A stretch of 32,000 bases of DNA, from the NCBI GenBank assembly GCA_001790095.1, contig MGBH01000001.1, positions 750,001 through 782,000 of the forward strand, written 5' to 3'. Under the pieces are notes generated by a model. It saw only the letters and a program-made list of their open reading frames with translations, made no database searches and was not told where the DNA came from. This document shows positions 1 to 32,000 of the stretch, piece after piece. The position numbers and the translations under genes were made by a program. Position 1 is the first letter of the stretch. Every line of letters starts with the position of its first letter. The DNA comes from Candidatus Saccharimonadota bacterium. GTDB taxonomy: Bacteria; Patescibacteriota; Microgenomatia; UBA1406; GWC2-37-13.

Positions 1-33
1 GAAAATTAAAAATTCTTCTTGTATAATTAGTGT

Positions 34-555
34 ATGTCAGTCGGAATACTAACCCCACCAGAAGATGCAAATCTCATCGCCTTAGCTGAACAAATTATGA
101 GAACTCTACAGGATGCATCTGGTAATACTCTTTCACTGGACGCAGGGCAACAACAAAAACTATTGATGACAATTTTAACTGACATGAAAATGCTTGGAAC
201 AGGAGAAATACCCACAGCTTATCTCAATAATCCAACATTATTTGCAGAATTGGCAAAAGGATTAGTCCGTATCCCCGAAGAACTAAAACCTCCTGAGAAA
301 CTTATAGCTCAACAATGTGCAGTCCTGGGATATAACGCTGTCTGTAGACAACTGGAATTTGCATATAATTACGATCCCACAGCTGGTTCACAAACATTAG
401 ATCAAGCACATGCTAGAACACTAAGCAATACATTTGCAGGCATGCGTCAAAAAAGGATTAATCTATGTGACACAGGCGCATCATTAGCTTCGCAAGTTAA
501 ACAATTCATAAAACCACAAGCAACACCAGCAGTTACTGCTTTACCTCAAGCTTAA
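34..555 (+). CDS. hypothetical protein (173 aa)
   Basis: Complete ORF. TATAAT at 22-27 lies 6 nt upstream of ATG 34. No motif I recognise. Confidence 0.55.
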   Translation: MSVGILTPPEDANLIALAEQIMRTLQDASGNTLSLDAGQQQKLLMTILTDMKMLGTGEIPTAYLNNPTLFAELAKGLVRIPEELKPPEKLIAQQCAVLGYNAVCRQLEFAYNYDPTAGSQTLDQAHARTLSNTFAGMRQKRINLCDTGASLASQVKQFIKPQATPAVTALPQA

Positions 556-556
556 T

Positions 557-886
557 ATGTTAGAATCACCACAACAAGTCCAACCCCCTAAAAAAGAACA
601 GCCACGGTCAGTTTCTGGTCTGGGAAGAATGATAATAGGATTGAGAAATTTTTTTTATCGCCCCGAAAAGACTCCACAAACTGCGCCTACACAAACAAAT
701 CCTATAGACGTACTGATGGCACAAGTAAGACTTCATGCTGCGTCTGAGGTTGCTCTAGATGAGGCGTCAAGAGAAAACCAACGTCTTGATGCTGCTGTTG
801 CAGCTCTTGAAAGAGCGACTCAACAACCAATAGAGGAAGATTCAGAAATACAGGCAATAATGAGGCAATTTAAATCACCTCAATAA
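557..886 (+). CDS. hypothetical protein (109 aa)
   Basis: ORF starts 1 nt after the stop of the upstream gene (operon-like). Predicted helical C-terminal half. No recognisable family. Confidence 0.5.
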   Translation: MLESPQQVQPPKKEQPRSVSGLGRMIIGLRNFFYRPEKTPQTAPTQTNPIDVLMAQVRLHAASEVALDEASRENQRLDAAVAALERATQQPIEEDSEIQAIMRQFKSPQ

Positions 887-975
887 ACTCCTATTTACCC
901 GCCCATCAATACCATTCACTTTGAATACATGATCAAGCTTTATAAAGAAATATAGGACTTTTGATACAATAAAGC

Positions 976-2106
976 ATGTTGAGGACTTTCATAATAGCCT
1001 TTCTCTTGCTTTTCTGCATCGCCGTTGGTGCGTATCTGATCTTTCCCAAACAAAAACCTAAACCATTCATAAAAACACCAAAAAAAATAACATATGCTAA
1101 AAAAATGGCTTTCCATGTGTTTAGAAGAGGGCTACCCGATTTTAACGAAGATGTTGAGAAGTGGAATAAAGAGCAAAAACAAACAAGCAAGGTAGTAACA
1201 GTAGACTTTGATGGCAAAATCTCACAACTTGGTGCCGGTGAAACCTATCAAAAATATTATGAACAAGAAGCCACCTATACACAATATAAAAGCTATAGAG
1301 AGGTAATACGGGATGAATTCAAAAGACTCACCCGCCTGTCACCCTCTAACATTAATATAAACGCTTTGGATTACGAAGCCTTGAAAGCGCTTGTTACGGT
1401 ATACCAAAAAGAAACAGATGAGGTAAAAGAAGTTTGGACTGTTGACCCGGTTGCAAAAAGTGCTCGGAAAGTAATGTCTATAAAAAATGGTTACGATGTA
1501 TGTAACCATTTCATCGGCTGGGCGCATAAACAAAGCGAAATCTATGCATATGCGTTGTCAACAACCCCAGCTAACGAATATATCAGGGAATTTTGCATAT
1601 ATTCAGCGGATACTGGCAAAAAATTAAAGACTATTCCCCTTTCGGAGGAAAATTTGGAAAGGAATACTGCCCTATATTATGACCCAAAAAGCAGGATAGC
1701 GCTGACTGATGAAAACGCCGTTGATTTTTCATCTTTCAAATCGTATAAAGCTCCGATCCACAAACTTCCGGATCAAAGCATACACTGGTATTCTGCGCGT
1801 AATGGTAGAGTGGTTATTAGCTATGGCAAACCAACCACTTTTGCCATATATGACATTGGTACAGGCGCAACTTCATCCCCTATTATCCTAGAACCTCTTT
1901 TTTATGAGGAAAAAGGTTCAGTCACTGCTGAAGTATCGATTGATAACAGATATATTCTTTTGAAAAAAAGTCTTCCCGATTTCAGACAGTGTTATCGGGT
2001 ATTTGATATAAAAACAAGCAAAAAAGATGGCTCTTTTTGCAACAATATCTTCGGTGACCCTGAGGCAAAAGCAGAAGATTTTCTCGGATGGATTATTTCA
2101 AGCTAA
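976..2106 (+). CDS. hypothetical membrane-anchored protein (376 aa)
   Basis: N-terminal hydrophobic segment FIIAFLLLFCIAVGAYLIF. TGaTACAAT at 962-970 lies 5 nt upstream of the ATG. Confidence 0.6.
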   Translation: MLRTFIIAFLLLFCIAVGAYLIFPKQKPKPFIKTPKKITYAKKMAFHVFRRGLPDFNEDVEKWNKEQKQTSKVVTVDFDGKISQLGAGETYQKYYEQEATYTQYKSYREVIRDEFKRLTRLSPSNININALDYEALKALVTVYQKETDEVKEVWTVDPVAKSARKVMSIKNGYDVCNHFIGWAHKQSEIYAYALSTTPANEYIREFCIYSADTGKKLKTIPLSEENLERNTALYYDPKSRIALTDENAVDFSSFKSYKAPIHKLPDQSIHWYSARNGRVVISYGKPTTFAIYDIGTGATSSPIILEPLFYEEKGSVTAEVSIDNRYILLKKSLPDFRQCYRVFDIKTSKKDGSFCNNIFGDPEAKAEDFLGWIISS

Positions 2107-2140
2107 TCATGCTTCACTGTTTTTTCTAACATGTAGAAAT

Positions 2141-2524
2141 TTATCTATTACGAGGCGTACTTAGAAGTGTTATGAAATTGAGAAATGCGGCTCCTATATA
2201 AATGAGCCCCATACCAGCAAGTGCTGTTTCTGCTAAATGTAGAGGTACTTCTGAAAAATGAGGAACAATAAGCTTATCTACTCCTAAAAGTCCTATAGTA
2301 ACCACTCCAAACCCTACTCTCCTTGCTACTTCACCTATACAACCACCTCCTATAGACCCGTGTTGATTCATCGCTCCTTGTATATTCCCATTTATCTCAT
2401 CTGGGTTACCATTATGGCTATGGAGAAGAGCTGTCGATATCATATCGGCCATACTGCCTGCGGTATTAAAAAGGTAACTCGCTATAATCGGATGTCCTAA
2501 TAATTGATTCAATTCATTCCCCAT
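2141..2524 (-). CDS. hypothetical Gly-rich, hydrophobic small protein (127 aa)
   Basis: ORF convergent with 976..2106. Hydrophobic C-terminal half. No family recognised. Confidence 0.45.
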   Translation of the reverse strand: MGNELNQLLGHPIIASYLFNTAGSMADMISTALLHSHNGNPDEINGNIQGAMNQHGSIGGGCIGEVARRVGFGVVTIGLLGVDKLIVPHFSEVPLHLAETALAGMGLIYIGAAFLNFITLLSTPRNR

Positions 2525-2613
2525 ATAGAAGCTATATTATAGCTTATAGTAATCAATTTTACAAGGCTATGCTTTTATTCAATAAGTTTCTTTCAACGAG
2601 GCTAAGTTCTCAT

Positions 2614-5523
2614 TTACCTCAAAGGTGTCACTTCGGAAGGAGTTACGAGGATGACACTCCCCTCGCTTGTAGCTATACGCTCTTCTATTTGTTTTGTAGG
2701 AAATATTAAGGTAGGAGCACGTTTGGGAGTTGGTTTGGAAATATTTGTAGGAGTGATAGTTTGTGGAGTAACCGTTAAGGTAACGGATATTTTCGGCATT
2801 GGTGTTAAAGTAATAATTCCTTCTGTGCGCACTGGAGTAATTGTAATTTGTGGTGGACTTTGAGATTTTCTTTTTGTCAGCTCAACTCGAACAACACTTA
2901 CCGGAGGAACTAAGACTGTTAGTCCTGAACGAAACTGTAATACCTCTTCCCTCTTTGTCCACTCATTACTATCAAATTGCTTAACTGAATCAAGAGTGAC
3001 AGTTTTATATTCATTTTCATATTTTGATGTATCAATAATAAATTGGCCAGACATTTCGGTATGCCTGTTAAGTAGGAAAACATATGTTTTCCTACCGATA
3101 TCTGCCGCGTAAAAACTATAGGGTGCAATCGGATATCCACCTCGCACACATCCAACAGCGCTCTGACACGTGGGTATTTTTGGTATTGAAGTTGGAGAGG
3201 GCATATTTGAGCTTATTTGGACCATCTCAAGCATATTGCCCCCAGCAACAACTGAAGTGAGCGCAAAGGCTTCACCTGCTGGATTAAAACGATAAGTATT
3301 CTTATTTTGTAGAGAAAAAAGCCCGCATCCATTGGTAAGATTATTATCGTGAATAAAGGCTGAATGAAGACCTTTACTACTAGCTTCAAGTAGTGTCTCC
3401 AGCACATAAAATCCATGATCTACCGTTCCAGCTGACATATTACTCCTATTCATACTTTTTCCTCCCCCCCAGCATTTGAGATTCCATTCTGTATAGGAAA
3501 GCCCAAAAGGGCTATAATCAGCCATTCTGCTAACCATTCTTTCTGCCCCTTCCTTTACTCCGTATATTGCCGCAATCCCAGGGATGTTGTAGTGGAAAGA
3601 TGAGCTAAAATCAACATTTGAATAAAAAACATACGAATACAACGAACCAATTGAAAAACTCTCTGGAATACCATGAGGCTTATAGGTGGTGTTATCCAAT
3701 ACCTCTTTGGAAAAACAATCTATAAGTGGATGTTTCGTACTTTTTGAAGACTGATCAATTCCAATATCAATTGCCGTATTCACTAAAGACACATTGCATG
3801 TTTCTGTATATAGCCCAGTTCCTCCAGTAGGTTTATTATATACGTAATAGTTTCTGACATATTTATTTGTCGGACCAGTCCCCGCCTCATTTCTGCCAAT
3901 AAGCATAAAACTATCAATCCCTCTTAATGTTCCCCGTATTTGTGCATTTATATCAGGCAACGCTGTCCAGGCACTGCATTTTTTTGCATCCAGAATTCCA
4001 TTTTTAAAATCGCAATATCTTTCTTTTATGGTGGGTGTCTGCTCATCTGTCAGTATTCGTACCCGAATTAATTGCTGATTTACATTGTTGGTAAAAGGAA
4101 GAATATCGTACTCAAGAAGTTTCCCTGTTGAAGACTGACTCGTAGCTCCCAAAGACTGCTTCCACGGCTCACATTGAGAATAATTAGCATATATAGAAGC
4201 ACTTGGATTAATCGGACAATTACGATACCATATTTGTTGGCCATCTGCATCCAAAAACGACTGACGAAGCATCTCTTTTCCTTCTTTAAAAAAAGACTTC
4301 ATAGAAACTCCTTTATATGACTCTGTGGGGCTTGAAGATCCTCTTAACTGCGTGTATGGGACTTTCTGAAAGTTGGTACAATCAGTCCCTATCGCACCAG
4401 CCTTCTGATAACTTAATGCGCATTGCCTAACATATCCTTCAGTCCCCGACTCGTTGAGAAATCCTGTAATCAGATACTGATTTTTTGGCAAATACTCATT
4501 AACTGAATCCGGCATCTTTGATTCCGGGAAAATAGTCGGTCTGTTTGACACCTGATCATATTTCTGAGGAATTACCCAACTTTTAGGACTATTATAACCT
4601 GCATATGCGTAGGGATGATCTGTTACAAAATCAAAACAGGATATGGGTGTATTTTGATACACACATGCCTTTTCACTGATCGCAGCCCTAACTAAATTAG
4701 TCCAATTTTGATCATCAGCGCTTGAGGATGTTCCTGTTATATTGTTACCTGATGATGGATAACCAACAATACCAACCTGTAAATGAGGATCAACTCCCTT
4801 TATCACCTGTGCAAGTTCTTTTGAAAACTGTATATGTGCCGTTGGATCATAAGGACCCCATGGCTCGTTACCAAGTTCATAATAATGAATTTTATTTTTA
4901 TAAGTTGTTACAATCTGCAATAGATCGTTTTTTAATATATTCTTTCGAGCAGTAATATCATAAGGGATAGATATAGGATAAGCAGAGTATCCTCCGGAAA
5001 CTATTCCCTTATTTGGATCATAGTTTGTATTTACAAGATACATAAGTTCTGCTCCCATACTCTCAGTGAAAATAAGCATATCTTTAAGCGAAATCGAATA
5101 ACTAGGCATTGTAACTAAAGGGGTTGGAGTAAGTAGATATGATGAATATGGCACGGGTGCTTTATATTTCTCCATATACAGTTTACCATTTGTCATCTGT
5201 TTGTCTATTGGATTGTTATCGTCTCCTCCAAACCTGACAATTTTTATTCCCAGTTTTTTCCATCCCTCAATATTGTACTTACCTACTAGGCTGTCGACCG
5301 CCTCGGGCGTTTTCTGAAACATCCAGAAGTTCATTCCCCATATGTTTTTCGATATGCTTTTCTTAGAATCTCCAATCTTTAAACCCACCGTATAAACTCC
5401 CCCACCAGCTTTGGAATTAATAATGAATTGATAAAAAAAAGAAGAAAAAAAGACAATAAGAATTGTAATAACAATAAAGCCTATCCCTATTCCAAATAAT
5501 GTGATAATTTTTCGTTTTGACAT
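2614..5523 (-). CDS. membrane-anchored secreted glycoside-hydrolase-like protein (clan GH-A style NEP and TEW motifs) with a Pro/Thr-rich C-terminal tail
   Basis: N-terminal TM segment. YYELGNEPWGPYDP (acid/base-type NEP motif) and a later SYTEWN (nucleophile-type motif). PT-rich tail. The track ORF starts at TTG 5532; I prefer the in-frame ATG at 5523. Confidence 0.6.
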   Translation of the reverse strand: MSKRKIITLFGIGIGFIVITILIVFFSSFFYQFIINSKAGGGVYTVGLKIGDSKKSISKNIWGMNFWMFQKTPEAVDSLVGKYNIEGWKKLGIKIVRFGGDDNNPIDKQMTNGKLYMEKYKAPVPYSSYLLTPTPLVTMPSYSISLKDMLIFTESMGAELMYLVNTNYDPNKGIVSGGYSAYPISIPYDITARKNILKNDLLQIVTTYKNKIHYYELGNEPWGPYDPTAHIQFSKELAQVIKGVDPHLQVGIVGYPSSGNNITGTSSSADDQNWTNLVRAAISEKACVYQNTPISCFDFVTDHPYAYAGYNSPKSWVIPQKYDQVSNRPTIFPESKMPDSVNEYLPKNQYLITGFLNESGTEGYVRQCALSYQKAGAIGTDCTNFQKVPYTQLRGSSSPTESYKGVSMKSFFKEGKEMLRQSFLDADGQQIWYRNCPINPSASIYANYSQCEPWKQSLGATSQSSTGKLLEYDILPFTNNVNQQLIRVRILTDEQTPTIKERYCDFKNGILDAKKCSAWTALPDINAQIRGTLRGIDSFMLIGRNEAGTGPTNKYVRNYYVYNKPTGGTGLYTETCNVSLVNTAIDIGIDQSSKSTKHPLIDCFSKEVLDNTTYKPHGIPESFSIGSLYSYVFYSNVDFSSSFHYNIPGIAAIYGVKEGAERMVSRMADYSPFGLSYTEWNLKCWGGGKSMNRSNMSAGTVDHGFYVLETLLEASSKGLHSAFIHDNNLTNGCGLFSLQNKNTYRFNPAGEAFALTSVVAGGNMLEMVQISSNMPSPTSIPKIPTCQSAVGCVRGGYPIAPYSFYAADIGRKTYVFLLNRHTEMSGQFIIDTSKYENEYKTVTLDSVKQFDSNEWTKREEVLQFRSGLTVLVPPVSVVRVELTKRKSQSPPQITITPVRTEGIITLTPMPKISVTLTVTPQTITPTNISKPTPKRAPTLIFPTKQIEERIATSEGSVILVTPSEVTPLR

Positions 5524-5611
5524 GATCTTCAACTAAGAGTACATCAAAAAAAACGTTAATACAATAGGCAATACCGCCCTTATTTTTATAAATATTGGTT
5601 ATAATAACTAA

Positions 5612-5697
5612 ATGAAACTAAGTATCGATATCGTCAAACTTCCCATGTAGGAAAAAGCATTCTTGTAATAACTGCTTCTTTTCACTATAGAACAAAT
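5612..5697 (+). pseudogene. decayed fragment of the ychF 5' end, preceded by its -10 box at 5600-5605
   Basis: atgaaactaagtatcg is identical to the first 16 nt of ychF at 7344. Similarity continues through the P-loop (ggaaaaag) and a second block (tttcactatagaacaaat vs tttgcactatcgaaccaaat at 7447-7466). It is interrupted by TAG at 5648-5650 and by a ~33-nt deletion. Confidence 0.7.
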
Positions 5698-5986
5698 TTT
5701 TCTGCTATTTGCATTAAAGGGAAATTCGAGTGAAAATAACACAGAATATGATATAGTATAGGCCTATATAGCAACCCAAGCAAGAATCGAATTAGAGCGC
5801 TCTCCCCTTTTTTCTCGACGGTTTGAGGAAGGGTGGGTCATACCTTTTACTCAAAAACCGACCGTAGAAAAACTTCTGACACATCGTGGGTACACTAAAG
5901 AATCAGGTCTTTTTGTCGCAACAACCTATTTTTCTAATAATCCTGCAGGTAGTATCTGGCAATGGCCACAATGGTCACCATCCCGT

Positions 5987-7336
5987 ATGGAAAGTCAAGG
6001 AATGGTAGTTGCCAGATTCAGGCAACGGTTTTATGAAGATCCATTGCGGGATGATCAATTTGTTCTTCAAGGGGGCGGAGATATGGAGCTGAAATTCCAT
6101 CATGACGACCCCGCTCTTTGCAAAAAAGTATCCATCCATATACCCGAGGAAATTGGCATTGAGCAGCTTATGGCATTAAGTCATACTGACAGAATAGGAT
6201 TTCGGAATATCTTGGCTCGGCTTTCACAAGAAACAGGAGAAAATCACATTAATCCCCTTGCTCTGATTGTGCAAACACATAGTGGGTTAGCGCCCTTAGT
6301 CACTCGAATCTCTCAGAGAGATACTTATAAACTGGATCAAGACGGATCAAAAGCTACCATTGATACTGGGTTCTCTTATGGCGCGTATCCTTATCTGCAA
6401 GTTACCAATCCTGTTTTTGGTGCAGTAGTTTTGGAGAAACAACCTGATATTTTACATGTGGAAGTAAAAGCACCAGAGAAGACGGATAGAATTACCACGT
6501 TGCTTAAGGAAATGGAATCTCTGTCAATCGGCAGTAAAGTAAGACCGCGCAAATCATTTGCTCAACTCAGAGAGTCTGCACTTAAAAAAACAGGGAGAAT
6601 TATAAAAGAACACTCTGATCATGAAATTGAGGCAAAACTTAAGGTCGATATAACAAACGGGAAATTAACTCTCGATGACGTTTTAATGCAGCTATACATA
6701 AGCGCAGCATCAAATCGGTTGCCAGGCTTTCGTCTTTCGCCGCAATTTCCAGATATTGCAGTCCGGACGTCGGACAGTGCCCTCTACAGTACCTATGGAT
6801 GGGTAGATAAAAACAACAAAGTACATGAAGTGCTCACTGTTATCCGGGTTGAAGGAAACCCTCCCGTTTTTTGGATGAAAAGAAAAGGAGATCCTCAATC
6901 GACGTCTGCAGACAAAACGATGGTGAGAACAGAAAAAATGGAAATACTCAAAGAACCGCCTGATATGGATGCGATTCTTGTTGATGAGACACAAAAAGCA
7001 GGACAGGCCGTGATCAAAATAGGTAGTTTTAGAAAAAGGAAGATCGCCTTTAAGGTTGAAGAAATAAAAACAGGGAGAATGTTCACCGTATCCCTTGATG
7101 AAGACCGTTTGGAAGGAGCACAAGAGAGCGAACCCCTGAGACAACTGGAGATTGAGTATGCAGAAACACCACAAGAAAATATAGCAGGGATACCATCAGA
7201 CAGAACCATACAACATGCAAGTAATCAATTGCAACTTGCTTTATCGGAATTAAATTTGAACGGGGTAAAACTCACCCCAACTTCAGAGAGGAAAATTGAA
7301 TGGCTTTATACACATTTTCTTTCTCTTACGTTATAA
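5987..7336 (+). CDS. hypothetical protein with a CYTH-like (triphosphate tunnel metalloenzyme-like) C-terminal half
   Basis: HEIEAKLKV matches the ExExK motif (from nt 6620). Later VIRVEGN, WMKRKG, FRKRKIAFKV, TVSLDEDRL and LRQLEIEYAE resemble the charged beta-strand pattern of CYTH domains. The frame is open from 5762 with no ATG/GTG/TTG, so the true N-terminus is uncertain. Confidence 0.6.
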   Translation: MESQGMVVARFRQRFYEDPLRDDQFVLQGGGDMELKFHHDDPALCKKVSIHIPEEIGIEQLMALSHTDRIGFRNILARLSQETGENHINPLALIVQTHSGLAPLVTRISQRDTYKLDQDGSKATIDTGFSYGAYPYLQVTNPVFGAVVLEKQPDILHVEVKAPEKTDRITTLLKEMESLSIGSKVRPRKSFAQLRESALKKTGRIIKEHSDHEIEAKLKVDITNGKLTLDDVLMQLYISAASNRLPGFRLSPQFPDIAVRTSDSALYSTYGWVDKNNKVHEVLTVIRVEGNPPVFWMKRKGDPQSTSADKTMVRTEKMEILKEPPDMDAILVDETQKAGQAVIKIGSFRKRKIAFKVEEIKTGRMFTVSLDEDRLEGAQESEPLRQLEIEYAETPQENIAGIPSDRTIQHASNQLQLALSELNLNGVKLTPTSERKIEWLYTHFLSLTL

Positions 7337-7343
7337 TTGACCC

Positions 7344-8423
7344 ATGAAACTAAGTATCGGAATTGTTGGTCTCCCCAATGTCGGAAAAAGTACTCTTTTT
7401 AATGCGCTTCTCAAAAAACAGGTAGCCGATGCTGCAAATTATCCCTTTTGCACTATCGAACCAAATGTTGGAATCGTTGAAGTACCGGATGAAAGACTTC
7501 CCATATTGGCAAAAATAGTGAAAACAGAGAAAATTGTTCCTGCGGCTGTTGAGTTCTATGATATCGCAGGCATCGTAAAAGGCGCATCAGAAGGTGAAGG
7601 TTTGGGAAATAAATTCCTTTCCCATATCCGCGAAGTATCGGCTATCGTGCATGTAGTGCGACTCTTTGATGATCCAAACGTCATCCATGTGGCCAATAAA
7701 GTGGATCCAAAAAGTGACATGGAAACGATAGATGCAGAGCTTATTTTGGCTGATCTTGAGACATTAAGTAAGCAAAAGGAACCGCGAGGCAATGCGGATA
7801 AAAAAGAACATATACGATATGCAATTATTCAAAGATTTAAGAGTGAATTAAACAAAGGGGTTCCTGCCCGAAATGTAGTAGTAACAGATGAAGAAATACA
7901 AATTATCCGCGAACTTAATCTCCTTACCCTAAAACCAGTTATCTATGCATTTAATGTATCTGAAGAACAGCTTAGTTCAAAAGAAGAAACCATCAAAAAA
8001 ATTCAATCATTGGGAATTAATACTAACTGGCTTTTTTTCAATGCAAAATTGGAAAACGATGTCCTTGCTCTATCTGCTCAAGAGCAAAAAGAATATCTTA
8101 ACCAATATGGACTTGAAGATACGGGTCTCAATCGGCTTATCAAAAAGTCATACGAGATTCTCGGCCTTGTCTCTTTTTTAACCGCTGGAGTTATTGAAGC
8201 AAAAGCATGGACTATCACAAAAGGCACTCTTGCTCCTCAGGCCGCAGGCACAATTCATACAGATTTTGAAAAGAAATTTATAAAGGCTGATATTGTGACT
8301 TATGATGATTTTGTAGCATGTGAAGGCTGGGTCAAAGCACGCGAGACAGGCAAGGTAGTAAGTGCTGGCAAAGATTATATGATGAAAGATGGAGATGTGG
8401 TAGAGTTTAAGGTTGGGTCATGA
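7344..8423 (+). CDS. ychF: ribosome-binding ATPase YchF (Obg-like GTPase family)
   Basis: N-terminus [22 protein letters not shown] (P-loop), [17 protein letters not shown] and a TGS-like C-terminus. TATAAT at 7332-7337 lies 6 nt upstream of the ATG. Confidence 0.93.
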
Positions 8424-8571
8424 AAGACATGTCTACCTAAATTTTAGTGAAGGATATGTATTGTTAAAATTAAATCCAAACATAAATATTAAAATATTTA
8501 TCGAAGGTGAAAAAGATAAAAGAAATTCTATTTTCATAGAGCACATAAGAATTTGTAGTAATATGTAAATA

Positions 8572-10191
8572 ATGTATAAACAACAAAAAATTTGTATCGA
8601 TAAAAAGTTTCTTCAAGTTGTTTTGTTTTTTATTTTATCTTCGACTTTCCTTATTATTCTCTCTGCTTTACTACAGAACACAAACCTTAACATATCAAAA
8701 AAAGCTGCAGAAATCCCCCCACAAATATCTTCAATACAAATGAAGGGTGAAATACTTGAAGATAGAATTATCCAAAATCCCAGTCAATTGGGAGGAATTC
8801 AAAATAAAATGGATCCGAAACAAAAAATAGTTTATGAAACGATTCCAGTAATGTTTGGAGTGTCAAAGCAAGTAATAGTAAATCACTGCGATGAATATAT
8901 AAACAAAAATAGTGAAAGATATACTGACTGGACAAGTCCTGAGATTAAACCTTGTAAATTCATTGAAAAAATGATCCAAAGGGACTTTCAACAATTACAA
9001 AATGACTTTAAGGATACAGGAAAAACCTTCGTCTTTGCAGGAATTGATAAAACATGGGACCAAACAGTAGATCAAAAACTTGACTGTAATCATAATAAAG
9101 CTGGCGGATCTCAATATGTTCCATATAATGATTGCTTTCATAGTGATAAAAGTATTTATGTCACTATTTTATATGCTAAAAACGCTAAAAATTCAGGAGG
9201 AGAGGCTCTTCCATGGAGACATACTATTCGATATGTAGCCCCAGGCAAATTTATCGACGGAAAGGACCACTGGGAGCTACAAGATTTTCATTGGCAACCT
9301 ACTTATGTTCTTACTCATGAAATCGGTCATCTATTCGGTCAATATCATGTTCCTTGGATATTTATGGATTCAAATGAAGTCGTTCCCATATCCTATCCAC
9401 TCTTTTACCAAGGCGATCTTGATCATGATACTTTTGGATATAACAAATCATTAGTAATGACAATTACTCAAAGAGGGAGCCTTAAAAAAAATTCGGAAAT
9501 AATAGCAGAAAGCATTCCTAATACTGTCGAAATAATGTTTTCTGGTTTGCAAAGTGGTCCTTATACTGTTAAACAGTATAAGGTATCCCCCTCCGGATGG
9601 GGTATTAGTAAAATAGAAAAAGAAAATTTTACTGAAAGCAATTATCATGAATCCAGTGCAATTCTTCCACTGACACGAACTGAGATATATCAATCTCCAC
9701 TTTTATTCTTTGAAATAACACAAAATAACAAAAAAAATTATTACTGGTTTAGTATTATGGATGCACATTTCCTCTTTTGGGAAAATCAAACTGAGATAGC
9801 TCAAAAGATTCTTTTACCAATAAAGACTTCTGATAATGCTATACATATAATTCCAAATTCAAACTTAAAATATCGTACAGTTGAATTATTATTCACTCAG
9901 AAAACCAGCGAAGATGTATATTATTTAGTAGATCGATGGCATTTAGATGGAATTCCAGATAGTACCCTAATTAATATTAATACTAATGTACCTGATAGTG
10001 TTTTTATTTTTTTAAGAACATATGTTGGCCATACCACATTGAGTAACTGGATTAGCGCTAAACCACAAGGAGATGTATTAAACTATGGCACAGTTAAAAA
10101 CTGTACAGGTTTAATTCAAAAAGGCAAGTATAATCAAGATATGTGCGAGTTTACAAAAACAGGAAATACAACCTTTGAAATAGATTATTAA
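8572..10191 (+). CDS. membrane-anchored putative metzincin-type zinc metalloprotease (539 aa)
   Basis: N-terminal TM segment. HEIGHLFGQYH fits the metzincin HExxHxxGxxH zinc-binding consensus. The rest is unrecognised. Confidence 0.6.
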   Translation: MYKQQKICIDKKFLQVVLFFILSSTFLIILSALLQNTNLNISKKAAEIPPQISSIQMKGEILEDRIIQNPSQLGGIQNKMDPKQKIVYETIPVMFGVSKQVIVNHCDEYINKNSERYTDWTSPEIKPCKFIEKMIQRDFQQLQNDFKDTGKTFVFAGIDKTWDQTVDQKLDCNHNKAGGSQYVPYNDCFHSDKSIYVTILYAKNAKNSGGEALPWRHTIRYVAPGKFIDGKDHWELQDFHWQPTYVLTHEIGHLFGQYHVPWIFMDSNEVVPISYPLFYQGDLDHDTFGYNKSLVMTITQRGSLKKNSEIIAESIPNTVEIMFSGLQSGPYTVKQYKVSPSGWGISKIEKENFTESNYHESSAILPLTRTEIYQSPLLFFEITQNNKKNYYWFSIMDAHFLFWENQTEIAQKILLPIKTSDNAIHIIPNSNLKYRTVELLFTQKTSEDVYYLVDRWHLDGIPDSTLININTNVPDSVFIFLRTYVGHTTLSNWISAKPQGDVLNYGTVKNCTGLIQKGKYNQDMCEFTKTGNTTFEIDY

Positions 10192-10254
10192 GTAATTACT
10201 TATTAAAGTAGAGGTATTTTATATAATTGACTAAGGTTTTCTATGTGATAGAGT

Positions 10255-11127
10255 TCAGAATCGGCGCGTAACAAAACATATATATGCTCTCGGAAACCGT
10301 AATGCTGAGAAAAATGAAAAGACTATTCCCTGCCAGCCATCAAGAATACCTTTATGTCTGAATGTTGTCATAAGAAACCACATAACAGGTTTTATTATCA
10401 TCCAGTCTATGAATTGTATCAGTTGTGAGATTTGAGTTGTAGATTTGAGATTTGATCTTTGAGATTTGAGTTCATCAGTCAGACGATCAACATATCTACT
10501 ATTTCTCTCTAAATAACGCTTGAAGTTAGGCGAATCAATATGTTTAAGTGAGTTCTGCAACCAACCCGTTCTTCCCTCGACCTCCATTATTTCATGCACG
10601 TCTTTGCAAGGCAAATGCGCCTTACCTCTTTTAAACAAACGAATAACTCCATCAGGGTAAACTCCTCCGTAACGTAAGTATTTGCCAAGAAAAAAGTTAA
10701 GACGGGGGATAAAAAAGGCGTTATATACGCCACTACCAGCAGAATCTGGAGTAACTAATTTTTGATGTCTCATAAATAATTCTCTGTTTGGTAACTTCTT
10801 TTGATATTCTTCAAGCTCTTGATTATTCATAGTAATGACTTTTTCAATCTCCTTCGCTAACTCCGGAGTCACCCGTTCATCAGCATCAAGCTGCAGAACC
10901 CAATCACCCCTTGTTTCATCTATGGCCTTTTGTTTATTGATATGAAACATCTTGGGATTGGAAGCGATGATGACTTTTGCGCCCAATGATTTTGCTGTAT
11001 CAGCAGTTTTATCGGTTGATGTACCGTCTACCACTACAATCTCATCGACCAATCCCCTACAGGACTCTATGCAGGCCTTTATATTCTCTTCTTCATTGTA
11101 TGTGGCAAGAGCTAGGGATATTGTCAT
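10255..11127 (-). CDS. family 2 glycosyltransferase
   Basis: N-terminus ISLALATYNEEENIKACIES...VVVDGTSTDKT and LQLDADE (DxD-type) are typical of GT2. Confidence 0.85.
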   Translation of the reverse strand: MTISLALATYNEEENIKACIESCRGLVDEIVVVDGTSTDKTADTAKSLGAKVIIASNPKMFHINKQKAIDETRGDWVLQLDADERVTPELAKEIEKVITMNNQELEEYQKKLPNRELFMRHQKLVTPDSAGSGVYNAFFIPRLNFFLGKYLRYGGVYPDGVIRLFKRGKAHLPCKDVHEIMEVEGRTGWLQNSLKHIDSPNFKRYLERNSRYVDRLTDELKSQRSNLKSTTQISQLIQFIDWMIIKPVMWFLMTTFRHKGILDGWQGIVFSFFSALRFPRAYICFVTRRF

Positions 11128-11169
11128 ATGAGTTTTGAGATTTGAGATATTTCATTATATAATATCCAC

Positions 11170-11700
11170 ATGCTCAAAATCGTTCTAGTGCCTCACAAAG
11201 TACTTACCTCACCCACCCGTCCTGTTAAAAAAATTGATGAAAAAATCCGCCGGCTTGTTTATGACATGGAAGAAACGCTCATCTCCCAAGTCGAACCTCA
11301 AGGAGTTGGACTTGCCGCTACACAGATCGGCCTTGGTTTAAGCCTTTTTATCATGAAGCCATCTCCGAAATCTGAGACTGAGGTTTGTATCAATCCAAAG
11401 ATACTAAAAGTAGAAAGTAAACCGCATCACAAAGATGATATGGTAGAAGATAAGAAGCTAGAAGGCTGTCTGTCCATCCCCCGCATCTGGGGACCAGTCA
11501 GTCGAGCTCGCCGGGTACTACTACGATACCAAGACCTAACAGGTGCGACCATTGAAAAATGGTTCACTGGATTCAAAGCAACGATAGTCCAGCATGAGAT
11601 GGATCATCTGTCAGGCATCTTATTCACTCAAAGATCGCTTGAACAAAAAACTCCGCTTTATGAGGAAAAAGACGGCGAGCTTGAGAAAATGAAGTACTAA
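11170..11700 (+). CDS. def: peptide deformylase
   Basis: All three PDF motifs are present: GVGLAATQIG, EGCLSIP and HEMDHL. Confidence 0.93.
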   Translation: MLKIVLVPHKVLTSPTRPVKKIDEKIRRLVYDMEETLISQVEPQGVGLAATQIGLGLSLFIMKPSPKSETEVCINPKILKVESKPHHKDDMVEDKKLEGCLSIPRIWGPVSRARRVLLRYQDLTGATIEKWFTGFKATIVQHEMDHLSGILFTQRSLEQKTPLYEEKDGELEKMKY

Positions 11701-11725
11701 TCGTTTAGATTGTCACAAAGACCTT

Positions 11726-11744
11726 GTACACTTCCGAAGTGTAC
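11726..11744 (+). repeat. REP-like palindromic hairpin, copy 1 (GTACACTTCCGAAGTGTAC)
   Basis: Exact 19-mer, also at 16343 and 28692 and as its reverse complement at 29568. Lies between the convergent def and rpmB genes. Confidence 0.85.
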
Positions 11745-11821
11745 TGGATTGCTACAACGGCTTAAAACACATATAAAACAAATTGTTCATAGAAATTAAG
11801 AATTTAGTTATTGTTAAGAAG

Positions 11822-12169
11822 TTATTTTTCTGTAATTTTGCTCTTTTTTGAAGATTTTTTCTTTTCTTTTTTTACCTCTTGTGTCTTAACAAGCGCAGGT
11901 TTATTTTTTACTTCATTTGCTACTAAGACTACAAATGGACTTTTACCATCGCGTACATCTTTCTTTATGCGTTTTAAACATTTTGTGCAAAGTTTAACCC
12001 TCTTCTCTTTTCCTTTTTCCATGATATAGGCCACTTGAAGGTTGGGAAAAAATACACGCTGCTTTTTGGGAGCACGCTTTTTCCAGCGTCCACCAGCCAC
12101 ACCTCTATGATGAGTGTGTGTACGCCCCATAAGTACTCCTTTACCGCAGTGATAACAAACCATAATCAT
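11822..12169 (-). CDS. rpmB: 50S ribosomal protein L28 with a Lys-rich C-terminal extension
   Basis: The pattern C..CGKG..MGR..TH...R..FPNLQ....G...V.LC..CLK resembles bacterial L28. The lysine-rich tail is extra. Confidence 0.7.
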   Translation of the reverse strand: MIMVCYHCGKGVLMGRTHTHHRGVAGGRWKKRAPKKQRVFFPNLQVAYIMEKGKEKRVKLCTKCLKRIKKDVRDGKSPFVVLVANEVKNKPALVKTQEVKKEKKKSSKKSKITEK

Positions 12170-12266
12170 TAAACGTGAAACAAATAATATAAAGCGTCAA
12201 TCATTAAGCTTCAGATACAAGAATTTATGATATCATAGAACGTATATAAATGCAAGAATATATAAA

Positions 12267-12923
12267 ATGTTAAATTCACTTTTTTCCAATCCGATTTATT
12301 TCATCATTTATCTCATTTCTCTTTTAATAGCCCTCACCATACATGAATGTTCACATGCCTGGGTCGCAGATCGTCTCGGTGATCCGACCGCAAGGCTTCA
12401 GGGCAGGATCTCTCTCAATCCTCTTGTGCATCTTGATCTGTATGGAGCTCTTTTTCTTCTCTTTTTTGGGTTCGGTTGGGGCAAACCCGTACAAACTGAT
12501 CCCTTTAATCTGAAAAATCCCCGTAAAGATGGCGCACTCATCTCACTTGCCGGTCCGGCGTCTAATATGATTTTAGCTATATTACTGTCTATCATACTAA
12601 GATTGTTCATATTGTTTCATCTTACGCAATTATCTATTATAGGATCATTTCTTCTCTCTCCTCTTATCATTATGAATGTAACTTTGGGATTATTTAATCT
12701 TATCCCCATCCATCCCCTTGATGGGTTTGCTATCGTTTCTGGACTTCTCTCAAGGGAAAAAGCTCATGAGTGGGAAGGCTTACGCAGATATGGCATGATT
12801 TTTTTACTTCTTCTTATCATCCCCCTTGGAAACAGTTCTATGCTTGATAGTGTCTTTCGACCAATCGCAGGTTTTCTATTACAGCTGCTTATACCAACTG
12901 TAGGCTCAGCAGGAATAGTATGA
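12267..12923 (+). CDS. site-2 protease family (peptidase M50) membrane metalloprotease
   Basis: HECSHAW (HExxH) in the first TM region and NLIPIHPLDG (NxxPxxxLDG). Polytopic and hydrophobic. Confidence 0.85.
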   Translation: MLNSLFSNPIYFIIYLISLLIALTIHECSHAWVADRLGDPTARLQGRISLNPLVHLDLYGALFLLFFGFGWGKPVQTDPFNLKNPRKDGALISLAGPASNMILAILLSIILRLFILFHLTQLSIIGSFLLSPLIIMNVTLGLFNLIPIHPLDGFAIVSGLLSREKAHEWEGLRRYGMIFLLLLIIPLGNSSMLDSVFRPIAGFLLQLLIPTVGSAGIV

Positions 12924-12943
12924 TATAATCAAAATTTGTCCGC

Positions 12944-13015
12944 GCCTTGATAGTTTAGTGGTAAAACAAGCCCTTGGTAAGGGCTAGAGTGTGGGTCCGA
13001 TTCCCACTCAAGGCT
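12944..13015 (+). tRNA. tRNA-Thr (anticodon GGU)
   Basis: Hand-folded cloverleaf. Acceptor GCCTTGA/TCAAGGC, D stem GTTT/AAAC, anticodon stem AGCCC/GGGCT with loop TTGGTAA, T stem GTGGG/CCCAC. No encoded CCA. Confidence 0.85.
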
Positions 13016-13583
13016 CAAGTTCTAGTATGCTTGCCATATGATAACTCACAATAGCAGCCGAAACGATCACATTTAGGCTTCGATTGATCCCCCACATAGG
13101 TATCTCAGCTATATGATCGGCTAAGGCCAAGGTTTCTTTCGTTATACCTGAGGTTTCGTTACCGACCATCAAAGCAACTGGGAAATGGTAACTGATCTGC
13201 GTATAGGGAAGAGAGTGAGAATCTTGCTCAATAGCAATAATTTGAATTTTGTTATTTGGATTTTGTTTGGAATTTGGATTTTGAAATTTGGATCTTAAAT
13301 CTGCAACAGCCTCATGGGCTGTTTTTTTATACTCCCACGGTACCACTTTGTAGGTCCCGATTGAAGCCTTTTTAATCTTGGCATTTGGTGGGATTTCCAT
13401 CTCTCCACAAAGATACATCTTTGTAACTCCTATGGCATCTGCAAGTCGGAAAAGCCCTCCCACATTATAAGTATCATAAACGTTTTCAAGAATAAAGTAG
13501 ATAGGGTGTCGTTTGAGGCTAGCAGCCCGCTTTTTAGCTTCATCATCGTCGACCAAACGAAGTTCTTGAGCGTTTAATTTCAT
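13008..13583 (-). CDS. SpoU/TrmH-family RNA 2'-O-methyltransferase
   Basis: NVGGLFRLADAIGV, GNETSGI and IPMWGINRSLNVIVSAAI are SPOUT motifs. Start moved to ATG 13583 (MKLNAQEL), which has TATAAT (reverse complement of 13590-13595) 6 nt upstream. Confidence 0.85.
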   Translation of the reverse strand: MKLNAQELRLVDDDEAKKRAASLKRHPIYFILENVYDTYNVGGLFRLADAIGVTKMYLCGEMEIPPNAKIKKASIGTYKVVPWEYKKTAHEAVADLRSKFQNPNSKQNPNNKIQIIAIEQDSHSLPYTQISYHFPVALMVGNETSGITKETLALADHIAEIPMWGINRSLNVIVSAAIVSYHMASILELEP

Positions 13584-13708
13584 ATTGTTATTATAACCCA
13601 AATTACAAATTTTCAATTCGCAATTTTCAATCAATATTAATTGATCATTGATTCAATGAAAATTCATTGAAAACTGAAACTTGTAAATTGAAGATTATAA
13701 TCCTATAG

Positions 13709-13737
13709 TTGACAAATCAAAAGTCTTATAGTATAAT
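13709..13737 (+). promoter_or_regulatory. consensus sigma70-type promoter (TTGACA-17 nt-TATAAT)
   Basis: TTGACA at 13709-13714 and TATAAT at 13732-13737. ATG 13745 lies 7 nt downstream of the -10 box. Confidence 0.7.
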
Positions 13738-13744
13738 ACCAATT

Positions 13745-14425
13745 ATGAAAACCAACAAACTTTTATTCTCTGTTTTTCTATCAACTACCATCTACTTGCT
13801 ACTTACCACAGGCGCTCTTGCCGATTACGGACAATATGGCCAATATAGTAGCGAACCTGCTCCTTCTGCCTCAATCCTTATTGACAAGACAGTCGGAAAA
13901 CCAGACGGCACTGTCACTAAGGGAGGAGTAATCAATATACAGTATGTAGATAATCTTTCACCCTCTGATGTCAGGTTTCGCCCGGGTGAACAGGTGATGT
14001 TTAAACTGAGAGTTAAAAACACCTCAAATGTTACGCTTAATAATGTTATGGTCAATGACATCGTCCCCTCATATGTAGAACCTATTGAAGGACCGGGGAT
14101 GTTTGATGCGGTTACTCGAGTAATCTCTTTCAACGCCGGTTCGTTTGCACCTGATGAAGAAAAGACATTTACAATAAAGATGCAGTTATATGGTCAGGAC
14201 AAGCTTCCCACAGATAAAGGACTCTTTTGCTTGATCAATAAATCCCGAGCTTATAATGAACTAGCCTCTGATGAAGATACCGCACAGTTTTGCGTAGAAA
14301 AAGAAGTGATCGGAGTTGTTTCTACTCCAAAGGCAGGACCTGAGATGGGTACCTTGCTTCTTGGAGCTCAGGCTATGCTTGTTGGACTCGGATTTAGCCT
14401 CAAAAAGATAACAAAACGAACATAA
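13745..14425 (+). CDS. secreted surface protein with a DUF11-like repeat domain and a C-terminal anchor-type signal
   Basis: Signal/TM segment KLLFSVFLSTTIYLLLTTGALA. FKLRVKNTSNVTLNNVMVNDIVP resembles the DUF11 fold signature. The C-terminus is TPKAGPE, then a hydrophobic stretch, then KKITKRT. The track start (TTG 13709) is the -35 box itself, so I use ATG 13745. Confidence 0.7.
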   Translation: MKTNKLLFSVFLSTTIYLLLTTGALADYGQYGQYSSEPAPSASILIDKTVGKPDGTVTKGGVINIQYVDNLSPSDVRFRPGEQVMFKLRVKNTSNVTLNNVMVNDIVPSYVEPIEGPGMFDAVTRVISFNAGSFAPDEEKTFTIKMQLYGQDKLPTDKGLFCLINKSRAYNELASDEDTAQFCVEKEVIGVVSTPKAGPEMGTLLLGAQAMLVGLGFSLKKITKRT

Positions 14426-14441
14426 TTTGACAAAAATCATG

Positions 14442-14472
14442 AAAAAAACCGGGCTTAAAAACCCGGTTTTTT
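14442..14472 (+). terminator. intrinsic terminator
   Basis: A-tract, CCGGG (14449-14453), 8-nt loop, CCCGG (14462-14466), then TTTTTT (14467-14472). Lies immediately after the stop at 14425. Confidence 0.75.
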
Positions 14473-14486
14473 GTTATAATGGATAT

Positions 14487-15248
14487 ATGAAAGCTCCCAA
14501 AGAAAAGGAAATCAAACAAGATTTACCCAAACCACTGGAACCTGTCATGAAAGAAGCAGAACACATTATAAAGAACTCCATTGAAAGTATACATAAACGT
14601 CTTAATAACCCCGTTGAAAAAGCAGTTGATGCTGCTGGCAATCTCACTACAGGTGCACAACTAAAACAATTGCTAAAGGAAGCTGGCAAGGAACAGGCAA
14701 AGATTGCTTTAAACAGCATTGAAAACCTCGTACTTGGAGGCATTGCGCTTGTTCCGGTACTAGGCCAGGTCGAAGGTGGCGCTGTAGCAAGTGCTGAGCT
14801 TACTGAAGCTGCCATATTGGAAGGGGCTACTCTTGCACAGGCACAAGCTCTTGCAAAAGGTGCAGTTGTAACTGGAGCCGGAGAAGTAGTATATCCCCTC
14901 ACTCGCATCATCGGAGCTGAAGGAGCAAAACGAGTCACCAAAGTACTTAAAACCCTTGATCCTTTTCCTGATGTGCCAACTATTGCAGTCTTAGGTGCAG
15001 GAGCTGCAGAACTCATGGGTGTACATGGTGCAGCAGCCATACCCTCAGCCGTACAAATACTTATCAATGAATATAAATCTATGCGAAATCTTGTAGGCAC
15101 AGGAAGAAAAGCTGGCGACATTGTACTCAAAAGTCCTGAGATGGAACGAGTAAAAGATTTTGGCTCAAACGTAGTTACATCCATTACCAATCGTCTTAAA
15201 GTAGCCTCAAGCCCTCAGATGGCTCAGGCTGCGGCAAGATTTGCATAA
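14487..15248 (+). CDS. hypothetical Ala/Gly-rich protein
   Basis: In-frame ATG 14487 lies downstream of the terminator and 6 nt after TATAAT (14475-14480). The track's longer ORF would read through the terminator. Confidence 0.6.
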   Translation: MKAPKEKEIKQDLPKPLEPVMKEAEHIIKNSIESIHKRLNNPVEKAVDAAGNLTTGAQLKQLLKEAGKEQAKIALNSIENLVLGGIALVPVLGQVEGGAVASAELTEAAILEGATLAQAQALAKGAVVTGAGEVVYPLTRIIGAEGAKRVTKVLKTLDPFPDVPTIAVLGAGAAELMGVHGAAAIPSAVQILINEYKSMRNLVGTGRKAGDIVLKSPEMERVKDFGSNVVTSITNRLKVASSPQMAQAAARFA

Positions 15249-15249
15249 T

Positions 15250-15474
15250 ATGAATAAAAAAATAGCCCTTATTACCCTTCTCCAGAATAGCCTTATGATC
15301 CCGGATAAAGCAAAGCTCAAGATCATCGCAAAGCTGCGTAAGCTCCCCGACTCCCAGATAGACGCACTTGGAAAACTTTTAGCTCAGGAGCGCAAGTATA
15401 TGATCACCCATAAAGATACGATAATCAAACAAACAAAGTTGCTTTTAGATACTCTTGCGTTAGCCACAAAATAA
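15250..15474 (+). CDS. hypothetical small protein (74 aa)
   Basis: ATG starts 2 nt after the previous stop (operon-like). Predicted helical. Confidence 0.5.
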   Translation: MNKKIALITLLQNSLMIPDKAKLKIIAKLRKLPDSQIDALGKLLAQERKYMITHKDTIIKQTKLLLDTLALATK

Positions 15475-15482
15475 AGATTATC

Positions 15483-16307
15483 ATGTCCATCAAACCTTCA
15501 GAAGAAGTAATAAACAGTCTCCTTTCCGAGGCTGAAAAAGAAATAACCAAAGAAGAGAATATGACTATACAGACAGATAATGCAATTGTACGTGAAATTG
15601 AGATAATTGAAGGCAACAAGACAGATACTGAACTTCTTATCCAACGCGACATCCTTGAGGGCGAGATTGATCTTACCCGTAAAATGGAGGCTGAGCTTTG
15701 GAATGGAGCCCATATCATCTGTCTTCCTTTTTTTTACGAAACATACACCATACAGGCACAGATTGAACCTAAGTTACAGACAAAATACAATCAAGCCACC
15801 ATCGCCACCTGCAGCAGATTTAAAGCTTTAGGGAAAAATGGTCTTGCCATGATTACGCCCATCATTGATTTCATCCGGAATTATCGTGATTTTACTCCTA
15901 CCGATCGGAAAGAGCTTGATAGGGAGCTTTTAAACCGTGTCATCATGTGGTTAAAGCTAGATATCATGCCTGAATCTCGACCACGTCCCCTTTTGACCCA
16001 ATCCCTTGAAAAGGTGATAATCGATATTGAAGAAGCTGAAGCTGTGTTTGCACGTAGCCCATCTGAGGCTAGTTATATGGAGGGTGAGATACACCTTGCA
16101 GCTATAAAGGCCGTACGTAACTCAGCTTTCTTACCCTCACTTGTCAAGATCAGACTGTTGCAATCGTTAAAACAGCTTACTAGGGAAGAGATATCTGACA
16201 TAGGCACATTTCTTTTATGGGAGATACGCAAAAGCAGCCATCACCATAACATGCTTCTTTACACGATGCTTAAGATCTTCAAGAATCTCAGTTTTAGCCT
16301 CAAATAA
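15483..16307 (+). CDS. hypothetical protein (274 aa)
   Basis: Complete ORF, third in an apparent operon running 14487-16307. No recognisable motif. Confidence 0.6.
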   Translation: MSIKPSEEVINSLLSEAEKEITKEENMTIQTDNAIVREIEIIEGNKTDTELLIQRDILEGEIDLTRKMEAELWNGAHIICLPFFYETYTIQAQIEPKLQTKYNQATIATCSRFKALGKNGLAMITPIIDFIRNYRDFTPTDRKELDRELLNRVIMWLKLDIMPESRPRPLLTQSLEKVIIDIEEAEAVFARSPSEASYMEGEIHLAAIKAVRNSAFLPSLVKIRLLQSLKQLTREEISDIGTFLLWEIRKSSHHHNMLLYTMLKIFKNLSFSLK

Positions 16308-16342
16308 CCTCAAAAGAGGACTTAGATTGCTACATCGCTCTT

Positions 16343-16361
16343 GTACACTTCCGAAGTGTAC
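16343..16361 (+). repeat. REP-like palindromic hairpin, copy 2
   Basis: Exact GTACACTTCCGAAGTGTAC, 36 nt after the stop at 16307. Confidence 0.85.
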
Positions 16362-16503
16362 TTGGGCGATATAATAACCCAAACCTGTGGTAAAAGTTAT
16401 TCTCTTCCTAATACGAAACAAATTAACATAGAGTAATTCGAAGAGGGATAGTGTTTACAACATGTGGATAAGTATAGGTAGATTATCTATATGCAAACTA
16501 TAG

Positions 16504-16532
16504 TTGACAAATGGAATGTCATGTTGTATACT
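16504..16532 (+). promoter_or_regulatory. consensus sigma70-type promoter (TTGACA-17 nt-TATACT)
   Basis: TTGACA at 16504-16509 and TATACT at 16527-16532. The 15-mer CTATAGTTGACAAAT (16498-16512) is identical to 13703-13717. Confidence 0.6.
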
Positions 16533-16539
16533 ATAGGCT

Positions 16540-17442
16540 ATGATTATATTGCAATTAGGGTGCAGTATACAATCTGCACCGCATAACCCACAAAAAGCTT
16601 TCCACGTAAACGCTCTCCTTTTAAAAAAAATTACAGTTACATAACGCCATCTCCCTATCTTTAGGGAGGAAATGGCACCCTAATCACTGCCATTTCCTCC
16701 ATAGAGATACGAAGAGATATACGCACTTTTTAAATATGAGTGGGTCGCAATGAACCTTGGAAGGAGTGGATACATGTCCCCTGCTTCCTGGGCTCAAACC
16801 CCAGGTAGTATCCCCATGAGGGGGTGGAAATAGCTTTCACCCAATCCTCATCGTAGGATTAACCGTGATGAGGAGTCTCTTGGCCAATAGCTGGCTAAGG
16901 AATAAATAAGACTCACATCGCTCTTTGAAAATTTGGGTTTAGGAAAATTTACTTTTCACTTTGATCTATGTGGCACATTTGCTGTGTCTCTGGTATATCC
17001 GCCGTCGCATAAAGCTGTGGCGGACGAAGAAGGGTGAAAGGTGGGAATTCATCTCCTTTTTCTGTGAAAGATAATGTACTTGTCATGCTGAATTTATTTC
17101 AGCATCTGATTAGTCACTATCAAGTAAACAGAGATTGGCTTGCACCTTATATATAAATAGCATTATGTATAGAGTGCAAGTCAATCCGAGAAAGAAAGGA
17201 GAGAAGAAGAAAAAAAAGGAAAATGATGAGAACTTATAGGGAGTAGTTTTTACCCCTAGCCCGTAAAAGCGAGTCGCCATCCGGCACTCGTCTGAAATTT
17301 GCGAAGCCTTGTATGGGCTAAAGCAATGGGCAAACGAAAAAGCACAAAGTAGGAGGCTCTATGCCGACTGAAATATGCTTTGGAGAGAAAAACAGAATCT
17401 AAGAAAAGAACTAACAATCAACTCAAAAAGGAGTAAGAAACC
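16540..17442 (+). ncRNA. candidate large structured RNA or long structured leader (unclassified)
   Basis: No ORF of 60 aa or more on either strand between 16422 and 17442. Lies downstream of the consensus promoter. At least ten hand-found stem-loops, including two 13-bp stems. I cannot assign a family. Confidence 0.3.
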
Positions 17443-17772
17443 ATGTTAAAGCAACCGGTAATTCGTTTTATGATTGGTTCGGGTTTGGGCCTTTTCTTTT
17501 TGCTCAGCTTTCAGCTTGAGCAATGGAAAAACTGGTTCATCGGTGGCGTTCTGGTCATAATCGTGTTTGGCTTCATCGGTCTCATGACCACGCCTCGCAC
17601 TCACACGACCACGCCTCCCGTCTCAACCCGCTCCATCGATCCGGATACAATCAAACGCTACACCATCGAAATGCTGCGCGAAATCCGGGTTGACACCACG
17701 TCCGGGCGGATTGAGATCAACCAAAACCTGGAAGAAGCCGTAGAAACGTTCATCCGCAATATCTTCAGCTAA
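17443..17772 (+). CDS. small membrane protein (109 aa, two predicted TM segments)
   Basis: AAGGAG (17428-17433) lies 9 nt upstream of the ATG. Hydrophobic N-terminal half. GC clearly above that of the flanking genome. Confidence 0.65.
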   Translation: MLKQPVIRFMIGSGLGLFFLLSFQLEQWKNWFIGGVLVIIVFGFIGLMTTPRTHTTTPPVSTRSIDPDTIKRYTIEMLREIRVDTTSGRIEINQNLEEAVETFIRNIFS

Positions 17773-17782
17773 GGAGACAACC

Positions 17783-18970
17783 ATGAAGAAAATCTGCAAA
17801 ACCAAGAAGTACATCGCCCTGGCCGCATTGTTTGTTTTGCTGGCCATTGTGGCCTCGGCCTGCGTAGGTGGCGCCGCCCCTGGTGCCTCCCCTGCTGCCG
17901 CGACCACGACCGCATCGGCCCCTGCCGCTGCTGCCAATACCGAAACCCCCACCCCTACCCCCACCCAGACCCAGACCAGCACCGCAACCTCGGCTGCCGG
18001 GACAAGCACCCCCATGTCGCCTTTGGCGACGGTGGTTGAAGCTTTGTCTCCGCTGCCCTCGGAAACGCCGAGCAACACGCCGGTCCCGACCAACACGCCG
18101 GTCCCGACCAACACGCCGGTCCCGACCAACACGCCGGTCCCGACCAACACAGCCGCGCCGACCGCGACCATCGCTCCGGTTTGCCCCCTGGCAACCCCCG
18201 GTGTAACCGCTGTCCCACCGTGCGCAACGCCTGTGCCGAGCACCCCTGTGCCCACCACCACCGCAGTGCCAGCCTACGCCTGCCCTGAGATTCCATACAC
18301 GAGCTTGGAGATGATTCAAGATATTATTGATACAGCGGCCCAAAACCGCCCAAGCACAAACGGTGTGGAAGAGCTCAACAGGTGGTTGAACGACTTCGTT
18401 GTCACGCCGCTCTCAAGCGTTCCTGGCCGCCGCGACTTTGGCCCCGGAGAAGTTGACTTCTGCAATGTTTCGCTGGTCATCGGTCAGTTCCCGACCAGGG
18501 ATACATGCGAAAGCGACTTTCTGCCCATCGGTGGATTCGTCACCGGCTACCCGGACGCAGAGGAATATGGACTATACACTGTTTCTGGCAAACACCAGAT
18601 GACTAACGGTGGGTTCACATTCAACCTGCTACCGAACGCCCTAGACGCCATCCTCGATACTGCAGCAGCCAACAAGCCCGCCACGTTTGAAGAGCAAAAG
18701 ATCTGGTTCAACAACCTGGTCTTGGCCGTGGACAACTTCACCGGGGACGATGCAAACCGCTTCAACGCCCGCTCCGTGTACGGAGGCGTTGGTTCGCTGA
18801 ACTGGAACGGCTATGACACTAACCTGTCCTACGCCTGCCAGTATCAACCGATTGAGCGGCTCAGCGTGCCTGGCTATGCTGGCTTTTTCCTGTTCTGGGG
18901 CAACTGGACGTTCGCTAACCCGAGCGCCTCATTCCCCGACTGGGAGTACATCCAGACCGGCATCAAATAA
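17783..18970 (+). CDS. GC-rich putative lipoprotein with an Ala/Pro/Thr-rich linker and a C-terminal domain of unknown function
   Basis: AAGGAG (17771-17776) lies 6 nt upstream of the ATG. Signal peptide ending LAIVASAC (lipobox-like). NTPVPT x4 linker. Roughly 230-aa C-terminal region with an internal duplication. Confidence 0.75.
   Translation: MKKICKTKKYIALAALFVLLAIVASACVGGAAPGASPAAATTTASAPAAAANTETPTPTPTQTQTSTATSAAGTSTPMSPLATVVEALSPLPSETPSNTPVPTNTPVPTNTPVPTNTPVPTNTAAPTATIAPVCPLATPGVTAVPPCATPVPSTPVPTTTAVPAYACPEIPYTSLEMIQDIIDTAAQNRPSTNGVEELNRWLNDFVVTPLSSVPGRRDFGPGEVDFCNVSLVIGQFPTRDTCESDFLPIGGFVTGYPDAEEYGLYTVSGKHQMTNGGFTFNLLPNALDAILDTAAANKPATFEEQKIWFNNLVLAVDNFTGDDANRFNARSVYGGVGSLNWNGYDTNLSYACQYQPIERLSVPGYAGFFLFWGNWTFANPSASFPDWEYIQTGIK
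18074..18163 (+). repeat. 18-bp in-frame tandem repeat: 4 exact copies plus 1 degenerate copy
   Basis: AACACGCCGGTCCCGACC occupies 18074-18145, followed by AACACAGCCGCGCCGACC. It encodes NTPVPT repeats. Confidence 0.95.
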
Positions 18971-19249
18971 CCCGCCCAAAAAACGTGCGGAAGGAGGTGA
19001 TTGTTGATCATTACCTCACCTAAACCCAAAAGGAGGGATACAGAAGCCTACAAAGCTTCCCGGGACCCTCCAAAGCATAAGGTAATCAAGTTTGTCTGTC
19101 ACACGACAAACTAGTATTGTAAAAGTCTCTACGAGACCCGAGTTTGATGACATTCGTCATCCGATCTTTCCGATCGTACAAAAAACTCACAATATACACC
19201 TTATGCTTTTCCCTATGACTACAATGCGTTGTGGTCAGAGAGAAAAGCT

Positions 19250-20215
19250 ATGAAAAATCAAACCCAAAAAAACAATTCCTCCGTCGCTAAAGCTATGGAG
19301 GACAAGCCGCTGGTTTCAGTCATCATACCCGTATTTAACGGTTCTCCTTTTTTGGAGGAAACCATTACGTCTGTATTTAACAGCACCTATAAAAACATTG
19401 AGGTACTTCTTATAGATGACGGATCAACCGACAAAAGTAAAGAGTTGTGTCATAGGTTGGAAAAAAGATACAAAAAAGTGCGTTTTTACTCTTTTCCAAA
19501 AAATAAAGGTTTGGGAAGAGTATTGAACTTTGCCCTTCGTCAGGCTCACGGCGAACTCATCTGTCGGATCAATCAAGATGACAGGATGCTGCGTTATCGC
19601 ATACAGACACAGGTCGATTTTATGGACAAAAATCCCGAGATAGTAGCTGTGGGATCATCTATCAAGCTTTTTGAAAACAATGGCAAAAAACAAATCGTAC
19701 ATTTTTTACAGCGGGATCAGGAGATCAAAAAGATGTGGCACATCGTAAGCCCATTTGCAGATCCGTCTGTGATGTATAGAAAAAGTGTTGCCCGTAAGGT
19801 CGGAGGATACAAACAAGAGTTCTGGCCGGGTGATGATACTCATTTATGGGTACGCATGGGTACTAGGGGCAAGCTTGCCAATATTGATAAACCACTCGTG
19901 GAGGTACGATATCATAGTAAAGCAGCCTCTGTCAGATACTTTAAAAAGTTGACTGTTGTCACTTATAAACTCCACAGATGGATGCATAATCATGTGCAAA
20001 AAGCAGCGTTACCCGTACAGCTCTTTTGGATAGGACAACTGATAGCTGGTCTTTTATTACCTCCTGATATGAATTGGAATATATATCGGATATTAAAGAG
20101 AGTGATTTATTTTGCTGCAGGAGTCGCCCATTTTTTGCGCAATCTTAAAGTAAAAAATACGATCGTAGCAAAAGTAATCCCCCACCCTATGGCGCTTAAC
20201 CGCTCCGGCCAGTAA
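19250..20215 (+). CDS. family 2 glycosyltransferase
   Basis: VSVIIPVFNGSPFLEETITSVFNSTYKNIEVLLIDDGSTDKS and a DD motif are typical of GT2. I prefer ATG 19250 over the track's TTG 19229. Confidence 0.85.
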   Translation: MKNQTQKNNSSVAKAMEDKPLVSVIIPVFNGSPFLEETITSVFNSTYKNIEVLLIDDGSTDKSKELCHRLEKRYKKVRFYSFPKNKGLGRVLNFALRQAHGELICRINQDDRMLRYRIQTQVDFMDKNPEIVAVGSSIKLFENNGKKQIVHFLQRDQEIKKMWHIVSPFADPSVMYRKSVARKVGGYKQEFWPGDDTHLWVRMGTRGKLANIDKPLVEVRYHSKAASVRYFKKLTVVTYKLHRWMHNHVQKAALPVQLFWIGQLIAGLLLPPDMNWNIYRILKRVIYFAAGVAHFLRNLKVKNTIVAKVIPHPMALNRSGQ

Positions 20216-23200
20216 AAAATATACAGATTCGAACTGTTTAATTTGTTGTTTATCTCAAAACAGTTAGCAAATCCATCACATCGTATACTCTTTGTCATAC
20301 TTTTTCCAAATAAAACATTGACTAATCCATCATATACTCCCCATTGACTGTCATAACCTTCATTAAACTTAAGAAGGATTTTTTTATCGCTTTCTTCTTG
20401 TCCAACAAAAGCAATCTTCCATAAGGACGGAATGATCTGTTTATATGCAAACTCCCCTGGCATATCATAGATAGTTTTACTATCAAAAGGCTGTAAACGT
20501 AAGGTTGCCCAGCTGTTGGGCATCTCTACGATATTCATATTGCCAACTGTAAACAGTCCTTCATTTTCTGTAAATTGTTTAATGAAAAAGCTTTTATCCT
20601 TTTTATCCTCATAGTCAAAGCGAGGATATATGTAGGTGTAAGCTTGCTTAAAAACTGTATCTTGGAATGCTTTTCTTATCTCATCTGCGCTTGTCAGAAA
20701 CTCAGGCTCAGACAGCTTTTTAAACTCAGGGATGTTTGGATATCCTTGATGTAAAGATATGCGTTCATTTACGTACTGTAGATACTCATCTTGCATAATA
20801 AAGCTTGGATACTGGCCAGATGCAAGATTATAATCAATCTGCCACAGATAGAAATTGTCACTTGAGAATGGAAGTTGCCGTAAAAAAGTATTATCACAAT
20901 GTTCTGTATAGCTTACAATACTATCACCTTTCAAACGGAATGTCTGATAATAGGAACAGGTGGTATTATAATACCAAAGCGATCTTTTTCCCGTTTCATA
21001 ATAGGAAGCATGGGGAGACTGCGGAGTGGGAAAAGATATGTCAACATGAGATCCCTCCCCTATATCAACTTCTGATTGTTTAATAATTTTAGGAATACTT
21101 ACTTTACGTGTTTGTACACTTTCATATGTGTCAATATACATCTCTTTGATCTGAGAGTTCACCTCCTCATATCCTATCCTCCGTAAGCCCAAGAATAAAA
21201 GAGGCTTATACATGTTGTCAATAGGCCGTATTGTTCCAATGGACTCAGTTCTCTCTTCTCCTATTTGCACATCATCTTCGTTATAACAATCATCAACCTG
21301 CGCCTCCTTCAAACACACCTTCAGGTGCATGGGTTTGGGAAGTTCGTCAATAACGCTTTTTAAAATTGGTTTTGTGGAAGACCTATCAAGATATCCATAT
21401 TCCTTATCAAGACTCTGCAAACTACCTAAGGTGGTAAAATGAAGCTCTGCATACGTTGATTTGGCATCAAGATATGAGGAAAGATCTGACCAAACACATA
21501 CCGACCCATTTTTTGATGCGATATCTAGAGAGGAGGACGCAGTTTGCATTGAAAAAATAAAGTCCTTCATCGCGTCCTTATAACACTCATCATTTGGTAT
21601 CGCTTTAAAGCTTCTCATATCAATAGGCGTCTGCTTTGTACGCTGAAGTAATTCAACAGCAAAAGGTGATCTATGGACCATAGTTGAACCCATATATGTA
21701 TTAGTTGAAGTTAATCTTTTGACTGATCCTAACACTACCCCATCTATACGTACACGCATGTCTATATCTCTATTGTTTTTTACATCAAAGACAAACTCTC
21801 CTAAAGGATCAATAAAATCCTTTCCTTCAATGGTGGGTGCATACCTATGAAAAAGACGTATGACGACACGATCTCCTGACAGACGGGCATATGTGTCAAC
21901 CAAATATGTTTGATGAGCTTTTGGATCATCCATGATGATCTTGTAAGTACCGGGTATAAAAAGACGTTCTCCTGGAACCGCCACATGTATATTGTCAGGT
22001 GAAGAGCTAATTGTGTTGTTCTTTTCCTCAAACGGGAAAACAACCTTGCCTTCCCTTTTCTCAATCTGTAGCGTATGCTCTTCATCGTTTAATCCCGCAA
22101 ACGGGACAGAAGCAGGAACTGATAGAGCTGTTTTTGTGGCGCTTGTAAGAAATTGGATTTTTGGATCAACATCAACTACTTTATATAAAGTAATAGGTAG
22201 GGATTTAGCACCATCTAAATCATCTGTATATGTTTTTTTATAGGGATATTCTCCTTTATAAATATCTGTCATCTCATCAAGTGATACTTTATACTCAGAA
22301 ACCAAAGCGATAAAACCGTTTTTCTCAGCCTGTTGAAGAAGCTTCTTAGTGCTTTTTATACTAAATGAGCCCCAAACGTCTATCCCCCTTGCATTCAGTC
22401 TTGTTGAGACGGTTTCATCAAACACAATATATTTAACACTCACTTTCTTAGCCATCTCATAAAGCTGAAAAGCTCGAGCAGTCAAACTGTCCTCATCCTC
22501 AACCGCCTGAATATTTTCCTGCAGAGAATTAGTCATCTTATCGATAGCTGCGTTTTCTAAACTTGCGGGTTCAAACGTCTTATCAAATATTGGCTTATCA
22601 AGCATAAAGTTCAAAAATGAAGAGCTGTATAATCCCCAGTAGTATGGTTTCCAATAATAATTGGATCTATCCATTGGCAAATGCATAACCCGAACGTCTT
22701 CAGGATCATTATTTACAAGGGAGGTTAACTGCTTGTAAGCTTGCGGAATCTTATTGTACATGAAAAACCCAATAAGATTTCCCTTGAAGTACTCTTGAAA
22801 TAAAAATACGGTCGGTACTATAACTAACCCAAAAAAAACACCTATCAGATATCGGCGATTGACGCGCTTTGACATGAAGTCAAATAGATATATACATGCC
22901 ATAGCTGCAAGTATGCTGCCCGTAAAGGCTAAATACGGATGAAACTTCGTGTCGGCAAACCTGAAAACTATACCAAATAGAGGAATATATTTTGTTAGAA
23001 AAGAATATACAAATCCTAGGATTGAATACTCCTTTAGGGAAAGAAAAAGGAAAATTATAAGATTAAGAGGGATCCAAAGCCACTCACGTCTAAATCTGGT
23101 TTTAATCATGAGAAGTACTGCACCGATACAATACAATATAGGAAATAGATATAAAACTAAAAGGTTGTTTGGGTATTGAGCAAATATATTCGCAAGCGGA

Positions 23201-24117
23201 TGAAAAAACATCTGACGTGATATTTGTGTATTTACAAATTTCATGTCAAAAAACTGTGGGAAAAATATCATTTGTTTCTTCGCGTCATAATAATCCTTGC
23301 TTTTATTGGTAAATCCTTCATTGGCATCAATGAAAGTTGAAGTCAGAGGAACAACCTGTGATTTATTAAGAGTGTAATTGATAAAAGGACCAATCCAAAA
23401 AGCATTGAGAAGTAAAAATACTGCAAAAATGAATATTGCCTTTTTTAATCTCTGCTGAACTAAGGTGAAAATTCCTAAAGAAACTCCTGTTGTTATAAAT
23501 ACAGTAGGAACCATATAGCTTCCTGTTGATAAAAAAAACAGGATAAGGAATAACGTCACCCTTCTCCATCCTAAATGTGTCCCATGCAGGATACGCAAAA
23601 AGAAGTAGAATAAAAATGGAAGTGTATAAAAGCGAGTCACAAACATCACCATCGGAAAGTAGAAAACAGCCAACGTGTTGAGATTAAACAAATAAAAAAA
23701 CGAGGTTATAAAAGCAAAGGCGTCCTGATATTTATGAAACCGCTCCTCATGGTTTAACAACCGCCATATATAAGAAGAAAGCACATACATTCCCAAAATC
23801 CCCACACAGAAGGCAAATAAATAATAAAGCTGGTCAAGGGAGTTCTCATGGATAAATGGACTCAAAACCAAAAAGAATAGTTGCCTGGGTAGATCTGTTA
23901 CTTCCGCATCAGACGGTACACCCATGCCACGATACCCTCTCCATGTGGCAAACAAAGTACGAAATATGTTGGTCTTTAAGTTAAAGTATGAGGAGTAATT
24001 ATCCCATCCTAAAAAAGAAAATTGAGGCTTAAACGTTACAATACAGATTGCAGCAAGTATAAATATAAGTAACAATAAAAAGGGCTTTTTTTGAGTATGT
24101 TTCACAAACGCATTCAT
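20107..24117 (-). CDS. very large polytopic membrane protein, GT-C glycosyltransferase-like architecture (AftD/YfhO-type), about 1336 aa
   Basis: About 480 aa of repeated hydrophobic segments, then a large soluble region, then a C-terminal TM segment followed by RLRKK. Start moved to ATG 24117 (MNAFVKH), which has TATAAT (reverse complement of 24125-24130) 7 nt upstream. Confidence 0.6.
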   Translation of the reverse strand: MNAFVKHTQKKPFLLLLIFILAAICIVTFKPQFSFLGWDNYSSYFNLKTNIFRTLFATWRGYRGMGVPSDAEVTDLPRQLFFLVLSPFIHENSLDQLYYLFAFCVGILGMYVLSSYIWRLLNHEERFHKYQDAFAFITSFFYLFNLNTLAVFYFPMVMFVTRFYTLPFLFYFFLRILHGTHLGWRRVTLFLILFFLSTGSYMVPTVFITTGVSLGIFTLVQQRLKKAIFIFAVFLLLNAFWIGPFINYTLNKSQVVPLTSTFIDANEGFTNKSKDYYDAKKQMIFFPQFFDMKFVNTQISRQMFFHPLANIFAQYPNNLLVLYLFPILYCIGAVLLMIKTRFRREWLWIPLNLIIFLFLSLKEYSILGFVYSFLTKYIPLFGIVFRFADTKFHPYLAFTGSILAAMACIYLFDFMSKRVNRRYLIGVFFGLVIVPTVFLFQEYFKGNLIGFFMYNKIPQAYKQLTSLVNNDPEDVRVMHLPMDRSNYYWKPYYWGLYSSSFLNFMLDKPIFDKTFEPASLENAAIDKMTNSLQENIQAVEDEDSLTARAFQLYEMAKKVSVKYIVFDETVSTRLNARGIDVWGSFSIKSTKKLLQQAEKNGFIALVSEYKVSLDEMTDIYKGEYPYKKTYTDDLDGAKSLPITLYKVVDVDPKIQFLTSATKTALSVPASVPFAGLNDEEHTLQIEKREGKVVFPFEEKNNTISSSPDNIHVAVPGERLFIPGTYKIIMDDPKAHQTYLVDTYARLSGDRVVIRLFHRYAPTIEGKDFIDPLGEFVFDVKNNRDIDMRVRIDGVVLGSVKRLTSTNTYMGSTMVHRSPFAVELLQRTKQTPIDMRSFKAIPNDECYKDAMKDFIFSMQTASSSLDIASKNGSVCVWSDLSSYLDAKSTYAELHFTTLGSLQSLDKEYGYLDRSSTKPILKSVIDELPKPMHLKVCLKEAQVDDCYNEDDVQIGEERTESIGTIRPIDNMYKPLLFLGLRRIGYEEVNSQIKEMYIDTYESVQTRKVSIPKIIKQSEVDIGEGSHVDISFPTPQSPHASYYETGKRSLWYYNTTCSYYQTFRLKGDSIVSYTEHCDNTFLRQLPFSSDNFYLWQIDYNLASGQYPSFIMQDEYLQYVNERISLHQGYPNIPEFKKLSEPEFLTSADEIRKAFQDTVFKQAYTYIYPRFDYEDKKDKSFFIKQFTENEGLFTVGNMNIVEMPNSWATLRLQPFDSKTIYDMPGEFAYKQIIPSLWKIAFVGQEESDKKILLKFNEGYDSQWGVYDGLVNVLFGKSMTKSIRCDGFANCFEINNKLNSSNLYIFYWPERLSAIGWGITFATIVFFTLRLRKKWATPAAK

Positions 24118-24148
24118 GATATTGATTATATTATAATTATAGATAACG

Positions 24149-25762
24149 ATGAACCAATTCCTTAGCAGAATACGTAAGAATCCGTTTTTAATACTCTTAA
24201 TAGTCCTTTTACATACCTTAATAATCAATATAATATGGCTTAATCTTAATCATGTCCCACCTGAGTGGGATGAAGCAAATCATACAAGCGGCGCATTGGA
24301 ATACGCTTATTTTTTTTCTCAGCTCTTTCACGGCAATATTAATCTTGGCCTGCTCTTGCAACCTCTAAATAATCCTTATTTTCCCCTCGCTAAAATGATC
24401 GCTGGCATCATGATGACCTTAACCTATCCCCATATTACAATTGCCCAATTCACTGGCACCCTGTTTTTTATCGGAAGCATCTTTTTTATATATCTAGTTA
24501 CTCTCAAGATGACCAAATCCAGGAAATCGAGCCTAGTAGCCGCAGCCCTTTTTGCCGTATCCCCATATGTTATAGACAGATCGCGGATACTTTCTTTGGA
24601 TATGGGGGTATTATTTTTTTACGTCAGTTCATTTTATGCGTATGTAGAAAGTGAATATCTACAACGTAAAAAATATAGCATTATTTTTTTTATCCTCACA
24701 ACGTGTGCTATCCTCACTAAGATGCAGGCCTTTACTTATTATGTCCCTCTTGCTTTTTTTACTCTTTTTTATCATAAAAAAAGGGGTTTTTCCAAACAAA
24801 CAATAGCTAATATCATCGTAGGATTTATAATAACCCTTGCATGTGTACTTCCTGTATTTATTTTTGTCCACAAAAGTTTGATATCATATTATTTCATCGC
24901 ATCAAAGGCACAGTTCACAGCCCCAATTGGATTATTGAATCTTCAAACATGGCTGTATTATCCTGAACAACTTGTCCATGGATTCTTTCCTTTATATGTT
25001 TTTCCACTTCTTGCGATTGGACTTTGGATTTTTATGAGAAACACAGATAAATATAAAAAACTCCTTATTGTTCAGATAATTGGCATATATCTTATATATT
25101 CATATATACCCAATAAAGGACTTCGTTTTATTTTTCCCATAATACCTATATGTATCATCTCTTTTGCTATCGGAATACGCAAACTTCTTTTGAAGGATAA
25201 TGTATTTTTTATGGTGTTTTTTTATATCTTAACAACCGGACTATTAATCAATAATACCTTAAGTTTTTCCCTTTTCCCACAGCTCAAACCCCTCTTTTAT
25301 TATCAATGGAATGTCTTGCGACCATACCAAACCGAGTTTTATCCCCTTGAAAAACTCAGTTCTGATATGCGGAAATATATCGATTCAGCCCAGAATGAAA
25401 GAGTGCTTATGATCCCTAATTTTGAATATTTCAATATAAACTCGATCAATATGTATTTACGCCTAAACAATGTGACCCATATAACAGCAACAATACCTAA
25501 GGAGGATACTATCTACACCAATTACTTTGAGAATCGTCAGAGCCTCATAGGGCTTTCTGATCATGCTTTTGCTTTGATCTCAGATGGAGATGTCGGATCT
25601 CCATGGCTCATCGATCTCAATGACGTGCAGCAACTTGAACTTCAGCACCTGTATCAACAGCATATATATGCACTTATTGAGAATAATAAAGCTGAGATAC
25701 TATCCTCATACCTTCTCCCCTCTCATGTCACAATACATCTCGTAAGAATAAAAACAGATTAA
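24149..25762 (+). CDS. GT-C family glycosyltransferase (ArnT/PMT, GT39/GT83-like)
   Basis: Polytopic. An acidic first-loop motif (PPEWDEANH) follows TM1, as in ArnT/PMT-type enzymes. Divergent from the large GT-C-like gene. Confidence 0.6.
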   Translation: MNQFLSRIRKNPFLILLIVLLHTLIINIIWLNLNHVPPEWDEANHTSGALEYAYFFSQLFHGNINLGLLLQPLNNPYFPLAKMIAGIMMTLTYPHITIAQFTGTLFFIGSIFFIYLVTLKMTKSRKSSLVAAALFAVSPYVIDRSRILSLDMGVLFFYVSSFYAYVESEYLQRKKYSIIFFILTTCAILTKMQAFTYYVPLAFFTLFYHKKRGFSKQTIANIIVGFIITLACVLPVFIFVHKSLISYYFIASKAQFTAPIGLLNLQTWLYYPEQLVHGFFPLYVFPLLAIGLWIFMRNTDKYKKLLIVQIIGIYLIYSYIPNKGLRFIFPIIPICIISFAIGIRKLLLKDNVFFMVFFYILTTGLLINNTLSFSLFPQLKPLFYYQWNVLRPYQTEFYPLEKLSSDMRKYIDSAQNERVLMIPNFEYFNINSINMYLRLNNVTHITATIPKEDTIYTNYFENRQSLIGLSDHAFALISDGDVGSPWLIDLNDVQQLELQHLYQQHIYALIENNKAEILSSYLLPSHVTIHLVRIKTD

Positions 25763-25790
25763 TATATTAAGACTGTATTTTTAGCTTTAT

Positions 25791-25819
25791 TTGACAGCAA
25801 AGCTCTGTTGTGATACAAT
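25791..25819 (+). promoter_or_regulatory. sigma70-type promoter with an extended -10 (TTGACA-17 nt-TACAAT, TGa upstream)
   Basis: TTGACA at 25791-25796, TG at 25811-25812 and TACAAT at 25814-25819. Confidence 0.6.
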
Positions 25820-25847
25820 ATGTCTATTGTAAGTTATCATCATAACT

Positions 25848-26441
25848 ATGCCAAAAACAGAACTCTCACGTCGTGATTTTGGGAAACTTGTTCTTGGAGC
25901 ACTTGGACTTCTTCCCCTTGCTGAACCTATGATAGAAGGAGCTATATATCAAGCTTTAACACAACCAGGACATGAATCTCTTTATCCTCCAGGAATTACT
26001 CCTCTTAATTATGACGAATCAAATGGTGACCGAAATCCCCGCGGACAAAGAAGAATAGTTGCAGGTTATCTTCGTGATGTAATGGGTATGGGACAAAATG
26101 CAGATGAAGGACAGTTAATAACTGCTATTCAACAGATCCAGCAAGAAGCACAAAATGCACATGCCACAACCATAGTCGATCAAGAAAGCATTGACTTTAG
26201 TACTCTCCCTCAAGGATCTCAATGGCTTGTTTGGATAAGTAATCGAAACAATGTCATACAGGCACCAGCTGATCTTCAACAACCGTTTGGTATGCCAGGC
26301 ATAACTTTTCCCCATTTAGATGGATATGTGGCTCTAGTACATGCATTTGATCCACGGGTACCTGACCGAAATATTGCAACATTTCAATGTAAACCAGGAC
26401 TTCCCACAGATCAAAGATTCTGGGCTGTTGCTATAAAGTAA
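25848..26441 (+). CDS. hypothetical exported protein with a twin-arginine-type signal peptide
   Basis: N-terminus MPKTELSRRDFGKLVLGALGLLPLAEP fits the S-R-R-x-F-x-K motif followed by a hydrophobic region. Confidence 0.65.
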   Translation: MPKTELSRRDFGKLVLGALGLLPLAEPMIEGAIYQALTQPGHESLYPPGITPLNYDESNGDRNPRGQRRIVAGYLRDVMGMGQNADEGQLITAIQQIQQEAQNAHATTIVDQESIDFSTLPQGSQWLVWISNRNNVIQAPADLQQPFGMPGITFPHLDGYVALVHAFDPRVPDRNIATFQCKPGLPTDQRFWAVAIK

Positions 26442-26498
26442 CTCTTAATATATAAAATAGCATAGTAGAGACACTCAAATCACGCTATAATATGAGCA

Positions 26499-28670
26499 AT
26501 GAGTGAAACACCAAGACCACCCCTGCAGCCGAGATCACATGAAGCGATCGCTACCACTTCACTTCTTGAAAAACCAAAAGCTTCAGGCGGTCCAACCCCA
26601 AAAGAGTCCCTATTGGTCTGGCAACAAAGACAAACTCTTCTTGATGCTATCCGTAACAATCCAACCGTCATACTAGCTGCAGGTACTGGCACCGGCAAAA
26701 CTCGTGCCGGTTCACAGATCTGTCTTGAGGCAATCGGACCATCCGGCAAAATGATTGTGACAGAGAATCTCCGTAAAGCCACCGACGACAGCGCTAAGAT
26801 CGTCGCCTCAGATATGGGAGTTAAGGTAGGCGAAGAGGTAGGTGTACAAAATAAATACCGTCATCAAACATCGGAAAAAACTCGGCTCCTTTTTTGTCCG
26901 GTGCAGTCCCTTCTTATCAAGATGGCAGATCCTTTGAATAAGGATCTGCCTGAATACAACTTGATTGCGATGGATGAGGTACACAAAGAGTCAAAACAAA
27001 ATGAGCTTTGTATGATAGCGCTTCGGGAGATACAGGCCAGACGACAAAAAGGCAATCCGCAAGGTTTACCTGAACTCAAACTTGTTTTTATCTCAGCTAC
27101 AGCTGATAAAGACAAAATCATGAAACACTTCTCCGGAGCAAAGACAGTAGAGATGCCTGGAACCACTTATGATGTTGATGAGATTTTTGAAGATAAACCC
27201 GTGCCGGTAAAAGCACTTCCGCTTGTTGCCGCTGAGAAGGTTAGATCTGCAATAAGCAAAAACGATCCGGGCAATATCCTTGTCTTTTTATCAGGAAGAG
27301 CCCAGATCGATCAGGCAGCAAAAAGTCTGCATGGTATGGATCTCAAAGATACGGTTATTGTCCCCTATTATGGGAGCATGTCAAAAGCAGATCAGGAAAG
27401 GACTTTCGCCGAATATGGTAACAAAAGAAAAGTAATACTTGCAACCAATGCAGCACAAGAATCACTCACTCTTACGATAAATACTGTCATCGATACCTGT
27501 ATGCATAAACATCAGGAGTTTGATAAACTCACCGGACGTAGTTTTCTTGTTGAAAAATCAGCCCCTTTTGATCATCTGATGCAGCGAAGAGGAAGAGTGG
27601 GGCGAAATCCGCCCGAAAGCGGAGCAAAAGACAAATATTATGCACTCATCACCAAAGATGAATGGAAGCGGAGAAAACAGTATGAAGAACATGAACCAGC
27701 TGAGATGCAACGAACAGATCTTACATCAGAAGTCTTACTGCTTTTAGCAAACCAAAAAGATCCTTATTCTTTTCCATATATCAACCCACCCGACAGATCG
27801 CATATTGACATAGCGCTTGAACGCTTAAGTAAAATAGGCGCAGTACAGGGAGGAGTGTTGACTGAAAAAGGCAAATTCATGGCATCTTTATCAATCAATC
27901 CAAATCTGGGAAGTATGGTTGGATCTGCTATCAAATATGGATCCGTGAATCAAGCATGCAAGTTAGCAGCAATGCTTGAGGAATATCCGGATGCTTTGAA
28001 TGCAAGAGGAAACAAATCTGTTGAAAAGATCTTGTCCAGATACAAGACGTCAGGATCAGACTTTATGGGTCTTATTGCTTTTTTTGATGATTATGAACAA
28101 GTTCCACCCGGACAAAGAAAAAAGTGGCTTGAAGAGAGGGGGCACGGTGTCCAAAAAATGAGAGACGTATTTGATCTGTATAATGAACTTACCGATGCAA
28201 CAAAAGATAAGATAAGGGTTTCCGCTTCAGCACTTTTACCGCAAGAGGCTCTTGACGCATCTATAAGAGAGGGGTTTGCAGACAGCTTGGTAACCAATAT
28301 AAACAAAGACACCTACCACCTCATAAATATGCAGGGAAGTACTCGGATCGAAATAGATAAGCAATCAGCTCTTGCTTCAAGACCTCCTCATACATTTGTT
28401 TTTGCTAGTGTCAACCCATATTTTGAAGGTGATCATATCACCAAAAGGTTAGCTACGCTCAATCACCCGCTGAAGGAAGAAATAAAGCCACAATCTTCTA
28501 TGACTACATCATCAACCCTCCCTGATGAGTTACAACAGTCATCGCCCACTCCTCCATCATCCGTTCAAACACCTGAAAAACCATCACCTCCACCAAAACC
28601 TCCAAACATTTGGAAACGATTCACTAATTGGTTCTCCAATACCTGGCTTGGAAAATGGTTGAGGTCATAG
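26499..28670 (+). CDS. DEAH-box (DExH, HrpA/HrpB-like) ATP-dependent helicase
   Basis: Helicase motifs I AAGTGTGKT, II DEVH, III SAT, V TNAAQESLT and VI QRRGRVGR. Pro/Ser-rich segment and a Trp-rich C-terminal tail. TATAAT at 26486-26491 lies 7 nt upstream of the ATG. Confidence 0.85.
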   Translation: MSETPRPPLQPRSHEAIATTSLLEKPKASGGPTPKESLLVWQQRQTLLDAIRNNPTVILAAGTGTGKTRAGSQICLEAIGPSGKMIVTENLRKATDDSAKIVASDMGVKVGEEVGVQNKYRHQTSEKTRLLFCPVQSLLIKMADPLNKDLPEYNLIAMDEVHKESKQNELCMIALREIQARRQKGNPQGLPELKLVFISATADKDKIMKHFSGAKTVEMPGTTYDVDEIFEDKPVPVKALPLVAAEKVRSAISKNDPGNILVFLSGRAQIDQAAKSLHGMDLKDTVIVPYYGSMSKADQERTFAEYGNKRKVILATNAAQESLTLTINTVIDTCMHKHQEFDKLTGRSFLVEKSAPFDHLMQRRGRVGRNPPESGAKDKYYALITKDEWKRRKQYEEHEPAEMQRTDLTSEVLLLLANQKDPYSFPYINPPDRSHIDIALERLSKIGAVQGGVLTEKGKFMASLSINPNLGSMVGSAIKYGSVNQACKLAAMLEEYPDALNARGNKSVEKILSRYKTSGSDFMGLIAFFDDYEQVPPGQRKKWLEERGHGVQKMRDVFDLYNELTDATKDKIRVSASALLPQEALDASIREGFADSLVTNINKDTYHLINMQGSTRIEIDKQSALASRPPHTFVFASVNPYFEGDHITKRLATLNHPLKEEIKPQSSMTTSSTLPDELQQSSPTPPSSVQTPEKPSPPPKPPNIWKRFTNWFSNTWLGKWLRS

Positions 28671-28688
28671 AAAAAGCTTCCTAGTAAT

Positions 28689-28713
28689 CTAGTACACTTC
28701 CGAAGTGTACTAG
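28689..28713 (+). repeat. REP-like palindromic hairpin, copy 3 (extended stem CTAGTACAC...GTGTACTAG)
   Basis: The core 19-mer at 28692-28710 is exact. Lies 21 nt after the helicase stop and 146 nt upstream of the RAYT-like gene. Confidence 0.85.
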
Positions 28714-28855
28714 ACCGTCAACACAATCTATACTCCAATTTTTTATTTTCGTGAGATCTCGTTTCATTTTTTTGCATTACTAACTCACGCCAATATAACT
28801 ATTTTGTAGCATATAATCCATTGTCTATCTTTTCTTTTTTTTCTATTCTAATAAC

Positions 28856-29542
28856 ATGCCTTTAAGAGAAGATGTGTTTGAGAATAATGGTTATTATCAT
28901 ATCTTTGATAAAACAATTGATGACATAATGGTGTTTTCTTCTCCAAAGATCGCTTACGAATTTATCAGCACTTTTTTATATTATCGTTCCAATAGAGCAA
29001 GTTTACGATATTCAAAGTACAAAAAACTAGTTCCTACCCTCAAAAGAAATCTAGAAAGATTAATTTCCTACGGAAAATACTTCAAAGTAAATATTTTAGC
29101 CTATTGTATCATGCCAAATCACTATCACCTGCTTCTACAACAAACTCACCATGGCGGAATACAAACATTTATGGCAAACACCCTAAACTCTATCACTAGA
29201 TTTTATAATTTATTACATAACAGAAAGGGGCCAATCTTTCTTACTCAGTTCAAATCAAAAAAGATACATACTGAGGAACAGCTTGTTTACGTTTCTCGAT
29301 ATATCCACACAAACCCTTTTGCGAGTTCCATCGTTAAAAGAAAGGGTGATATTTTTGTTTATCCATATTCTTCCATTCACTCTTACCTGAGAAATAGTAA
29401 CAATCAATACATCATTACAAAAAACAAAATCCTTACATATTTTGGGAATGATAAGGAAACGTATATGGATTTCATTATCAAAAATGCAGATAGACAAAAG
29501 GAGATTGAACATTTAAAATACACAAAGAATTGGCTAAAGTAA
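28856..29542 (+). CDS. IS200/IS605-family Y1 (HUH) transposase, REP-associated (RAYT)-like
   Basis: HUH motif in MPNHYHLLLQ. Catalytic-Tyr region YVSRYIHTNPF. Size (228 aa) and flanking palindromes fit the RAYT arrangement. Confidence 0.75.
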   Translation: MPLREDVFENNGYYHIFDKTIDDIMVFSSPKIAYEFISTFLYYRSNRASLRYSKYKKLVPTLKRNLERLISYGKYFKVNILAYCIMPNHYHLLLQQTHHGGIQTFMANTLNSITRFYNLLHNRKGPIFLTQFKSKKIHTEEQLVYVSRYIHTNPFASSIVKRKGDIFVYPYSSIHSYLRNSNNQYIITKNKILTYFGNDKETYMDFIIKNADRQKEIEHLKYTKNWLK

Positions 29543-29567
29543 TTACCTAGACTATTGTAACAATCCA

Positions 29568-29586
29568 GTACACTTCGGAAGTGTAC
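29568..29586 (-). repeat. REP-like palindromic hairpin, copy 4 (inverted)
   Basis: GTACACTTCGGAAGTGTAC is the exact reverse complement of the other three copies. Flank similarity to copy 1 extends to about 35 nt. Confidence 0.85.
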
Positions 29587-29714
29587 AAGCGCAATGATAT
29601 AGGCCAAAGTACATAATAGAATAATTATCTTATGGTAAGGCTCCAGATATACAATTTTGTATCACAGAAGCTCTCGAAGTAATTAGCAAAATATAATAGC
29701 CTTTCTACTATCAC

Positions 29715-29933
29715 ATGAAAGGCAATTTTGTATATAAACGATTAGGACAACGTATCTATGACGAAAGAAAACGAAGAGGACTATCCCAAGAAGATCTAGC
29801 CGGTATCACCACTCTCCATCGAACTCATATCGCCCGCATTGAAAAAGGATACATCAATCCTTCATTTATGACGCTTTATCTGCTTGCAAGAAAGTTTCGT
29901 ATGAATGTAAGTCGATTGCTCAAAGGTGTATAA
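29715..29933 (+). CDS. XRE-family helix-turn-helix transcriptional regulator (72 aa)
   Basis: LSQEDLAGITTLHRTHIARIEKGYINPSFMTLYLLARKF is a typical Cro/C1-type HTH. Confidence 0.8.
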   Translation: MKGNFVYKRLGQRIYDERKRRGLSQEDLAGITTLHRTHIARIEKGYINPSFMTLYLLARKFRMNVSRLLKGV

Positions 29934-29954
29934 ATAATATATAATCTTCAATAT

Positions 29955-32000
29955 ATGCCTCTCTTTTCTCATCTACAGATCCGTAATCCCAAAGAAGACG
30001 AAACACCCATTGAGTCAGCGACCCAGATATTTGCATCGGTTCTTCCTTATCCTTTCCTTCCCCTATTAAAACGTACCTTGTTTGTCCATCCCAAGACCTA
30101 TGCGTTTGAGATCTATCTTATCAATCAGCTTGTTTATTTTTACGTAACTACACCCGCAGTAAGTGAAACTTTGATCCAAAGTCTTGTAACATCCTCTTTT
30201 CCCTCTTCAAAAATCACAAAAACGACTGACCCCATGGAAATTATCTTTAAATCAAAACATCTTTCAGTCGGCGAGGTAATCTTAAATTCATATTCATACC
30301 TACCTATTAAAACTTACTTTGATTTTAAAGACGTTGATCCTTTATCAGCTCTGGTGGGATTTTTGTCCAAACAACCTCCTCATCTCAAAATGGCAGTGCA
30401 GATCGTCGTCACACCCCCCTATTTTGCATGGCAAGACCGGGCAGTAAAAGCTGCAGGGCTTCAGGTATATGATGAAAACGCCTTGAAATATACGATGAAT
30501 CCACAGAAGATGGTCATCATGAAAAAAGCCACATTTCAAGGGGGTAAAGTAGGTATCCGTCTTTTGGCTGGCACAAATACACCTCATTTTGATCCTATGC
30601 CCTATGTGTCAAATCTTGCTGGTACATTTGGAAGTTTTTCGCTTGGTGAAGGTAATCAGTTTGTATTCAAACGCCCCATTTTTTTCAAAGATTGGCTTCT
30701 CAAACGCGTAAAAGAAAGGTCTCTGTCTTACTTTGAACACAAAAATCAAATCCTAAACTCTCAAGAGCTAGCCACACTCTGGCATCCGCCAGGAATACTT
30801 CTTGCTGGTATTAAAAATATTTCATGGGGTAAAACATTGATTGGAGAACCGCCAGAAAATCTGCCTGTTGCAGACCGTGCAACTGATGAAGAAAAAAAGT
30901 CCATTAACTTCTTTGCCAAGACTGAGTTTCGTAATAAAGATACTATCTTTGGTATCAAAGATGCAGATCGTCGCAAACATGTATATATCATCGGGAAAAC
31001 AGGAGCGGGTAAATCTACTCTCATCGCCAATATGGCGATAGATGATATCAGGAAAGGTCGAGGTATTGGTATTGTTGATCCGCACGGTGATCTTTGTGAG
31101 ACCATACTTGACTTTATACCTAAACGTCGTCTTAACGATGTAGTATACCTTGAACCCTTTGATCTGGAACGGCCCTTTTCCCTCAATGTTCTTGAGATCA
31201 AAAATAAACAGCATAAAGACCTTATCTCATCAGGTATCGTATCTATTTTCAGCAAACTCTATAAAGACAGCTGGGGTCCACGACTTGAATATATCCTACG
31301 CAACGTCATCCTTACGCTTCTTGAGACACCGGGAAGTTCACTTCCTGATGTCTTATCTCTTTTAGCTCATGCTGATTATCGAAAAAAGGTGGTATCTGCA
31401 CTTACAGATCCTGTCCTTAAAAGTTTCTGGGAAAAAGAATTCGCCAAGATGCCCGACCGTTTGAAAGCCGAGGCTATCTCCCCTATCCAAAACAAAGTCG
31501 GACAGTTTGTAACCTCACGCATGATACGCAATATCGTTGGTAAACCAAAGTCATCCATAAATCTTGAAGAGATCATGAACTCAGGTAAAATCCTGCTGTT
31601 GAATCTGTCACAGGGCAAGCTTGGAGAAGATAATGCGGCTTTGCTTGGAGCTATGCTCATAACCCAAATACAGCTTGCTGCCATGAATAGAAGTTTCATG
31701 AAAGAGGAAGAACGTAAAGACTTTTTTCTTTATGTAGATGAGTTCCAGAATTTTGCAACAACATCATTTATCAAAATTTTGTCTGAAGCTCGCAAATACC
31801 GGCTTGCTCTTACTCTAACTAACCAGTATATCGAACAGCTTGAAGAAGATATCGAACGCGCAATATTTGGTAATGTAGGCACCCTTATTTCTTTTGTCGT
31901 TGGCGCCAGAGATGCGTATGCACTTTCTAAAGAATTCGGGGAGCTATATGAAGAAAGCGATTTGGTAGCACTTGGCAAATTTGAAACCGTCATGAAACTA
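29955..32000 (+). CDS. VirD4/TraG/TraD-like (type IV coupling protein family) P-loop ATPase, 3' end outside the window
   Basis: Not in the ORF track because there is no stop inside the window. My hand translation from ATG 29955 is open for 682 codons. Walker A is IIGKTGAGKST (nt ~30990). Walker B-like FFLYVDEFQNF. LTNQY follows. Confidence 0.7.
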   Translation, partial: MPLFSHLQIRNPKEDETPIESATQIFASVLPYPFLPLLKRTLFVHPKTYAFEIYLINQLVYFYVTTPAVSETLIQSLVTSSFPSSKITKTTDPMEIIFKSKHLSVGEVILNSYSYLPIKTYFDFKDVDPLSALVGFLSKQPPHLKMAVQIVVTPPYFAWQDRAVKAAGLQVYDENALKYTMNPQKMVIMKKATFQGGKVGIRLLAGTNTPHFDPMPYVSNLAGTFGSFSLGEGNQFVFKRPIFFKDWLLKRVKERSLSYFEHKNQILNSQELATLWHPPGILLAGIKNISWGKTLIGEPPENLPVADRATDEEKKSINFFAKTEFRNKDTIFGIKDADRRKHVYIIGKTGAGKSTLIANMAIDDIRKGRGIGIVDPHGDLCETILDFIPKRRLNDVVYLEPFDLERPFSLNVLEIKNKQHKDLISSGIVSIFSKLYKDSWGPRLEYILRNVILTLLETPGSSLPDVLSLLAHADYRKKVVSALTDPVLKSFWEKEFAKMPDRLKAEAISPIQNKVGQFVTSRMIRNIVGKPKSSINLEEIMNSGKILLLNLSQGKLGEDNAALLGAMLITQIQLAAMNRSFMKEEERKDFFLYVDEFQNFATTSFIKILSEARKYRLALTLTNQYIEQLEEDIERAIFGNVGTLISFVVGARDAYALSKEFGELYEESDLVALGKFETVMKL

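Follow-up and report, generated by a model that had tools for sequence, protein, structure and literature searches.

An ORF-free region behind a near-consensus promoter

The DNA analyzed here, referred to as the window, is a stretch of 32,000 nt from Candidatus Roizmanbacteria RIFOXYB2_FULL_38_10, an uncultured groundwater CPR bacterium. Credible ORFs are absent from 16308-17442, where a structured RNA occupies a fixed chromosomal position 3′ of a DUF11 surface-protein operon and 5′ of membrane-protein genes (Table 1). Because the true end of the upstream gene is at 16307, the gap measures 1135 nt, compared with ≤454 nt for every other gap in the window, which agrees with its portrayal as unusually long in a preliminary description of this DNA. 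The same description called more than 1 kb of it ORF-poor, and indeed not a single ORF of at least 60 aa was detected on either strand from 16422 to 17442; in the ORF-free region, each of the six frames counted contains 12-25 stop codons. A GC content above the host background had also been claimed; the excess is marginal overall (0.41 for the region versus 0.38 elsewhere in the window) but clear against most intergenic DNA. Specifically, the other intergenic gaps (>30 nt, tRNA-free) range from 0.22 to 0.37, except for two at 0.44-0.45, located at 18971-19228 (corresponding to a second structured element) and 31256-31375. A REP-like palindrome was also observed at 16341-16362.

A consensus scan ranked the promoter at 16504 as the best within 15400-19400 (score 11/12), so that calling it near-perfect was justified. 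Judging from the sequence, transcription probably starts at ~16539-16541. The promoter box (TTGACAAAT..TATACTATAGG) was found 229-462 nt 5′ of the core anchor in the homologous loci L014, L017, L020, L021, L022, L023, and L028, and eight loci besides the window keep the promoter at the equivalent place, including one that holds nothing but the promoter. The box is repeated at 13703, as the promoter of the DUF11 operon. On the (+) strand, a simple consensus scan of the window revealed no promoter from 16545 to 18970, and a scan from the RNA start to 17476, i.e., inside the first downstream gene, revealed no terminator-like site. Likewise, none of the hairpins listed earlier is followed by a U-tract, as had been stated, and the scan found no (+) strand terminator-like site in 16540-17442. 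Since CPR terminators may deviate from the scanned model, the RNA might have an undetected 3′ end past hairpin H. Runs of 3-5 U residues lie 3′ of this hairpin in L022, L014, and L028 and are lacking in the other loci; with U-runs in only three of six loci, an intrinsic terminator after hairpin H was rejected as a conserved feature.

Table 1. Features of the RNA locus, with window coordinates
Feature	Position	Strand	Basis or remark
Sigma-70-type promoter, TTGACA-17-TATACT	16504-16532	+	11/12 match
Conserved structured RNA, common to the nearest relative, L022	16539-17203	+	MFE z, nhmmer profile
5′ terminal segment, hairpin 16559-65/16574-80	16539-16580	+	Stem verified
Long hairpin B, perfect 13-bp stem 16665-77/16688-700	16650-16715	+	Stem verified
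Core: helices P1-P6, closing helices, block E	16754-16947	+	Covariance model R1
Hairpin P4, GGUGGAA-AUAGC-UUUCACC	16823-16841	+	Compensatory changes in 4/7 pairs; loop AAUAGCU conserved
14-mer CGUGAUGAGGAGUC	16864-16877	+	13-mer GUGAUGAGGAGUC invariant in 9/9 loci; preceding C in 7/9
Hairpin P6, CUUGGCCA-AUAGC-UGGCUAAG	16879-16899	+	Loop identical to P4
Block E, GCUCUUUGAAAAUUUGGGUUUAGGA	16920-16944	+	Near-invariant, 9/9 loci
Lineage-specific hairpin F	16998-17024	+	Stem verified; common only to L021
Block G GGGUGAAAGGUGGGAA, then CU tract UCUCCUUUU	17032-17060	+	Kept in L014, L017, L028
Hairpin H: variable GC-rich outer stem, conserved AU-rich inner stem	17133-17186	+	Covariation
Shine-Dalgarno (SD)-like GAAAGGAGAG, no ORF after it	17194-17203	+	Kept after hairpin H, 6 loci
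Poorly conserved spacer	17204-17442	+	Beyond ~17200 without similarity to L022
GC-rich cassette: 109-aa two-TM protein (17443-17772), 395-aa lipoprotein (17783-18970)	17443-18970	+
Second conserved structured noncoding element, between cassette and GT2 gene	18985-19228	+	Covariation

Conservation in divergent loci

The RNA is present in eight divergent loci besides the window (L014, L016, L017, L020, L021, L022, L023, and L028), and all nine retain the order and spacing of ~10 blocks that follow one conserved promoter. RNA and GC-rich cassette are both present in these nine loci and both absent from seven syntenic ones (L011, L013, L018, L019, and L031-33). The conservation of the RNA exceeds that of either flanking protein. 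Domains have been gained and lost in a lineage-specific manner, with the RNA reaching up to ~800 nt in relatives, and L017 carries a partial second copy, including block E, upstream of a second gene for a GC-rich secreted protein. Within the window, a whole-transcript nhmmer profile matched 16539-17437 alone (E = 3e-156), and none of the RNA hairpins recurs elsewhere. A blastn search of the region against phage and plasmid collections returned no matches. An exact-pattern scan of IMG/VR gave one match (L027), inside a phage gene, and three of five metagenome pattern matches (L024-26) lie inside a coding sequence; all of these were rejected as chance.

The preliminary description had extended the RNA to 17442. 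Conservation in all lineages reaches to ~17203, and similarity to L022, which is patchy, stops near 17190-17203. The first ~35 nt of the RNA are identical in L022, where the hairpin at 16559-65/16574-80 is not preserved. An equivalent of hairpin B, i.e., a long purine/pyrimidine hairpin, occupies the same place in L014, L016, L017, L020, L022, and L028; the pair counts for this hairpin understate its conservation because the MAFFT alignment is offset across two subtypes. The MFE structure pairs the CU tract with the SD-like tract (17195-17202); read by hand, the CU tract (17052-17060) is complementary also to the true ribosome-binding site (17425-17433), with AAGGAG at 17428-17433. Neither a start codon nor an ORF is conserved 3′ of the SD-like GAAAGGAGAG. 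A conserved small ORF, such as a leaderless 34-aa ORF at 16540, was considered and rejected; the latter is absent from the L014/L017/L028 subclade and has no consistent frame. A T-loop-like hairpin was noted at 16787-16805.

Folding and covariation

The presence of a large structured RNA behind the promoter at 16504, as first proposed from the hairpins, is supported by covariation, folding z-scores, homologs, and the absence of a decayed gene. Relative to shuffles, the MFE z of 16540-17442 was -8.25 on the (+) strand and -5.64 on the (−) strand. The conserved part (16539-17203) yielded -10.70 and homologs yielded -10.4 and -11.9, compared with +2.19 for a 903-nt coding control. Nine of the ten stems originally listed are exact, while the remaining one (17270-78/17283-90) has unequal arms and two non-pairs. 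Translated searches and stop counts gave no degraded protein gene, a possibility raised at the outset and rejected here: a six-frame Pfam scan was empty, and translated similarity was distributed over all three frames in stop-interrupted pieces of ≤48 aa.

Compensatory base changes among homologs, which the preliminary description had proposed as a check, are present. Model R1 scored 198.6 bits on the window core (E = 2.7e-45) and 150-202 bits across the nine loci. In a covariation set of nine sequences only, of which L014 and L020 are close to each other, the 36 pairs of the core (199 positions) were paired in 93.2-94.8% of cells, and 12 of them displayed compensatory changes (30-33 cells), a level reached by 0 of 500 shuffles. 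In comparison, slid controls of the core were 30-56% paired, with compensatory changes in 3-6 pairs. Hairpin P6 has such changes in four of eight pairs, with 97% of cells paired in a model-fitted alignment, and the long-range helices show one-sided changes only. Outside the core, hairpin H contains compensatory changes in 11 of 21 pairs across six loci. In the subclade comprising L014, L017, L028, and L020, 25 of 176 pairs carry them. In the core and hairpin H, G-U pairs are confined to the (+) strand, and the conserved U-G pairs in hairpin H identify this strand as the RNA.

Within the core, GAUG and GUC of CGUGAUGAGGAGUC have invariant pairing partners in CAUC (16916-19) and GAC (16910-12), respectively, and its GAGG can form a candidate pseudoknot with the upstream CCUC (16846-49), read by hand. 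Block E is preceded by an insertion of ~75 nt in L016 and L021. UGAUGA, which is part of the invariant strand, was considered as a k-turn or C/D box; this was dropped on hand analysis, since the GA needed on the opposite strand is missing. In summary, the RNA is encoded on the (+) strand, is conserved over ~650 nt (650-900 nt overall), and consists of modular covarying helices: a domain of hairpins at the 5′ side, a core of ~195 nt around GUGAUGAGGAGUC that includes two hairpins with AAUAGCU loops, and a 3′ domain that ends with hairpin H and GAAAGGAG.

Comparison with known RNA families

As the preliminary description had suspected, Rfam has no entry for this RNA: the Rfam 15 covariance models, which include OLE, GOLLD, ROOL, HEARO, raiA, RNase P, SRP, 6S, tmRNA, riboswitches, and group I/II introns, gave no family at threshold within it. 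At the gathering threshold, only tRNAs were detected in the window and the eight homologous loci; when E values up to 5-10 were allowed, the RNAs of the window, L017, and L021 matched only scattered miRNA/snoRNA-type hairpins, none of them recurrent. A tmRNA, including a permuted one, was rejected, with ARAGORN finding only a tRNA-Thr (12944-13016) in the whole window. RNase P RNA has universally conserved regions of the GAGGAAAGUC and ACAGAAnnnGGCUUA types, which form P4, and two strings in the window, GGGUGAAAGGUGGG (17032-17045) and ACAGAGAUUGGCUU (17129-17142), presumably recall such regions when read by eye. Since these look-alikes are not kept in L014, L020, and L028 and no model matched, identity with RNase P was rejected. 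A partial match to the drum RNA motif (RF02958) was found in L017 (5928-6036, GGGUUAUGCGAUAAACC...CCGAAAGGAAACGC), at 26.5 bits versus a gathering score of 43; no drum match was obtained in L014 and L028 at E up to 0.5 or in the window at E up to 5. We rejected this candidate, which is sub-threshold and limited to one locus, where the stretch covaries as a different, separate hairpin. Drum RNAs have a 3′ intrinsic terminator (PMC5737381), which was not found in the scanned window.

Mobile-element RNAs (retron, DGR, IS110 bridge RNA, IS605 omega RNA, and group II intron) were rejected as well, with no reverse transcriptase, recombinase, TnpB, or IscB adjacent to the RNA (Pfam, all sizeable window ORFs). 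The only transposase-like ORF in the window, Y1_Tnp (28856-29542), is 11 kb away, and no template/variable repeats of the DGR or retron type are shared by RNA and cassette.

Leaders of envelope operons include the EAR RNA (Bacillus eps operon) and the put RNA (phage HK022), and STAB-SD is an mRNA stabilizer of B. thuringiensis cry3A. EAR and put resemble the Roizmanbacteria RNA, given its presumed cotranscription, as structured RNAs upstream of surface-component genes, and STAB-SD resembles the SD-like GAAAGGAG (17194-17203), which lies far 5′ of any start codon. However, these elements measure 10-120 nt versus 650-800 nt with a complex core, and Rfam revealed no similarity. GOLLD and ROOL typically occur in prophages or near tRNAs, without a tie to a downstream gene, whereas the Roizmanbacteria RNA is at a fixed chromosomal position and gave no Rfam match to them. 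It is similar to both in size and in its ornate multidomain covarying structure; GOLLD and ROOL are large, ornate multidomain covarying RNAs whose biochemical function is not known (PMC12286853, PMC5737381).

OLE RNA has ~600 nt with short covarying helices and conserved single strands, is restricted to one lineage, and is encoded directly upstream of a small TM protein gene on the same strand (PMC12265935, PMC9723947). The Roizmanbacteria RNA is similar to OLE, which forms an OapA/B/C RNP in Bacillota, in size, helix layout, lineage restriction, and, in four loci, a small TM gene downstream. In contrast, the hosts of OLE are Bacillota extremophiles rather than CPR, cmscan showed no similarity (no OLE [RF01071] match at any threshold used), and no Oap homologs were identified here; moreover, the membrane-protein neighbor is not universal here, and the downstream genes are hypervariable and encode GC-rich lipoproteins. 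A literature search for a large RNA of such kind in CPR, Roizmanbacteria, Microgenomates, and Patescibacteria returned nothing relevant.

The GC-rich cassette and a second structured element

The cassette has a GC content of 0.58, versus 0.38. Searches for relatives of its proteins matched the 109-aa protein to itself only, without a Pfam assignment, and the 395-aa protein, which has a lipobox and five PTNTPV repeats, via its Pro/Thr linker only. All nine loci contain a GC peak (0.57-0.66) 3′ of the RNA, in genomes of 0.38-0.57 GC, with the downstream genes on the strand of the RNA, 160-500 nt past block E. The encoded proteins are non-orthologous orphans that share only membrane/lipoprotein signals and high GC and so do not imply any one ligand or pathway. 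A small TM protein is encoded by the next gene in the window, L028, L017, and L023 and is missing in L014, L016, and L021; the versions in the window and L028 are homologs (29% identity, E = 8e-16).

The second element has 57 predicted pairs, 17 of them with compensatory changes (window, L014, L017, and L020), and every reading frame across it is broken by one-base indels. It is absent from L016, L021, L022, and L023, and the L028 sequence ends inside the cassette.

Proposed role and alternatives

Three roles had been offered in the preliminary description: a large ncRNA, a regulatory leader preceding the GC-rich genes, and a noncoding portion of acquired DNA. We favor, with about an even chance of being right, an uncatalogued family of large ornate RNA in a Candidatus Roizmanbacteria clade (CPR/Microgenomates) that forms the 5′ part of a surface-protein mRNA and acts in cis. 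In all nine loci, the RNA lies where a cis-acting leader would, 5′ of a gene on the same strand, and in the window the consensus scan gave no promoter-like or terminator-like site between the two; the functionally coherent downstream genes that would characterize a riboswitch were not found. The RNA and the membrane-protein/lipoprotein genes would share one transcript from the promoter at 16504, in which the RNA may stabilize its own mRNA. It may also gate the elongation step of transcription, or else translation, of a surface-protein cassette that evolves fast and is foreign in composition. Alternative partners for the CU tract (17052-17060) could be the SD-like decoy (17195-17202) and the ribosome-binding site proper (17425-17433). 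A protein or ligand may bind to the invariant junction, and the second structured element (18985-19228) would close the cassette on its 3′ side. The leader reading is strained by the ~500 nt between core and start codon, which is far for a classical riboswitch; the 240-nt spacer between RNA and gene is not conserved with L022.

It is possible, albeit doubtful, that the RNA is instead a stand-alone trans-acting ncRNA or RNP similar to OLE, processed or terminated near hairpin H, with membrane proteins as partners and the 109-aa two-TM protein as a candidate. Its ~650 nt, ornate modules gained and lost by lineage, and invariant single strands recall OLE, GOLLD, and ROOL; the RNA is better conserved than the flanking proteins, and conservation with L022 ends just after hairpin H. 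In four loci (the window, L028, L017, and L023), the neighboring gene encodes a small TM protein, which parallels OLE/oapA (PMC12265935, PMC9723947). Yet L014, L016, and L021 lack this protein, no conserved terminator or U-tract follows hairpin H, the L014/L017/L028 subclade is conserved almost up to the ribosome-binding site, and the scans revealed no promoter of their own for the downstream genes. We consider it improbable that the locus is an exchangeable gene cassette, with the 5′ RNA and 3′ element serving as flanks (recombination/integration sites or a landing pad) for swapped GC-rich genes. Integrase, recombinase, and reverse transcriptase are absent from the locus, four of the loci (L016, L021, L022, and L023) lack the 3′ element, and the covariation implies selection on RNA pairing, beyond DNA sites. 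The cassettes are foreign in composition, at 0.57-0.66 GC regardless of a genome GC of 0.38-0.57, and are made up of non-orthologous orphans with conserved structured DNA on either side, all of which would suit such exchange, as would the frequent breaks inside the cassette in public assemblies and the GAAAGGAGGUGAU-type sequences at both cassette borders. However, there are no direct repeats beyond an SD-like 12-13-mer, which we take to be the complement of the 16S rRNA 3′ end, and the low identity (29%) between the window and L028 cassette homologs gives no sign of a recent transfer.

A random or mixed assortment of REP-type palindromes, terminators, several small RNAs, or a decayed gene is very unlikely and largely refuted by the constant block order and spacing behind one promoter in nine loci, by the invariant long-range GAUG/CAUC and GUC/GAC pairings, and by the failure of any hairpin to recur in the window. 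The empty six-frame Pfam scan and the short, stop-interrupted translated similarity in three frames also speak against it, even though many of the hairpins are simple, the (−) strand folds well too (z = -5.64), a REP-like palindrome is present at 16341-16362, and 17204-17442 is not conserved. We give hardly any credence to a highly divergent member of a known family (RNase P, tmRNA, SRP, 6S, OLE, GOLLD, ROOL, or drum). The RNase P look-alikes GGGUGAAAGGUGGG and ACAGAGAUUGGCUU, seen by eye, the T-loop-like hairpin, and the sub-threshold drum match in L017 hint at one, but Rfam and ARAGORN were negative, the RNase P strings are not conserved, and the drum stretch folds otherwise; moreover, an essential RNA would not vanish from syntenic relatives along with its neighbors.

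Significance

Few bacterial RNAs are both large and highly structured; the well-known cases, OLE, GOLLD, and ROOL, each opened new biochemistry. We found no report of a large structured RNA of this sort, or of an RNA-based surface-cassette system, in CPR, a big share of bacterial diversity with tiny genomes (typically ~1 Mb) and symbiotic lifestyles. Since 650-900 nt plus a 240-nt element of noncoding structure is costly in a genome of ~1 Mb, an important function is implied. We tentatively suggest a CPR-specific RNA class that, with the second element, brackets a hypervariable surface-lipoprotein cassette of foreign composition and might be the RNA core of a system by which these episymbionts express, localize, or exchange host-interaction proteins; such a system could be an OLE-like membrane RNP or an RNA-defined cassette locus. 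Covariance model R1 is ready for mapping the RNA family across metagenomes. The strict association of the RNA with orphan membrane proteins and lipoproteins, which are GC-rich and evolve fast, directs attention to the cell surface, i.e., the host interface, and the link between RNA and cassette provides a handle on the control or diversification of CPR surface proteins.

A large ORF-free gap that encodes neither a protein nor a catalogued RNA

The gap between the end of the 274-aa gene (16307) and the start of the 109-aa gene (17443) spans 1135 nt, with all other gaps in the window being at most 454 nt. As the preliminary description had stated, 16422–17442 contains no ORF of ≥60 aa (12 to 25 stops per frame), and the promoter named there, TTGACA-17-TATACT at 16504–16532, proved to be the top sigma-70-type match within 15400–19400. 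Nine of the ten stems found by hand were exact and the tenth was mis-specified; none of the ten has a U-tail, in agreement with the original observation. The reported rise in GC content turned out to be small with respect to the rest of the window (0.41 versus 0.38) but places the region above most other intergenic gaps (0.22 to 0.37), the exceptions being a tRNA-bearing gap and two gaps of 0.44 to 0.45, one of which is a second structured element (see below). The truly GC-rich segment consists of the two downstream genes (GC 0.58). Two other long intergenic gaps, 5533–5986 (454 nt) and 29934–30344 (411 nt), have a GC content of 0.36.

A Pfam scan over six frames of the region returned no matches, and translated similarity between loci was limited to short, stop-broken pieces spread over all three frames, which argues against the decayed gene considered at the outset. 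Likewise, the initial failure to recognize a known RNA was borne out by Rfam 15, which has no matches at gathering threshold in the RNA of the window and eight homologous loci; at lenient E-values, no family recurs. No catalogued family (Rfam 15) matches the element, and a divergent member of a known RNA family is an unlikely explanation. Among individual candidates, ARAGORN finds no tmRNA, drum RNA gives a partial sub-threshold match in one locus alone (L017) with which the covarying structure is incompatible, and regions resembling the conserved regions of RNase P RNA are not kept across the family. Full-text literature searches brought up no report of an RNA of this kind in CPR bacteria.

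Folding energy was far below chance for 16540–17442 ([+] strand, z = −8.25; [−] strand, z = −5.64) and for 16539–17203 (z = −10.70), as well as for homologous transcripts (z = −10.4 and −11.9), versus z = +2.19 for a length-matched coding control.

Distribution of the element among related loci

Exact-protein look-ups led to Rifle groundwater metagenome contigs that share 99.9 to 100% identity with the window over the gap and hence provide no comparative information. Syntenic loci were reached via homologs of the upstream 274-aa protein (47 to 66% identity), and four further loci came from genome and metagenome collections by a degenerate pattern on an invariant stretch; for scanning the collections, a single strict, exact pattern was used. 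The element was found in nine distinct loci, namely the window, L014 (counted once with the identical L015), L016, L017, L020, L021, L022, L023 and L028, so that the comparative set comprises nine sequences, two of them close. Seven syntenic loci (L011, L013, L018, L019, L031, L032 and L033) have neither gap nor element, on which an nhmmer profile and the covariance model agree; a further contig, L012, has the same gene layout as L011.

Both L020 (CAZVQS010000001.1) and L021 (CAZGYB010000004.1) are MAGs titled "uncultured Gammaproteobacteria" and carry the RNA with part of the synteny: a DUF11 gene homologous to that of the window in L021 and, in L020, an ORF of 274 aa in the corresponding place. 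This label is probably wrong in both cases. A segment absent from the window characterizes the L014/L017/L028 subclade; it comprises a called 56-aa ORF (L014 7166–7336, L028 3409–3579) and a second promoter, TTGATT-17-TATACT (gap offsets 204 in L017, 173 in L028 and 112 in the partial locus L029), both located after the 274-aa gene and before the RNA promoter.

Modular layout of the RNA

Seven other RNA-bearing loci have the conserved promoter TTGACAAATGTCTTATAGTATGTTATACTATAGG 229 to 462 nt 5′ of the core, and the partial locus L029 has it as well, but it was not found in L016; from its conserved position, the transcript in the window is expected to start near 16539. Alignment from this start to the next gene revealed ordered blocks across all loci, from the 5′ segment to the SD-like tract.

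Conserved blocks flanking the core, with coordinates in the window
Feature	Position	Strand	Basis or remark
5′ segment	first block after the start, before the long hairpin	+	alignment across loci
Long hairpin	16650–16715	+	alignment across loci
Block E, GCUCUUUGAAAAUUUGGGUUUAGGA	16920–16944	+	after the core in the alignment
Block G with CU tract	17032–17060	+	alignment across loci
Hairpin H	17133–17186	+	11 of 21 pairs with compensatory changes, six loci
SD-like tract, GAAAGGAG	17194–17203	+	after hairpin H; no ORF 3′ of the tract

Domains were also gained or lost by lineage. Specifically, hairpin F (16998–17024) occurs in the window and L021; a domain of ~75 nt in L014, L017, L028 and L023 is closed by CUUAUCCU/AGGAUAAG, or by CUUAUUCA/UGAAUAAG in L023; and L016 and L021 carry an insertion of ~75 nt 5′ of block E. 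Within the L014/L017/L028/L020 subclade (63 to 79% identity), the consensus fold comprises 176 pairs, of which 25 are compensated, and the conserved sequence extends almost to the ribosome-binding site. Between the window and its nearest relative, L022, conservation ends at ~17200, and 17204–17442 looks like a spacer.

A partial, degenerate second core copy is present in L017 at 8272–8563 (25.8 bits, E = 3.5e-4), in which block E and the next domain are clearer than the core; it sits 5′ of a second GC-rich secreted-protein gene (8693–9643).

Covariation in the core

The 169-nt stretch at 16778–16945 shares 77 to 83% identity with genomes of 53 to 56% GC, flanking coding sequences sharing 65 to 73%. 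For the core (16752–16947), RNAalifold predicted 36 pairs, and 12 of these show compensatory double changes in the nine-sequence alignment, the kind of change for which the preliminary description had asked. By formal count, 93.2% of cells are paired, with both-sided changes in 30 cells; these statistics were reached by none of 500 shuffles, and sliding the 3′ partners by 1 to 3 columns lowered pairing to 30 to 55% and compensated pairs to 3 to 6. A covariance-model refit of the alignment gave 94.8% paired and 33 cells changed on both sides. A heap of unrelated hairpins is an unlikely account of such a region. The (+) strand is the RNA strand, because G-U pairs identify it.

The best-supported helices are two AAUAGCU-loop hairpins (16823–16841 and 16879–16899), with four covarying pairs each. 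The GUGAUGAGGAGUC strand (16865–16877) is invariant in 9/9 loci, with downstream invariant CAUC and GAC as partners; by hand, it can also be paired with upstream CCUC, which would form a pseudoknotted junction. For the long-range helices and the pseudoknot, support is limited to one-sided changes or invariant pairs. In L021, GATTGCAACT occurs three times in tandem at the position of helix P1 (~2290–2330, [−] strand).

Genomic context and a second structured element

The 5′ neighbor is always a DUF11/CLIPPER surface-protein operon with a promoter box in common with the RNA promoter (CTATAGTTGACAAAT; operon promoter at 13703–13747 in the window). In the operon promoter, the −10 element ends 6 nt upstream of the start codon (ATG at 13745), pointing to a leaderless mRNA. 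The 3′ neighbors are always membrane or lipoprotein genes on the same strand, 160 to 500 nt beyond block E. Their products are non-orthologous between loci and include a two-TM protein plus lipoprotein, collagen-like proteins and PT-rich lipoproteins, those of the window being orphans. Regardless of genome GC (0.38 to 0.57), the GC maximum of the locus (0.57 to 0.665) lies directly 3′ of the RNA in 9/9 loci, while RNA-less loci have no comparable peak. The cassette of the window (17443–18970; GC 0.58 versus 0.38) encodes the two-TM protein and a lipoprotein whose gene contains five PTNTPV repeats in tandem (18068–18155), and a simple consensus scan found no (+) strand promoter or terminator between it and the RNA. 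Many public assemblies break off within this cassette.

Between the cassette and a glycosyltransferase gene lies a second conserved non-coding element (18985–19228), for which 57 pairs are predicted in four loci (the window, L014, L017 and L020); 17 of these pairs are compensated. Its long-range helix AGCAUGAGG/CCUCAUGCU becomes AGCAUAAGG/CCUUAUGCU in the window, and one-base indels exclude coding. The element opens with GGAAGGAGGUGAU, which is folded into a hairpin and is presumably complementary to the 3′ end of 16S rRNA.

Elsewhere in the window, the palindrome GTACACTTCCGAAGTGTAC repeats just 3′ of stop codons (11723–11745, 16341–16362, 28689–28711 and 29555–29587), and two inverted copies flank an IS200-like Y1 transposase ORF (28856–29542; Pfam PF01797). 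The layout resembles that of REP/RAYT systems; alternatively, the palindromes may be operon-end hairpins.

Possible modes of action

A conserved promoter is followed by a conserved, multi-domain, covarying (+) strand RNA that strictly co-occurs, in the same orientation, with a variable GC-rich membrane-protein cassette. We consider the chances about even that this RNA is a leader, co-transcribed with the cassette and acting in cis. The main rival, a stand-alone OLE-like RNA or RNP, is possible but doubtful: the RNA is large and ornate enough, and a small TM protein gene adjoins it in four loci, but a conserved 3′ end signal is absent and one subclade is conserved up to the ribosome-binding site. 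That the RNA belongs to a framework for cassette exchange seems improbable, since no recombinase is present and recent transfer is not seen, although exchange would account for both the foreign composition and the conserved flanks.

As a leader, the RNA might stabilize the mRNA, the ORF-less SD-like GAAAGGAG recalling STAB-SD elements, and it might also gate elongation or translation. In the MFE fold, the SD-like tract is the pairing partner of the CU tract at 17052–17060, to which the true ribosome-binding site has equal complementarity; with two possible partners, a decoy/anti-SD switch would be plausible. The invariant junction is likely a binding site of a protein or ligand. Conceptually, the RNA falls among the large ornate bacterial RNAs and the long structured leaders; what is new is its CPR lineage and the way in which it and the second structured element together flank a hypervariable surface-protein cassette.
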